Source: an uncultured Candidatus Saccharibacteria bacterium (GTDB taxonomy: Bacteria; Patescibacteriota; Minisyncoccia; Phycocordibacterales; Phycocordibacteraceae). From it: a stretch of DNA of 44,758 nt. This document shows, one piece after another, positions 1-44,758 of this stretch. The position numbers and the translations under genes are program-made. Location of the stretch: positions 1 through 44,758 of the forward strand of contig CAYVUT010000002.1 of NCBI GenBank assembly GCA_964455225.1, written 5' to 3'. Numbering within the stretch: the stretch's first letter is position 1; every line of letters begins with the position of its first letter. The notes beneath the pieces are model-generated. The model was given only the letters and a program-made list of their open reading frames with translations. It did no database searches and was not told the DNA's origin.

Positions 1-971
<971 letters not shown>

Positions 972-993
972 GCGAGCAATTCACACCTCTCGT

Positions 994-1359
994 ATGGCCA
1001 CCGCAACTAAAACGAAGCGTGCCTCAAAGGCGAAGGGAGAAACCTCCCCCGCTGAGCACAAGCTCCGGATCCGCGTCCGCGCCTACGAGCACAAGATCCT
1101 TGATCTCTCGGTGAAGCAAATCATGGACACGGCAACCCGACTTGACGCCAAGGTCGTCGGTCCGGTCCCGCTTCCTACCGAAATCAAGCGTTGGACGGTC
1201 AACCGCTCGACGTTCGTCCACAAGGACGCACGTGAGCAGTTTGAGATGCGCATTCACAAGCGTCTCATCGACATCCTCAATCCTTCGCAAAAGGTCATCG
1301 AGGCGCTCACGAACCTCAATCTCCCGTCCGGCGTCACGATTGACGTCAAGATGGTGTAG
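994..1359 (+). CDS. rpsJ: 30S ribosomal protein S10
   Basis: ATG 994 lies inside ORF 877..1359 in the same frame. The sequence LRIRVRAYEHKILDLSVKQIMDTA...GPVPLPTEIKRWTVNRS...FEMRIHKRLIDI is S10, with a short K/A-rich N-terminal tail. Confidence 0.95.
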   Translation: MATATKTKRASKAKGETSPAEHKLRIRVRAYEHKILDLSVKQIMDTATRLDAKVVGPVPLPTEIKRWTVNRSTFVHKDAREQFEMRIHKRLIDILNPSQKVIEALTNLNLPSGVTIDVKMV

Positions 1360-1379
1360 CACAGGTCTGGACCTCGTAC

Positions 1380-1407
1380 GCAAAACCGCCCGAAAGGGCG
1401 GTTTTGC
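1380..1407. terminator. Hairpin terminator after rpsJ
   Basis: Perfect 12-bp stem GCAAAACCGCCC/GGGCGGTTTTGC with a GAAA tetraloop. A/T runs flank the GC core on both strands. Confidence 0.6.
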
Positions 1408-1612
1408 GTTGTGCAGAGACACCACTTCGCGCTACAGTATTTTGTATGAAACGCGTTACCACAGTGCTGGTAAGAAGCGTCGGGACGCATTGTCCGTGGC
1501 TGAATCGCATGCTGTACCGCCCGTTCAAAGGGGCGCACCGCGGTTACTGGTACCGCTTGCCGTGGAATCGTCGAGCGATGGATGAGCTTTGCGCCACGCT
1601 CTAGGGTTTAAG

Positions 1613-1641
1613 TTGCATCTTTTTGCGCCTTCCTGTAGAGT
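1613..1641 (+). promoter_or_regulatory. Sigma70-like promoter candidate for rplC-rplD-rplW-rplB
   Basis: TTGCAT (1613-1618), 17-nt spacer, TAGAGT (1636-1641). Lies about 85 nt upstream of the rplC ATG. Confidence 0.4.
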
Positions 1642-1655
1642 GCCTGAACCGCTAC

Positions 1656-1722
1656 GTCCTCCTCGCGAGGACCAATGGCTCGGAGGACCGGAAGGTCCGA
1701 CGCGCCTTTGAGGCGCATTTTT
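1656..1722 (+). promoter_or_regulatory. Structured rplC leader: three GC hairpins, the last sequestering the SD-like GAGG and followed by T5
   Basis: Hairpins at GTCCTC/GAGGAC 1656-1672, GGACC-GGAA-GGTCC 1685-1698 and GCGCC-TTTGA-GGCGC 1702-1716, then ATTTTT directly before ATG 1724. Confidence 0.35.
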
Positions 1723-1723
1723 A

Positions 1724-2341
1724 ATGAAATTCATTCTTGCAAAGAAACAGGGCATGACGCGCATCTACACGGACGAGGGCCGTGCAGTTGCCGGTACCGT
1801 ACTTAAGGCGGATCCGATCGTCGTGACCCAGGTTAAGACTGCAGATGGCAAGGATAAATACGCAGCGGTCCAGGTTGGTTTTGGTACGCGTAAGGAAAAG
1901 AACGTGAGCAAGGCAGTGCTTGGCCACACGAAGGGCAAGGCATTTGAGGGCATGCGTGAGTTTCGTGGCGAAGCGGGTGAACTCGCGCTTGGCGGCGAGG
2001 TGAAAGTGGATACGTTTGCGCCGGGCGATACGGTACAGGTTTCAGGCATCACGAAGGGTAAAGGATTCCAGGGCGGCGTGAAGCGTCACGGCTTCCACGG
2101 CGGTCCGCGCTCCCACGGTCAGAAGCACTCAGAGCGTGAGCCGGGTTCGATCGGCGGTTCAGGCGGTCGCGCCGGCGGTCGTGTGGCAAAGGGTATGCGC
2201 ATGGCCGGCCGCATGGGTGCTGACCGCGTGACCGTGAAGAACCTCAAAGTCCTTGCGGTTGATGCTGCGGCAGGGGAGATCATCGTGTCTGGCGCTGTGC
2301 CGGGAGGCCGGGGCACGCTCCTTGAGGTCGTGGGCGCATAA
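1724..2341 (+). CDS. rplC: 50S ribosomal protein L3
   Basis: 205 aa. MKFILAKKQGMTRIY...VTQVKT..DGKDKYAAVQVGFG...GKGFQGGVKRHGF is typical L3, in the expected position after rpsJ. Confidence 0.97.
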   Translation: MKFILAKKQGMTRIYTDEGRAVAGTVLKADPIVVTQVKTADGKDKYAAVQVGFGTRKEKNVSKAVLGHTKGKAFEGMREFRGEAGELALGGEVKVDTFAPGDTVQVSGITKGKGFQGGVKRHGFHGGPRSHGQKHSEREPGSIGGSGGRAGGRVAKGMRMAGRMGADRVTVKNLKVLAVDAAAGEIIVSGAVPGGRGTLLEVVGA

Positions 2342-2352
2342 TTTTGAATACC

Positions 2353-3153
2353 ATGGCCAACACCACAAAAAAGAGGATTCGAGTAAATGCGGGACCGTCG
2401 GGAACGACAAAGCGCAAGGCGGCGAAAAAGGCGCGCGCAGCAAAGCCTGTGGCGGAGAAGAAGGTTGCTGCCCCAGTTGCTACGGACGCGCGTGAGGCAC
2501 AGGTGTACTCCATGGAGGGTAAGAAGGTCTCCATGCTCGCGCTCCCCGCGGAAATTTTCGGTAAGACATGGCGCCCAGAGTTGGTGCACCAGGTAACGAC
2601 GGCACTTTCTGCGAACCTCCGCCAGAACCGCGCGCACACTAAGGACCGCGCAGAAGTCGCCGGCGGCGGTAAGAAGCCCTGGAAGCAGAAGGGTACCGGT
2701 CAGGCACGTCACGGTTCCACGCGTTCTCCGATCTGGCGCCACGGCGGTATCACCTTCGGTCCTCGCAATACGCGCGATTACTCCGAGAAGATAAACCGCA
2801 AGATGAAGGTGGGCGCACTCTTCTCCCTGCTTTCTCGCAAGGCGAAGGATGGCGAAGTGCTCTTGGTCGACAAGTTCGCGTTCTCCGCTCCGAAGACCAA
2901 GGCAGCAGTGAACGCTCTTGCGGCAGTCGGCAAGGCTGCTGATGCCAAGCTTCTCTCGGATACGGGCCGCAAGACGGCGCTCGTGGTACTCGCTTCGTAT
3001 GAGGCAAATGCCATCAAGAGCTTCCGCAACATGCAGGGCGTAGCGACTGAAGAAGCACGCAATCTCAACCCGCTCTCGGTCCTCTCGCATCGCTACCTCA
3101 TCATCGAGAAGCCGGAAGAGTCGTTTGCAGCGCTCGCCGCTCGTGGTAAATAA
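2353..3153 (+). CDS. rplD: 50S ribosomal protein L4 with a ~47-aa K/A-rich N-terminal extension
   Basis: ATG 2353; the ORF track start at 2344 is a TTG three codons upstream. The L4 core reads KKPWKQKGTGQARHGSTRSPIWRHGGITFGP. Confidence 0.95.
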   Translation: MANTTKKRIRVNAGPSGTTKRKAAKKARAAKPVAEKKVAAPVATDAREAQVYSMEGKKVSMLALPAEIFGKTWRPELVHQVTTALSANLRQNRAHTKDRAEVAGGGKKPWKQKGTGQARHGSTRSPIWRHGGITFGPRNTRDYSEKINRKMKVGALFSLLSRKAKDGEVLLVDKFAFSAPKTKAAVNALAAVGKAADAKLLSDTGRKTALVVLASYEANAIKSFRNMQGVATEEARNLNPLSVLSHRYLIIEKPEESFAALAARGK

Positions 3154-3158
3154 ATCGT

Positions 3159-3521
3159 ATGGCTATCTTCGGATCTAAAAAAGAAGAGGGAAAGAAGGAC
3201 GCGCACAAGACGTACGCGAAGGCGCGCACGCACGCGGCGGGCAAGGCAGCCGACATCATCCGCGCACCCTGGTTCTCTGAGAAGGCGCTTATCTCTACAG
3301 AGCGCGGCGTCTACGCGTTCTCCATTCCGCAGGATGCTACGAAAGCCGATGTCGCGGGTGCGGTGAACGAGGTGTTCAAGGTGAAGCCGAAGAAGATCCG
3401 CATCGTCAACCTACCGGGGAAGCGGGTAACGCTCCGCACACGCCGCGGCATGGGTACTCGTGCGGCGCGCCGCAAGGCCTACGTCTACCTCCACAAGGGA
3501 GACACCATCCAGTTCGCATAA
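3159..3521 (+). CDS. rplW: 50S ribosomal protein L23 with an N-terminal basic extension
   Basis: 120 aa. IIRAPWFSEKA...YAFSIPQDATKADVAGAVNEVFKVKPKKIRIVN is the L23 fold sequence, in the expected position between rplD and rplB. Confidence 0.93.
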   Translation: MAIFGSKKEEGKKDAHKTYAKARTHAAGKAADIIRAPWFSEKALISTERGVYAFSIPQDATKADVAGAVNEVFKVKPKKIRIVNLPGKRVTLRTRRGMGTRAARRKAYVYLHKGDTIQFA

Positions 3522-3532
3522 CGCTACCGCCT

Positions 3533-4381
3533 ATGAAAAGCTATCGTCCAACTACCAAGAGCCGCCGTTTCATGACCACGCTTCCGTTCCGGGAGCTCCT
3601 TTCGGGCGATCGTCCGTACAAGGCGCTCTTGAAGAACAAGAAGCGACAGGGCGGCCGTAACGATTTCGGTCGTATCACGACCCGTCACCAGGGCGGAGGC
3701 CACAAGCGTCGCCTGCGCGATGTCGATTTCTCATACGACAAGAAGAACATTCCGGCCAAGATCGAGACCGTTGAATACGATCCGTTCCGCTCGGCATTCA
3801 TCGCGCTTGCGCTCTATGCGGATGGTGAACGCCGCTACGTCATCGTCCCTAAGGACATGCGCGTGGGAGACTCCTTCACGGTTTCTGAAGATGCATCCGT
3901 GACGATTGGGAACCGCATGCCGCTTGGCAAGATTCCGGTCGGTACCTTCGTGTACAACATCGAGCTCCAGCCTGCTGCAGGCGCACGCCTCGTTCGCTCT
4001 GCGGGTAGCTACGCTGAAGTGGTGGCGCATGACGCTGGGTTTGCTCAGCTCAAGCTCCCTTCGACCGAGATCCGCAAGGTCTCTGACCTCTGCTGGGCAT
4101 CCGTTGGTGCGGTTGGCAACGAAGAGCACAACCTCGTCGTTATTGGTAAGGCAGGCCGCTCGCGCTGGATGGGTATCCGCCCGACTGTCCGCGGTACGGT
4201 GATGAACCCAGTTGACCACCCGCACGGCGGCGGCGAAGGAAAGCAGGGCCGCGGTTTGAAGCGGGCAAAGTCCCTCTGGGGCAAGCCAACCGGCAAGGGC
4301 CAGAAGACCCGTACGCCGAAGAAGTACTCCAACGTCTTCATCGTCTCTCGCCGCCGAGTCGGCAAGCGCAAGAAGGCGTAA
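3533..4381 (+). CDS. rplB: 50S ribosomal protein L2
   Basis: 282 aa with the GRNDFGRITTRHQGGGHKRRLR and MNPVDHPHGGGEGK motifs. Confidence 0.98.
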   Translation: MKSYRPTTKSRRFMTTLPFRELLSGDRPYKALLKNKKRQGGRNDFGRITTRHQGGGHKRRLRDVDFSYDKKNIPAKIETVEYDPFRSAFIALALYADGERRYVIVPKDMRVGDSFTVSEDASVTIGNRMPLGKIPVGTFVYNIELQPAAGARLVRSAGSYAEVVAHDAGFAQLKLPSTEIRKVSDLCWASVGAVGNEEHNLVVIGKAGRSRWMGIRPTVRGTVMNPVDHPHGGGEGKQGRGLKRAKSLWGKPTGKGQKTRTPKKYSNVFIVSRRRVGKRKKA

Positions 4382-4383
4382 AC

Positions 4384-4410
4384 AAAAGCCCCGCGAAAGC
4401 GGGGCTTTTT
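4384..4410. terminator. Bidirectional hairpin terminator after rplB
   Basis: AAAAGCCCCGC-GAAA-GCGGGGCTTTTT. It follows the rplB stop (4381) and also lies just downstream of the minus-strand ORF ending at 4423. Confidence 0.7.
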
Positions 4411-4422
4411 CGAGTCGGCTGA

Positions 4423-4623
4423 TCAGTAGTCCGTTCGAGCGAGACTCTTCCGAAACGCGACCCGTTCGGCCTCAAGTTCTGCGGCCGTCTGGATTCTCCG
4501 GCCTTTCTGGTCATAACGTGGCTGAGGTTTGAGTGGCGCATCCTCAACCTCCCGGTCCTTACCAAGTTCTGGATCAAACAGGAGCTCGGTAAGTACGTCT
4601 ATCAGCGCATCAAAGAACCTCAT
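4423..4623 (-). CDS. Hypothetical small protein (66 aa from ATG 4623; 89 aa if the TTG at 4692 is used)
   Basis: Minus-strand ORF. ATG 4623 is preceded by AGGAG at 7-nt spacing. No family recognised. Lies antisense within the rplB-rpsS gap. Confidence 0.5.
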   Translation of the reverse strand: MRFFDALIDVLTELLFDPELGKDREVEDAPLKPQPRYDQKGRRIQTAAELEAERVAFRKSLARTDY

Positions 4624-4690
4624 GCCTTGTCTCCTGTGTATGGACTCTGGAAAACCCCTGTCTTCAGCGTACTCCTTAAGCTTTAAAAGC

Positions 4691-4715
4691 AAAGCCCCGC
4701 ACCTGCGGGGCTTTT
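4691..4715. terminator. Hairpin with T-tract between the two antisense ORFs
   Basis: AAAGCCCCGC-ACCT-GCGGGGCTTTT. The stem sequence is the same as in the hairpins at 4384-4410 and 17031-17056. Confidence 0.6.
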
Positions 4716-4728
4716 ATGTGCAATAGGT

Positions 4729-4971
4729 TCAGAAGAGCACTGAAATTGAAACTTTGCCATCGGTGCTGCTACTGAGGAGCGACTCAAGGATCCAATGGTC
4801 CTTTGTCACGTACGCCGCAGGCCCTTTTAGGGCTGCTTCCGATGAGCCGGTAGCCTCGATGCATACCTTGACCGTTTCTCCGTACTCAGCCGCGATGTTG
4901 TTCATGTGGCCCAATATCTCAGCCAGATTTTTCGCATTGCGGCCTCCGGGTACACCAGCCTCGTCGTTCAT
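4729..4971 (-). CDS. Hypothetical small protein, 80 aa
   Basis: Minus-strand ORF. ATG 4971 is preceded by GGGAGAAGG. No family recognised. Confidence 0.5.
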   Translation of the reverse strand: MNDEAGVPGGRNAKNLAEILGHMNNIAAEYGETVKVCIEATGSSEAALKGPAAYVTKDHWILESLLSSSTDGKVSISVLF

Positions 4972-5057
4972 GTCCTTCTCCCTGCCTAAGTGGGGTACAA
5001 GCCAGGGTGCAATCTAGCGCGTCTTGCCCCTTACCGCAACGGAAACCAAGGTGCCGT

Positions 5058-5086
5058 TTGACACCAGTCAGGCTTTCCTATACATT
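5058..5086 (+). promoter_or_regulatory. Sigma70-like promoter restarting the r-protein operon at rpsS
   Basis: TTGACA (5058-5063), 17-nt spacer, TACATT (5081-5086). Lies 36 nt upstream of the rpsS ATG. A small hairpin CCCGC-CTC-GCGGG plus TTTT sits in the leader. Confidence 0.5.
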
Positions 5087-5121
5087 TCTGTAATCCCGCC
5101 TCGCGGGTTTTCATTTGCTTT

Positions 5122-5460
5122 ATGGCACGCTCACTCAAGAAAGGACCCTTCGTGGACGTCAAACTCCTCAAGAAGCTCCAAGGAAAGAAGCCTGGCTCCG
5201 GCGAGGCTATTAAGACGTGGGCGCGCCGTTCGCAAATCAGCCCAGAAATGGTCGGTTTCACCTTCGGCGTCCACAACGGCAAGACCCATATCGACGTCCT
5301 CGTTTCTGAGGAGATGGTGGGTCATCGCCTTGGAGAGTTCTCGCCGACCAAGAAGTTCACTCGTCACGGCGGCAAGATGCAGAAGGAGCTCGAGCAGAAG
5401 AAGCAGGAGGCTGAGATCGCAGCTGCAAAGTCTGCAACCGCAGCGCCCGCGAAGAAATAA
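5122..5460 (+). CDS. rpsS: 30S ribosomal protein S19 with a ~25-aa K/E/A-rich C-terminal extension
   Basis: [12 protein letters not shown]...[38 protein letters not shown] is S19. Confidence 0.96.
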
Positions 5461-5463
5461 CGT

Positions 5464-5781
5464 ATGCGCGCGACTCTCGATAACTACAACCAGTCCCCGC
5501 GCAAGGTCCGTCTCGTGACGGATCTCGTGAAGGGTAAGAAGGTAAAGGATGCGCTCGCGTCGCTTGAGTTCCTTCCGAAGCGTGCCGCAGAGCCGATCAA
5601 GAAGCTCATCGAGAGCGCCGTTGCGAACGCAAAGGCGAAAGGCGAGAAGCCGGAAGCGCTCACGGTGAAGTCTCTTTCTGTCGAGAGCGCAGGCATGATG
5701 GTCCGCTACATGCCGCGCGCGTTCGGCCGTGCCGCTCCGATCCGCCGCAAGAAGTCCCGCGTGAAGCTCGTGCTCGGCTAA
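5464..5781 (+). CDS. rplV: 50S ribosomal protein L22
   Basis: 105 aa. SPRKVRLVTDLVKGKKV.DAL..L.F.PKRAAEPI.K...SAVANA is L22, in the expected position. Confidence 0.95.
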   Translation: MRATLDNYNQSPRKVRLVTDLVKGKKVKDALASLEFLPKRAAEPIKKLIESAVANAKAKGEKPEALTVKSLSVESAGMMVRYMPRAFGRAAPIRRKKSRVKLVLG

Positions 5782-5787
5782 TTTTTT

Positions 5788-6498
5788 ATGACACACACCG
5801 TACATCCATACGCACACCGCCTCGGCATCATCCGCGACTGGAAGAGCCGCTGGTTTGCTGCTGACAAGAAGAATTTCCGCGAAAACCTGAAGGTAGACGC
5901 AGCTATCCGCGCGTTCCTCACCAAGCGCCTCCGTGGCACCTACACGGCTGGTATCGAGATCGAGCGCTCCGCAAACGAGCTCCGCGTCATCCTTTCGACT
6001 GCACGCCCGGGACTCGTTATCGGTCGTTCTGGCGAAAACGCAACGAAGCTCCGCAAAGAGATCGCTGACGTCGTTCGCGCGGTCGCCCCAGCGCATGGCC
6101 GCACGCTGAAGCTCGACATCGTCGAGATCCGCCAGCCGGAACTTTCCGCGGCAGTGGTGGCCTACATGGTCGCCGAAGGCCTTGAGAAGCGCCTGCCGTT
6201 CCGCCGCGTCTTGAAGAGCACGCTTGAGAAGGTTGATGCCGTCCGCGAGGTTGAGGGTGTCCGTATCGCTATTTCCGGCCGCCTGGGCGGTGCAGAAATG
6301 AGTCGCCGCGAGCAGGCTAAGAAGGGTCGCATCCCGCTCCAGACGTTCCGTGCCGACATCGATTTCGCGCACGAGCAGGCATACCTGCCGTACGGCGTCA
6401 TTGGCATCAAGGTGTGGATCTACCGCGGCAATGTCTACGCGAACGACAAGAAGGCTGCGGTCCGCAAGGAGGAGGCGATGAACCCCGCACGCCCATAA
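5788..6498 (+). CDS. rpsC: 30S ribosomal protein S3
   Basis: 236 aa. VHPYAHRLGIIRDWKSRWFA..., a KH domain, and GRLGGAEMSRREQAKKGRIPLQTFRADIDF. Confidence 0.97.
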   Translation: MTHTVHPYAHRLGIIRDWKSRWFAADKKNFRENLKVDAAIRAFLTKRLRGTYTAGIEIERSANELRVILSTARPGLVIGRSGENATKLRKEIADVVRAVAPAHGRTLKLDIVEIRQPELSAAVVAYMVAEGLEKRLPFRRVLKSTLEKVDAVREVEGVRIAISGRLGGAEMSRREQAKKGRIPLQTFRADIDFAHEQAYLPYGVIGIKVWIYRGNVYANDKKAAVRKEEAMNPARP

Positions 6499-6505
6499 CA
6501 CTGCT

Positions 6506-6925
6506 ATGTTGTTTCCTAAAAAAGTAAAGCACCGCAAGTGGCAGACCGGCCGGAAGAGCGAGAAGCGTCTCGCTCGTCCTGATACGCGCGGCACCACGAT
6601 CGCGAACGGCTCATTCGGTCTCAAGGCCGTTACGCCTTCCCGTGTGACGAGCAATCAGATCGAGGCTGCCCGCAAAGTGCTTACCCGCGCAACCGCAAAG
6701 AGCGGCAAGCTCTGGATCCGCATCTTCCCGGATCGTCCGATCACCGCAAAGCCGGCTGAGGTGGGCATGGGTTCAGGAAAGGGCGACCTGAAGCACTTCG
6801 TTTTCGAGGTGCGTCCTGGCCGCGTGCTCTTTGAGCTCGACGGCGTCGCTGAGAGCGTGGCACGCGCACACCTCAAGCAGGCAGGCTCGAAGCTCCCGGT
6901 CAAGACCGTGATAGTTGCGCGTTAA
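6506..6925 (+). CDS. rplP: 50S ribosomal protein L16
   Basis: 139 aa with MLFPKKVKHRKWQTGR and WIRIFPDRPITAKPAEVGMGSGKG. Confidence 0.97.
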   Translation: MLFPKKVKHRKWQTGRKSEKRLARPDTRGTTIANGSFGLKAVTPSRVTSNQIEAARKVLTRATAKSGKLWIRIFPDRPITAKPAEVGMGSGKGDLKHFVFEVRPGRVLFELDGVAESVARAHLKQAGSKLPVKTVIVAR

Positions 6926-6933
6926 TACGGAAT

Positions 6934-7134
6934 ATGGCAAAGAAGATGGACATGAAGGCGAAAACGAACGAAGAGCTCACGAAGCTTTTGGAAGACACGC
7001 GTGCCGAGCTCCGGACGCACCGCTTTGAAGCTGCAGGCGCACGCCCGAAAGATTCAAATGCGCCTAAGAACGCACGCAAGCTTATCGCACGTATCCTCAC
7101 GGAAGTGCATGCTCGCGAAAACGCTGTCGCATAA
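6934..7134 (+). CDS. rpmC: 50S ribosomal protein L29
   Basis: 66 aa, helical, NEELTKLLEDTRAELRTHRFEAA. Lies in the expected position between rplP and rpsQ. Confidence 0.9.
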   Translation: MAKKMDMKAKTNEELTKLLEDTRAELRTHRFEAAGARPKDSNAPKNARKLIARILTEVHARENAVA

Positions 7135-7141
7135 CCCCTCT

Positions 7142-7381
7142 ATGGAACGCACAACCCTCAACCCCCAATCATTTACCGGAACCGTCGTAAAGACGGCTAT
7201 GAAAGACACGGTCACCGTACGCGTTGATCGCTACGTGAAGCACGCGAAGTACAAGAAATATTTCGTACGCTCGAAAAACTTCCTCGTCCACGCGCCGGGT
7301 AATACCGTTGCGGTGGGGGATGCGGTTACCATCGTCGCGTGCCGCCCGGTCTCGAAACGGAAGCATTTCCGTCTTGCCTAA
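7142..7381 (+). CDS. rpsQ: 30S ribosomal protein S17
   Basis: ATG 7142 lies inside ORF 7001..7381 in the same frame. FTGTVVKTAMKDTVTVRVDRYVKHAKYKKY...GD.V.I..CRP.SK.K.F. Confidence 0.94.
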   Translation: MERTTLNPQSFTGTVVKTAMKDTVTVRVDRYVKHAKYKKYFVRSKNFLVHAPGNTVAVGDAVTIVACRPVSKRKHFRLA

Positions 7382-7384
7382 GCC

Positions 7385-7762
7385 ATGATCCAGCCTCAAA
7401 CCATCGTTTCCGTTGCAGACAACTCCGGCGCAAAGATCGCCCGCGTGTTCAAGGTGCTTGGCGGCTCGAAGCGCCGCTACGCCGCTATCGGCGACACCGT
7501 CGTCATTTCCATCCAGGTTGCTGAGCCGCGCAAAACGGTGAAGAAGAAGGATGTGTTCCGTGCGGTCGTGGTCCGTCAGAAGAAGCCGTTTGCCCGCAAG
7601 GACGGCTCCTACATCCGCTTCGATGAGAATGCAGTGGTTATCGTGGAGAAGCAGGGCAAAGAGATGGGTCCGAAAGGGAACCGCATATTCGGTCCGGTGC
7701 CGCGCGAGCTCACAGAGCGCGGTTGGCACTCGATCGCTTCGCTTGCGCCTGAAGTCGTATAA
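7385..7762 (+). CDS. rplN: 50S ribosomal protein L14
   Basis: 125 aa starting [17 protein letters not shown]. Confidence 0.97.
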
Positions 7763-7773
7763 CACCCACGCGT

Positions 7774-7992
7774 ATGAAACTCCACGTAAAGAAGGGCGAC
7801 AAAGTGAAAGTGCTTACCGGCAAGGACAAGGGCAAGTCCGGTGTTATCCTGCGCGCGCTCCCGAAAGAGGGCCGTGTTCTCGTCGAGGGCGTGAATATCG
7901 TGAAGCGCCATGTGCGCGGACGGGGGAATCAGAGCGGACGCATCGTCGAACGCCCGGCGCCTATCGACGCCTCGAACGTAGCGAAGGCCTAA
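7774..7992 (+). CDS. rplX: 50S ribosomal protein L24 (short, 72 aa)
   Basis: [20 protein letters not shown] is a KOW motif. Lies in the expected position after rplN. Confidence 0.92.
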
Positions 7993-8001
7993 CTATTTCC
8001 T

Positions 8002-8580
8002 ATGATGCTTACGAAACAAAAACAGCAGACTGCCTTTGAGGCGCTTTCCGAGTCGTTCGGCTATACGAGCCGCATGCAGGCTCCGCGCATCACGAAGGTC
8101 GTCGTCTCAAGCGGCGTCGGCAAGAAGCGCGATCCGAAAGTGCTCGCGCTCATCGAGAATCGCCTGGCACAGATCACCGGACAGAAAGCGGCACCGCGTG
8201 CAGCGCGCATGTCCGTCGCTTCTTTCAAGGTGCGCCAGGGCGATACGGTCGGTTTCCAGATCACGCTTCGCGGTGCGCGTATGTTCGATTTCCTCGACAA
8301 GCTCGTGCACATCGCTCTTCCGCGTACCCGTGACTTCCGAGGCATCGATCCGTCCGCGGTCGACTCGATGGGAAATCTCACCATCGGCATCCGCGAGCAT
8401 ACGATCTTTCCGGAAACGTCTGACGAGGACGTGAAAGACGTGTTCGGTTTTGCCGTAACGGTGGTCACGACGGCAAAGGGGAAAGCTGAGGCCGAGGCTT
8501 TCTTCCGTCATCTCGGAGTACCGCTTCGCGAAGCGACCGCGGCTGCTTCCGCACGGGTTGACCGCGCTCGTAAACGCTGA
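8002..8580 (+). CDS. rplE: 50S ribosomal protein L5
   Basis: 192 aa with [14 protein letters not shown] and [13 protein letters not shown]. Confidence 0.95.
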
Positions 8581-8615
8581 TAGGCTCAAGCGACGCTCCC
8601 GAGGAGCTATTTTTT

Positions 8616-8885
8616 ATGGCGAAAAAATCACAGCTGGCACGATACGCAAAACGAGTCAAACTCGTACGCAAGTATGCGCAAAAGCGCGCGGCTCTCAAAG
8701 CCGCCGGCGATTTTGATGCGCTCCAGAAGCTCCCGCGCAACTCCTCCCCGGTTCGCCTCAAGAACCGCTGTGCTGTTTCTGGGCGTTCGCGTGGCTACCT
8801 GCGCGCATTCGGCCTCTCACGCATCCAGTTCCGCGAGCTGGCGCGCGACGGCAAGATCCCGGGCGTTAAAAAAGCATCATGGTAA
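8616..8885 (+). CDS. rpsN: 30S ribosomal protein S14 (long form, no zinc-ribbon Cys pairs)
   Basis: 89 aa ending [40 protein letters not shown]. Confidence 0.95.
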
Positions 8886-9271
8886 ACGATCGCGTCGGAG
8901 ATTTCATCATTCGCCTGCAGAATGCCGCCCTCATCGGCGCAGCGTCGGTTTCGCTTCCGCACTCGACCCATCTCGAAGCGATCGCGCGCAAGCTCAAAGA
9001 GCTTGGCTACCTGACCGAGGTTTCGAAAGAGGGTGACGTCAAGAAGACTCTCGTGGTCACGCTCGCCTATGGCGATCGCGGTCTCGCACGCATCCGCGGC
9101 GTGAAGCGCATGAGTTCTCCGGGCCGCCGCCTGTATGTTCCGGCACGCGAAGCGCATGGCGTGAAGGGCGGCACTGGCGCACGCATCCTCTCGACGCCCA
9201 AAGGCATCCTTTCCGACCGTGAGGCACGCAAGGTTCATACGGGCGGCGAGACTCTGTTTGAAATCTGGTAA
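8879..9271 (+). CDS. rpsH: 30S ribosomal protein S8
   Basis: 130 aa. [13 protein letters not shown] is S8-like. Overlaps the rpsN stop by 7 nt (ATGGTAA). Confidence 0.94.
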
Positions 9272-9276
9272 CTCGT

Positions 9277-9807
9277 ATGTCTCGACTCGCTAAAAAACCC
9301 ATTTCCGTAGGAAAAGCAGACGTCTCCGTCGCAGGCGATACGCTTACCGTCAAAGGCGCAAAGGGCACGCTCACGAAGCGCGTACATCCGGCAGTCGAGA
9401 TTACCGTCGGTGCCGAGGGCGTTTCTGTTGCGCCGAAGAATAATTCCTCGCTCGCTAAGGCGCTTACTGGCACCTACGCCTCGCATGTGAAGAACATGAT
9501 CAAGGGCGTGGAGACCCCGTACAAGAAAGTCCTCATATTGGAAGGCGTCGGCTACCGCATCGAGGTCAAGGGTAAGGAGATGGTCGCCACGGTCGGCAAG
9601 TCGCACCAGGTCAAGATCGCGATTCCGGCAGACATCACGGCAACCGCCGAGAAGAACGTCGTGACGATCGAGAGCCCGAACAAAGAGTCGGTAGGACAGT
9701 TTGCCGCAGATGTGCGTGCCGTGAAGCCTCCGGAGCCGTATCTCGGCAAAGGGTTCCGCTACGAAGGCGAGGTCATCCGCCGCAAGCAGGGCAAGAAAGC
9801 AGTGTAA
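9277..9807 (+). CDS. rplF: 50S ribosomal protein L6
   Basis: 176 aa with MSRLAKKPI.V and PEPYLGKGFRYEGE. Confidence 0.95.
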   Translation: MSRLAKKPISVGKADVSVAGDTLTVKGAKGTLTKRVHPAVEITVGAEGVSVAPKNNSSLAKALTGTYASHVKNMIKGVETPYKKVLILEGVGYRIEVKGKEMVATVGKSHQVKIAIPADITATAEKNVVTIESPNKESVGQFAADVRAVKPPEPYLGKGFRYEGEVIRRKQGKKAV

Positions 9808-9827
9808 CGTCACGCGTCACGAGATTT

Positions 9828-10178
9828 ATGAAACACATCCTCACCAGCAAGAACGACATCAGGAAGCGCCGTCATACGCGCATCCGTGCGCGCGTCATCG
9901 GCACAGCGACACGTCCGCGCCTCTCCGTATTCCGCTCGAACCGCTTCATGTCCGTACAGCTCATCGACGACACGGCAGGGAAGACGCTTGCGTCCGCGCA
10001 TGGCCGGGAGTTCACTGGTCCTGCAAGCGCACGCGCGAAAGTGATCGGCGAAGAGATTGCAAAGCGCGCAAAGGCCGCAGGTATCACTACGGTGGTGTTC
10101 GACCGTGGCGGCTACCAGTACGCAGCGCAGATACAGGCGCTTGCCGAGGCTGCGCGCGCAGGCGGGCTCATTTTCTAA
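9828..10178 (+). CDS. rplR: 50S ribosomal protein L18
   Basis: 116 aa with RPRLSVFRSNRFMSVQLIDD and VVFDRGGYQYAAQIQALAEAARAGGL. Confidence 0.95.
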   Translation: MKHILTSKNDIRKRRHTRIRARVIGTATRPRLSVFRSNRFMSVQLIDDTAGKTLASAHGREFTGPASARAKVIGEEIAKRAKAAGITTVVFDRGGYQYAAQIQALAEAARAGGLIF

Positions 10179-10185
10179 TGATTCT

Positions 10186-10791
10186 ATGACTACCGAACCC
10201 ACAAAGACAGGAACCGATAAGGCTATGCCGACGGGAGGCGCATCAACTGCGCTTCGTGGTCGTGGCGGCCGCCAGGGTGGCTCGCGCGGTCGTGATCGCG
10301 CACGTGCGCCGCGCGAGCGCAGCGAGTTCGATCAGGTAACGATCGATGCGCGTCGCGTCGCCCGCGTGATGGCCGGTGGTCGCCGTTTCAACTTCAGCAT
10401 CGCGGTCGTCATCGGTGACAAGAAGGGTAGGGTTGGCGTTGGTCTTGGCAAGGGTGCTGACACGGCGCTTGCGATCGATAAGGCGGTGCGTGATGCGAAG
10501 AAGCATCTCATCATTATCCCGCGCACCTCTGGAAACTCCATTCCGCATGACGTATCGGCAAAGTACGCATCCTCGACGCTTCAGATCCTCCCGTCTCCAG
10601 GCCGCGGCTTGGTCGCTGGAAGCGCAGTCCGCACGGTGCTTGATCTTGGCGGCGTGACCGATGTGGTGACGAAGATCCATACCCGCTCCAAGAACAAGCT
10701 CACGATCGCTCGTGCGACGGTTGCGGCGCTCGCAAAGCTGCGCGCACGCACCCCGAAGAAGGTGGCAGTCACTGCCGCACCGGTTGAGTAA
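10186..10791 (+). CDS. rpsE: 30S ribosomal protein S5 with a ~50-aa RG-rich N-terminal extension
   Basis: ATG 10186 lies inside ORF 10057..10791 in the same frame. The S5 core reads RVARVMAGGRRFNFSIAVVIGDKKGRVGVGLGKG. Confidence 0.94.
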   Translation: MTTEPTKTGTDKAMPTGGASTALRGRGGRQGGSRGRDRARAPRERSEFDQVTIDARRVARVMAGGRRFNFSIAVVIGDKKGRVGVGLGKGADTALAIDKAVRDAKKHLIIIPRTSGNSIPHDVSAKYASSTLQILPSPGRGLVAGSAVRTVLDLGGVTDVVTKIHTRSKNKLTIARATVAALAKLRARTPKKVAVTAAPVE

Positions 10792-10809
10792 TCTTTCAAT
10801 CATCTTTTT

Positions 10810-11262
10810 ATGCAACAGCACACGCTCACCTCTCGCCACCTCACCAAGAAGCGTCCGCCCGTCGGACGCGGCGGCAAGCGCGGCAAGACCTCGGGTCGCG
10901 GCGGCAAGGGCCAGACTGCACGCGCGGGCCACAAGATGCGCCCGGAAGCGCGCGATATCATCAAGAAGTTCCCGAAGCGCCGCGGCTACGGCAAGAATCG
11001 TGCACGCACCGTGCGCGCGGAGCGCGCCGTATTCGTGTCGGTGACGCTTGCGGCGCTCGACCGCGCTTTTGCTGCCGGTGAGACCGTTTCCCCGCAGACG
11101 CTTCTTACGAAGAAGATCGTCCGTGCGCACCGTGGACGCGCACCTCATGTGAAGATCCTCTCGGGAGGGGAGATTACCAAAGCGCTCGTCGTTACGCGCT
11201 GTGCCGTATCCGCTTCTGCGAAGACTGCCATCGAGAAAGCTGGTGGCACGATCGCACCTTAA
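10810..11262 (+). CDS. rplO: 50S ribosomal protein L15
   Basis: 150 aa with VGRGGKRGKTSGRGGKGQTARAGH. Follows rpsE directly after an 18-nt gap, with no rpmD. Confidence 0.95.
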   Translation: MQQHTLTSRHLTKKRPPVGRGGKRGKTSGRGGKGQTARAGHKMRPEARDIIKKFPKRRGYGKNRARTVRAERAVFVSVTLAALDRAFAAGETVSPQTLLTKKIVRAHRGRAPHVKILSGGEITKALVVTRCAVSASAKTAIEKAGGTIAP

Positions 11263-12537
11263 ATGATCTCCCAATTCTTCCACAAACTTACGCTCGCGTT
11301 CACGGATCCGGCGATCCGCGCGCGCCTTTTGTTCGTACTCGGGGCACTCGCGCTTTTCCGTGTGCTGGCGGCTATTCCTATCCCGGGCGTGAATCAAAAC
11401 GCGCTTGCTGCATTCTTTGCGAACAATCAGTTCTTCGGACTCCTCAATATCTTCTCCGGCGGAGGGCTCTCCGGGCTCTCGATCGTGATGCTTGGCGTCG
11501 GTCCCTACATCACCGCCTCCATCATCATGCAGCTTGCGACGATCATCTTCCCTCAGATCAAACAGGCCTACCACGAGGAAGGCGAGGCAGGTCGTGCGAA
11601 GTTCATCGGTTGGAGCCGTCTCCTGACCATTCCGCTCGCCGTGCTGCAGTCGATCGGCTTCCTCTTCCTGCTTGCGGGACAGGGCGTCATCGCGCCGCTC
11701 GGTACGCTCGCCTTGATCGCGAACGTCATGCTGGTCACGGCAGGCTCGCTCCTGCTCATGTGGATCGGCGAGCTCGTGACCGAATTTGGCATCGGTAACG
11801 GCGTATCGCTCATCATTTTCGCCGGCATCGTCGCATCACTTCCCTCAAGCATTTCTCAGACGCTCTTTGCCGGATCGGCGGCGAACATACCCGCGTACCT
11901 TGCGTTTACCGTGCTCGCGCTTGCCATGATTTACGTGGTGGTACTCGTCTCGGATGCAGAGCGCGCGATTCCGATCGCGTACGCACGCTCCGTACGCGGT
12001 GCCGCCCTTTCGACTGGTGCGGCAACCTATCTCCCGATCCGCCTCCTTCAGGCAGGCGTGATTCCGATCATCTTTGCGCTCTCGCTTCTTCTTTTGCCGC
12101 AGATGGCACTCACTATGCTCTCCGGACTCGGTGTCGGTTTTGCTACGTCCGCAAATCTTTGGTACACGGCATTCCTCGCCAACCCATGGCAGTACGGCGC
12201 TGCTTATTTCGCCCTGGTCGTTCTCTTCACTTACTTCTACACGAGCGTCACCTTCGAGCCCAAGCGCATTGCCGAGAATCTTCAGAAGGGCGGTGCCTTC
12301 ATTCCGGGTGTTCGCCCTGGCCAGGAGACCGAGACTTATATCGGGCAGGTCGTGACGCGCATCACGCTCCCAGGCGCGTTCTTCCTCGGATTCCTTGCGG
12401 TTGCGCCGTCTGTGGTTCAGGGGCTCACTGGTGTGACGACGCTTATCTTGGGTGGTACGGCGCTCCTCATTGCCGTCCAGGTGATTTTGGACCTGGTTCG
12501 AAAAACGGACGCACAAATTTCTTTGCGAGAGTATTAG
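11263..12537 (+). CDS. secY: Preprotein translocase subunit SecY
   Basis: 424 aa, polytopic. IPIPGVN...GGGLSGLSIVMLGVGPYITASIIMQL. The ATG abuts the rplO stop. Confidence 0.96.
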   Translation: MISQFFHKLTLAFTDPAIRARLLFVLGALALFRVLAAIPIPGVNQNALAAFFANNQFFGLLNIFSGGGLSGLSIVMLGVGPYITASIIMQLATIIFPQIKQAYHEEGEAGRAKFIGWSRLLTIPLAVLQSIGFLFLLAGQGVIAPLGTLALIANVMLVTAGSLLLMWIGELVTEFGIGNGVSLIIFAGIVASLPSSISQTLFAGSAANIPAYLAFTVLALAMIYVVVLVSDAERAIPIAYARSVRGAALSTGAATYLPIRLLQAGVIPIIFALSLLLLPQMALTMLSGLGVGFATSANLWYTAFLANPWQYGAAYFALVVLFTYFYTSVTFEPKRIAENLQKGGAFIPGVRPGQETETYIGQVVTRITLPGAFFLGFLAVAPSVVQGLTGVTTLILGGTALLIAVQVILDLVRKTDAQISLREY

Positions 12538-12553
12538 ATCCAATACGACAAAG

Positions 12554-12584
12554 AAAACGCGCCAAGCGGAGCTTGGCGCGTTTT
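12554..12584 (+). terminator. Hairpin terminator between secY and adk
   Basis: 14-bp stem AAAACGCGCCAAGC-GGA-GCTTGGCGCGTTTT. Confidence 0.6.
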
Positions 12585-12617
12585 GCGTTCGGTTCATTTT
12601 TCCCGTACACTCGGAAC

Positions 12618-13187
12618 ATGAACGAGACACGGGCGATATTCTTCGTCGGCAAGCCAGGATGCGGGAAGGGGACGCAGGCAAAACTCCTTGCCGCCCACAC
12701 CAGCTGGCCGATTTTTGCGTCCGGGCACCTCTTTCGCGAGATTGCGAAAGAAGACACGCCGGTCGGGCGCAAAGTGAAAGCAGAGAACGATGCGGGTATC
12801 CTTCAGCCCCACTGGTTTGCGATGTATCTCTACCTGCGGTCGCTCTTTTCCGCTTCGGACCAGCAGGGCGTCATTTTTGACGGTTTCAACCGCAAGGTTC
12901 CCGAGGCAGAGCTCGTGGTGGACTCCCTGAATTGGCTCGCGCGCCCATTTTCGGTCGTGTACATCAAGGTGTCGGACGAGGAGGTGCATCGCCGTCTCGA
13001 TGTGCGCAAAGAGACTTCGGGACGCGCGGATGATCATGTGGTCGAGGAGCGTATCAGGGAGTACTACACCCACACCGAGCCAGCGATAGAGGTGTTCCGC
13101 AAGGCGGGCGTCCTGGTTGAAATCAATGGCGAGCAATCGTCTGAAGCTATCGCGCGCGATATCCGCGCCGCGCTCAATCTCCAATGA
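12618..13187 (+). CDS. adk: Adenylate kinase (short LID, no zinc-binding Cys)
   Basis: ATG 12618 lies inside ORF 12159..13187 in the same frame. P-loop FFVGKPGCGKGTQAKLLA and DGFNRKVPEAE. Confidence 0.9.
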   Translation: MNETRAIFFVGKPGCGKGTQAKLLAAHTSWPIFASGHLFREIAKEDTPVGRKVKAENDAGILQPHWFAMYLYLRSLFSASDQQGVIFDGFNRKVPEAELVVDSLNWLARPFSVVYIKVSDEEVHRRLDVRKETSGRADDHVVEERIREYYTHTEPAIEVFRKAGVLVEINGEQSSEAIARDIRAALNLQ

Positions 13188-13951
13188 CCGTTACCAATAA
13201 AAAAGAGCGGGATATACTCATCGAAGCTGGCAAACGACTCGCTGCAGTACTTAGTGCGTGTGCCGAGAAAGCTGTGCCGGGAGTCTCCGCGGAGGAGCTC
13301 GACGATCTTGCTGAGCGTTTGATACGCGAGGGAGGTGATGAGCCCGCATTTCTCGGCTATACCCCTGAGGGCGCAGGTCGCGCATACCCAGCGACCCTGT
13401 GCGTTTCCATAAACGACGAAATCGTGCATGGTATCCCGAACGAATCGAAAAAGGTTCTTAGGCAGGGAGACATCGTGGGACTTGACCTTGGACTCGTACA
13501 CGAGGGCATCATCGTGGATGCCGCGGTAACGGTGCCGGTCGGCAAGGTTGATCAGACGTCGATCGCACTCATGCGCGCAACCGAAGACGCGCTTGCCGCG
13601 GGCATCGAAGCGGCGCGGGTGGGGAACCATATCGGCGACATTTCTCATGCGATCGAGAAGACCCTCAAGAATGCCGGTTTTGCGGTCGTGAAGCCGCTTG
13701 GCGGGCATGGGGTGGGGGACGCAGTGCACGAAGAGCCGTTCGTGCCAAATTATGGCAAGCCAGGCGAAGGTCCGGAGCTTACGGAGGGCATGGTGCTTGC
13801 GCTCGAGCCTATTTCAAGTGCTGGCAAGGGGGCAGTAACTCTCGCGCCTGACGGCTACACCTACCGTACCAAGGATGGTTCGCGCAGTGCGCACTTCGAG
13901 CACACCATTTTGATAGAAAAGAACGGTCCGCTCACCGTGACTGCCCGCTAA
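13184..13951 (+). CDS. map: Type I methionine aminopeptidase
   Basis: 255 aa. VHGIPN...GDIVGLDLG...HGVGDAVHEEP...LALEP...FEHT metal-ligand pattern. Overlaps adk by 4 nt (ATGA). Confidence 0.95.
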   Translation: MTVTNKKERDILIEAGKRLAAVLSACAEKAVPGVSAEELDDLAERLIREGGDEPAFLGYTPEGAGRAYPATLCVSINDEIVHGIPNESKKVLRQGDIVGLDLGLVHEGIIVDAAVTVPVGKVDQTSIALMRATEDALAAGIEAARVGNHIGDISHAIEKTLKNAGFAVVKPLGGHGVGDAVHEEPFVPNYGKPGEGPELTEGMVLALEPISSAGKGAVTLAPDGYTYRTKDGSRSAHFEHTILIEKNGPLTVTAR

Positions 13952-14080
13952 GCGCTTGCGCGTGCGTATCCGTGGGCTATTATGTAGGGACATGCGTCGC
14001 GCAACCTATCAGTTTTTTGGATTCTGGAACTTCAGAAATCTGAAAGCTGATTTTTGCGCTTAAGACTCTCCTTGAACTCA

Positions 14081-14119
14081 AACACCAGCTTTCAGAAGAA
14101 AGCTGGTGTTTGTTCTTTC
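14081..14119 (+). terminator. Strong hairpin with T-rich tail downstream of map
   Basis: 13-bp perfect stem AACACCAGCTTTC-AGAA-GAAAGCTGGTGTT (14081-14110), then TGTTCTTTC. Confidence 0.6.
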
Positions 14120-14131
14120 GGGAGGTGTGTT

Positions 14132-14359
14132 ATGCAGACGGTATTGAGGGCGCCAGGCTGGAATGACGACGAACCGGTGACTATGCTTATGCGTGAGAGA
14201 GGCATATACGAGCTCTCGTATGAAGAAGCAGAGCGGTGGCGGCTGGAAATCGAGGCGAACTTGAAGATTGAGGAAGCGCAATGCAATTGTCCACGCATCG
14301 ATTTCCTGAAGCGACTCCACGCACTTTTCGCGCCAGCCCCGCCCAGAAGAGTGGACTGA
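14132..14359 (+). CDS. Hypothetical small protein, 75 aa
   Basis: ATG 14132 is preceded by GGGAGG, in the same frame as ORF 14054..14359. Bracketed by the terminators at 14081-14119 and 14371-14399. No family recognised. Confidence 0.45.
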   Translation: MQTVLRAPGWNDDEPVTMLMRERGIYELSYEEAERWRLEIEANLKIEEAQCNCPRIDFLKRLHALFAPAPPRRVD

Positions 14360-14370
14360 TGTCCTTTTGA

Positions 14371-14399
14371 AAGACCCGCGCATCGCGGGTCTTTTGTTT
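14371..14399 (+). terminator. Hairpin terminator
   Basis: AGACCCGCG-CAT-CGCGGGTCT followed by TTTGTTTG. Confidence 0.6.
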
Positions 14400-14483
14400 G
14401 GTGGCGCGCCAGCGCTTGGTAGGGTATTCTTCTTCCATAGTCACTATAGTCGTCCGCCAGCTGGCGGATTTATTGCAAATACC

Positions 14484-14960
14484 ATGGCACACCCAAAAGA
14501 AGAGAAGACGCTTATTATCCTCAAGCCTGATGCGATGCATCGCGGTCTCGTGGGGCAGGTGGTGACGCGTTTTGAGCAGAAGGGGCTCAAGATCGTCGGC
14601 ATGAAGATGCTTGAGCTTCAGGACGCACTCGTCGAGGCGCACTACGCGCACATCAAGGACAAACCCTTCTTCGGCGGTATCAAGAAGTTCATGAAATCAG
14701 CGCCGGTAGTGGTGATCGCGCTCTCGGGCATCAATGCCGTTTCTGCAACCAGAGTCATTGTCGGACCCACTAAGGGTTATGAGGCGGCCGCAGGTACGAT
14801 TCGCGGCGACTTCTCGCTTTCGATGCAGTCGAACCTGGTGCACGCGTCAGATAGTGTTGAGGCAGGTACTGCTGAGGTAGAACGCTTCTTTACGCCAGAA
14901 GAGATATTCGACTACAAACGAAACGATTTCGAGTATATACACGCCGACGAGGCGTTCTAA
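14484..14960 (+). CDS. ndk: Nucleoside-diphosphate kinase
   Basis: ATG 14484 lies inside ORF 14367..14960 in the same frame. EKTLIILKPDAMHRGLVGQVVTRFEQKGLKIVGMK...NLVHASDS (active-site His). Confidence 0.93.
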   Translation: MAHPKEEKTLIILKPDAMHRGLVGQVVTRFEQKGLKIVGMKMLELQDALVEAHYAHIKDKPFFGGIKKFMKSAPVVVIALSGINAVSATRVIVGPTKGYEAAAGTIRGDFSLSMQSNLVHASDSVEAGTAEVERFFTPEEIFDYKRNDFEYIHADEAF

Positions 14961-14962
14961 CG

Positions 14963-14988
14963 AAAACCGGCGCTTCTGCGCCGGTTTT
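14963..14988 (+). terminator. Hairpin terminator after ndk
   Basis: AAAACCGGCGC-TTCT-GCGCCGGTTTT. Confidence 0.7.
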
Positions 14989-15032
14989 CGTTCTCCACAG
15001 GTCGTTCATGAAGCGGGGGTATAATGGAGTTT

Positions 15033-15245
15033 GGAGTCGTTCTTAAAAACGCAACTTGCCTCACCTACGGGAGTCTCATATCTACGTGTTTCCGGTATTG
15101 AGCCGAGCACAAAGTGCACGAGTTCACTCGCGCATTTCGTGCTCGGTTCCGACGAACACGGTGCGGACACCCACCTGGCATAAGAAAGTTGCTTCACCTA
15201 GGACGACTCTGCGAAAATCCTCACCATATCCTGGTGAGGATTTTT
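15033..15245 (+). ncRNA. Candidate small RNA (~210 nt), a long rod-like fold with a central bubble; possibly 6S-like
   Basis: TATAAT at 15020-15025 lies just upstream. Hand-paired helices: 15033-43/15200-10 (11 bp), 15051-57/15187-93 (7 bp), 15086-91/15153-58, 15102-10/15138-46 (9 bp). Unpaired C-rich bubble at 15061-83/15162-76. Intrinsic terminator ATCCTCACCA-TATCC-TGGTGAGGAT plus T5 at 15217-15245. The ORFs across it have no SD and overlap on both strands. Confidence 0.4.
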
Positions 15246-15273
15246 GCATGCGCGGTCATGGTAAAGTTGGCAG

Positions 15274-15645
15274 ATGTTTCGCTGGTCTTGGTTGTGCGCA
15301 GCGCTGGTCGGACTCGTCGGTCTTCTCACGGTCAACGCGTGGGCATTCGTGAATTATGTGTACTGGACGCATCGTTGGACGGACATTCCGATGCATCTCG
15401 CCGGCGGGCTCATCGTCGGGATCTTCCTTGTCGGATTCCTCAGGGACTACCGCCCAACCGCCTTTTTCATGCTCGTACTCGTCTTTGCCGTCGGTTGGGA
15501 GGTGTTTGAGTTTCTCTTTAATATTGCAGTCGAGGGGAGTGGTCGGACCTATGTGCTCGATACGGCATCTGACCTCGCGAATGGTGCAGTCGGTGCGACG
15601 CTCGCGTACTTTCTCGCACGCAAAACCGTATGGCACTTACGCTGA
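15274..15645 (+). CDS. Hypothetical integral membrane protein (~4 TM), 123 aa
   Basis: ATG 15274 with hydrophobic segments throughout. Overlaps the next gene by 16 nt. No family recognised. Confidence 0.6.
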   Translation: MFRWSWLCAALVGLVGLLTVNAWAFVNYVYWTHRWTDIPMHLAGGLIVGIFLVGFLRDYRPTAFFMLVLVFAVGWEVFEFLFNIAVEGSGRTYVLDTASDLANGAVGATLAYFLARKTVWHLR

Positions 15646-17015
15646 CTTTTTATGGCGGCGCCGGGAAAGTGACCGGCTCGAATTTTCTCATCGAATCCGG
15701 CGCAAGCAAGGTGCTTGTCGATTGCGGCATTGAGCAGGGAAGGGATTTTTGTGAAGAGTGCGTCTATGGACCATTTCCTTATGACGTGCGCTCGATCGAT
15801 GCGCTCATCGTCACGCATGCGCACCTTGATCATGTGGGGCGAGTGCCAAAACTCGTCAAAGACGGATTCCGAGGGAAGATCTTCATGACGCCGCCGACAC
15901 GGGATCTCGCAGAGCTTATTCTGCGAGATTCGGTCGGCATCCTGGGGATCGAGGCAAAGCGCCGAGGGCTTGCCCCCTTGTACGAGATGGAGGATGTCGA
16001 CCTCGCGCTCTCGCTCATCGAGACGCTCGAATACCACGTGGAAAGACGCGTCAGCGCCGAGCTCTCCATCTATTTCCGCAATACTGGTCACATTCTCGGT
16101 GCGGCAAGCGTGCGCATCACTGGTCCGGATGGCGAGACCGTCGTGTGTACGGGCGATATCGGCAACTCGCCCTCGCCACTCCTGCCAGACTTCGAGACGG
16201 TGCCCGACGCCGACGCGCTCGTCATGGAGAGCGTATACGGCGATCGGGTCCACCCGCAAAAGGAAGAGCGGGTGACGCAGTTGCGTGCGATCCTCAAGAG
16301 CGCGGTGGCTCGAGGGGGTGCCATCCTCATGCCCGCGTTTTCTATGGAGCGCACGCAGCTCATGCTCTATGAGCTTTCTAATCTGTTTGCGGCCGGTGAG
16401 CTTCCGAAGATACCGGTCTTTCTCGACTCACCGCTTGCGATCGGTGTCACGGCGCTTTATGAGAAGTGGGGAAAAGAATATTTCAAGGCAGAAGCGGAAG
16501 ACGAGCTGCGACGCGAGGGCAGTCTTTTTGAATTTCCGTTCCTTGAGAAGACGCGCGCTTCAGAAGACTCAAACCGTATTGCCGGAGTCCGGAATCCGAA
16601 GATCATCATCGCGGGTGCAGGTATGAGCCATGGCGGCCGCATAGGCCGATGGGAGCGCGAGTACCTGCCTGATAAAAATTCAACGCTCATCATGGTCGGG
16701 TACCAGGCTCCCGGTTCTCCCGGGCGACTGCTCTCCGATGGTGTCTCCCGCATCCGTATCGGTGGAGAAGAGGTGAGCGTGCGTGCGCGGGTTGAGCACC
16801 TTGAGGGCTGGTCTGCACATGCTGATCGGGACGGACTGCTCGCATTTGCGGAAGCGGCATTGCCGCGCGCGAAGGTCATCTTCACGGCGCTTGGCGAACC
16901 GGGCGCGGCCAAGTTCTTGGCGCAGCGCATTCATGACTATCTCGGCGGCAACGCCGTCGTTCCGCAGGTGGGGGAGCGGTGGGAGGTCACGAAAGATTCC
17001 GTGACGAAAAAATAA
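15630..17015 (+). CDS. Beta-CASP family metallo-beta-lactamase RNase (CPSF73-like)
   Basis: 461 aa. LTFYGGAGKVTGSNFLIE...VTHAHLDHVGRVP (HxHxDH)...GDIGNSPSPLL...AGMSHGGRI...LEGWSAHADRDGL. Confidence 0.85.
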   Translation: MALTLTFYGGAGKVTGSNFLIESGASKVLVDCGIEQGRDFCEECVYGPFPYDVRSIDALIVTHAHLDHVGRVPKLVKDGFRGKIFMTPPTRDLAELILRDSVGILGIEAKRRGLAPLYEMEDVDLALSLIETLEYHVERRVSAELSIYFRNTGHILGAASVRITGPDGETVVCTGDIGNSPSPLLPDFETVPDADALVMESVYGDRVHPQKEERVTQLRAILKSAVARGGAILMPAFSMERTQLMLYELSNLFAAGELPKIPVFLDSPLAIGVTALYEKWGKEYFKAEAEDELRREGSLFEFPFLEKTRASEDSNRIAGVRNPKIIIAGAGMSHGGRIGRWEREYLPDKNSTLIMVGYQAPGSPGRLLSDGVSRIRIGGEEVSVRARVEHLEGWSAHADRDGLLAFAEAALPRAKVIFTALGEPGAAKFLAQRIHDYLGGNAVVPQVGERWEVTKDSVTKK

Positions 17016-17030
17016 GCACTTAGGATAAGC

Positions 17031-17056
17031 AAAAGCCCCGCTTTCGCGGGGCTTTT
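17031..17056. terminator. Bidirectional hairpin terminator between the beta-CASP gene (+) and rplT (-)
   Basis: AAAAGCCCCGC-TTTC-GCGGGGCTTTT, the exact reverse complement of the 4384-4409 element. Confidence 0.7.
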
Positions 17057-17057
17057 G

Positions 17058-17405
17058 TTAGCCGACCTTCTGTGCGATTCGCGCGAACACCTCGGGGTGT
17101 TCTGCGGCAAACTGTGAGAGTACCTTGCGGTCAAGCTGGATGCCGCCCTTCTTAAGCTTGTTGATGAATGTGGAGTACGACTTGTGGCCGTTCTCGCGGA
17201 CGGCGGCATTCAAGCGGACGATCCAAAGCTGACGGAAATCCGTCTTCTTGTCGCGGCGGTGGTTGAACGCGTACTTGCCGGCATGGAGAAGTGCCTCGTG
17301 TGCAAAACGCTCTTTCGTAGAACGGATGCCACGATAGCCCTTCACGCGCTTCAAGACGTTCTTGCGGCGCTTCTGTGCCATCATTCCTCCTTTGACTCGT
17401 GCCAT
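17058..17405 (-). CDS. rplT: 50S ribosomal protein L20
   Basis: 115 aa with MARVKGGMMAQKRRKNVLKRVKGYRG and RRDKKTDFRQLWIVRLNAA. Confidence 0.96.
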   Translation of the reverse strand: MARVKGGMMAQKRRKNVLKRVKGYRGIRSTKERFAHEALLHAGKYAFNHRRDKKTDFRQLWIVRLNAAVRENGHKSYSTFINKLKKGGIQLDRKVLSQFAAEHPEVFARIAQKVG

Positions 17406-17444
17406 ATAGAAACAATTAGAAGTTTATAGTTTATAGCAAACGCA

Positions 17445-17630
17445 CTAGTTCACCCCAAGAAAACGCTGGCGGAGGTTGCGCGAGAGCGCAGCCGAGACCG
17501 CGCGGCGCTTTGCACGGCGCTGGCCCCCGCTCTGCTTCGCGTTGAAATGGTTCTGGCCCTTTGCGCGCGCCACGATCTTCCCGTTCCGGGTCACGCGGAT
17601 GCGCTTCTTATACGACTTGTTTGTTTTCAT
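17445..17630 (-). CDS. rpmI: 50S ribosomal protein L35
   Basis: 61 aa from ATG 17630 inside ORF 17445..17843. MKTNKSYKKRIRVTRNGKIVARAKGQNHF. Confidence 0.9.
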   Translation of the reverse strand: MKTNKSYKKRIRVTRNGKIVARAKGQNHFNAKQSGGQRRAKRRAVSAALSRNLRQRFLGVN

Positions 17631-18189
17631 GGTTAGGTGAAGTCTTTTGCTCTTTTTCGCGCTTGGCTTGAGCTGCCTGATCCCGCTCGATGACGCCGGC
17701 GAACCCTTTCGGGCTTCTCGCCACTGGCTCAGCGACACGGTACGCGTAGGGAATGCGAAGAAGGAACTTTTCGAGGCGGTCTTTGAGGAACGCCTCTTCC
17801 ATGCCCTTATACCTGCCCTTAAGGAAGAGCTCGGCACGGACACGGTGCCCTTCGGTGAGCCACTCGGCGGCCTTCTTGGCCTTGAGCATCATGTCATGCT
17901 CGCCGGTACCCACCTTTATCTGGACTTCCTTGGTTTCCGAGACCTTGGCTTTGGCTTTGACGGCCTTTTCCTTCTTGCTTCGCTCGTATTCGAATTTACC
18001 ATAATCCGTGATCTTCGCAACCGGTGGCACGGCCAGGGGCGAAATCTCGATGAGGTCGAGCCCAGCGCGCCGCGCAGCCTCCAGAGCCTCTTTGAGCGAG
18101 AGGATGCCGAGGTTTTCACCATCCGCGCCAATGACGCGGAGTTCCCGCGCGCGGATGTCCTGATTCATGCGAAGCTGTTCGGTAGCCAC
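17608..18189 (-). CDS. infC: Translation initiation factor IF-3
   Basis: 193 aa. INQDIRARELRVIGADGENLGILSLKEALEAARRAGLDLIEI...PPVAKITDYGKFEYE. Starts at GTG 18189 (first ATG at 18168). The 3' end overlaps the rpmI start by 23 nt. Confidence 0.93.
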   Translation of the reverse strand: MATEQLRMNQDIRARELRVIGADGENLGILSLKEALEAARRAGLDLIEISPLAVPPVAKITDYGKFEYERSKKEKAVKAKAKVSETKEVQIKVGTGEHDMMLKAKKAAEWLTEGHRVRAELFLKGRYKGMEEAFLKDRLEKFLLRIPYAYRVAEPVARSPKGFAGVIERDQAAQAKREKEQKTSPNHENKQVV

Positions 18190-18236
18190 TGGAAAAGTAG
18201 ATAGAATCTACCACAATTTACACCTTATTAGCAACC

Positions 18237-19148
18237 TTAGTAGGAAAGCTGGTCGGGGTCAGAAAGCACGATTTCAGCGTGGTCGTCATAGAGGACGATC
18301 TTGCCTGTGAGCGTGAGCGTCTTGCCCTCGAGTTTTGTGACATCGCCGAATCGTGGTTTGTCATCGGCGAAGATGACGGCAGAGAAGGGGCACGATTTGT
18401 AGTCAGCGCAGAAGTTTATGAAAGTGGTATCCGTTTTCGATGTGTACACGCGCACCACCTTGCCGCGCACGGAGGCGTACTCACCGACGTGTTCCAGTGC
18501 CTCGGTATAGTCATAGGTGCCACCTGAAACGCCCGCGGCGGCTCCCGCCGCCGCGCTGGTGCCGTCGTATGCGTCAAACAGCCGCAGCAAGATGTCTTCG
18601 TATGCTTGTCGCAATTCCTCATCCGTACCGATCTCGAGGATCTCGTCATTGATGGTCGTTGCGGATTTGGTCCAGTTGTAGCTGCCGAACGCGTACGCAT
18701 CTTCGGTCACGAGCAGCTTGAGGTGCATGATGCCGTTTCCGGTCTCGTGGTTTTCCGTCAGGATAGGGATGCCTGCCGCGACCAGTTTCTCCGTAATCGG
18801 CGCCCCATAGCTATTTCGGCTCTGTTCGCTGTCCATAAGGCCTCGTACGTCGACCCCGCGTTTCTTTGCGGCAATGAGCGCGTCGGCGACGTTATTGAGG
18901 GTGAACGTATAGATGGCGAAGTACGCATACTCATCTGCGCTCGCAATGAGCGAAATGAGTTCCTGATCATTCTGTCTTGCGTCCAGGCTATAGATGATGC
19001 GAGTGGTCCCGGCTTCAGGCGCATTGACCGTGACCCCTGACCGTTCGCTTTGCGGGGCGGCCTGTCCGGTTCCGGTGTGATAGCCGATTCCTGCCGCGGA
19101 AGCGGAGAGGAGGAGCGCTACGAGTGCACGTATGGTTCGCGCCGACAT
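18237..19148 (-). CDS. Secreted or anchored PLD-family (single HKD, Nuc-like) nuclease with a C-terminal OB-fold-like domain
   Basis: 303 aa with an N-terminal hydrophobic signal/anchor. HKD motif HLKLLVTEDAYAFGSYNWTKSA. The C-terminal ~95 aa, GEYASVRGKVVRVYTSKTDTTFINF...LTLTGKIVLYDDHAEIVL, looks like a beta-barrel/OB fold. Confidence 0.75.
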   Translation of the reverse strand: MSARTIRALVALLLSASAAGIGYHTGTGQAAPQSERSGVTVNAPEAGTTRIIYSLDARQNDQELISLIASADEYAYFAIYTFTLNNVADALIAAKKRGVDVRGLMDSEQSRNSYGAPITEKLVAAGIPILTENHETGNGIMHLKLLVTEDAYAFGSYNWTKSATTINDEILEIGTDEELRQAYEDILLRLFDAYDGTSAAAGAAAGVSGGTYDYTEALEHVGEYASVRGKVVRVYTSKTDTTFINFCADYKSCPFSAVIFADDKPRFGDVTKLEGKTLTLTGKIVLYDDHAEIVLSDPDQLSY

Positions 19149-19173
19149 GATTTTCCGAGTGTATCATGGGCAT

Positions 19174-20037
19174 ATGTCCGTACCGGAAAAACGATTTGAA
19201 GAAATTGCTGCCGAGGAGTTTGCAAAAGTCCCAGAGCATTTTTCGAGGCGCATCGAGAACCTTGCGCTTTTGATTGAAGACGAGCCTGACGAGGCGGTAC
19301 GAAAAGAAGAGGGACTGCAGGGCGAGGATACGCTTCTCGGCCTCTACCGCGGCGTGCCGCTTGCGGAGCGTGGAAGCTACTACGGCGAGGGTGGCACGTT
19401 ACCGGACACCATCACGCTCTATCGGCTGCCGCTTCTTGAAGAGGCAGCATTTTTAGAAGAGGAGGGAAGAGCGGACGGAGAGGCTGCGGTCAGGCTCGCG
19501 ATACGAGAGACGCTCTGGCATGAGATAGGCCACTACTTCGGGCTTTCCGAGCACGCCGTGCACGCGCGTGAAGACGAGCGTACGAACTATTTCCGTGACG
19601 AAAGCCGCTATGCACAGCAAGGCACAAAATCGCCCACGACTCCCGCTGCCGGTGATATGCTTCTCACCACGCCCATGAACCAGACGTTCACGCTCCACTT
19701 CGGCATCCTGAACCTCCTTCTCGGTCTTCTCGGTCTCACCGAAAACGCTCTTATTGGCGAGCATGCGCTATTTGTCACGAATGGGCCGCTCGACGCGGTG
19801 CATCTCTTGGCGGGCGCCGCGCTCTTGTATGCTGCGCTCTACGCGAAAGAAAAAGAGGTGCGTTTCCTCAAAGGCGCGGGTGTCGCATATGTGGTGCTCG
19901 CCGTGCTCGGCTTCCTGTTCTCGGGCCCGATATTCTCGCTGTTCATCTCGAATGCGACGGTCGATGGATTTCATTTCCTGCTTGGCGTAGTCATGCTCAT
20001 GGCAGGCATCTCGCATACGAACGAACACCAGTCCTAG
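19174..20037 (+). CDS. Fusion protein: zincin-like metallopeptidase (DUF1025/Zincin_1-like, HExxH) plus a C-terminal DUF4383-like membrane domain
   Basis: ATG 19174 lies inside ORF 19132..20037. LWHEIGHYFGLSE in the N-terminal half. Four hydrophobic helices in the last ~120 aa (FTLHFGILNLLLGLLG...). No stop codon between the halves. Confidence 0.65.
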   Translation: MSVPEKRFEEIAAEEFAKVPEHFSRRIENLALLIEDEPDEAVRKEEGLQGEDTLLGLYRGVPLAERGSYYGEGGTLPDTITLYRLPLLEEAAFLEEEGRADGEAAVRLAIRETLWHEIGHYFGLSEHAVHAREDERTNYFRDESRYAQQGTKSPTTPAAGDMLLTTPMNQTFTLHFGILNLLLGLLGLTENALIGEHALFVTNGPLDAVHLLAGAALLYAALYAKEKEVRFLKGAGVAYVVLAVLGFLFSGPIFSLFISNATVDGFHFLLGVVMLMAGISHTNEHQS

Positions 20038-20054
20038 GACTGGTGTTGCAAGGA

Positions 20055-20234
20055 TTAGTGAGCGGGAATGATGCTGCTTGCTTTTGCGGCGAGTGCTCCT
20101 GCGGCTGCGAAAGCTTGCTGCGCGCTCTGTAAGAAGACCACGATCGTTTTCGCAAGTTCTGCAAAGACGGTCGGCATGAGCGATACGAGGATGAGCAGGA
20201 AGATTCCGAAACCCAAAGCGCGAAAGATTCCCAT
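20055..20234 (-). CDS. Hypothetical small membrane protein, 59 aa
   Basis: ATG 20234 lies inside ORF 20055..20519. MGIFRALGFGIFLLILVSLMPTVFAEL... No clear SD. Confidence 0.35.
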   Translation of the reverse strand: MGIFRALGFGIFLLILVSLMPTVFAELAKTIVVFLQSAQQAFAAAGALAAKASSIIPAH

Positions 20235-20366
20235 AGGTGAAGACACTAGGAATAAATCGGCTCGTAGAGTGCGAGCCAATGAGATTTGGTAATCTCCCAG
20301 GCCCCTTCCCGTATCGCTCGAAGAGCTCCTACTTCCTACAACGCGACACGGTGGTACGATGGTTTC

Positions 20367-20837
20367 ATGGAAAAGGCTACGTTTGCTGCCGGTTGTTTCT
20401 GGGGTGTCGAAGCATCGTTTCTCGCGGTGCCGGGCGTCACCGATGCGATTTCTGGATACACGGGCGGACATGTGGAGCGGCCGACATACGAGCAGGTGTG
20501 CACCGGTACGACGGGTCATGCGGAAGCGGTCGAAGTATCCTTCGATCCATCGAAAGTCTCATTTGAAGCGCTCGTACGGAAATTCTTCGCGCTCCACGAC
20601 CCGACACAAATGAATCGTCAGGGACCTGATGTGGGAGAGCAGTATCGCTCGGTCATTTTCTATCATTCCTCAGAACAGAAAGAGGCAGCGGAGCGCGTCG
20701 CAAAAGAGCTTGCGCCAAAGTATTTTCCTAAGACCATCGCGACCTCAATTGAACCGGCGAAAGAATTCTGGAGGGCGGAAGAATATCACCAGCGCTATGC
20801 CGAGAAACATCCCGGCCGCGTGGTGTGCCACATCTAG
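20367..20837 (+). CDS. msrA: Peptide-methionine (S)-S-oxide reductase
   Basis: ATG 20367 lies inside ORF 20286..20837. ATFAAGCFWGVE...GYTGG...PTYEQVC.G.TGHAE.V.V.FDP. Confidence 0.94.
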   Translation: MEKATFAAGCFWGVEASFLAVPGVTDAISGYTGGHVERPTYEQVCTGTTGHAEAVEVSFDPSKVSFEALVRKFFALHDPTQMNRQGPDVGEQYRSVIFYHSSEQKEAAERVAKELAPKYFPKTIATSIEPAKEFWRAEEYHQRYAEKHPGRVVCHI

Positions 20838-20841
20838 CGCA

Positions 20842-21240
20842 CTACTCTTTTTCCTCGAATGCGAGGCAAACCGAGTTGATACAGTAGCGCTTGCCGCCCT
20901 TGTCAGAGGGGCCATCATCAAAGACGTGTCCCAGGTGTCCGCCGCATTTTTTGCAATACACTTCGGTTCTCTGCATGCCGTGTGAATTGTCAGTGCGGGT
21001 CCCGACATTTTCTGCGACGGCCGGATCGGTGAATGAGGGCCATCCGGTGCCCGAATCGAATTTTTGCTCGGATGTGAAGAGCACGTTCCCGCACGCTTTG
21101 CAGCGGTATACGCCCTTCTCGTGGTTGTCCACGTATTCGCCCGTAAACGGCGCTTCGGTCCCAGCCTCGCGAAGCACATGGTATTCCTCGGGCGTCAGTT
21201 CCTTCTGCCACTCCTCTTCGGTTTTTTCCATGGGTTCCAT
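20842..21240 (-). CDS. msrB: Peptide-methionine (R)-S-oxide reductase
   Basis: Start taken at ATG 21240 (MEPMEK...). YRCKACGNVLF, GWPSF and two CxxC pairs (CKAC, CKKC) ahead of the C-terminal RYCINS. Confidence 0.92.
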   Translation of the reverse strand: MEPMEKTEEEWQKELTPEEYHVLREAGTEAPFTGEYVDNHEKGVYRCKACGNVLFTSEQKFDSGTGWPSFTDPAVAENVGTRTDNSHGMQRTEVYCKKCGGHLGHVFDDGPSDKGGKRYCINSVCLAFEEKE

Positions 21241-21293
21241 AGGAAAAGCATACCATTGCATACCCGCTAAAACGCGCGTACCATACGAGCTAT

Positions 21294-21797
21294 ATGCGAC
21301 GGAAACGTCTTGCAACCGCAGCCATTCTCTTTCTTGCTTTTTTCGGTATCGCGGACTCAGCGTACGTGCTTCAGACCAAGCTCGCGGGCGACGCGCTCAT
21401 CTGCGGTCCAGAGGCATTTTCTGGATGCAATGCGGTTGCAGGCAGTTCCTATTCGCAGCTCCTCGGAGTCCCGGTATCTGCCTACGGCGTCGCTTTCTAC
21501 GCACTTCTCTTTATCGTCGCAGCGCTCGAACTCGTAATCTTCCATCATCGTGCCCGCCGCCTCATCCAGGCGCTCGCGGCAGTCGGGTTTGCGTTTTCTG
21601 CGTACTTCACCGTGCTTCAGCTCTTCGTCATCAATGCGTTCTGCATCTACTGCGTCGCGTCCGCAGTGATAGCGCTCGCGATCTTCTTGGTCGCATTCTT
21701 GCTGGAGCCGCTTCGCCCTCGCCGCTCCCCGCACGCTCCGGTCGTTCCGCCGCGTCCGCCGACGCACCCCTATCTTTCGATGCCTCCCTCGGCATAA
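21294..21797 (+). CDS. Vitamin K epoxide reductase (VKOR) family membrane protein
   Basis: 167 aa, 4-5 TM. A loop Cys pair (ICGPEAFSGC) and a CIYC motif at a TM start. P-rich tail. Confidence 0.8.
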   Translation: MRRKRLATAAILFLAFFGIADSAYVLQTKLAGDALICGPEAFSGCNAVAGSSYSQLLGVPVSAYGVAFYALLFIVAALELVIFHHRARRLIQALAAVGFAFSAYFTVLQLFVINAFCIYCVASAVIALAIFLVAFLLEPLRPRRSPHAPVVPPRPPTHPYLSMPPSA

Positions 21798-21801
21798 GCC
21801 T

Positions 21802-22950
21802 ATGAAACTCGCGCTCTCGCTTGCCGTCATAACGCTCCTGACACCTCTAAGCGCGCTCGCGGCTTCGTATCCCGAGGATAGCTCGTTGTTTCTTGCAGGA
21901 AGGAGCGTGCTGGTCGCCACGTCTTCTGATGCGGTGTATGCCGCGGGGGGCAGCGTGACCGTGACTAGCGCGGTCGAGGGCGATCTCTCGGTTCTTGCAG
22001 GCTCTCTGGTGGTGACCGCCCCAATTAAGGGTGATGCGCTTCTCGCTGGAGGCTCGGTTTCGGTTCGCGGTCCGGTGGAAGGCGATGTGCGCGCCTTCGG
22101 GGGCCACGTCTCTCTCGCGGGCGACGTCGGAGGCGATGTGGTCGTGTTTAGTGCAACTGCAGAGGTGAGCGCACGCGGCGCACAGCACATGCTCATCGGC
22201 GGTGGCAATGTAAGCGTGGTCGGTGGGGCAGAGGGTCCCGTCACGGTGTACGGGAACCACGTATTTCTCGGGGGCACGTTTACAGATGATGTGACGGTCA
22301 TAGCGGGCGGTCGGGTTACTCTTGCCGAAGGCGCCGCGATTCAAGGCAATTTTACCTACGAATCCCCGGAGCGAGCACGTATCGCGCCTTCCGCAGTCAT
22401 ATCCGGCGAGACGCGTTATTCTGGCCCCTCCTATCTTCCGAGCTCCGAACAAACGCACGCGCTCATACTGGCGGGCTTCGGGGTATTTCTCTTCATACGG
22501 TTCCTCGCCGGCATGATTCTGGCAGGCCTTCTCGCTGGTCTTTTCCCCGGCCTTACGCACGCAGTTGCGGCTCGAGCATTTGATGCGTCCATGCGGAGCC
22601 GTCTTCTGACGCTCATGCTCGGCTTTGCGATCATCGTTGCCGTACCCGTGCTGGTATTTTTCCTCGCACTCTCGTTCGTCGGCATGGGTCTCGCGCTCCT
22701 TGGCGCGACACTCTACGTCCTGCTTGGCATTGGCGCATATGCCTATGCGGGCGTCCTGGTCGGCGCCCTCTTCGCGCGCACGCTCTTCAAGCGTTCTGAG
22801 GTGTTCTGGCACGATGGCGCGCTTGGCATGCTGGCCCTTTCTGTCATTGCGCTCGTGCCCGGTATTGGCACGCTCCTCGTCGCGCTCCTCGTCGCATTTG
22901 TGGAGGGAGTGCTCGCGACTCTCCTTTTTCACGCCGCATTCTCTAGGTAG
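21802..22950 (+). CDS. Signal-peptide protein with bactofilin-like beta-helix repeats and a C-terminal polytopic membrane domain
   Basis: 382 aa. An N-terminal signal, ~180 aa of G/V/D-rich repeats (GGSVTVTSAVEGDLSVLAGSLVVTAPIKGDALLAGGSVSVRGPVEGDV...), then ~5 hydrophobic helices. Confidence 0.7.
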   Translation: MKLALSLAVITLLTPLSALAASYPEDSSLFLAGRSVLVATSSDAVYAAGGSVTVTSAVEGDLSVLAGSLVVTAPIKGDALLAGGSVSVRGPVEGDVRAFGGHVSLAGDVGGDVVVFSATAEVSARGAQHMLIGGGNVSVVGGAEGPVTVYGNHVFLGGTFTDDVTVIAGGRVTLAEGAAIQGNFTYESPERARIAPSAVISGETRYSGPSYLPSSEQTHALILAGFGVFLFIRFLAGMILAGLLAGLFPGLTHAVAARAFDASMRSRLLTLMLGFAIIVAVPVLVFFLALSFVGMGLALLGATLYVLLGIGAYAYAGVLVGALFARTLFKRSEVFWHDGALGMLALSVIALVPGIGTLLVALLVAFVEGVLATLLFHAAFSR

Positions 22951-23102
22951 TGTTCACATAACTCCCCCGCAGGAACCCCGTCGTTTTCGGCTTTGAAACT
23001 TCGCTTCGTTCTCAGCGTGCCACCAGCACACTTCGAACTCCAGCTCGTTTCTCGCTCGAAAACGACGGGGTTCCTTTGCGGGTACCACGGTCATGTGAAC
23101 AC
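22950..23102. repeat. 153-bp imperfect inverted repeat (long stem-loop) between the beta-helix gene and bcp
   Basis: Outer arms GTGTTCACAT (22950-59) and ATGTGAACAC (23093-102). Inner arms 22966-22989 and 23057-23082 (CCCGCA + GGAACCCCGTCGTTTTCG, with a 2-nt bulge). A ~67-nt interior holds the small hairpin GTGC-CACCA-GCAC. Confidence 0.8.
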
Positions 23103-23147
23103 CACCTAATCTTCAGATACGTCTTTGCTACACTAGGGAGCATGACC

Positions 23148-23612
23148 ATGCCAGCAATCGGCACAGAAGCCCCTGACTTCACGCTTCCTGACCAGGACGG
23201 GGAAGAGCATACGCTTTCCGCATATCGCGGGAAGTGGGTCCTGCTGTATTTCTATCCGAAGGATGATACGCCCGGATGCACGATCGAAGCATGCACCATC
23301 CGAGACCAATTCAAAGATTTCCAGAAAATAGATGCGGTCGTGCTCGGGGTCTCGGTCGACTCAGTAGCAAGCCACAAAAAATTCGCTGACGCCTATCAAT
23401 TGCCCTTTACGCTCCTTGCAGATGAGCACAAGGAAGTGGTGGGAGAGTACGGCGTGTTCGGCGAGAAGAAGTTCATGGGAAAGACGTACATGGGCACAAG
23501 CCGCACGTCATTCCTCATCGATCCTGCAGGGAAGATCGCGAAAGTGTATGAGAAGGTGAAGCCTGAAGCGCACGCGGCTGAAGTGCTCGCTGATCTTTCC
23601 GCTCTCGCATGA
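23148..23612 (+). CDS. bcp: Peroxiredoxin, Bcp type
   Basis: ATG 23148, with GGGAG 7 nt upstream. GTEAPDFTLPDQDGEEHTLSAYRGKWVLLYFYPKDDTPGCT.EAC. Confidence 0.93.
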   Translation: MPAIGTEAPDFTLPDQDGEEHTLSAYRGKWVLLYFYPKDDTPGCTIEACTIRDQFKDFQKIDAVVLGVSVDSVASHKKFADAYQLPFTLLADEHKEVVGEYGVFGEKKFMGKTYMGTSRTSFLIDPAGKIAKVYEKVKPEAHAAEVLADLSALA

Positions 23613-24277
23613 GTCCCGCAAAGCGTAAGGAGCGTACCTTGCGTGCGAATAAGATCGTTGCGTATCTGAAGAAGACGTACCCCGCGCCTAAAAGCGAGCT
23701 CATTTCAGAAACCCCCATGCAGTTTGTGGCGTCGGTAATCCTCTCTGCGCAGTGCACTGACAAGAGTGTGAATCGTGTCACTGCAACCCTATGGAAGAAG
23801 TACAAGACACCCGCCGATTTCGCGCGCGCCAACCCCGCCACGTTTACCAAAGAGATCTCCTCAATTCCATTCTTCCGCAACAAGGCGAAGGCAATCATCG
23901 GTGCGGCGAAACGCATCGTGGTGGAACACGGGGGAATCATCCCGCAAAGCGAAGCGGCGCTCGTGGCTCTTCCTGGCGTCGGCTACAAGACCGCGCACGT
24001 CATTCTGGGTGAGCTGTATGACAGTTGGGAGGGCATACCGACTGACACGCACGTGAAGCGTTTCGCAAAGCGCTTCGACCTGTCCGATCAGGAAGACCTG
24101 AAGAAAATATCCAAAGATCTCGAGATGCTCATTCCAAAGAAGGATTGGAAATATGTAAATAACGGATTGGTGCTCTATGGCCGCTACGTGTGCCCCGCGC
24201 GCCCGCACGATTGTGTGGCGCACCCGCTCACCAGATTCTACCCGAAGGCTGCCAAGCGCTGGCCAAGGGCGAGATAG
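23609..24277 (+). CDS. nth: Endonuclease III-like HhH-GPD DNA glycosylase with an incomplete Fe-S cluster loop
   Basis: 222 aa. LSAQCTDKSVN...FFRNKAK...LPGVGYKTAHVILGE...TDTHVKR. The C-terminus is C-x6-C-x2-H with no further Cys. Overlaps bcp by 4 nt. Confidence 0.88.
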   Translation: MSPAKRKERTLRANKIVAYLKKTYPAPKSELISETPMQFVASVILSAQCTDKSVNRVTATLWKKYKTPADFARANPATFTKEISSIPFFRNKAKAIIGAAKRIVVEHGGIIPQSEAALVALPGVGYKTAHVILGELYDSWEGIPTDTHVKRFAKRFDLSDQEDLKKISKDLEMLIPKKDWKYVNNGLVLYGRYVCPARPHDCVAHPLTRFYPKAAKRWPRAR

Positions 24278-24282
24278 GTGTT

Positions 24283-24310
24283 TTGTTTCCGGTGGACTTG
24301 GTGATAGTAT
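24283..24310 (+). promoter_or_regulatory. Promoter candidate with an extended -10
   Basis: TTGTTT (24283-88), 16-nt spacer, TGaTAGTAT (24302-10). Lies ~37 nt upstream of GTG 24347. Confidence 0.4.
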
Positions 24311-24346
24311 CCCGCTCGGAGTATCCACCTGAAAGGAGGTAGCACA

Positions 24347-24775
24347 GTGAACATTTCCTATTGGTTTACCAGGTTGTGGCTCTTTATGAGCTACCCATTT
24401 CGTACCACCTATATCGCAAGCGTGTGCGGTCACAAGACGAAACAGATGGGCCCAGTCACCATCGGCAAAGCGGTGATCATCATGAACATTGAGGACATTG
24501 GTCACAAAGGGCCAGGCTATTGTCTCGAGTGCCTAGGCCAAATGTCCATTCGGTGTGTATGGTGCGGCGAATCGATTCTTGTCGGTGAGCCCATTACACT
24601 CTATCGGCAACGCGTGGGTGTCCCAATTCCGACGCACGCGGTGTCGTACATTAAAAATGGGCGTACGGTCTTTGTCGGATGTTTGGACTGGAACTGTGCC
24701 GATTCTGGCGCCGACATATGTGGTTATTGGATGCCTCCTGGCGTAGTGGAGCCTATTCCACCGCCCATCCACTGA
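24347..24775 (+). CDS. Hypothetical Cys-rich protein (CxxC...CxxC zinc-ribbon-like), 142 aa
   Basis: GTG 24347 is preceded by AGGAGG at 7 nt. YCLECLGQMSIRCVWCG and further Cys downstream. No family recognised. Looks less GC-rich than its neighbours. Confidence 0.6.
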   Translation: MNISYWFTRLWLFMSYPFRTTYIASVCGHKTKQMGPVTIGKAVIIMNIEDIGHKGPGYCLECLGQMSIRCVWCGESILVGEPITLYRQRVGVPIPTHAVSYIKNGRTVFVGCLDWNCADSGADICGYWMPPGVVEPIPPPIH

Positions 24776-24793
24776 TTCTGCTCGCGCCTCACC

Positions 24794-24822
24794 AAAAGCC
24801 GCCGAGACTCTCGGCGGTTTTT
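24794..24822 (+). terminator. Hairpin terminator
   Basis: AAAAGCCGCCGAG-ACT-CTCGGCGG followed by TTTTT. Confidence 0.7.
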
Positions 24823-24848
24823 CTATAAAGTTCGATTATGTAAAGGGC

Positions 24849-25799
24849 CTAACGAATGCGGCGGAGGCCCTTTTCAATGCTTTTGATAAACACGGGAGTT
24901 TGCATCGCGTAGGTCAATTGAGAGCGTGCTGCAAGATCGGTCGTGTGGAGCGAGAGGAGCGACAGGCCGGTTTCTGCGCGTAAGATACGCTCGATATATG
25001 AAATACTGATGCCACGTAGACTCGGGTTATCGATATTGCTGGTGCCCATAGTCGTTGCGATACCCACGAGCGAACCGGCATATACGATGGGGCCTCCAGA
25101 GACTCCCGAGCGCGCGACGCTTGAAGGGGAGAGGCCGATGACGTCCGGCGTGTTGGAAGCGAAGGTGCGGACACTGGTGATGGTCGAGCTTGCGGCGCGT
25201 GCCTCAAGCTTGCTTCGCACCTCTTTGAACCCGAGACCTTCTGCGGGATAGCCTGCGGCGAGCACCTCATCTCCATCTGTAACTGTCGCAGTGGTGCCGA
25301 AAGGCATCGCAGGAAAACGCTCAGGGACCGTTTTTTGTTTGCCCCGTACTTTGGTGACATAGAGAAGCGCGAAATCGTATTCGCCGGTTCCTTTCTGGTC
25401 GTTCTCCGCGACAATAGTTGCGTAGGCGGTCGACCATGCGGGGGAGAGGTAGAGGACCTCGGCGTCGTATGCCGCTTTGGCGGGAGAGCCGGTGCGGACG
25501 CTGCAGTCTGATTTGAGTCGGGAGGTGCTAGAGGCGAGCAGGAAATACTGCCCGACATGCGCGTTGGTGAGTATGATGCCACGTTCGTCGATGAATACGC
25601 CCGAACCGGTTACGCCAAGCGTCTTGTTTCCAGATTTGATGCGGCAGTAGAGGTTTACCGTTGCTTCCGGAACCGCGGGCTCGTAGGCGGTAGGCGTGTA
25701 CGAGAGGTATGCGGCTGATGCGGCAGGCACTTCGCCAAGAAAGAGCGAAACCGTGAGGGCAAGAAGGCCTGTGCCGAGGAAGAGTGCGGTCTTTTTCAT
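24849..25799 (-). CDS. Secreted trypsin-like (S1 family) serine protease
   Basis: ATG 25799 (MKKTALFLGTGLLALTVSLFL signal). Triad contexts TNAHV, DFALLYV and GVSGGPIV. Confidence 0.85.
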   Translation of the reverse strand: MKKTALFLGTGLLALTVSLFLGEVPAASAAYLSYTPTAYEPAVPEATVNLYCRIKSGNKTLGVTGSGVFIDERGIILTNAHVGQYFLLASSTSRLKSDCSVRTGSPAKAAYDAEVLYLSPAWSTAYATIVAENDQKGTGEYDFALLYVTKVRGKQKTVPERFPAMPFGTTATVTDGDEVLAAGYPAEGLGFKEVRSKLEARAASSTITSVRTFASNTPDVIGLSPSSVARSGVSGGPIVYAGSLVGIATTMGTSNIDNPSLRGISISYIERILRAETGLSLLSLHTTDLAARSQLTYAMQTPVFIKSIEKGLRRIR

Positions 25800-25826
25800 G
25801 TCGGAAATATAGCACAGCACAAACAG

Positions 25827-25850
25827 AGCACCCCGCAGATGCGGGGTGCT
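25827..25850 (-). terminator. Hairpin downstream of the NUDIX gene
   Basis: AGCACCCCGC-AGAT-GCGGGGTGCT. The T-tract is weak. Confidence 0.45.
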
Positions 25851-25856
25851 TAGGGT

Positions 25857-26318
25857 TTAGAGAGGGAAAAACTCGATTTTCTCGAATGTGCGAGCGCGAT
25901 CTTTGTAGTAGACGTTTGCGCGAAAGCGCTCGCCTGAGGCCGCCCGGGGAAGCCAGTGTCGATCGGCCTCATAAGTGCGTTCGAACGTTTCGTCAGAGAG
26001 CGGATGCCAACCCGGCAGCATGTCAGCCGTCTCATGCAGCTCGCCGGAGGCGATCTTCGCGTGGTACACATGCACACGGAAGTCGAGTTCGCCTGCGGCG
26101 TAGAAGTCGATGAGCGCGACATACTCAAGCGAGCCGGGGTCGAGCTCGATCTCAAGCTCCTCGCGGGTCTCTCGGATGAGGCACTCGGGCAGTGTCTCGC
26201 CCGGGTCAAGCTTGCCGCCGGGTCCTGACAGGACGCCGGTGCCGATCTCACCGCGCTTCTTCTCGCCAAGCAGTATGCGATCTCCCTCAAGGATGATGCC
26301 AAGCGTTGCGATTATCAT
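25857..26318 (-). CDS. NUDIX hydrolase (MutT-like)
   Basis: ATG 26318, with AGGAG upstream, inside ORF 25857..26477. Nudix box GPGGKLDPGETLPECLIRETREELEIE. Confidence 0.88.
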   Translation of the reverse strand: MIIATLGIILEGDRILLGEKKRGEIGTGVLSGPGGKLDPGETLPECLIRETREELEIELDPGSLEYVALIDFYAAGELDFRVHVYHAKIASGELHETADMLPGWHPLSDETFERTYEADRHWLPRAASGERFRANVYYKDRARTFEKIEFFPL

Positions 26319-26419
26319 ACGTACTCCTGAAATAAGTTCATATCTATCTGAAACCCTAGCACTCGTCCTTTGCTTGGTCGAGCCATGTCCTCGCCCCCAT
26401 CTTGGGGTACGATAGGGGG

Positions 26420-27109
26420 ATGGAGAAGCGACCGGTAGCAGTATTCGATATCGACGGCACCATATTCCGCTCCTCACTCCTTATCGAGCTTGTGGAGCGG
26501 CTCATCGAGAAAGGGATCTTTCCTGAAGATGCGCGCCGTATCTACGAAGAAGATCGATTGCAGTGGCTCGACCGCACGGGTGACTACCAGACTTATATAA
26601 GCAAAGTAGTGGATGCCTTCGAAAAGCAGCTTAAGGGTGCGCCGTATGGCGAAGTGGTCGATGCGGCAGGGGAAGTGATCGAGCTCTACAAGAATCGCGT
26701 GTACCGCTATACGCGCGATCTCATCAAAGACCTGAAGCGACGGAACTACTTCCTGCTCGCCATATCGCACTCGCCGAAATTCATCGTGGATGGTTTCGGG
26801 TACGAAGCGGGTTTCGATAAGACATATGGAATCTTTTATTCAACAGGACCGAGTAATCGGTTTACCGGAGAGATGGAAGATCGCGATCTCATTCTCAACA
26901 AGGCCGCGATCCTGCAGCGTGCGGTTCGCAAGGAGAACCTGACGCTCGAGGGGTCGTTCGTGGTCGGGGATACGGAAAGCGATATCCCGATGCTTGAAAT
27001 GGCGACGACGCCGATCGCGTTCAATCCGAATGCCAAGCTCTACCAGCACGCGAAGCGCCGGGGCTGGAAAGTGGTCGTAGAGCGCAAAGACGTGATTTAT
27101 GAGTTTTGA
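26420..27109 (+). CDS. HAD-superfamily hydrolase (subfamily IB-like)
   Basis: ATG 26420. VAVFDIDGTIF (DxDGT) and VVGDTESDIPML. Confidence 0.85.
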   Translation: MEKRPVAVFDIDGTIFRSSLLIELVERLIEKGIFPEDARRIYEEDRLQWLDRTGDYQTYISKVVDAFEKQLKGAPYGEVVDAAGEVIELYKNRVYRYTRDLIKDLKRRNYFLLAISHSPKFIVDGFGYEAGFDKTYGIFYSTGPSNRFTGEMEDRDLILNKAAILQRAVRKENLTLEGSFVVGDTESDIPMLEMATTPIAFNPNAKLYQHAKRRGWKVVVERKDVIYEF

Positions 27110-27124
27110 TACACTGGGCGGTAT

Positions 27125-27346
27125 ATGAAGAAACGACTAACGAAGAGCAAGGAAAGCCGTGTCTTTGCGGGAATCATGGGCGGGTTGGCCGAATATTTCG
27201 ATCTTGATCCCGTATTGATGCGCGTACTGTACGTATTTGCGACCGCCTTTACCGGATTTGTTCCTGGCATCATCGGGTATATCGTTGCAGCATTGATCGT
27301 TCCGGCAGCTCCCGAGCCGATCGGAGAGCACTCGTCCGCGTCGTGA
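27125..27346 (+). CDS. PspC-domain membrane protein, 73 aa
   Basis: LTKSKESRVFAGIMGGLAEYFDLDPVLMRVLYV followed by a TM helix. Confidence 0.85.
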   Translation: MKKRLTKSKESRVFAGIMGGLAEYFDLDPVLMRVLYVFATAFTGFVPGIIGYIVAALIVPAAPEPIGEHSSAS

Positions 27347-28152
27347 CCCCAGCTGGTTTTCGTCGTATCGTCTGGGCTCACTACCGCAAACACGGCAGGC
27401 ACGATCTGCCATGGAGGAAGACGCGCGACCCGTACCGCATCCTTGTTTCAGAGGTGATGCTGCAGCAGACGCAGGTGGAGCGCGTCATTCCGTTTTATAC
27501 GCGTTTCGTGGAGCAGTTTCCGACCGTAAAGCAGCTCGCTGATGCGCCGCTTTCTGAAGTCTTAAGGGCGTGGCAGGGGCTCGGATACAATCGCCGAGCG
27601 AAAATGCTTCACGAGGCAGCGAAAGTCGTCGTGCGAGAATGGGGCGGCGTATTCCCGAAATCTGCAGAAGAGCTCGATCGGCTCCCCGGCGTGGGGCTGT
27701 ACACGGCGAGAGCAGTTGCCGCGTTCGCATATAACCAGGACGGGATTTTCATAGAGACGAACATCCGCACCGTAGTGACGCATCATTTTTTCACTCGGAA
27801 AAAGCTCGTGCATGATGCAGAGATACTAGGCATACTCACCGCTGCATTCGCGAAGGGGAGAGCGCGGGAATGGTATGCGGCCTTGATGGATTATGGCGCG
27901 TACCTGAAGCGCGCCGGCATCAAGCTGAACGCGAAGAGTGCTACGTACGCGAAACAGAAAGCGTTCAAGGGCTCCGCGCGCGAAGCGCGCGGAGCGATAC
28001 TGCGCGAGCTCTCGCGCGGCTCTTACCGCGAGCCGCGCCTGCTCGGATTATTGGGAGACGATCGACGGCCCCAGCTTGCGGCGCAGCTTCAGAAACTCCA
28101 AGTCGAAGGCCTCATACAAAAACGCGGCAAGGTTTTCACCTTGCCGCGTTAG
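27343..28152 (+). CDS. MutY-like HhH-GPD glycosylase lacking all cysteines, with a non-NUDIX C-terminal domain
   Basis: GTG 27343 overlaps the PspC stop (GTGA). DLPWRKTRDPYRILVSEVMLQQTQVERV...GLGYNRRAK.LH..A...LPGVGLYTARAV. The 269 aa contain no Cys. The C-terminal ~70 aa look winged-helix-like. Confidence 0.8.
   Translation: MTPAGFRRIVWAHYRKHGRHDLPWRKTRDPYRILVSEVMLQQTQVERVIPFYTRFVEQFPTVKQLADAPLSEVLRAWQGLGYNRRAKMLHEAAKVVVREWGGVFPKSAEELDRLPGVGLYTARAVAAFAYNQDGIFIETNIRTVVTHHFFTRKKLVHDAEILGILTAAFAKGRAREWYAALMDYGAYLKRAGIKLNAKSATYAKQKAFKGSAREARGAILRELSRGSYREPRLLGLLGDDRRPQLAAQLQKLQVEGLIQKRGKVFTLPR
28121..28150. terminator. Bidirectional hairpin between the convergent mutY-like and rnj genes
   Basis: AACGCGGCAAGGT-TTTC-ACCTTGCCGCGTT. 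Overlaps the last codons of the mutY-like gene. Confidence 0.5.
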
Positions 28153-28167
28153 TGCTCGAGAACGGCG

Positions 28168-30108
28168 TTACATCCCGATCAGCACGGGAATCACCATCGG
28201 CGCCTTGTTCGTTTTCGAGAAGAGGAAGCCGGTCATGGTGTCCGTGAGGTTGTTTTTCACGTAGTCGAGATCGACCGGGTTCATGCCGCGCGTCGAGTCC
28301 TCCACGGTCTTCTTGATGAGAAGCCGCGCCTGATTCAGGAGGTCCTGGGACTCGCGTAGATAGATGAAGCCGCGAGAGATGATGTCTGGAGACTTGCGGA
28401 GCTTGCCGGTCTTGAGATTGATGCTTGCGATGATGACGAACATGCCGTCTTTCGCGAGCGCTTGGCGGTCGCGGATCACCACTTCCTGCATGTCGCCCAC
28501 CGTGAAGCCGTCCACCACCATCGGTGCTGAGGGCACCTTCTCCTTATGGATCTTGAGCGTCTCGCCCTTCTCGATGTCGATCACCAAGCCGTTGTCCGGG
28601 ATGATGATATTCGCTTTCGGGAAACCGGACTGCTCGACCGCTTTCGCGTGGCAGGTGGTCATGGAGCGGTAGCCGTAGCCAGGCATGAAGAAGGTGGGGT
28701 GCACCTGCTTGTTCATCCAGACGAGCTCGCCGGTGTTGCCGTCGCCGGTCGAGTGCACGTCCGAAGAGCGGTAGTGGATGAGCGTCGCGCCGTGGCGGTA
28801 CAGGTTGTCCTTCAGCTTCTGCACGTTGAGCTCGTTGCCAGGAATGACTGATGAGGAGAGCACGATGGTGTCGCGCTCGTTGAGCGTGATGAATTTGTGC
28901 TGCTTCGTTGCGATACGCATGAGCGCAGCGAACTCTTCACCCTGCGCGCCGGTCGAGAGGACGACGATCTTGTCCGCCGGGTAGTCGCCGATCGCTTGCG
29001 CGGGGATGATGGTGCCCTTATCGAGCTTCAAGAGCCCGGTCTTCTCGGCGATCTCGAGGTTCGTGCGGATCGAGCGGCCTTCCGTGACGATCTTCTTCCC
29101 GTACTTCTCCGCGACGTTGATGATGTGCACCATGCGCTCGAATTGGGATGCGAACGTGCCGATGATGAGGCGGCCATTCACGGTTTTCACGATGTCTTCG
29201 AGGGTCTGGATCACGCGTTTTTCGGGAATCGAGAAGCCGTCCTTTTCGGCGTTCGTCGAGTCGGCGATGAAGAAGATGTTCTTGTCCTTGCCGATATCGC
29301 CCCACGTCTTGTTTTCACGCTCGCTCGGTACGCCATCGTCGTGATCGAGCTTCAGGTCGCCAGAAACGACGATGTTTCCGTGCGGCGTCTCAATGGAAAC
29401 GCCCATGGAGTCGGGGATCGAGTGGGTGACCGGGAAGAACTTCACCTTCGTCGAGCCGATAGTCATGGATTCGCCCACCTTTACGGTAACGATCTCCGGC
29501 ATCGGGACGTCCGGATATTCTTCCTGGCGTCTGCGGATCATGATGGCCGTGAGCTCCTGGGTGTAGATGGGAGGCGTGCCAAAGCGCGGCAGTACGAACG
29601 GAATGCCGCCGATGTGGTCGAGGTGGCCGTGGGTAATGATGACCGCGCGTACGCGATCCATATTCTTTTCAAGGTATTTGGTGTTGGGGAGGAGGTAGTC
29701 GACTCCCGGGCCGCCGTCTTCAGAGACGAACTGGAAGCCTGCGTCCATGACGAAAATATCGCCCGTTGCGCCGACCTCGATCGCGACCATGTTACGGCCG
29801 ACTTCCTCGACGCCGCCCAGAGGGACGACGCGGAGCGTGTCAGGTCCTGCGGGCTCGGGGAAGTAGTCTGCGAGGCGAGGGCCGCGGGAGGGGGTCGCAT
29901 TCGGTCGGCGGAGCATGCGCTCGATGCGACGACGTACGCCGCCCGGGCGTCCGCCACGGTCTCCACGACCGCCTCGCGGAGGACGGCCCGCGCCGCCCGG
30001 GCGCGGGGGACCATTTCTCCGTGGGCCACGGTCGAAGCGGCCAGGGGCGGGCTGCGGCGTGTAGGGACGCGGCGCAGGCGCTGGTGCTGGAACAGGTGCT
30101 TGATTCAT
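28168..30108 (-). CDS. rnj: Ribonuclease J with a ~90-aa P/R/G-rich disordered N-terminal extension
   Basis: 646 aa. VVPLGGVEEVGRNMVAIE...ITHGHLDHIGGIP...ADSTNAE...GTFASQF...HSTGDG. The N-terminus reads APVPAPAPAPRPYTPQPAPGRFDRGPRRNGPPRPGGAGRPPRGGRGDRGGRPGG. Confidence 0.92.
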   Translation of the reverse strand: MNQAPVPAPAPAPRPYTPQPAPGRFDRGPRRNGPPRPGGAGRPPRGGRGDRGGRPGGVRRRIERMLRRPNATPSRGPRLADYFPEPAGPDTLRVVPLGGVEEVGRNMVAIEVGATGDIFVMDAGFQFVSEDGGPGVDYLLPNTKYLEKNMDRVRAVIITHGHLDHIGGIPFVLPRFGTPPIYTQELTAIMIRRRQEEYPDVPMPEIVTVKVGESMTIGSTKVKFFPVTHSIPDSMGVSIETPHGNIVVSGDLKLDHDDGVPSERENKTWGDIGKDKNIFFIADSTNAEKDGFSIPEKRVIQTLEDIVKTVNGRLIIGTFASQFERMVHIINVAEKYGKKIVTEGRSIRTNLEIAEKTGLLKLDKGTIIPAQAIGDYPADKIVVLSTGAQGEEFAALMRIATKQHKFITLNERDTIVLSSSVIPGNELNVQKLKDNLYRHGATLIHYRSSDVHSTGDGNTGELVWMNKQVHPTFFMPGYGYRSMTTCHAKAVEQSGFPKANIIIPDNGLVIDIEKGETLKIHKEKVPSAPMVVDGFTVGDMQEVVIRDRQALAKDGMFVIIASINLKTGKLRKSPDIISRGFIYLRESQDLLNQARLLIKKTVEDSTRGMNPVDLDYVKNNLTDTMTGFLFSKTNKAPMVIPVLIGM

Positions 30109-30184
30109 ATAGTTGTAGTGATTAGTGAATAGTTTTTAGTAACTGCATACCAAGAGGCATGAGTAAACAGTCATTGCTGCATGA

Positions 30185-31951
30185 CTACTGACTCGTGACT
30201 CCTGATCGTGTAAAGATCGGCCACACCTTTTCGGTTTTCCGGTACCACGACTCGACTCCGGCGAAACGATCCCTCGGCGTCGCGATCTGCGGAAGAGCGA
30301 CACCGGAGAGCGTCTCCGGAACCGTGTACACGAAATCAGGCGACTCGATGAACACGGCTGGATACTCGCCTGCGATCGTGTCGTTGATCTTCTGCAGGAT
30401 AGCGAGACGCTTTTCCGGGTCGCTCTCCTTGCGAGCTTCTTCCAAGAGATCGTCAACCGTCTTATTCACGTAGAGCGCGATGTTAAGGCCGGGGTCGTTG
30501 CGTTCCTGGGAGTGCCAGAAGGCGTAGAGGTCCTGGTCGCCATCGATCACCATGCCGAACAACAGCGCGCTGTACTTTCGAGGGCGGATCACGTTCTGGC
30601 TCAAGTCGCCGGGTTCGTAGAGCTCGATATCAGTGGGGATGCCGAGCCGCTCCCAGTCGCCTTTGACTGCGGCGGCGATAGCCTTGAGCTCAGGCACATT
30701 CGAAGTCTTGATGGTGAGCGGTTCGATGGTGAGCTTGCCGTTTTTCCATGCCCGCGCTTCGCTGTCGTACTCCCATCCCGCGCGGGTGAGTACCGCAGCG
30801 GCATCGGCGGTCGGGTTCTCGCTTCCGGGCACGGGTGTATCGATGATTCCTGAACCGGGTGGCACCGGTCCCATGATGGGAGCGGCGTATCCACCGAGCG
30901 ATTCTTCGACGATCGCGGTCCGGTGCACGGCGAGCGAGAGCGCCTTGCGCACCTCTATGCGCGTGAGGATCTGCGTCTGGTTCGAGTTGAAGAAGATCCC
31001 GAATATGCGCGCGTACGAAGTCTCGAGCGATCCCATCCCAGGGACGCCATAGGCGCTTTCGATCGCACCTTTCTTGAGTGCGGCCGCCAGATCCTCAAGG
31101 CGGGGGAAGAAGATAAGCTTGATGCGATCGAGATATGGTTCGCCAAGCGCATACTCGGGATTGCTCCGGAGCGTGTACGAGGTGATGAGTCCGCTCGCAT
31201 CTCGTTCCACGCGGGAGACCGTGTAGGGACCTGCGCCGACCGGCTCGGTCTGTAGTCGCGAGAACGGGAACTCCTCGCTCCCGATGCCACCCCAGAGTCG
31301 GGCAGGGAGGATGCCAAGCGTGAGATTCTCCACGAATGGCGCATACGGTTTTGCGAGCGTAAAGCGCACCGTGCGCGCATCAACCGCTTCGACGGTGACA
31401 CCGGCCCAGTCCGCATAGACGGGGCTCTTGAGGGTTGGATCCTGCGCTTTCGTGACCGTGAATGCAACGTCCTGTGCCGTAACCGGTGTCTCGTCTGAGA
31501 AGCGCGCATCTGCGCGAAGCGTGACGGTGTACTCTCGTCCATCTTCGGAAACGGTGTAGCTCTCGGCAAGCACGGGTCGGAGCGTCCCGTCGCCTGCAAG
31601 GCCGAGAAGTCCGGCGTAGGTGAGTGCGGCGAGATCGCGGTCCGCGTCGGTAATCGCAAGAAGCGGGTTTACGAACCGAGGACTTCCGAGCACGCCCTCA
31701 ACGAGGGATCCGCCATGAACCGGAACTTCGACGAGCAGGGAACGCTCAAGCGCGAATACGCTCACGAGACCGGTTAAGGCGACCACGCCAAACAGCGCAT
31801 AGGCGATGAACGTATCGCCAGGTGAAAGGGTCTCGAAGTAATGTTCGAGACGCGACAAGGCCTTGCTGGTGCGCTGGCGCACGAGCGTCTTCCACCAGGG
31901 AGACCGTGTTTCTGCTACAGACTGAGTATCGGAATGGGAATCAGTAAGCAT
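30185..31951 (-). CDS. ABC transporter substrate-binding protein, family 5 (OppA/DppA-like), with an N-terminal TM anchor
   Basis: 588 aa with a TM helix near aa 45-65. PVLAESYTVSEDGREYTVTLRADARFSDETPVTAQDVAFT is the family-5 signature region. No permease or ATPase genes are adjacent. Confidence 0.85.
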   Translation of the reverse strand: MLTDSHSDTQSVAETRSPWWKTLVRQRTSKALSRLEHYFETLSPGDTFIAYALFGVVALTGLVSVFALERSLLVEVPVHGGSLVEGVLGSPRFVNPLLAITDADRDLAALTYAGLLGLAGDGTLRPVLAESYTVSEDGREYTVTLRADARFSDETPVTAQDVAFTVTKAQDPTLKSPVYADWAGVTVEAVDARTVRFTLAKPYAPFVENLTLGILPARLWGGIGSEEFPFSRLQTEPVGAGPYTVSRVERDASGLITSYTLRSNPEYALGEPYLDRIKLIFFPRLEDLAAALKKGAIESAYGVPGMGSLETSYARIFGIFFNSNQTQILTRIEVRKALSLAVHRTAIVEESLGGYAAPIMGPVPPGSGIIDTPVPGSENPTADAAAVLTRAGWEYDSEARAWKNGKLTIEPLTIKTSNVPELKAIAAAVKGDWERLGIPTDIELYEPGDLSQNVIRPRKYSALLFGMVIDGDQDLYAFWHSQERNDPGLNIALYVNKTVDDLLEEARKESDPEKRLAILQKINDTIAGEYPAVFIESPDFVYTVPETLSGVALPQIATPRDRFAGVESWYRKTEKVWPIFTRSGVTSQ

Positions 31952-32014
31952 GTAGACGAATAAGGTGCGAGGCGTACGCGCTGCCGCCGGAAATCCGGCG
32001 GACCAACTGCGCGA

Positions 32015-32254
32015 TTACACCCCGGACAGAAGGAAGTTTGCTATAGCCGCTACGACGAGGAGAATCGCGACCACCACTGTCGCGTTGAATAGGAATTTCT
32101 CAGCGCCTCTGCGCTTATAGAACGTAGACGCGAAATTGTCGCCTCCAAAGGCTCCACCCAAGGTCGCGCCGCGCTGTTGAAGCACGATGCCGACGATGAG
32201 GAGGATCGAGAGGATGATTTCCGCGTATGGCAATGCCGATACGAGTGCCTCCAT
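32015..32254 (-). CDS. secG: Preprotein translocase subunit SecG
   Basis: 79 aa from ATG 32254, with two TM helices. ILLIVGIVLQQRGATLGGAFGG. Confidence 0.85.
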   Translation of the reverse strand: MEALVSALPYAEIILSILLIVGIVLQQRGATLGGAFGGDNFASTFYKRRGAEKFLFNATVVVAILLVVAAIANFLLSGV

Positions 32255-32311
32255 AACTGTACGGGGAACGATAGCACGGAAGGGGAGGTGGGTGCAAGGA
32301 GTGTGGTGGGG

Positions 32312-32444
32312 CACAGGGCAACAGTGCGCTTGCTAAACACCTCGCGAGCCTTGCGGCGCATGCGTGTCAGCTCCGCAAGGCTGCACGCATGCGCCGCGCT
32401 CGTCTTCGGCGTACGCAAGCATCACCGTTGCCCTGTGCTTTTTA
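32312..32444. other. Nested and alternative inverted repeats between secG and the lipoprotein gene (structured RNA or operator candidate)
   Basis: Outer arms 32312-32333 and 32415-32437 (CACAGGGCAAC.GTG..GCTTGC). Inner competing pairs are AGCCTTGCGG/CCGCAAGGCT (32348-57/32373-82) and GCGGCGCATGCGTG/CACGCATGCGCCGC (32353-66/32384-97). CTTTTTA follows on the + strand. Confidence 0.5.
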
Positions 32445-32464
32445 TGATTGTGGGGAAAAGAAAA

Positions 32465-32489
32465 GCGCCGCAAGCAAAGCTTGCGGCGC
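32465..32489 (-). terminator. Hairpin terminator of the lipoprotein gene
   Basis: GCGCCGCAAGC-AAA-GCTTGCGGCGC. On the minus strand it is followed by TTTTCTTTTCC. Confidence 0.65.
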
Positions 32490-32512
32490 GGGTCAAGGAA
32501 CAACAGGGAGAG

Positions 32513-33415
32513 TCAGTTGGCGGCGTTCTCGGGATAGATTTCCGGGTCGGTGTACGACAGCGACAAATCGTCCCAGTTCGTGTAGACCCAGTTATAGGTC
32601 GTACGTGCCTGGTCGTGATAGTGCTTCGTCTTCGACCAGGGCGACAGACGCTTCGCGGACTTCGCTTGGCACTCGACGATGCGAGCATTGGCCATGTTGT
32701 TGACCAATGTCACGCCGTTGCGCACCTCCGAGGGGCGGCCGAAGTTCTCACCCTTCACGAACGTGAGGTAGGACTTCTTCGGTCCCGGGCACTCGAGCTG
32801 CACCTCGAAGTAGGTGAGTGCGGTGCATTGGCTCGTGTCGAGCGTCACTTTCGTGATGCCTCCGCTGGTTTGCGCCGCGTTGAGCGAGCACTCGGTGGTA
32901 TCGCTTTGCGCGCGATAGCCGCGAATGAGCACGCGCCCCACGACCGTATCCATGACGTCTTCCATGACCGGCGGGGGGATGCTGCCACCGCCCCGGGGGT
33001 TCGGAAATGCCTGGGTGGTCGCACCGACTGCATTGTCGCGGTCCAGGTCGTTACCGCCCTGGATCGCGAGCAGGTCAGAGACGGTCGCGCCGTTCGCGTA
33101 CTCGAGGTAGCAGCCAAGCGCGGTGTAGCCAGCTTCTGCTGAGATGACGCTGATGAGGTCCTGGATCCAGCAATTCACGATCGAAATCGTCTTGCTGGGG
33201 CTCGGTGTGGGCGTCGGAGTCGCGGTGGCACCAGGTGTCGGCGTTGCCGTCGGCACCGGCGTCGGGCCCGGTGTGGGTGTCGCAGTTGCCGTGGGTGTTG
33301 GGGTCGGGGTTGCGGATCCGCCACTGTTGTTTCGATGCCGGCTGTCCTTGCTGCACGCGGCAGCGAGGGGCAGGGTGAGCGCGACCAGAATGGTCGTAAA
33401 GGCTTTTTTGAACAT
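32513..33415 (-). CDS. Lipoprotein with a Pro/Thr-rich linker and a Cys-rich C-terminal domain of unknown family
   Basis: ATG 33415, with AGGAG upstream. Signal plus lipobox LPLAAAC. The 39-aa linker begins TPTPTPTATATPTPGPTPV. A ~225-aa domain follows with 8 Cys. Confidence 0.8.
   Translation of the reverse strand: MFKKAFTTILVALTLPLAAACSKDSRHRNNSGGSATPTPTPTATATPTPGPTPVPTATPTPGATATPTPTPSPSKTISIVNCWIQDLISVISAEAGYTALGCYLEYANGATVSDLLAIQGGNDLDRDNAVGATTQAFPNPRGGGSIPPPVMEDVMDTVVGRVLIRGYRAQSDTTECSLNAAQTSGGITKVTLDTSQCTALTYFEVQLECPGPKKSYLTFVKGENFGRPSEVRNGVTLVNNMANARIVECQAKSAKRLSPWSKTKHYHDQARTTYNWVYTNWDDLSLSYTDPEIYPENAAN
33194..33310 (-). repeat. Low-complexity coding repeat (Thr-Pro linker)
   Basis: Codons 36-74 of the lipoprotein. 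On the + strand it reads as GGTGTSGGY-type repeats. Confidence 0.8.
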
Positions 33416-33556
33416 AACTCTCTCCTTGTGAAGAACTACATGCCCCAAGGGGCGGAATGCATACCAACGTACAGTTTATAGCATAAATATAGCTTTGTCA
33501 AGTGTCGCAAGGGCGCGCGTTCAGTTATAGTGCGGAAGCACTAATTTATTTTCACC

Positions 33557-33868
33557 ATGGCGAAATCAGAAAAGACTTTTTCTATCAAGCCGCTTGGCGA
33601 CCGAGTGGTCGTGAAGCCGGAATCGAAAGAGGAGAAGATGCTTCCGTCGGGCATCATCATCCCGGAATCGGCGGACAAAGAGAAGCCGATGAAGGGCAAG
33701 GTCGTCGCAGTGGGTGAGGGCAAGATAGATGACGGAAAGCGCGTGCCGCTTGAGGTGAAGGTCGGGCAGCACGTCCTTTTCTCGAAGTACGGCTACGACG
33801 AGGTCAAAATCGACGGCGAAGAGTATTACATCCTTTCCGAATCTTCTATCCTCGGAATTTTGGGCTAG
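33557..33868 (+). CDS. groES: Co-chaperonin GroES
   Basis: 103 aa. IKPLGDRVVVKP...GIIIPESA.EKP..G.VVAVG.G. Confidence 0.96.
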   Translation: MAKSEKTFSIKPLGDRVVVKPESKEEKMLPSGIIIPESADKEKPMKGKVVAVGEGKIDDGKRVPLEVKVGQHVLFSKYGYDEVKIDGEEYYILSESSILGILG

Positions 33869-33895
33869 CTAAAACTATCAGCTATAAACTACTAA

Positions 33896-35539
<1,644 letters not shown>

Positions 35540-35548
35540 GGAGCACAA

Positions 35549-35588
35549 TAAAAAACCGCCGACGCGATACGCGTCGGCGGTTTTTTAT
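35549..35588. terminator. Bidirectional terminator between groEL (+) and the histidine phosphatase gene (-)
   Basis: AAAAAACCGCCGACGCG-ATA-CGCGTCGGCGGTTTTTT. Confidence 0.75.
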
Positions 35589-36364
35589 TCGGTCGGCACT
35601 TCGTTGAATGCGACGATCGACCAGCCGTGCGTTCTTGAGAGCCAGCGTTTCCAGGGGCGGTATTCACAGATGGTGATGCCGCCATTGTCGGCAGGGTTGA
35701 AAAACGCAAGCTTCACATAATCGGGGGCATGCAGGTCTTCTCGATACAGTAAGTACGAGAGGAGCATCTTGAGGAAGATGCTGTGTGTCACGACGCAAAT
35801 GTTTCTCCCGCGTACGCCGCCAAGAAATGCCAGGCACTTCCGTGCACGCGTCTTCAGATCCGAAAAATTCTCTTCGTCGGAATAGCGGTAGGTGTCGTCG
35901 TGATAGGAAAGGTCCATCTGGTCGACGATCTCTTCAACCGTCCTGTCCTCGGCGGATTTGCCGATGATCTCGGACGGATTCCGGCGCTCGGCAAGGAGCG
36001 GGGAGTAGGAGATCGATACGCCCAGATACGAGTCGATGATGGCGGCAGTCTCGCGCGTGCGCTCATACGGGCTCGCGACGATTCGTTCTATGCGCGCGCC
36101 TCGCAGGTAAGTGCCCGCGGCACGCGCCTGTCGTTTGCCTGCTTCATCAAGGCCGCCCTCAGCCCCTTGGCGTATACGCTTCGCATTTAGGATCGTTCGG
36201 CCGTGACGGACGATATAGAACCGCTTAGTGCGCAGCAGGGAGAAAATGTATGCTACGCCACCCACGAAGGTGAGAAGGCCGAGAGCCACGAGCGTGACGA
36301 ATTGCGGGTCGCGCACGAGAAGAGGGAGCACCTGATCGACGAATATATAGAGCGAATCGTTCAT
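35585..36364 (-). CDS. Histidine phosphatase (phosphoglycerate-mutase-like) family protein with an N-terminal TM helix
   Basis: 259 aa with the FYIVRHGRTILN (RHG motif) and VVTHSIFLK motifs. Confidence 0.85.
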   Translation of the reverse strand: MNDSLYIFVDQVLPLLVRDPQFVTLVALGLLTFVGGVAYIFSLLRTKRFYIVRHGRTILNAKRIRQGAEGGLDEAGKRQARAAGTYLRGARIERIVASPYERTRETAAIIDSYLGVSISYSPLLAERRNPSEIIGKSAEDRTVEEIVDQMDLSYHDDTYRYSDEENFSDLKTRARKCLAFLGGVRGRNICVVTHSIFLKMLLSYLLYREDLHAPDYVKLAFFNPADNGGITICEYRPWKRWLSRTHGWSIVAFNEVPTE

Positions 36365-36372
36365 GTGGGTCA

Positions 36373-36413
36373 GTATACCCCGTAGTAGAGCTCAGCTTCA
36401 CTACGGGGTATAC
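36373..36413. promoter_or_regulatory. Perfect 14-bp hairpin in the divergent intergenic region
   Basis: GTATACCCCGTAGT (36373-86), 13-nt loop, ACTACGGGGTATAC (36400-13). Followed by CTCCA-TAGC-TGGAG and the palindrome CGGCGCGGCCGCGCCG upstream of the DUF378 gene. Confidence 0.4.
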
Positions 36414-36515
36414 CGAAGAAAAAGATATGCACAGGGCACCTCCATAGCTGGAGAGAACGGGTACATACTTATGGTGCGGCGCGGCCGCGCCGTAATTTAC
36501 CCATCTTTCAAGCGC

Positions 36516-36761
36516 ATGAAAGCACTACACATGGTTTCGTTTGTTCTCGTCGTCGTCGGCGGTCTTAACTGGGGACTCGTCGGTCTTGGCGACTGGAACG
36601 TCGTTAATATGATCGTCGGTTCGTGGCCGATCGTTGAGCGAATCGTTTATATCCTCGTCGGTCTCTCTGCAGTCGCTCTGCTCGTTACCCACAAGGGTGA
36701 CTGCAAGATGTGCGAATCCGGTGCGATGTCTTCAGGGATGGGCATGTCTCAGAAGATGTAA
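36516..36761 (+). CDS. DUF378-family small membrane protein
   Basis: ATG 36516 lies inside ORF 36363..36761. VLVVVGGLNWGLVGL...NVVNMI is the DUF378 signature. Confidence 0.8.
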   Translation: MKALHMVSFVLVVVGGLNWGLVGLGDWNVVNMIVGSWPIVERIVYILVGLSAVALLVTHKGDCKMCESGAMSSGMGMSQKM

Positions 36762-36791
36762 GATCCGTTTTCCCACGTTTCGTTCGAACGC

Positions 36792-36819
36792 AAAAACCGG
36801 CGCCTTGGCGCCGGTTTTT
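36792..36819 (+). terminator. Hairpin terminator after the DUF378 gene
   Basis: AAAAACCGGCGCC/GGCGCCGGTTTTT. Confidence 0.7.
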
Positions 36820-36930
36820 GTATGGAGGAGATACGGGGGATTCGGTCACAAATAATCTGCTCGCCGCCGCTCGCAGATTTTCGCGACCCCGGCTCGGTTG
36901 TTTTGTCTGCTGACAAAACAACCTGCGCCT

Positions 36931-37016
36931 TTCGAATCCCTCCCCATCGCGCAAAATATAATCGCCGGGGACTTTCGTCCCCAGCTCATTATTTTGCGGA
37001 TGGGGAGGGATTCGAA
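36931..37016. repeat. Inverted repeat formed by the tRNA-Ser 3' half plus trailer and an inverted partial copy
   Basis: TTCGAATCCCTCCCCATCGCGCAAAATATAAT (36931-62) pairs with ATTATTTTGCGGATGGGGAGGGATTCGAA (36988-37016). The GGGGAC-TTTC-GTCCCC hairpin (36967-82) lies in the loop. Confidence 0.8.
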
Positions 37017-37087
37017 CCCTCGATACGGTTATTACGCCGTATAGCGAGTTAGCAACCCGCCGCACTAGGCCTCTATGCGACCCATCC
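36997..37087 (-). tRNA. tRNA-Ser (anticodon GCU), class II with a long variable arm; no encoded CCA
   Basis: Minus strand reads GGATGGG-TC-GCA..TGC-G-GCGGG-TTGCTAA-CTCGC, a 22-nt variable arm, GAGGG-TTCGAAT-CCCTC-CCCATCC-G. Cloverleaf folded by hand. Confidence 0.88.
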
Positions 37088-37109
37088 AGTACCAAGGACT
37101 TTATCAAAC

Positions 37110-37721
37110 TTAATGCGCGAGCGCGATAGGAAGAATATGAACGGCTCCGGCTGCGCGGAGCGCGTCGATGGCTGCTTGCATGGTTGCGCCGGTCGTAGTG
37201 ACGTCATCGATCACGATATGGAGCGCGTGAGGCGAGCGCGGGCCTGCCGCGCAGAATGCGCCCCGCATATTCGTACGCCGTGCTTCACGTGCAAGTGAGA
37301 TCTGCGAATCCGTTTCCCGGGTTCGCCTGAGCGCATGCGCCTCGATGGCGATGCTGAGCTTGGTTCCGGCGCGCCGCGCGAGCTCCTCGGCCTGATTGTA
37401 TCCGCGCTCTCGGAAGCGTCGTGTCCCGATGGGAACTGGTATGAGGACTGCGTGCGTAAGCGGTTCGTCCGAATCGTTCAGATAGGTGGAGAGCGTTTCT
37501 GCTAAGAGCGCGAACGACTCATCCGTCCCGTGGTACTTGGCTTCATGTATGACGGAGCGTACCTGTGCATGGCGAAACGGAAGGAGCGCAGTCGTTCCTG
37601 GGTCTGTGTAGGGGGAGAGTGTTGGCGAAAGAAGCGATAGAAATTCATCAACAGAGACGTTCTTTGCTATACGTTCGTCGCCGCGCGTCGGAAAGAGGAA
37701 ATCGAGAAACGAAAGACGCAT
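37110..37721 (-). CDS. comFC: ComF family protein (ComFC-type phosphoribosyltransferase)
   Basis: 203 aa with RGYNQAEELAR and the PRT motif HIVIDDVTTTGATM. Confidence 0.88.
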   Translation of the reverse strand: MRLSFLDFLFPTRGDERIAKNVSVDEFLSLLSPTLSPYTDPGTTALLPFRHAQVRSVIHEAKYHGTDESFALLAETLSTYLNDSDEPLTHAVLIPVPIGTRRFRERGYNQAEELARRAGTKLSIAIEAHALRRTRETDSQISLAREARRTNMRGAFCAAGPRSPHALHIVIDDVTTTGATMQAAIDALRAAGAVHILPIALAH

Positions 37722-37743
37722 GCGCGTATGGTACTATGACCGC

Positions 37744-38832
37744 ATGTCATTCTTCGATAGTCTTTTTCAGAAAAAAGAACGAAGCGTGCTCGGAGTCGAC
37801 ATTGGCTCCTCATCGCTCAAGGTAGTACAGCTGCGGCGGGAGAAGGGAAAGGCGATCCTTGAGACGTATGGCGAGCTCGCGCTCGGCCCTTACGGCGGTG
37901 CGGCGGTCGGGCAGGCGACGAATCTGCCCGCAGAGCAGATCGCGCTTACGCTCAAAGACCTTATTCGCGAAGCGAAGATCACTACGACGGCCGCAGGCGT
38001 TTCGATTCCGTTCGCACGCTCGCTTCTCACGCTCGTGCGCTTGCCTAAGCGCGATAATGCCGAAGAGCAGAAGACGATCATCGAGCTTGAAGCGCGTAAA
38101 TACGTCCCGATACCGCTTTCCGAAGTGCAGCTTGACTGGTTCATCGTTCCCGAAAGCGAATCCAAGGGTGCGGGAGAGGCGAAGAAGGATGAACAACAGA
38201 CGGTTGACGTGCTTCTCGTTGCCGTCCATAACGACGAGCTTACGCTTCTGCAGCAGGCGGTGACCGGCGCAGGACTCACGGCAAGCTTCTATGAGATAGA
38301 GATATTCAGTACCATCCGCGCGGCTGCGCTTGACCCGGTGAAGCCGGCAATGGTGCTTGATATCGGCGCAGCAACGACGAAGGTGTATATCGTCGAGCAT
38401 GGCGTCGTGCAGATCTCGCACTCGATCACGACCGGAAGCCAGGACATCACGCGTGCGATCGCCGCTGCAGGGAATCTTCCTATCGCCCGAGCCGAGGCTC
38501 TCAAGAAACAGGCTGGATTCGAAGAGTCTGGCGGACAGCGCGGATCGCTCGAGCTCGTATTCGAGCGCATCTTCTCCGAGGCGCGCCGCGTCATTTTGCA
38601 GTACGAGACAGCCCACGAGCGCACCATCACTGAGATCGTGCTCACTGGAGGGGGTGGCGTGACCAAAGAGCTCGGTACGCACGCACAGCAGGCATTCTCG
38701 ATTCCTGTCCGTGTTGCTGATCCGTTTGCAAAGACGGAGGCGCCCGCATTCATGCGCCCCGTGCTCCAAGAGATCGGTCCTGAATTCGCTGTCGCCGTCG
38801 GACTCGCGCTCCGCAAACTCGACGAGGCATAA
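37744..38832 (+). CDS. pilM: Type IV pilus assembly protein PilM (actin-like ATPase fold)
   Basis: ATG 37744 lies inside ORF 37720..38832. VLGVDIGSSSLKVVQL...LDIGAATTKVYIV...LTGGG. Confidence 0.88.
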   Translation: MSFFDSLFQKKERSVLGVDIGSSSLKVVQLRREKGKAILETYGELALGPYGGAAVGQATNLPAEQIALTLKDLIREAKITTTAAGVSIPFARSLLTLVRLPKRDNAEEQKTIIELEARKYVPIPLSEVQLDWFIVPESESKGAGEAKKDEQQTVDVLLVAVHNDELTLLQQAVTGAGLTASFYEIEIFSTIRAAALDPVKPAMVLDIGAATTKVYIVEHGVVQISHSITTGSQDITRAIAAAGNLPIARAEALKKQAGFEESGGQRGSLELVFERIFSEARRVILQYETAHERTITEIVLTGGGGVTKELGTHAQQAFSIPVRVADPFAKTEAPAFMRPVLQEIGPEFAVAVGLALRKLDEA

Positions 38833-38924
38833 AAAGAAAGCGTGTATTTCCAAAGTTGTGCACAGGAGAATCCTGTACGCATCGTGCGCACGTCGTATAC
38901 TGAAAAGGAAATCAGGAACTTTCC

Positions 38925-39554
38925 ATGGCTGTCCCTCCAACCATTCCCACCTCATTCGTTCCGCACACGGGACCCGAGGCGCGTCGTCCAGCGGGGGACT
39001 TCGCGGGCGCCTTCGGTTTCTTCGCCTACTTCGTCTTTGCGCTCGCCGCATTCTCTGCGGTTGCAGTATTCGGTTACGAACGTTTCCTGGCTGCTAAGCG
39101 CGTGCAGACAGACGAAGAGTTACAGCAGGCAGCACGTGCGCTTGATCCTCAGACTGTAAGCGCGATCGTGCGATTGCGTGACCGGCTGCTCTCTGCGGAG
39201 ACGTTACTGAACGAACACATCGTCCTCTCGCGTTTCTTTGCCGCGCTTGAGACATCGCTCCCGACGAACGTGCGTTTCACAAAACTTCGGATCGTCACTG
39301 AAGATGATGGGCGTACGGTCCTTTCCGCATCGGGTGTTGCACAGACATTCAATGCGCTTGCGGCAACCTCTGATGCATTTGCTCAGGATGGTCGCATCAA
39401 GAACGCCATTTTTTCTGGCATAAGCGTGGTCGAGGGTAAGGGCATCGCATTCTCGCTCACCGCCGTGCTCGATCCGGAACTCGTTGCCTTCTCTGTTCTC
39501 GCGCCAGCGCCAGAGAACGTATCGACAGAAGAGGGTAATATCACTACGCCATGA
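38925..39554 (+). CDS. pilN: PilN-like bitopic pilus alignment protein
   Basis: 209 aa with one TM helix (aa ~27-50), then a coiled-coil/ferredoxin-like region. Lies in the expected position after pilM. Confidence 0.6.
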   Translation: MAVPPTIPTSFVPHTGPEARRPAGDFAGAFGFFAYFVFALAAFSAVAVFGYERFLAAKRVQTDEELQQAARALDPQTVSAIVRLRDRLLSAETLLNEHIVLSRFFAALETSLPTNVRFTKLRIVTEDDGRTVLSASGVAQTFNALAATSDAFAQDGRIKNAIFSGISVVEGKGIAFSLTAVLDPELVAFSVLAPAPENVSTEEGNITTP

Positions 39555-40096
39555 GAAGCCGACTCCTTCCCGTACTCGCGATCCTGCTTTCGCTCGTTAT
39601 CTTCTTCGGCTACACGAAGCTGATTTACGAGGGCTCGGTTGCAGAGCATCGAAGCGCGATAGCTTCGAACGAGCAGGCGCTTGCGGCCGCTGCAGATTAC
39701 CGTGCGCGCGCCAACGAGCTTGAGGCAGAGCGTGCCGCTATGGATCCAGAGGCGCTTGCGCGACTTGAGCGCATCCTTCCGGATTCCGTGAACAATGTGC
39801 GGACCATCCTCGATCTTGATGCGCTTGCACGAAGTTCGGGCATCGCTCTTGCTTCGATCGATGTATCGCAGGAGAGTGCTGAACAGGCGAGCGAAGAAGA
39901 GGTGGCGAACCAGGAACCGGTGGCTTCAGTCAACCTCTCGCTCTCCGGCAAGGGAACATATGAGGCATTCAAGAGTTTCCTGGCGCAGATTGAACGAAGT
40001 GAGCGCCTATTAGACATTATCGAACTTGCGGTCGATGCGTCCGATACAAATGTCTATTCTTATCAGATGACCGCACGTCTCTACTGGCTTCGCTGA
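39551..40096 (+). CDS. pilO: PilO-like pilus alignment protein
   Basis: 181 aa with an N-terminal TM helix, a coiled coil and a C-terminal GKGTYEAFKSFLAQIERSERLLDI typical of PilO. Overlaps pilN by 4 nt. Confidence 0.65.
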   Translation: MRSRLLPVLAILLSLVIFFGYTKLIYEGSVAEHRSAIASNEQALAAAADYRARANELEAERAAMDPEALARLERILPDSVNNVRTILDLDALARSSGIALASIDVSQESAEQASEEEVANQEPVASVNLSLSGKGTYEAFKSFLAQIERSERLLDIIELAVDASDTNVYSYQMTARLYWLR

Positions 40097-40100
40097 TACC

Positions 40101-40406
40101 ATGAAATTTACACTCGACAATCTCAAGTTCATCATCGCGGCAGTAGTAGTTGCCCTTGGTCTAGGGTGGTATTTCCTATCTGGGTCACAAGAGGAAGATC
40201 CATCACTTGAACCGCTCTCATTCACGGCACCGCTCGAGACTCGGTTCCTTGAGCTCACGAGTGAGCTCTCGATTCGGTTCGACACAACAGTTTTCAATAA
40301 CCCGCGCTTCACGGCGCTTACCGACCTCACCACGCCGCTTGCGCCTGAGTCGGTAGGACACACCGACCCGTTCACGTTTGCGCCGATACCTGCTACGGCC
40401 CAGTAG
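40101..40406 (+). CDS. Hypothetical bitopic membrane protein in the pilus cluster, 101 aa
   Basis: One TM helix (IIAAVVVALGLGWYFL). Lies between pilO and pilB. No family recognised. Confidence 0.55.
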   Translation: MKFTLDNLKFIIAAVVVALGLGWYFLSGSQEEDPSLEPLSFTAPLETRFLELTSELSIRFDTTVFNNPRFTALTDLTTPLAPESVGHTDPFTFAPIPATAQ

Positions 40407-40456
40407 TTTTGTAGTGCACGGTGAGCGGGCGCTCGGGTATACTGATACATGCGACG

Positions 40457-42232
40457 ATGAACTTTCTTGCGACCCTCACTGACAAAAAGATTCTTTCACC
40501 GAGCGATCGCGCGGCCGTAGAAGCTGATATCGCGAAGAAACAGACGCTCAGAGAGGCGCTTAAAAACCGCGGCATCGCGCTTGAGGATGCGCTTGCTGCG
40601 GTGGCAAGCGACTACGGGATACCGGGCCGCGTGCTGCCTGATCCCCCGGTCGAGCATGACGTGCTTTCCTACATTCCGTTTGAATCCGCGAAGCACTACG
40701 GATTCGTACCGCTCGCTGCGGTCGATGGCGCGCTTGAGATCGGTATCGTCGATCCTGACAACATCGAGGCGATGGATGCGCTCCAGTTCATCAGTGGGAA
40801 AATCGGCTTGCCGTACAAGGTGATGCTCATCACCAAAGAAGATTTTGATCGCGTACTTGAGTCGTATCAGAACCTCTCAGGAGAAGTGGGGAAGGCACTT
40901 TCAGAATTTGAGACCGCAGTGACTGCTCCAGTGTCAGCTGGATCGGGCCAATCAAAACCAATAGCAACCGGACTTCCTGAGGATGAGACGCTCGATCTCG
41001 TGGGTCGTTCGGAGACGCTTAAGGAAGATGCACCGGTCACGAAGATCGTTTCGACCATCCTGCGCTACGCGATCGAAGGGAAGGCATCCGACATCCATGT
41101 CGAACCGTCGCCCACTAAGACGCGCGTGCGTTTTCGCGTCGACGGGTCGCTTCATACCTCCATCGAGCTTCCCGTGAAAGTACATGACGCGGTCGTTGCG
41201 CGTATCAAGATCCTTTCGCAGTTGCGGCTCGATGAGAAGCGCAAGCCTCAGGACGGTCGATTCTCAGCAATGGTAGAGAAGCGGCGTATCGATTTCCGTG
41301 TCTCAACATTCCCGACTGAATATGGCGAGAAGGTGGTGATGCGTATTCTCGATCAATCGCAGACCACGGCGACTCTGGAGTCAGTCGGGCTTCGCGAGAA
41401 ATACCTCGACATGGTGCGCGAATTTATCAAAGCTCCGTACGGCATCGTGCTTATCGCTGGACCCACTGGTTCCGGAAAATCGACGACGCTCTTTGCCATG
41501 TTGTCCGAACTCGACCGGGAGACGGCGAACGTCGTGTCGCTTGAAGATCCGATCGAGTATCGGGTCCCTGGGGTGTCTCAAAGCCAGGTGAAGCCGGAAA
41601 TCGGCTACACGTTCGCCTCGGGACTGCGCTCCATCCTCCGTCAGGACCCAGACGTGATCATGGTGGGCGAGATACGCGACAAGGAGACGGCGGCGCTCGC
41701 TATCCAGGCAGCGCTCACCGGCCACCTGGTCTTTTCGACGATCCACACCAACACTGCAACCGGCGCGATCCCGCGCCTCATCGATATGGGCGTCGACCCC
41801 TACCTCATCGCGCCGACCCTGATCGCGGTCATCGGCCAGCGTCTCGTACGACGGTTGTGTCCTGGCGCCGGAAAGGCGGTGCCGGTGAGTGAGAGCATGC
41901 GCGCACTGCTTGAGCGACAGTTTGCGACGCTCCCGGAAGAGAAACGAAAGAAGTTGCCACCCTTTAAGAACTTCTATCGTGCGACACCGACAGAAGAGTG
42001 TCCGAACGGCGTGCGCGGACGCCTCGGCGTGTTCGAGGTCTTGGAGATTACGCCGAAGATAGAAAAGACCATCCTTACGGAGCCGATCGAAGAGAAGCTC
42101 TATCAGGCGGCGCGTGCAGAGGGCATGCTGACCATTCAAGAAGATGCCATCGTGCGTGCGCTTGAGGGCGAGATTCCGTTCACGGAAATCAACACGCTCG
42201 GCGAAGGACTTTTCCCCGAAGAAGAACGTTGA
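40457..42232 (+). CDS. pilB: Type IV pilus assembly ATPase PilB (GspE family)
   Basis: ATG 40457 lies inside ORF 40421..42232. Walker A GPTGSGKSTT, Asp box, ILRQDPDVIMVGEIRD, and a CxxC-less tetracysteine region replaced by single Cys residues. Confidence 0.93.
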   Translation: MNFLATLTDKKILSPSDRAAVEADIAKKQTLREALKNRGIALEDALAAVASDYGIPGRVLPDPPVEHDVLSYIPFESAKHYGFVPLAAVDGALEIGIVDPDNIEAMDALQFISGKIGLPYKVMLITKEDFDRVLESYQNLSGEVGKALSEFETAVTAPVSAGSGQSKPIATGLPEDETLDLVGRSETLKEDAPVTKIVSTILRYAIEGKASDIHVEPSPTKTRVRFRVDGSLHTSIELPVKVHDAVVARIKILSQLRLDEKRKPQDGRFSAMVEKRRIDFRVSTFPTEYGEKVVMRILDQSQTTATLESVGLREKYLDMVREFIKAPYGIVLIAGPTGSGKSTTLFAMLSELDRETANVVSLEDPIEYRVPGVSQSQVKPEIGYTFASGLRSILRQDPDVIMVGEIRDKETAALAIQAALTGHLVFSTIHTNTATGAIPRLIDMGVDPYLIAPTLIAVIGQRLVRRLCPGAGKAVPVSESMRALLERQFATLPEEKRKKLPPFKNFYRATPTEECPNGVRGRLGVFEVLEITPKIEKTILTEPIEEKLYQAARAEGMLTIQEDAIVRALEGEIPFTEINTLGEGLFPEEER

Positions 42233-42261
42233 CCGATAGCGGAGCGTAGTACAATCACTGT

Positions 42262-42657
42262 ATGGCCTATCGCATCTACCTTACTGACGACGACCGCTTC
42301 CTCATCGATCTATACGCGGTGAAGTTCAAGACCGCCGGACATACCACCACCTCCTTCTTCGGAGGAGAGGATTTGCTTGCGGCGCTTCGGAAGGGCGATC
42401 CCGATCCGGACGCGCTCCTCCTTGATGTCATCATGCCGGGCATGGACGGATTTGCGACACTTGAGACCATACGAAAAGAGCGTCTTGCGAAGGGGAGTCG
42501 GATCATCATGCTGACGAATCAGGGGCAGGAGTCAGACATCGAGAAGGCGCGTTCGCTCGGTGTTGATGGCTACATCGTCAAGGCATCGGCGATACCTTCC
42601 GAGGTTCTTGCCGAAACCGTGCGTATTATTGAAAACGGTGCACCAAAAAACGCATGA
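42262..42657 (+). CDS. Stand-alone response-regulator receiver domain (CheY/PilH-like)
   Basis: 131 aa. Acidic pocket DDD (aa 9-11), phospho-acceptor context LLLDVIMPGMDG, T in MLTN, K in GYIVKA. No output domain. Confidence 0.88.
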   Translation: MAYRIYLTDDDRFLIDLYAVKFKTAGHTTTSFFGGEDLLAALRKGDPDPDALLLDVIMPGMDGFATLETIRKERLAKGSRIIMLTNQGQESDIEKARSLGVDGYIVKASAIPSEVLAETVRIIENGAPKNA

Positions 42658-43712
42658 TTGACCCAAACCTCGTATCGCTCCTTGATCTCGTCATTGCCCA
42701 AGGTGGTTCAGACCTCCATCTGTCTTCCGGACAGCACCCGATTATCCGGGTAGCAAGCCGTCTTCTCCCGATCGACTCGGTGAAGCAGCTCACCGCAGAA
42801 GATACTGAGCGCATGCTTCGGAGTGTTGTTCCGGAAGCACGATGGGAGATTTTTGAAAAGCAGCAATCCATCGACTTTTCCTATCAGCACAACAAGGATG
42901 CGCGATTCCGCATCAACGGCTACCGCGTGCAGGGTACTGTCGCGGTTGCCATGCGCCTCATCTCGCGCGATATCAGAGGCTTCGCCGATCTCAATCTCCC
43001 CTCGATACTCGAAGTGTTCACGCAGCGCGAGCAGGGATTCTTTCTCTGTGTCGGTCCGGTGGGACAAGGAAAATCGACCACGCTTGCGGCAATGATCGAT
43101 CGTATCAACAACACCCGTGCCGAGCATATCGTGACGATCGAAGATCCGATCGAATACCTCTTCGAGCCGCAGAAATCCCTCATCCATCAGCGCGAGGTGC
43201 ATATCGACACGCCCGATTTCCACACCGCCCTCCAGTCAGCCTTCCGCGAAGACGTGGACGTCATCATGGTGGGGGAGATGCGCGACTACGAGACCATCTC
43301 ATCCGCCGTGACAGCAGCGGAAACCGGCCACCTTGTCTTGTCCACGCTTCACACGAACAATGCGGCGCAGACCATCGACCGCATCATCGACATGTTCCCC
43401 GCGAGCCAGCAGGCGCAGGTGCGTGTGCAGCTTGCAGGTTCTCTCGCGGGCATCTTCTCGCAGCGGCTCATTCCGCGCATCTCGGGCGGACTCGTTCCGG
43501 CCTACGAGCTGCTCATCAATAACAACGCGGTCTCGAATCTCATACGCGAGGCGCAGACTCATGAGATCTCTGCGGTCATCCAGACCTCGTCCCAGGAAGG
43601 TATGATCGACATGGACCGTTCGCTTGCCGAACTGGTGCGTCGCGGCGAGGTGACCGTCGAACATGCGTATGAGCATGCGATGGACGCAAAGACGTTCGAG
43701 CGCTATCTCTAA
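42654..43712 (+). CDS. pilT: Twitching-motility (retraction) ATPase PilT
   Basis: 352 aa with GGSDLHL, Walker A GPVGQGKSTT, AFREDVDVIMVGEMRD and GHLVLSTLHTN. Overlaps the receiver gene by 4 nt. Confidence 0.93.
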   Translation: MIDPNLVSLLDLVIAQGGSDLHLSSGQHPIIRVASRLLPIDSVKQLTAEDTERMLRSVVPEARWEIFEKQQSIDFSYQHNKDARFRINGYRVQGTVAVAMRLISRDIRGFADLNLPSILEVFTQREQGFFLCVGPVGQGKSTTLAAMIDRINNTRAEHIVTIEDPIEYLFEPQKSLIHQREVHIDTPDFHTALQSAFREDVDVIMVGEMRDYETISSAVTAAETGHLVLSTLHTNNAAQTIDRIIDMFPASQQAQVRVQLAGSLAGIFSQRLIPRISGGLVPAYELLINNNAVSNLIREAQTHEISAVIQTSSQEGMIDMDRSLAELVRRGEVTVEHAYEHAMDAKTFERYL

Positions 43713-43718
43713 TCCACT

Positions 43719-44758
43719 ATGCTATTTACCTATCACGCGATCGACCAGGACGGACACGAGCGCGAGGGAACCATCGAGGCGCTTTCGCAAGACGTTGCGG
43801 TCTCTGCGCTCCAGCGTCGAAATCTCATCATTTCCCGGATAGAGACCGCTGATGCGGCATCGAAGTTCCAACTCCAGATCCCGTTTTTCAACCGCATCCC
43901 CAACAAAGACATCGTCATCCTTTCTCGCCAGATTGCGACCTTGTTTGAGGCACAGGTTTCTGCGCTTCGCATCTTCCGCCTCCTCGCTGCCGAGGTAGAT
44001 AATCGTAATCTCTCGCACATTCTTACTGAGGTCGCGGATGACCTGCAGGGCGGCAGCCCCATCAGCAAAGCGCTCGGCAAGCATCCGAAAGCGTTCTCCC
44101 TGTTTTATGTGAACATGGTCCGCGCAGGTGAAGAGTCCGGTAAGCTTTCTGAGACGTTCGGATACCTTGCGGACTATTTGGATCGCTCGTATGACGTGGC
44201 ATCGAAAGCCGAGAATGCGCTTATCTATCCGATCTTCGTCATCTGCGTATTCGTGGCGGTGATGGCGCTCATGCTCGCGCTCGTCATTCCCAAGATCACC
44301 GCCATCCTTACCGAGTCTGGACAGGAGATTCCGATCTACACGAAGATCGTGATCGGACTCTCGAGCTTCCTCGTCAACTACGGCATCTTCATCATCCTTG
44401 CGCTCATCGCGTTTGGCATCTACACTTGGAGGCTCGCACAGACCGAGCGGGGCGGTCTCGTGCTCGACCAGCTGAAGCTCTCCGTCCCGTACGTCGGCGA
44501 CCTCTACTCGAAGCTGTACCTGGCGCGCATCTCCGACAACTTTTCGACCATGATCATCTCGGGTGTTCCTGCGATCGAGGCACTCGATATCACCGCATCT
44601 GTCGTGGGGAATGAAGTGTATGCGAAGATCCTCAATCAGGTGAAAGATGAGGTGAAGGGCGGCTCGCCGATCTCGGCAGCACTCGACCGGCACCCAGAGA
44701 TTCCAGGTATTATGATCGCCATGGTGAAAGTGGGAGAAGAGACCGGAGAGCCCTCTAA
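43719..44758 (+). CDS. pilC: Type IV pilus platform protein PilC (GspF family), 3' end outside the window
   Basis: ATG 43719, open to the window edge, so absent from the ORF track. MLFTYHAIDQDGHEREGTIEALSQDVAVSALQRRNLIISRIE...FYVNMVRAGEESGKL...MVKVGEETG. Confidence 0.9.
   Translation, partial: MLFTYHAIDQDGHEREGTIEALSQDVAVSALQRRNLIISRIETADAASKFQLQIPFFNRIPNKDIVILSRQIATLFEAQVSALRIFRLLAAEVDNRNLSHILTEVADDLQGGSPISKALGKHPKAFSLFYVNMVRAGEESGKLSETFGYLADYLDRSYDVASKAENALIYPIFVICVFVAVMALMLALVIPKITAILTESGQEIPIYTKIVIGLSSFLVNYGIFIILALIAFGIYTWRLAQTERGGLVLDQLKLSVPYVGDLYSKLYLARISDNFSTMIISGVPAIEALDITASVVGNEVYAKILNQVKDEVKGGSPISAALDRHPEIPGIMIAMVKVGEETGEPS

Follow-up and report, generated by a model that had tools for sequence, protein, structure and literature searches.

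The gap between rplB and rpsS

In the window (the whole 44,758-nt stretch of DNA that was analysed), the S10 ribosomal protein cluster is interrupted between rplB and rpsS. The rplB gene (uL2, plus strand, 3533-4381), identified from the list of open reading frames and by tblastn comparison with relatives (61-74% identity), closes the upstream transcription unit, and rpsS (uS19, plus strand, 5122-5460) opens the downstream one. The two are separated by 740 bp (4382-5121). The same junction measures 7-159 bp in 58 non-CPR bacteria, which makes a gap of this length unusual. The original prediction had the cluster interrupted here, with terminators and with a promoter from which transcription would restart. 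It had placed in the gap a hairpin with a T-tract directly past rplB, a second hairpin with the same stem, and two minus-strand reading frames of 66 and 80 amino acids (ORF A and ORF B), each with an upstream Shine-Dalgarno (SD) sequence. All of these features are present at the coordinates given, and the interruption is real. The lower GC content of the insert, previously judged by eye, was borne out by calculation: it is 0.485-0.57, as against 0.59-0.645 in the flanking genes, and the GC3 of ORF A (0.55) and ORF B (0.61) lies below that of the reference genes (0.71).

Hairpin 1 (4384-4409) has the sequence AAAAGCCCCGC-GAAA-GCGGGGCTTTT, with a GAAA loop and a stem that reaches 11 bp when the A/T tracts flanking it on both sides are counted. 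Its folding energy is -21.4 kcal/mol on the plus strand and -20.3 kcal/mol on the minus strand (z about -3.5). Hairpin 2 (4691-4714) shares the 7-bp stem of hairpin 1 and folds equally strongly (-21.2 and -20.0 kcal/mol). Both are predicted to be bidirectional intrinsic terminators, having a GC-rich stem, a short loop and a U-run on both strands, and being situated just past stop codons: 2 nt from that of rplB and 13 nt from that of ORF A for hairpin 1, and 14 nt from that of ORF B for hairpin 2. Hairpin 1 would end rplB on the plus strand and ORF A on the minus strand. The two hairpins form a 30-nt direct repeat with 80% identity. The pattern GCCCCGC-N3-8-GCGGGGC occurs three times in the window, compared with 0.01 expected occurrences. 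The third copy (17031-17059; 29 nt identical) is found 12.6 kb away, in inverted orientation, between convergent genes.

ORF B (minus strand, 4729-4971) starts with an ATG at 4971 preceded by GGGAGAAGG and stops at 4729-4731. Its product, 80 residues long, is a small soluble protein of the alpha/beta type with an acidic pI of 4.9. A syntenic orthologue with 80% identity is present in a sister species (L081-L083), and the dN/dS ratio between the two is 0.106 at a dS of 1.09. Judged by this substitution pattern, ORF B is a real gene under purifying selection, present only here and in one sister species. Searches past the sister species yielded neither a homologue nor a family or fold, and ORF B is absent from all other members of the clade. 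An exhaustive profile search of 1.84 billion representatives returned only ORF B itself and short-stretch matches to long repeat proteins, which were judged spurious after inspection of the sequences. The AF2 model (pLDDT 78.6, pTM 0.71) has the order beta-alpha-beta-beta-alpha-beta, a generic alpha/beta fold. Its best match in the PDB is a subdomain of a tetrapyrrole/RsmI-type methyltransferase (E 1.3e-3, TM 0.56), too weak to indicate a function, and the best viral match (E 0.06) does not assign one either.

A 47-nt block (4977-5023, minus strand), which comprises the SD and 5' region of ORF B and extends towards the rpsS promoter, is almost 100% conserved in the alignment with L081 at a dS of about 1. 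No significant RNA fold was detected in it. Reading of the sequence revealed a putative weak promoter for ORF B (TTGCGG-17-TAGATT, 5011-5039, minus strand), arranged back-to-back with the rpsS promoter. It matches the consensus at 7 of 12 positions, which is under the threshold of the promoter scan, but L081 has kept its hexamers (TTGCGA-17-TAGATT) and differs in the spacer.

ORF A (minus strand, 4423-4623) is a singleton that would encode a highly charged protein of 66 residues with a pI of 5.1. It starts with an ATG at 4623, has the motif AGGAG 7 nt upstream and stops at 4423-4425; an in-frame extension to a TTG at 4692 would lengthen it to 89 residues. ORF A is probably a coding gene, although the signals in its sequence are divided. 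Its codon-position periodicity is strong (GC1 0.71, GC2 0.38, GC1-GC2 0.33; permutation p<0.0002). Its codon score, 0.06, lies under the 5th percentile of real genes (0.49±0.19 in the reference set) but far above the scores of the other two frames on the same strand (-0.90 and -1.21). Of the 31 genes in the window called with confidence, only three are preceded by an SD-like motif, which in two cases is a hairpin stem. In each having an SD site, ORF A and ORF B thus differ from most genes in the window, and ORF A in addition has a dedicated terminator past its stop.

It is nevertheless conceivable, if on balance unlikely, that ORF B is the only gene in the gap and that the stretch 4411-4690 is a fast-evolving non-coding spacer or decayed remnant, ORF A being a chance or dying frame. 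No homologue of ORF A exists among 5.8 billion clusters, no promoter could be recognised for it, and the frame opposite to it on the other strand is likewise open. When the segment is shuffled, frames of at least 66 codons turn up 14% of the time, so that length alone is not significant. The AF2 model is helical and of low confidence (pLDDT 69, pTM 0.34). The periodicity, the advantage over the other same-strand frames, the canonical SD motif in an SD-poor setting and the adjacent terminator all argue against a chance frame.

The only close relative, L081 (85% nucleotide identity), lends itself to a direct comparison. Hairpin 1 is identical in the two genomes (26/26 nt), its copy in L081 lying at the contig end, and homology resumes at 4666; hairpin 2 is conserved with a different loop. 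The segments between the homology blocks, 255 nt in the window and 352 nt in L081, are unrelated. In place of ORF A, L081 has an unrelated orphan frame of 104 residues, and the frames of both segments are singletons. Comparison of the two sequences shows that ORF A has been replaced in the sister genome, or the frame there by ORF A, while ORF B has been kept. The replacement segment contains three overlapping long frames, which adds to the doubt about ORF A.

Searches of Pfam, NCBIfam, PHROGs, PADLOC and PDB sequences with both proteins produced no match, in agreement with the earlier statement that no family was recognised for either peptide; the structure searches added only the weak fold matches of ORF B. 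An SF1-HH match (E 0.017), far below the cut-off, was treated as spurious, as were matches to Tako8, which we take to be a designed repeat protein.

The rpsS promoter and leader

The restart promoter of rpsS, predicted earlier as TTGACA-17 nt-TACATT, is situated at 5058-5086 on the plus strand. It was recovered by the promoter scan with 10 of 12 positions matching and is the sole sigma-70-like site within 3000-6500. The -35 and -10 hexamers and the leader are identical in the window and L081, whereas the spacer has diverged. The predicted rpsS promoter thus has the properties of the sigma-70 type, with hexamers 17±1 nt apart that are conserved at orthologous positions.

Downstream of the promoter, before the ATG of rpsS, lies a short hairpin followed by a U-run (CCCGC-CTC-GCGGG-UUUU, 5095-5111, plus strand), which had been overlooked previously. 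It starts about 1-4 nt past the predicted transcription start, set 7 nt after the -10 hexamer. The stem is only 5 bp long (-8.3 kcal/mol, z -1.3). There is no SD sequence upstream of the rpsS ATG.

The conservation of this arrangement was assessed in loci collected by two pattern scans, which yielded 18 genome and 36 metagenome loci with one match each. In 50 of these 54 motif-selected loci rpsS is included in the fetched stretch, and the match is found 10-60 nt upstream of it in all 50. The pattern fixed the -10 region and the stem, so that the invariance of the 54 loci in these parts is by construction; the evidence they provide is limited to the loop, the flanks and the position relative to rpsS. 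It is supplemented by eight more distant relatives, found independently, in which TTGAC(A/T)-17-TACATT also precedes rpsS. In 40 distinct Kaiserbacteria leaders the stem is invariant while the loop varies freely. The distant relatives have seven alternative stem sequences at the same position, giving eight stems in total, all followed by a T-run. Each leader was compared with its own shuffles, and the chance frequency of the hairpin was found to be 0.0015-0.16 per sequence, with a product of about 1e-12. This per-sequence test replaced two other approaches. RNAalifold found no pairs in a MAFFT alignment of the divergent leaders, in which stems of different length are out of register, and a covariance model derived from the leaders of Kaiserbacteria mostly captured the promoter, leaving the distant leaders unaligned.

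The same succession of promoter, hairpin and U-run is found upstream of rplC and rpsN in the window. It is also present in L008 and L015 upstream of a gene, probably tuf, located about 1.4 kb 5' of rpsJ. The recurrence of the design at other genes speaks for a generic type of leader and against a specific site of protein binding. Stabilising stem-loops at the 5' terminus are known from bacterial mRNAs of the ompA, ermC and aprE type. The rpsS hairpin resembles them in its proximity to the predicted start and in retaining its structure with a free loop and compensatory replacement of the stem. It differs from them in being always accompanied by a U-run, and in this respect also resembles a weak intrinsic terminator. 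Most likely, the hairpin would serve as a 5'-terminal stabiliser of the mRNA, and the U-rich stretch as an SD-independent site of ribosome loading.

A regulatory attenuator, either an autogenous ribosomal protein leader or an insulator against read-through, with ORF B as a co-regulated and ribosome-linked gene, appears improbable. The U-run directly past the hairpin, an intrinsic-terminator geometry kept despite complete turnover of the stem, would fit such a function, as would the near-invariant 47-nt block upstream of ORF B, on the side of the rpsS promoter. However, the stem is short and weak, the design is repeated at rplC, rpsN and the probable tuf gene, and the rest of the clade has no ORF B. 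Nor do the leaders preserve the GCGG/CCGC pairing that might have formed an antiterminator. No Rfam family, including the r-leader families of autoregulatory ribosomal protein leaders, reached the threshold within 4200-5300, where only the terminator hairpins were matched, far below the gathering score; within 900-1800 there were only sub-threshold, terminator-like matches. The E. coli S10 leader, in which L4 mediates attenuation, likewise has a hairpin and a U-run ahead of a ribosomal protein unit. It is about 170 nt long, whereas the rpsS hairpin spans 13 nt; moreover, L4 is encoded here in the upstream unit, and the leader design is not particular to rpsS.

The junction in related genomes

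About 60 related loci have a promoter, a 5' hairpin and a U-run before rpsS, and most of them have a terminator after rplB. The rplB-rpsS junction measures 88-7,856 nt in 49 related loci, with a median of 561 nt, while the medians of the other S10 junctions in relatives are about 15-100 nt. Empty sites, of which the set contains at least nine, are 93-130 nt long and occupied sites 0.3-7.9 kb. In seven empty sites (L131, L091, L093, L136, L096, L101 and L108) the -35 hexamer follows immediately on the terminator, and in three loci (L003, L099 and L126) the promoter stands alone. A second variable S10 junction in the clade is rpsJ-rplC. In L072 (Yanofskybacteria) rplB and rpsS are contiguous. 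No description of the rplB-rpsS junction in Patescibacteria was found in the literature.

The genes found in the slot (the cargo) belong to more than 25 unrelated clusters, lie on either strand and bear no relation to ORF A or ORF B. They include a MazE and MazF pair (PF04014 and PF02452; L001/L084), a DUF5674 protein with a 90-residue partner, a DAG kinase, a class I/II aminotransferase, a pyruvate kinase, membrane and surface proteins, an IS200/RAYT-like frame (L010) and many orphans.

These observations bear on the earlier proposal that a cassette had split the operon. An uninterrupted junction in the relatives had been named among the results that would refute the prediction; the opposite was found, the relatives being interrupted too, by different genes. 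The break is clade-wide and is present even where the gap is 93-130 nt long and without cargo. The rplB-rpsS split is therefore not the work of the cassette and appears to be ancestral to a Kaiserbacteria-like clade of Patescibacteria.

A probable occupied slot for accessory genes

The 740-bp gap is, in our judgement, quite likely the occupied state of a clade-wide slot for accessory genes. The S10 cluster of these organisms would be cut into separate transcription units at rplB-rpsS by an intrinsic terminator past rplB, usually bidirectional, and by a strong sigma-70-type promoter of rpsS itself, whose transcript would have a short hairpin near its 5' end and a U-rich leader lacking an SD sequence. 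The DNA between terminator and promoter would be transcriptionally insulated from both ribosomal units and would therefore tolerate insertions, with different cargo in each genome and on either strand. The slot has most likely been filled by ordinary homologous recombination via the conserved flanks after transfer between relatives.

The cargo of the present genome would consist of two independent monocistronic antisense units, whose transcription starts and stops are predicted from the DNA. ORF B would probably be transcribed from the weak promoter divergent from that of rpsS, ending at hairpin 2; ORF A, if expressed, would depend on read-through of hairpin 2 and end at hairpin 1. The original prediction had transcription of the insert running head-on into the operon. 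Since ORF A ends at the terminator shared with rplB and ORF B is oriented away from the rpsS promoter, no collision with ribosomal protein transcription is expected. The lower GC3, and SD sites in an otherwise SD-poor genome, appear to mark both ORFs as foreign or young. The alternative suggestion of an acquired cassette of unknown function was thus close to the truth as regards the atypical composition and the lack of a family, but not as the cause of the split.

A more elaborate form of the slot hypothesis is improbable. It would make the junction a dedicated, insulated landing pad that samples new or foreign small genes, the terminator-like leader a block to read-through, the matching hairpins points of exchange for orphan frames, and ORF B a lineage-specific factor linked to ribosome synthesis.

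That the terminator hairpins are themselves recombination sites, with the frame between them an exchangeable mini-cassette moved in an integron-, REP- or IS200-like manner, is very doubtful. One boundary of the replaced segment coincides exactly with hairpin 1 and the other lies about 20 nt from hairpin 2, the two hairpins form a direct repeat with a further inverted copy at a distance, and an IS200/RAYT-like frame occupies the same slot in L010. However, three copies in 44.8 kb are few, no other occupied slot has duplicated hairpins around its cargo, and a non-exhaustive search identified no recombinase near the slot in the window. Hairpins with an A-tract, a GC-rich stem of similar sequence, a GNRA loop and a T-tract are the clade's common form of terminator (L136 and L094 are examples), so the similarity of hairpins 1 and 2 may be convergent. 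Nor do the properties of integron gene cassettes apply: attC sites are imperfect palindromes of 57-141 nt with R and L boxes, whereas the hairpins of the slot are perfect palindromes of 24-26 nt with A/T tracts, and integron cassettes have one orientation and a platform of intI and attI/Pc, whereas the cargo of relatives lies on both strands.

A functional two-gene module, inserted as a unit and splitting the operon, is largely refuted: the ORFs are small, adjacent, on the same strand and each equipped with an SD site, and the genuine MazEF of L001/L084 indicates that toxin-antitoxin modules can land here, but a strong terminator and 105 nt separate ORF A from ORF B, L081 keeps ORF B and both hairpins without ORF A, many relatives have the break without any cargo, and Pfam, NCBIfam, PHROGs and PADLOC gave no match to a family of the toxin-antitoxin, defence or DNA-binding kind. 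The separate terminators and the lack of co-inheritance argue against the toxin-antitoxin-like pair proposed earlier. Type II systems such as MazEF consist of recognised families or folds (toxins such as PIN, RelE/ParE, MazF or HicA, antitoxins such as RHH, HTH, AbrB or Phd) whose genes abut, overlap or are co-transcribed and are inherited jointly; as far as can be read from their sequences, ORF A and ORF B share none of these properties and match no toxin-antitoxin family or fold.

Few gene arrangements are as conserved in bacteria as the S10 cluster, which is routinely used as a concatenated phylogenetic marker and for checking the contiguity of metagenome bins. A fixed internal break at rplB-rpsS across a clade of ultrasmall, genome-reduced Patescibacteria, having its own conserved promoter and leader and accommodating as much as 8 kb of accessory genes, bears on the control of ribosomal protein stoichiometry in these organisms. 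Annotators and binning tools should not take the interruption for a misassembly. It also supplies a predicted promoter and leader for an uncultivated lineage largely without SD sites, and a convenient place to seek recently gained genes in genomes that mostly lose them. To the taxonomically restricted small proteins it adds one well-supported member, ORF B, and a doubtful one, ORF A.

The slot has the properties of an integration hotspot or genomic islet, namely conserved flanking core genes, unrelated content and empty sites. The same genes, rplB and rpsS, flank it in about 60 genomes, and the content is small, variable, often of orphan or toxin-antitoxin type, of atypical composition and on either strand. 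Unlike such hotspots, it sits inside a highly conserved ribosomal protein operon that is single elsewhere, its borders are conserved regulatory elements (a terminator on one side, a promoter and leader on the other), and it showed no tRNA, no integrase and no island structure bounded by repeats. Multigene insertions into translation gene clusters similarly accumulate in evolution at the boundaries of transcription units. Those insertions have been described between the classical operons of Gammaproteobacteria and Bacilli, whereas the boundary found here, at rplB-rpsS, is a new one within S10, accompanied by that at rpsJ-rplC.

Organization of the gap between rplB and rpsS

Every item of the original prediction is present in the gap, as seen by inspection of the sequence, together with a leader hairpin that was absent from its list. 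The end of rplB (4381) is followed by hairpin 1 (4384-4409), AAAAGCCCCGC-GAAA-GCGGGGCTTTT, and the two minus-strand ORFs are separated by hairpin 2 (4691-4714), AAAGCCCCGC-ACCT-GCGGGGCTTT. Both hairpins have A/T tracts on either side and fold with -20 to -21 kcal/mol on each strand. ORF A (4423-4623; 66 aa) has AGGAG 7 nt upstream and stops 13 nt before hairpin 1, while ORF B (4729-4971; 80 aa) is preceded by GGGAGAAGG and stops 14 nt before hairpin 2. On the plus strand, the putative rpsS promoter TTGACA-17-TACATT (5058-5086) is the sole promoter-like site within 3.5 kb; the leader hairpin and its T-run (5095-5111) lie between it and the rpsS ATG at 5122.

The stem pattern of hairpins 1 and 2 is present in three copies in the window, where 0.01 would be expected. 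The third copy (17031-17059, AACAAAAGCCCCGCGAAAGCGGGGCTTTT) is identical over 29 nt to the first (4381-4409), inverted and 12.6 kb away. It is situated between two convergent genes, 15630-17015 (+) and 17058-17405 (-), which argues that these hairpins are the organism's bidirectional intrinsic terminators. The exact repeat could have arisen by duplication or gene conversion, or the two sites could have converged on an optimal GNRA-loop terminator.

Transcription of rplB would most likely end at hairpin 1, and rpsS and the genes downstream would be transcribed from their own promoter. The intervening DNA, or slot, would be insulated from both ribosomal units and for that reason would tolerate insertions in either orientation. 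A divergent promoter would drive low-level expression of ORF B, ending at hairpin 2, and any expression of ORF A would depend on transcription reading through hairpin 2 and would end at hairpin 1. The head-on collision with ribosomal transcription that had been anticipated is not to be expected.

The junction and its cargo across relatives

The closest relatives of rplB (61-69% identity) come from metagenome-assembled genomes of Candidatus Kaiserbacteria and other Paceibacteria (Patescibacteria/CPR). The distance between rplB and rpsS is 145-1,108 bp in those 11 close relatives whose locus includes both genes, compared to 7-159 bp in 58 bacteria of other phyla found in the same search. The gap is therefore found in relatives too, but those 11 lack any relative of ORF A and ORF B. 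Most close relatives have a terminator hairpin directly after rplB and, before rpsS, TTGAC-N16-17-TAnnnT with a short hairpin and T-run 5-9 nt later. A wider sample was obtained by a search of public genome and metagenome sequences with the leader pattern TTTCCTATACATT-N6-10-CCCGC-N3-4-GCGGGTTT, which gave 18 and 36 loci, respectively, with a single match apiece. The match lies 10-60 nt upstream of rpsS in every locus where rpsS is inside the fetched stretch (50 of 54), and rplB and rpsS are between 93 nt and 7,856 nt apart across the set. Sites with a short gap carry no cargo, their terminator hairpin lying immediately next to the -35 element (tag-cagAAAAGACCCCGCGAAAGCGGGGTCTTTG-TTTGAC in L136, for example); a few (L126, L099 and L003) have the promoter alone, without a terminator hairpin. 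Occupied sites hold between one and six genes, which lie on either strand and belong to more than 25 unrelated clusters. The median length of the junction is 561 nt, an outlier against roughly 15-100 nt for other S10 junctions. The empty and variously occupied sites and the outlying length argue that the break belongs to the clade and the cargo to the individual genome, rather than the insert having split the operon.

The gaps of close relatives contain a MazE/MazF pair (L001), a DAG kinase (L013), DUF5674 with a partner (L014) and several orphans. Pattern-found loci add a class I/II aminotransferase, MazEF, small membrane proteins and many orphans. DUF5674 and its ~90-aa partner recur: the DUF5674 protein (121-128 aa) is followed by an overlapping helical partner without family in L014, L092, L098, L120 and L129, and the partner occurs on its own in L113, L128 and L137. 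These plus-strand occupants directly follow rplB, often without a terminator between, so that they may be co-transcribed with ribosomal genes. The largest cargo, 7.9 kb, is that of L105 (= L087; 577-8432). It is led by a 902-aa secreted repeat/surface protein, followed on the minus strand by a pyruvate kinase barrel (Pfam match), an orphan, and three genes that by eye resemble enolase, glycerate kinase and 2-hydroxyacid dehydrogenase; genes of core metabolism can therefore reside in the slot. What comes after rplB in L010 (4941-8735) is a gene for a repeat-rich surface protein of 1,007 aa, then an ORF of 230 aa with IS200/RAYT-like motifs recognized by eye. No rpsS is found within 4 kb, and the junction can therefore open very widely.

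In its behavior the slot is comparable to a chromosomal integration hotspot or islet. Similar insertions, between classical operons of the translation gene cluster, are described in PMC6735719 and PMC8046335; the boundary here differs in being new and clade-specific, in lying inside S10 and in being set by conserved regulatory elements. No account of this junction in Patescibacteria turned up in full-text literature searches. For CPR genomics its architecture is a useful result.

The rpsJ-rplC junction, 364 nt in the window (1360-1723) and 5-1,032 nt in 13 relatives, is therefore a second variable slot of S10, although less extreme. It contains a very strong hairpin plus T-run after rpsJ (1382-1405; about -34 kcal/mol in context), a promoter-like TTGCAT-17-TAGAGT (1613-1641) followed by a structured leader upstream of rplC, and a hairpin plus T-run adjoining the rplC ATG (1702-1723).

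The rpsS promoter and leader

The sister genome (L081-L083) is the one close relative for this comparison, with about 85% nucleotide identity over 5.3 kb. The -35 and -10 elements and the whole leader to the ATG are identical to it save one loop base, whereas 9 nt of the spacer between the hexamers have diverged, which has the appearance of a classical promoter footprint. Among 40 distinct Kaiserbacteria leaders the stem is fixed, partly by construction of the search pattern, and the loop of 4 nt has a practically random sequence; the flanks GTGCGGACT and TTTTCAATTG are conserved though outside that pattern. Eight more distant relatives, which were identified independently by way of rplB, have entirely different stem sequences (AACGCC/GGCGTT, GTTGCCG/CGGCAAT, AAGCTCG/CGAGCTT, GGTGAGCC/GGCTCATT, GAGCTC/GAGCTT and GCTC/GAGC among them), but a perfect hairpin and then a T-run are kept at the same place, the chance of which is 0.15-16% per sequence in dinucleotide shuffles. 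Some Kaiserbacteria (L001/L084, L092, L099, L109, L113 and L114) have an additional 40-60 nt made up of short CCTAG-type repeats, such as CACCTAGAACCTAGTCCCTAGCACCTAG, between leader hairpin and ATG.

The same design of promoter, hairpin and T-run is found in the window before rplC (1702-1723) and rpsN (8595-8615), and in L008 and L015 before what is probably tuf, some 1.4 kb upstream of rpsJ. We take it, therefore, to be a leader that the clade uses generically for translation genes with strong expression. At rpsN, TTGACC-17-TAGGCT inside the 3' end of rplE precedes GCTCC-CGA-GGAGC and T6 directly before the ATG (8558-8615), and the likeness to rpsS suggests another internal start or attenuation point. 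Assuming a start 7 nt after the -10 element, the hairpin is predicted to begin 1-4 nt from the RNA 5' end. It is possible that it acts as a weak attenuator or read-through insulator. Most likely, however, the leader provides a 5'-terminal stabilizing stem and then a U-rich ribosome-loading region. Such a role fits the near absence of Shine-Dalgarno (SD) motifs, which precede 3 of 31 confident genes in the window, two of the three being hairpin stems. Start codons in the window typically have T/A-rich tracts upstream; ORF A and ORF B, with their SD sites, are the exceptions. The leader matches no known Rfam leader family.

The two antisense ORFs

ORF B has one homologue among 5.8 billion clusters. 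It comes from the sister genome, where it occupies the equivalent antisense site upstream of rpsS, and is 80% identical from end to end. Its dN/dS of 0.106 at dS 1.09, compared with 0.004-0.057 at dS 0.5-1.3 for neighboring ribosomal protein genes, indicates that ORF B encodes a protein and is subject to purifying selection. No other credible match emerged when 1.84 billion representatives were searched exhaustively with a profile. The protein is acidic (pI 4.9) and near neutral in hydropathy, with no hydrophobic segment obvious by eye. Its AlphaFold model is a fairly confident beta-alpha-beta-beta-alpha-beta fold (pLDDT 78.6, pTM 0.71) with weak, non-diagnostic structural neighbors only. The region 5' of ORF B up to the rpsS promoter (4977-5023) is almost 100% identical in the sister genome, with synonymous sites near saturation (dS about 1), and neither of its strands folds significantly; an operator is one possibility, the promoter and 5' UTR of ORF B another. 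A weak candidate ORF B promoter, TTGCGG-17-TAGATT (5039-5011, minus), stands back-to-back with that of rpsS, and its hexamers are kept in the sister genome.

ORF A has no homologues at all. Its length is unremarkable, being reached by 14% of shuffles, its codon score is low, and no promoter was found between hairpin 2 and its start. Its codon-position periodicity is strong (p<0.0002), its in-frame score is far above those of alternative frames, and its start is preceded by a canonical SD site, a rarity in this genome. The sister genome is homologous at hairpin 1 (26/26 nt) and from 4666 rightwards; the 255 nt between these blocks are replaced by 352 unrelated nt encoding a different orphan (104 aa, pI 9.4), also periodic. 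Separate termination and separate inheritance exclude ORF A and ORF B as an obligate pair, and the toxin-antitoxin-like pair suggested originally does not hold. Judged by the defining features of each class, the ORFs are not a toxin-antitoxin module and the gap content is not an integron cassette.

The lower GC expected of the insert is borne out (0.49-0.57 across it). GC3 is 0.55 in ORF A and 0.61 in ORF B against a reference of 0.71 and, with the use of SD sites, marks both ORFs as foreign or young, in agreement with the acquired cassette that had been proposed. Cargo exchange would most simply occur by homologous recombination in the conserved flanks. The matching hairpins are possible exchange points, but other occupied slots lend this no support.

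Some ribosomal proteins of the window appear extended. uS19 (112 aa) ends in a C-terminal tail, about 28 aa long and rich in Lys, Glu and Ala (5374-5460, the 3' end of rpsS), that does not align to relatives, the match being confined to residues 1-84. Likewise, uL4 (266-269 aa) and uL23 (120 aa) seem to carry N-terminal extensions.

What the first reader, a model, noticed from the sequence alone, without database searches (positions are those of the whole stretch)
15020..15245. Promoter-to-terminator unit encoding a ~210-nt rod-shaped RNA with a central bubble (6S-like candidate)
Between the ndk terminator and the next gene there is a consensus TATAAT (15020-25). About 180 nt follow that I can pair by hand into one long irregular helix:
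- closing stem of 11 bp (15033-43/15200-10);
- 7 bp (15051-57/15187-93);
- an unpaired C-rich bubble of 23 nt against 15 nt (15061-83/15162-76);
- further helices up to a 9-bp apical stem (15102-10/15138-46).

A textbook intrinsic terminator follows (15217-45). The ORFs across the region overlap on both strands and lack SD sites. A closing stem, a large central bubble and an apical stem over roughly 185 nt is the 6S RNA architecture. A cis-acting leader for the membrane protein gene at 15274 is the alternative.
Basis: partly seen in the sequence, partly recalled or inferred. Interest (0 to 1): 0.6.

Follow-up and report, generated by a model that had tools for sequence, protein, structure and literature searches.

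The report
Divergent 6S RNA gene, unannotated
The spacer after ndk holds this ultra-small candidate-phyla-radiation (CPR) bacterium's own gene for 6S RNA, the common bacterial RNA that mimics an open promoter to hold back RNA polymerase; it is ordinary in kind, but the standard Rfam model misses this lineage's version.

Summary
The promoter-to-terminator unit is real. TATAAT lies at 15020-25, a 178-nt rod at 15033-15210 and a 15-bp terminator hairpin at 15212-46. The fold is far more stable than shuffled sequence (z = -9.4).

It is one copy per genome, conserved across the genus, order and class, with strong covariation.

It is a divergent 6S RNA (SsrS):
- Rfam's 6S model (RF00013) does not detect this copy. 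It gives sub-threshold hits exactly on the homologues (up to 35 bits; cut-off 46.4) and nowhere else in those loci.
- The RNA shares the 6S signature GGGAG...CACCCACCUGG.
- Models I built from this family hit RF00013-certified 6S RNAs of other Patescibacteria classes at the same place.

The "C-rich bubble" (15061-83/15162-76) is mostly the conserved, covarying base of the terminal stem. The 6S central bubble is 15058-68/15173-85.

Rivals fail. The genome has no Ffh/FtsY, so this is not SRP RNA. A cis-leader does not fit a strong terminator and changing downstream genes.

Polymerase binding and product-RNA (pRNA) synthesis are inferred, not shown.

New member of a known kind; modest interest.

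The parts
14963..14988 (+). ndk terminator hairpin (AAAACCGGCGC-UUCU-GCGCCGGUUUU). It marks the upstream boundary of the unit.
   Evidence: ndk ends at 14960.
15020..15025 (+). -10 box TATAAT of the 6S RNA gene. The predicted start is about 15031-33.
   Evidence: TATAMT stands at the same distance in all 16 genus homologues, most with TTGACA at -35. The own -35 is poor.
15033..15210 (+). 6S RNA core (178 nt), one irregular rod.
   Evidence: R1 119 bits. R2, built without own-genus sequences, hits 15028-15218 at E 6.2e-4. Fold z = -9.4. One copy in the genome.
15033..15043 (+). Outer closing stem P1, 5' arm (GGAGUCGUUCU). It pairs with 15200-15210.
   Evidence: 11 pairs, 98.8% of cells paired, 4 pairs with compensatory changes. 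U-G pairs fix the strand.
15051..15057 (+). Inner closing stem P2a, 5' arm (GCAACUU). It pairs with 15186-15192 (AAGUUGC).
   Evidence: A compensatory A-U to G-C change in G017. It aligns to the inner closing stem of RF00013.
15058..15068 (+). 5' strand of the central bubble (GCCUCACCUAC). It is the predicted template strand on which product RNA (pRNA) synthesis would start, reading towards 15033.
   Evidence: Aligned to the unpaired 5' bubble of RF00013 in the genus homologue. The template role is inferred from the 6S mechanism, not tested.
15069..15172 (+). Terminal stem. It starts with the signature GGGAG (15069-73) and ends with GGACACCC. It holds an internal loop, helix P4 and a GGU..GA/CCGA internal-loop motif.
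   Evidence: P3 GGG/CCC is invariant and the next pairs covary. Matches RF00013 consensus GGGagccc...gggcaCCC.
15100..15148 (+). Apical extension hairpin specific to this genome (about 40 nt more than most relatives).
   Evidence: Relatives have short UUCG- or GCAA-capped hairpins or other inserts here.
15173..15185 (+). 3' strand of the central bubble (ACCUGGCAUAAGA). CACCCACCUGG (15168-78) is the most conserved stretch of the family.
   Evidence: Invariant CCCAC.U. Matches RF00013 consensus CACCCACCUgg. GGCA 15177-80 can pair either with 15057-60 or with UGCU 15190-93.
15186..15192 (+). Inner closing stem P2a, 3' arm (AAGUUGC).
15200..15210 (+). Outer closing stem P1, 3' arm (AGGACGACUCU).
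15212..15246 (+). Terminator hairpin: 15-bp stem CGAAAAUCCUCACCA / UGGUGAGGAUUUUUG, loop UAUCC. The U-run lies inside the 3' arm.
   Evidence: Every homologue has a hairpin of different sequence at this place.

Best explanation
This is the organism's 6S RNA gene (ssrS), a stand-alone small-RNA gene with its own promoter and terminator.

Layout, shown by homology and covariation:
- A closing stem made of P1, an internal loop and P2a.
- A central bubble of 11 nt against 13 nt.
- A long terminal stem that begins GGGAG and ends CACCC.

Mechanism, inferred by homology to studied 6S RNAs:
- The rod mimics an open promoter.
- It occupies the active-site cleft of the RpoD-type RNA polymerase holoenzyme and holds it back when growth slows.
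- When nucleotides return, the polymerase copies the 5' bubble strand and the 5' arm of the closing stem (about 15065 back towards 15040) into a short product RNA (pRNA).
- That unzips P2a. The freed 3' arm can then form the small hairpin GGCA/UGCU (15177-80/15190-93), and the RNA is released.

Shown here: gene anatomy, conservation, structure, and homology to 6S RNA. Inferred: polymerase binding, pRNA synthesis and the release switch.
For: - Stability: fold z = -9.4.
- Own-genus conservation: present in 14 of 24 other genomes of the genus by BLAST. All copies have promoter, rod and terminator.
- Wider conservation: R1 finds one copy per genome in 34 of 301 genomes of the order. R2 finds one copy in 97 of 301 genomes of the class, and finds the window copy although no own-genus sequence was in the model.
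- Covariation, genus: 93% of cells paired, 14 pairs with compensatory changes, 0 of 500 shuffles as good, slid controls about 47% paired.
- Covariation, order: 89% of cells paired, 23 of 31 pairs with compensatory changes, 0 of 500 shuffles as good.
- RF00013 sub-threshold hits lie exactly on the RNA and on its strand in 8 of 20 order-level loci (best 31.5 bits). No RF00013 hit lies elsewhere in those 60 kb.
- In the own genus, G005 scores 35.1 bits full length (E 7.7e-6 on 261 nt) and G017 scores 21.3 bits.
- Those alignments put GGGAG and CACCCACCUGG on the same consensus positions of 6S.
- RF00013 finds 6S RNAs in other classes of the phylum: 8 of 301 genomes above the cut-off.
- R2 hits 12 of 20 of those loci at E < 0.01, full length or nearly so, at the same place. 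Four of them are above Rfam's cut-off: L057, L058, L060, L062.
- R1's nine best hits in those loci are also on the 6S.
- The target exists: an RpoD homologue, 49% identical over regions 2-4.
- No other 6S candidate in the genome.
Against: - RF00013 does not detect the window copy at all: none at E <= 10 on 361 nt, none in the whole genome. No relative in the class reaches the 46.4-bit gathering score.
- R2 does not hit E. coli ssrS at E <= 1.
- In this genus the bubble is small. Four further pairs (UGCY/RGCA) could close it to about 8 nt against 4 nt.
- The closing stem is short: 11 + 7 bp.
- There is no expression, end-mapping, binding or pRNA data.
Confidence: 0.86

Rival explanations
1. The RNA is derived from 6S but no longer acts on RNA polymerase. 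It works with its conserved neighbours, for example as regulator, decoy or substrate of the beta-CASP (RNase J/CPSF-like) ribonuclease encoded downstream.
For: Gene order is map-ndk-RNA-(small membrane protein)-beta-CASP RNase in nearly all order-level loci. ndk is upstream in 26 of 30 class-level loci, and the RNase is downstream in about half.
Against: - The conserved positions are the 6S signature positions.
- The RNase is missing within 1.5 kb in many class-level loci.
- The RF00013-positive 6S RNAs of other classes have neither neighbour.
- Small CPR genomes keep gene order in general, so synteny alone is weak evidence.
Confidence: 0.07
2. It is a cis-acting leader (attenuator or riboswitch) of the downstream gene: the membrane protein at 15274 or the beta-CASP RNase at 15630.
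For: It lies directly upstream of these genes on the same strand.
Against: - A 15-bp terminator hairpin follows the rod in every genome, with no alternative anti-terminator pairing evident.
- The downstream gene changes (membrane protein, RNase, rplT, others) while the RNA stays.
- No riboswitch or leader family matches.
- It is homologous to a trans-acting RNA.
Confidence: 0.03
3. It is a divergent signal-recognition-particle (SRP, 4.5S) RNA, since no SRP RNA is detectable in this genome.
For: - RF00169 and RF01854 find nothing in the genome, and RF00169 finds nothing in 40 relatives.
- The apical part of some relatives (GGUGAAGUCC-GCAA-GGACAUCC) looks superficially like SRP helix 8.
Against: - The protein partners are absent. 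There is no SRP54-type GTPase in 31 genomes of the order and only 1 of 301 genomes in the phylum has one.
- There is no DTAGR motif in any frame. E. coli Ffh finds nothing by tblastn (best E 0.12).
- The literature notes the loss of SRP subunits in many CPR bacteria (PMC8080830).
- The apex is the most variable part: UUCG, GCAA and long inserts. In SRP RNA it is the conserved part (my own knowledge of SRP RNA).
Confidence: 0.01
4. It is a chance hairpin-rich spacer, or a small protein-coding gene.
For: Several ORFs of 38-131 aa cross the region on both strands.
Against: z = -9.4. Conserved across a class with compensatory changes. Indels of many lengths in the apical part break every frame.
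Confidence: 0.01

Closest known systems
6S RNA / SsrS (Rfam RF00013), e.g. E. coli ssrS
   Same: - A stand-alone gene with promoter and terminator, one copy per genome.
- A rod of closing stem, central bubble and terminal stem.
- An AU-rich unpaired 5' bubble strand in the order-level relatives.
- The terminal stem opens with GGGAG and closes with CACCC.
- The 3' bubble strand starts ACCU and can form a small hairpin. E. coli has A-CCUUG-AAC-CAAGG. Order-level relatives have A-CCUAG-N5-8-CUAGG.
- A GGUGA-type motif in the terminal stem.
   Different: - Scores below Rfam's cut-off, and the window copy is not detected at all.
- The closing stem is much shorter: about 25 nt per strand here (15033-57) against about 41 in E. 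coli, by my count on the sequence.
- In this genus the bubble is only 11 nt against 13 nt and can be partly closed.
- A 49-nt apical extension in this genome.
- Different neighbours: ndk and a beta-CASP RNase, not zapA and fau.
RF00013-positive 6S RNAs of other Patescibacteria classes (loci L055-L074)
   Same: Same phylum. Lengths of 143-197 nt are similar. Same signature. Hit full length by the model of this family, with E from 3e-7 to 7e-3.
   Different: They reach or approach Rfam's cut-off (up to 73 bits). They lie in other gene neighbourhoods, without ndk or the beta-CASP RNase.
Bacillus subtilis 6S-1 (BsrA) and its pRNA-induced rearrangement (from my own knowledge, not checked here)
   Same: Release is thought to depend on a hairpin that forms in the 3' bubble strand once the product RNA (pRNA) unzips the closing stem. 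Here GGCA/UGCU (15177-80/15190-93) could form in the same way, and its first pair covaries (AU 5, GU 5, GC 4).
   Different: No pRNA or rearrangement has been observed here. The same nucleotide (alignment column 155) also covaries with the 5' strand, so the two pairings cannot be told apart by sequence.

Membership tests
6S RNA / SsrS | Detected by the curated covariance model RF00013 at or above its gathering score of 46.4 bits. This is an operational detection threshold, not a biological property. | tested here: not met
   - Window copy: no hit at E <= 10 on 361 nt, and none in the whole genome.
- Relatives: 19-35 bits, all exactly on the RNA.
- I treat this as a sensitivity limit of the model. 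RF00013 was also silent in 9 of 14 control genomes.
6S RNA / SsrS | Homology to established 6S RNAs | tested here: met
   Chain of profile hits:
- Own-genus model R1 finds the order-level homologues.
- Their model R2 finds the window copy.
- R2 hits 12 of 20 RF00013-identified 6S RNAs at E < 0.01 at the same coordinates, four of them above Rfam's cut-off.
- RF00013 aligns full length to genus member G005 at 35.1 bits, E 7.7e-6.
6S RNA / SsrS | A rod of about 150-200 nt made of closing stem, largely unpaired central bubble and long terminal stem | tested here: met
   - The core is 178 nt. P1+P2a, a bubble of 11 nt against 13 nt, and a 104-nt terminal stem.
- In order-level relatives the 5' bubble strand is 16-20 nt unpaired and the 3' strand holds a small hairpin.
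- Helices are supported by covariation.
- Caveat: four extra pairs could shrink the bubble in this genus.
6S RNA / SsrS | Conserved sequence at the bubble/terminal-stem junction, as in the RF00013 consensus (GGGagcc ... ggcaCCCACCUgg) | tested here: met
   GGGAG at 15069-73 and CACCCACCUGG at 15168-78. Both are invariant or nearly so in genus and order, and they align to those consensus positions.
6S RNA / SsrS | Binds the housekeeping-sigma RNA polymerase holoenzyme | not testable with these tools
   Only the presence of an RpoD homologue could be shown.
6S RNA / SsrS | Serves as template for short product RNAs (pRNA) that trigger release | not testable with these tools
   This needs small-RNA sequencing or in vitro transcription.
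Bacterial SRP RNA (RF00169 / RF01854) | Match to the SRP RNA models, with conserved helix-8 loops and an apical tetraloop | tested here: not met
   No match in the window region or the genome or in 40 relatives. The apex is variable.
Bacterial SRP RNA (RF00169 / RF01854) | The partner protein Ffh is present | tested here: not met

The most novel reading that the evidence does not exclude
The RNA is 6S-derived but forms a functional module with its class-wide neighbours: ndk upstream and a beta-CASP RNase J/CPSF-like nuclease downstream. One possibility is that the nuclease is the dedicated enzyme that matures or clears 6S RNA and its product RNAs. Another is that the RNA regulates the main RNA-decay enzyme of these minimal cells. 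A milder version: in this genus the 3' bubble strand is a built-in two-state switch, because column 155 covaries with both alternative partners.
Probability: 0.08. Interest if true: 0.6.

Novelty: new member of a known kind. Interest (0 to 1): 0.3.

Why it matters
- Standard annotation (Rfam RF00013 at its gathering score) finds no 6S RNA in this whole class of Patescibacteria. These genomes therefore look as if they lack the regulator.
- The family models built here recover one copy in about a third of sampled genomes, even with strict filters. A lineage-specific model would close that annotation gap.
- Organisms of about 0.6 Mb, with one clear RpoD homologue plus one weak sigma-like match and no SRP, still keep 6S RNA. 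That argues the RNA-polymerase decoy is part of a near-minimal regulatory kit.
- The shortened closing stem and small bubble give natural boundary cases for how little RNA is enough to mimic an open promoter.

Tried and rejected
- Rfam at gathering score on the window: only a tRNA. Rfam at E <= 10 on 14940-15300: only terminator-like noise. RF00013 on the whole genome: nothing.
- SRP RNA: I considered it seriously because RF00169 and RF01854 are silent in the genome and in relatives. I rejected it because Ffh and FtsY are absent and the apex is variable.
- Reverse strand: it folds almost as well (z = -8.3). I rejected it on four grounds: promoter and terminator orientation, G-U pairs in P1, much lower model scores on the - strand (18 against 119 bits), and RF00013 hits only on the RNA strand.
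- Mobile element or guide RNA: I considered it because G010 has three copies. All three sit in the same ndk-RNA-RNase context on three contigs of a MAG (metagenome-assembled genome) with 5% contamination, so strain variants are more likely. All other genomes have one copy.
- Local 3' hairpin instead of P2 in this genus: not rejected. It is as well supported at its one variable pair. G017 keeps P2a by a compensatory change while losing the hairpin.
- R2 against E. coli ssrS: no hit at E <= 1.
- Literature: no paper in the library pairs '6S RNA' with candidate phyla radiation, and the one paper pairing it with Patescibacteria is unrelated.

Full report
**What is in the sequence**

ndk ends at 14960 and is followed by a clean terminator hairpin at 14963-88. 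A consensus TATAAT stands at 15020-25. The consensus scan found no full promoter, because this copy has no good -35.

From 15033 to 15210 the + strand folds into one irregular rod, followed by a 15-bp hairpin at 15212-46. The minimum free energy is -98.3 kcal/mol. Dinucleotide shuffles give -57.1 +/- 4.4, so z = -9.4, and 0 of 200 shuffles fold as well. The reverse strand folds nearly as well, as any long hairpin does.

**Is it conserved?**

BLAST finds pieces of the region in 14 of 24 other genomes of the genus. When extracted, every copy has the same parts:
- a TATAMT box, usually with TTGACA 17 nt upstream;
- the rod;
- a terminator hairpin of unrelated sequence.

In an alignment of 15 copies (A1), 93% of cells in the rod are paired and 14 of 34 pairs show compensatory changes. 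None of 500 column shuffles reaches this, and slid registers give only about 47% paired. U-G pairs in P1 fix the strand as +.

A covariance model of the genus (R1) finds exactly one copy per genome in 34 of 301 genomes of the order, under strict filters. These more distant copies show the general layout:
- a closing stem of about 20 bp (P0+P1);
- an AU-rich unpaired 5' strand of 16-20 nt;
- a terminal stem that opens GGGAGYY and closes RRCACCC;
- a GAUGA/CUGA internal loop;
- a variable capped hairpin;
- on the 3' strand, A followed by a small hairpin CCUAG-N-CUAGG.

In that MAFFT alignment (A3), 23 of 31 pairs show compensatory changes, again with 0 of 500 shuffles as good.

A model of these order-level copies (R2) contains no own-genus sequence. 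It finds the window copy at 15028-15218 (E 6.2e-4). It also finds one copy in 97 of 301 genomes of the class.

**What is it?**

Rfam finds nothing at its thresholds. At permissive thresholds the picture changes.
- RF00013 (6S RNA) hits 8 of 20 order-level loci, always on the RNA and on its strand, and nowhere else in 60 kb (best 31.5 bits).
- It hits two own-genus members. G005 scores 35.1 bits over the full model, E 7.7e-6 on 261 nt.
- The printed alignments put this family's two most conserved blocks, GGGAG and CACCCACCUGG, on the same consensus letters of 6S RNA.
- They also map P2a to the inner closing stem, and 15058-68/15173-85 to the central bubble.

RF00013 does recognise 6S RNAs in other classes of the same phylum: 8 of 301 genomes above the cut-off and 28 at E <= 0.1. 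It recognises none in this class.

The reciprocal test works.
- R2 hits 12 of those 20 loci at E < 0.01, full length or nearly so, at the 6S coordinates. Four of them pass Rfam's cut-off.
- The nine best hits of the genus model R1 in those loci are also on the 6S.

I therefore file the RNA as a divergent 6S RNA. The E. coli ssrS sequence fetched from the record has the same junction layout: terminal stem, then A-CCUUG-AAC-CAAGG, then closing stem. It also has an AU-rich 5' bubble. R2 does not reach it statistically.

The closing stem, the 7-bp helix (3' arm off by one), the apical stem, the terminator and the -10 box are right.

The "C-rich bubble" at 15061-83/15162-76 is not a bubble. GGGAGUC (15069-75) pairs with GGAC-A-CCC (15165-72). 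This is the invariant or covarying base of the terminal stem. The central bubble lies at 15058-68 against 15173-85.

In this genus four more pairs (UGCY/RGCA) could narrow the bubble. The variable nucleotide at alignment column 155 covaries equally well with two partners:
- the 5' strand (CG 6, UA 5, UG 4);
- the 3' arm of P2a (AU 5, GU 5, GC 4).

The second pairing would form the small hairpin GGCA/UGCU.

This is what a 6S release switch would look like: product RNA (pRNA) unzips P2a, and the freed 3' arm folds back. It is inference only. G017 keeps P2a by a compensatory A-U to G-C change while losing the hairpin.

**Rivals**

- SRP RNA. It deserved a look because no SRP RNA is detectable in the genome or in 40 relatives. 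But there is no Ffh or FtsY either. A published note says SRP subunits are missing in many CPR bacteria (PMC8080830). The apex of the rod is its most variable part.
- A cis leader. It does not fit a strong terminator and changing downstream genes.
- Coding or chance. Both are excluded by indels and covariation.
- A 6S-derived RNA working with its neighbours cannot be excluded. ndk is upstream in 26 of 30 class-level loci, and the beta-CASP RNase is downstream in about half. The 6S RNAs of other classes have neither neighbour, and synteny is generally sticky in these genomes.

**Mechanism**

The following is inferred from the family. The RNA mimics an open promoter and sequesters the RpoD holoenzyme. 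An RpoD homologue is present. Release would follow pRNA synthesis templated from about 15065 towards 15040. Nothing here tests binding, pRNA synthesis or expression.

**Earlier notes of this scan**

After reaching this reading I looked them up. Several agents working on other CPR genomes describe the same ndk-linked RNA as a divergent or compact 6S RNA. One left it unclassified. These notes agree with my reading but are not independent evidence.

**Verdict**

A real gene of ordinary kind, and a new, Rfam-invisible member of the 6S RNA family. Interest 0.3.

Noticed in passing
whole genome G000 (window = C2); relatives G001-G040; phylum sample: The SRP system seems to be absent.
- No SRP RNA (RF00169, RF01854).
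- No SRP54-type GTPase (Ffh, FtsY) in the own genome, by Pfam search, motif scan and E. coli Ffh tblastn.
- None in 31 genomes of the order, and only 1 of 301 genomes of the phylum has one.
- The loss is mentioned in the literature for many CPR bacteria (PMC8080830).
   Followed up: partly
L020:1122-1328 (G010:C21) and L023:1501-1712 (G323:C22): Two genus members carry an extra hairpin of about 60 nt at the apex of the 6S terminal stem. The two share stem sequence (CCCUUACCACUUUUGA...UCAAAAGUGGUAAGGG). The window copy has a different 49-nt extension at the same place (15100-15148). The apex therefore accepts insertions. Whether the shared insert is a small mobile hairpin was not checked.
   Followed up: no
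window 14984-15001; same position in L002-L020: A conserved motif, GTTTTCCMCAG, stands about 20-35 nt upstream of the -10 box of the 6S gene in most genus members. Here it is weakened to TTTTCGTTCTCCACAGG. It overlaps the tail of the ndk terminator. It may be an UP-like promoter element or a terminator tail.
   Followed up: no
window 15092-15101 / 15147-15156; alignment A3 columns 84-88 / 110-115: The terminal stem holds a conserved asymmetric loop. It reads GAUGA opposite CUGA in the order, and GGUGA opposite CCGA in the genus. This looks like tandem sheared G-A pairs (K-turn or C/D-box-like). It aligns to the gGuGuGc...gCcuaAA part of the Rfam 6S consensus, and E. coli has UGGUGAGC there.
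   Followed up: no
G010 contigs C59, C55, C21 (L004, L017, L020): One metagenome-assembled genome (5% contamination) holds three copies of the ndk-6S-RNase stretch on three contigs, with slightly different sequences. This probably reflects co-assembled strains, not paralogues.
   Followed up: partly
window 13184-17015 and loci L002-L049, L075-L104: The gene order map-ndk-6S RNA-(123-aa membrane protein)-beta-CASP MBL-fold RNase is kept across the order and largely across the class. It is absent around the 6S genes of other Patescibacteria classes.
   Followed up: partly
L043:1676-1792 (G064:C12): About 40 nt downstream of that genome's 6S gene, a long hairpin matches Rfam WsnRNA46 (Wolbachia sRNA 46) at 44 bits, E 5e-6, below its 65-bit cut-off. 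It is probably a long inverted repeat, not a true homologue.
   Followed up: no
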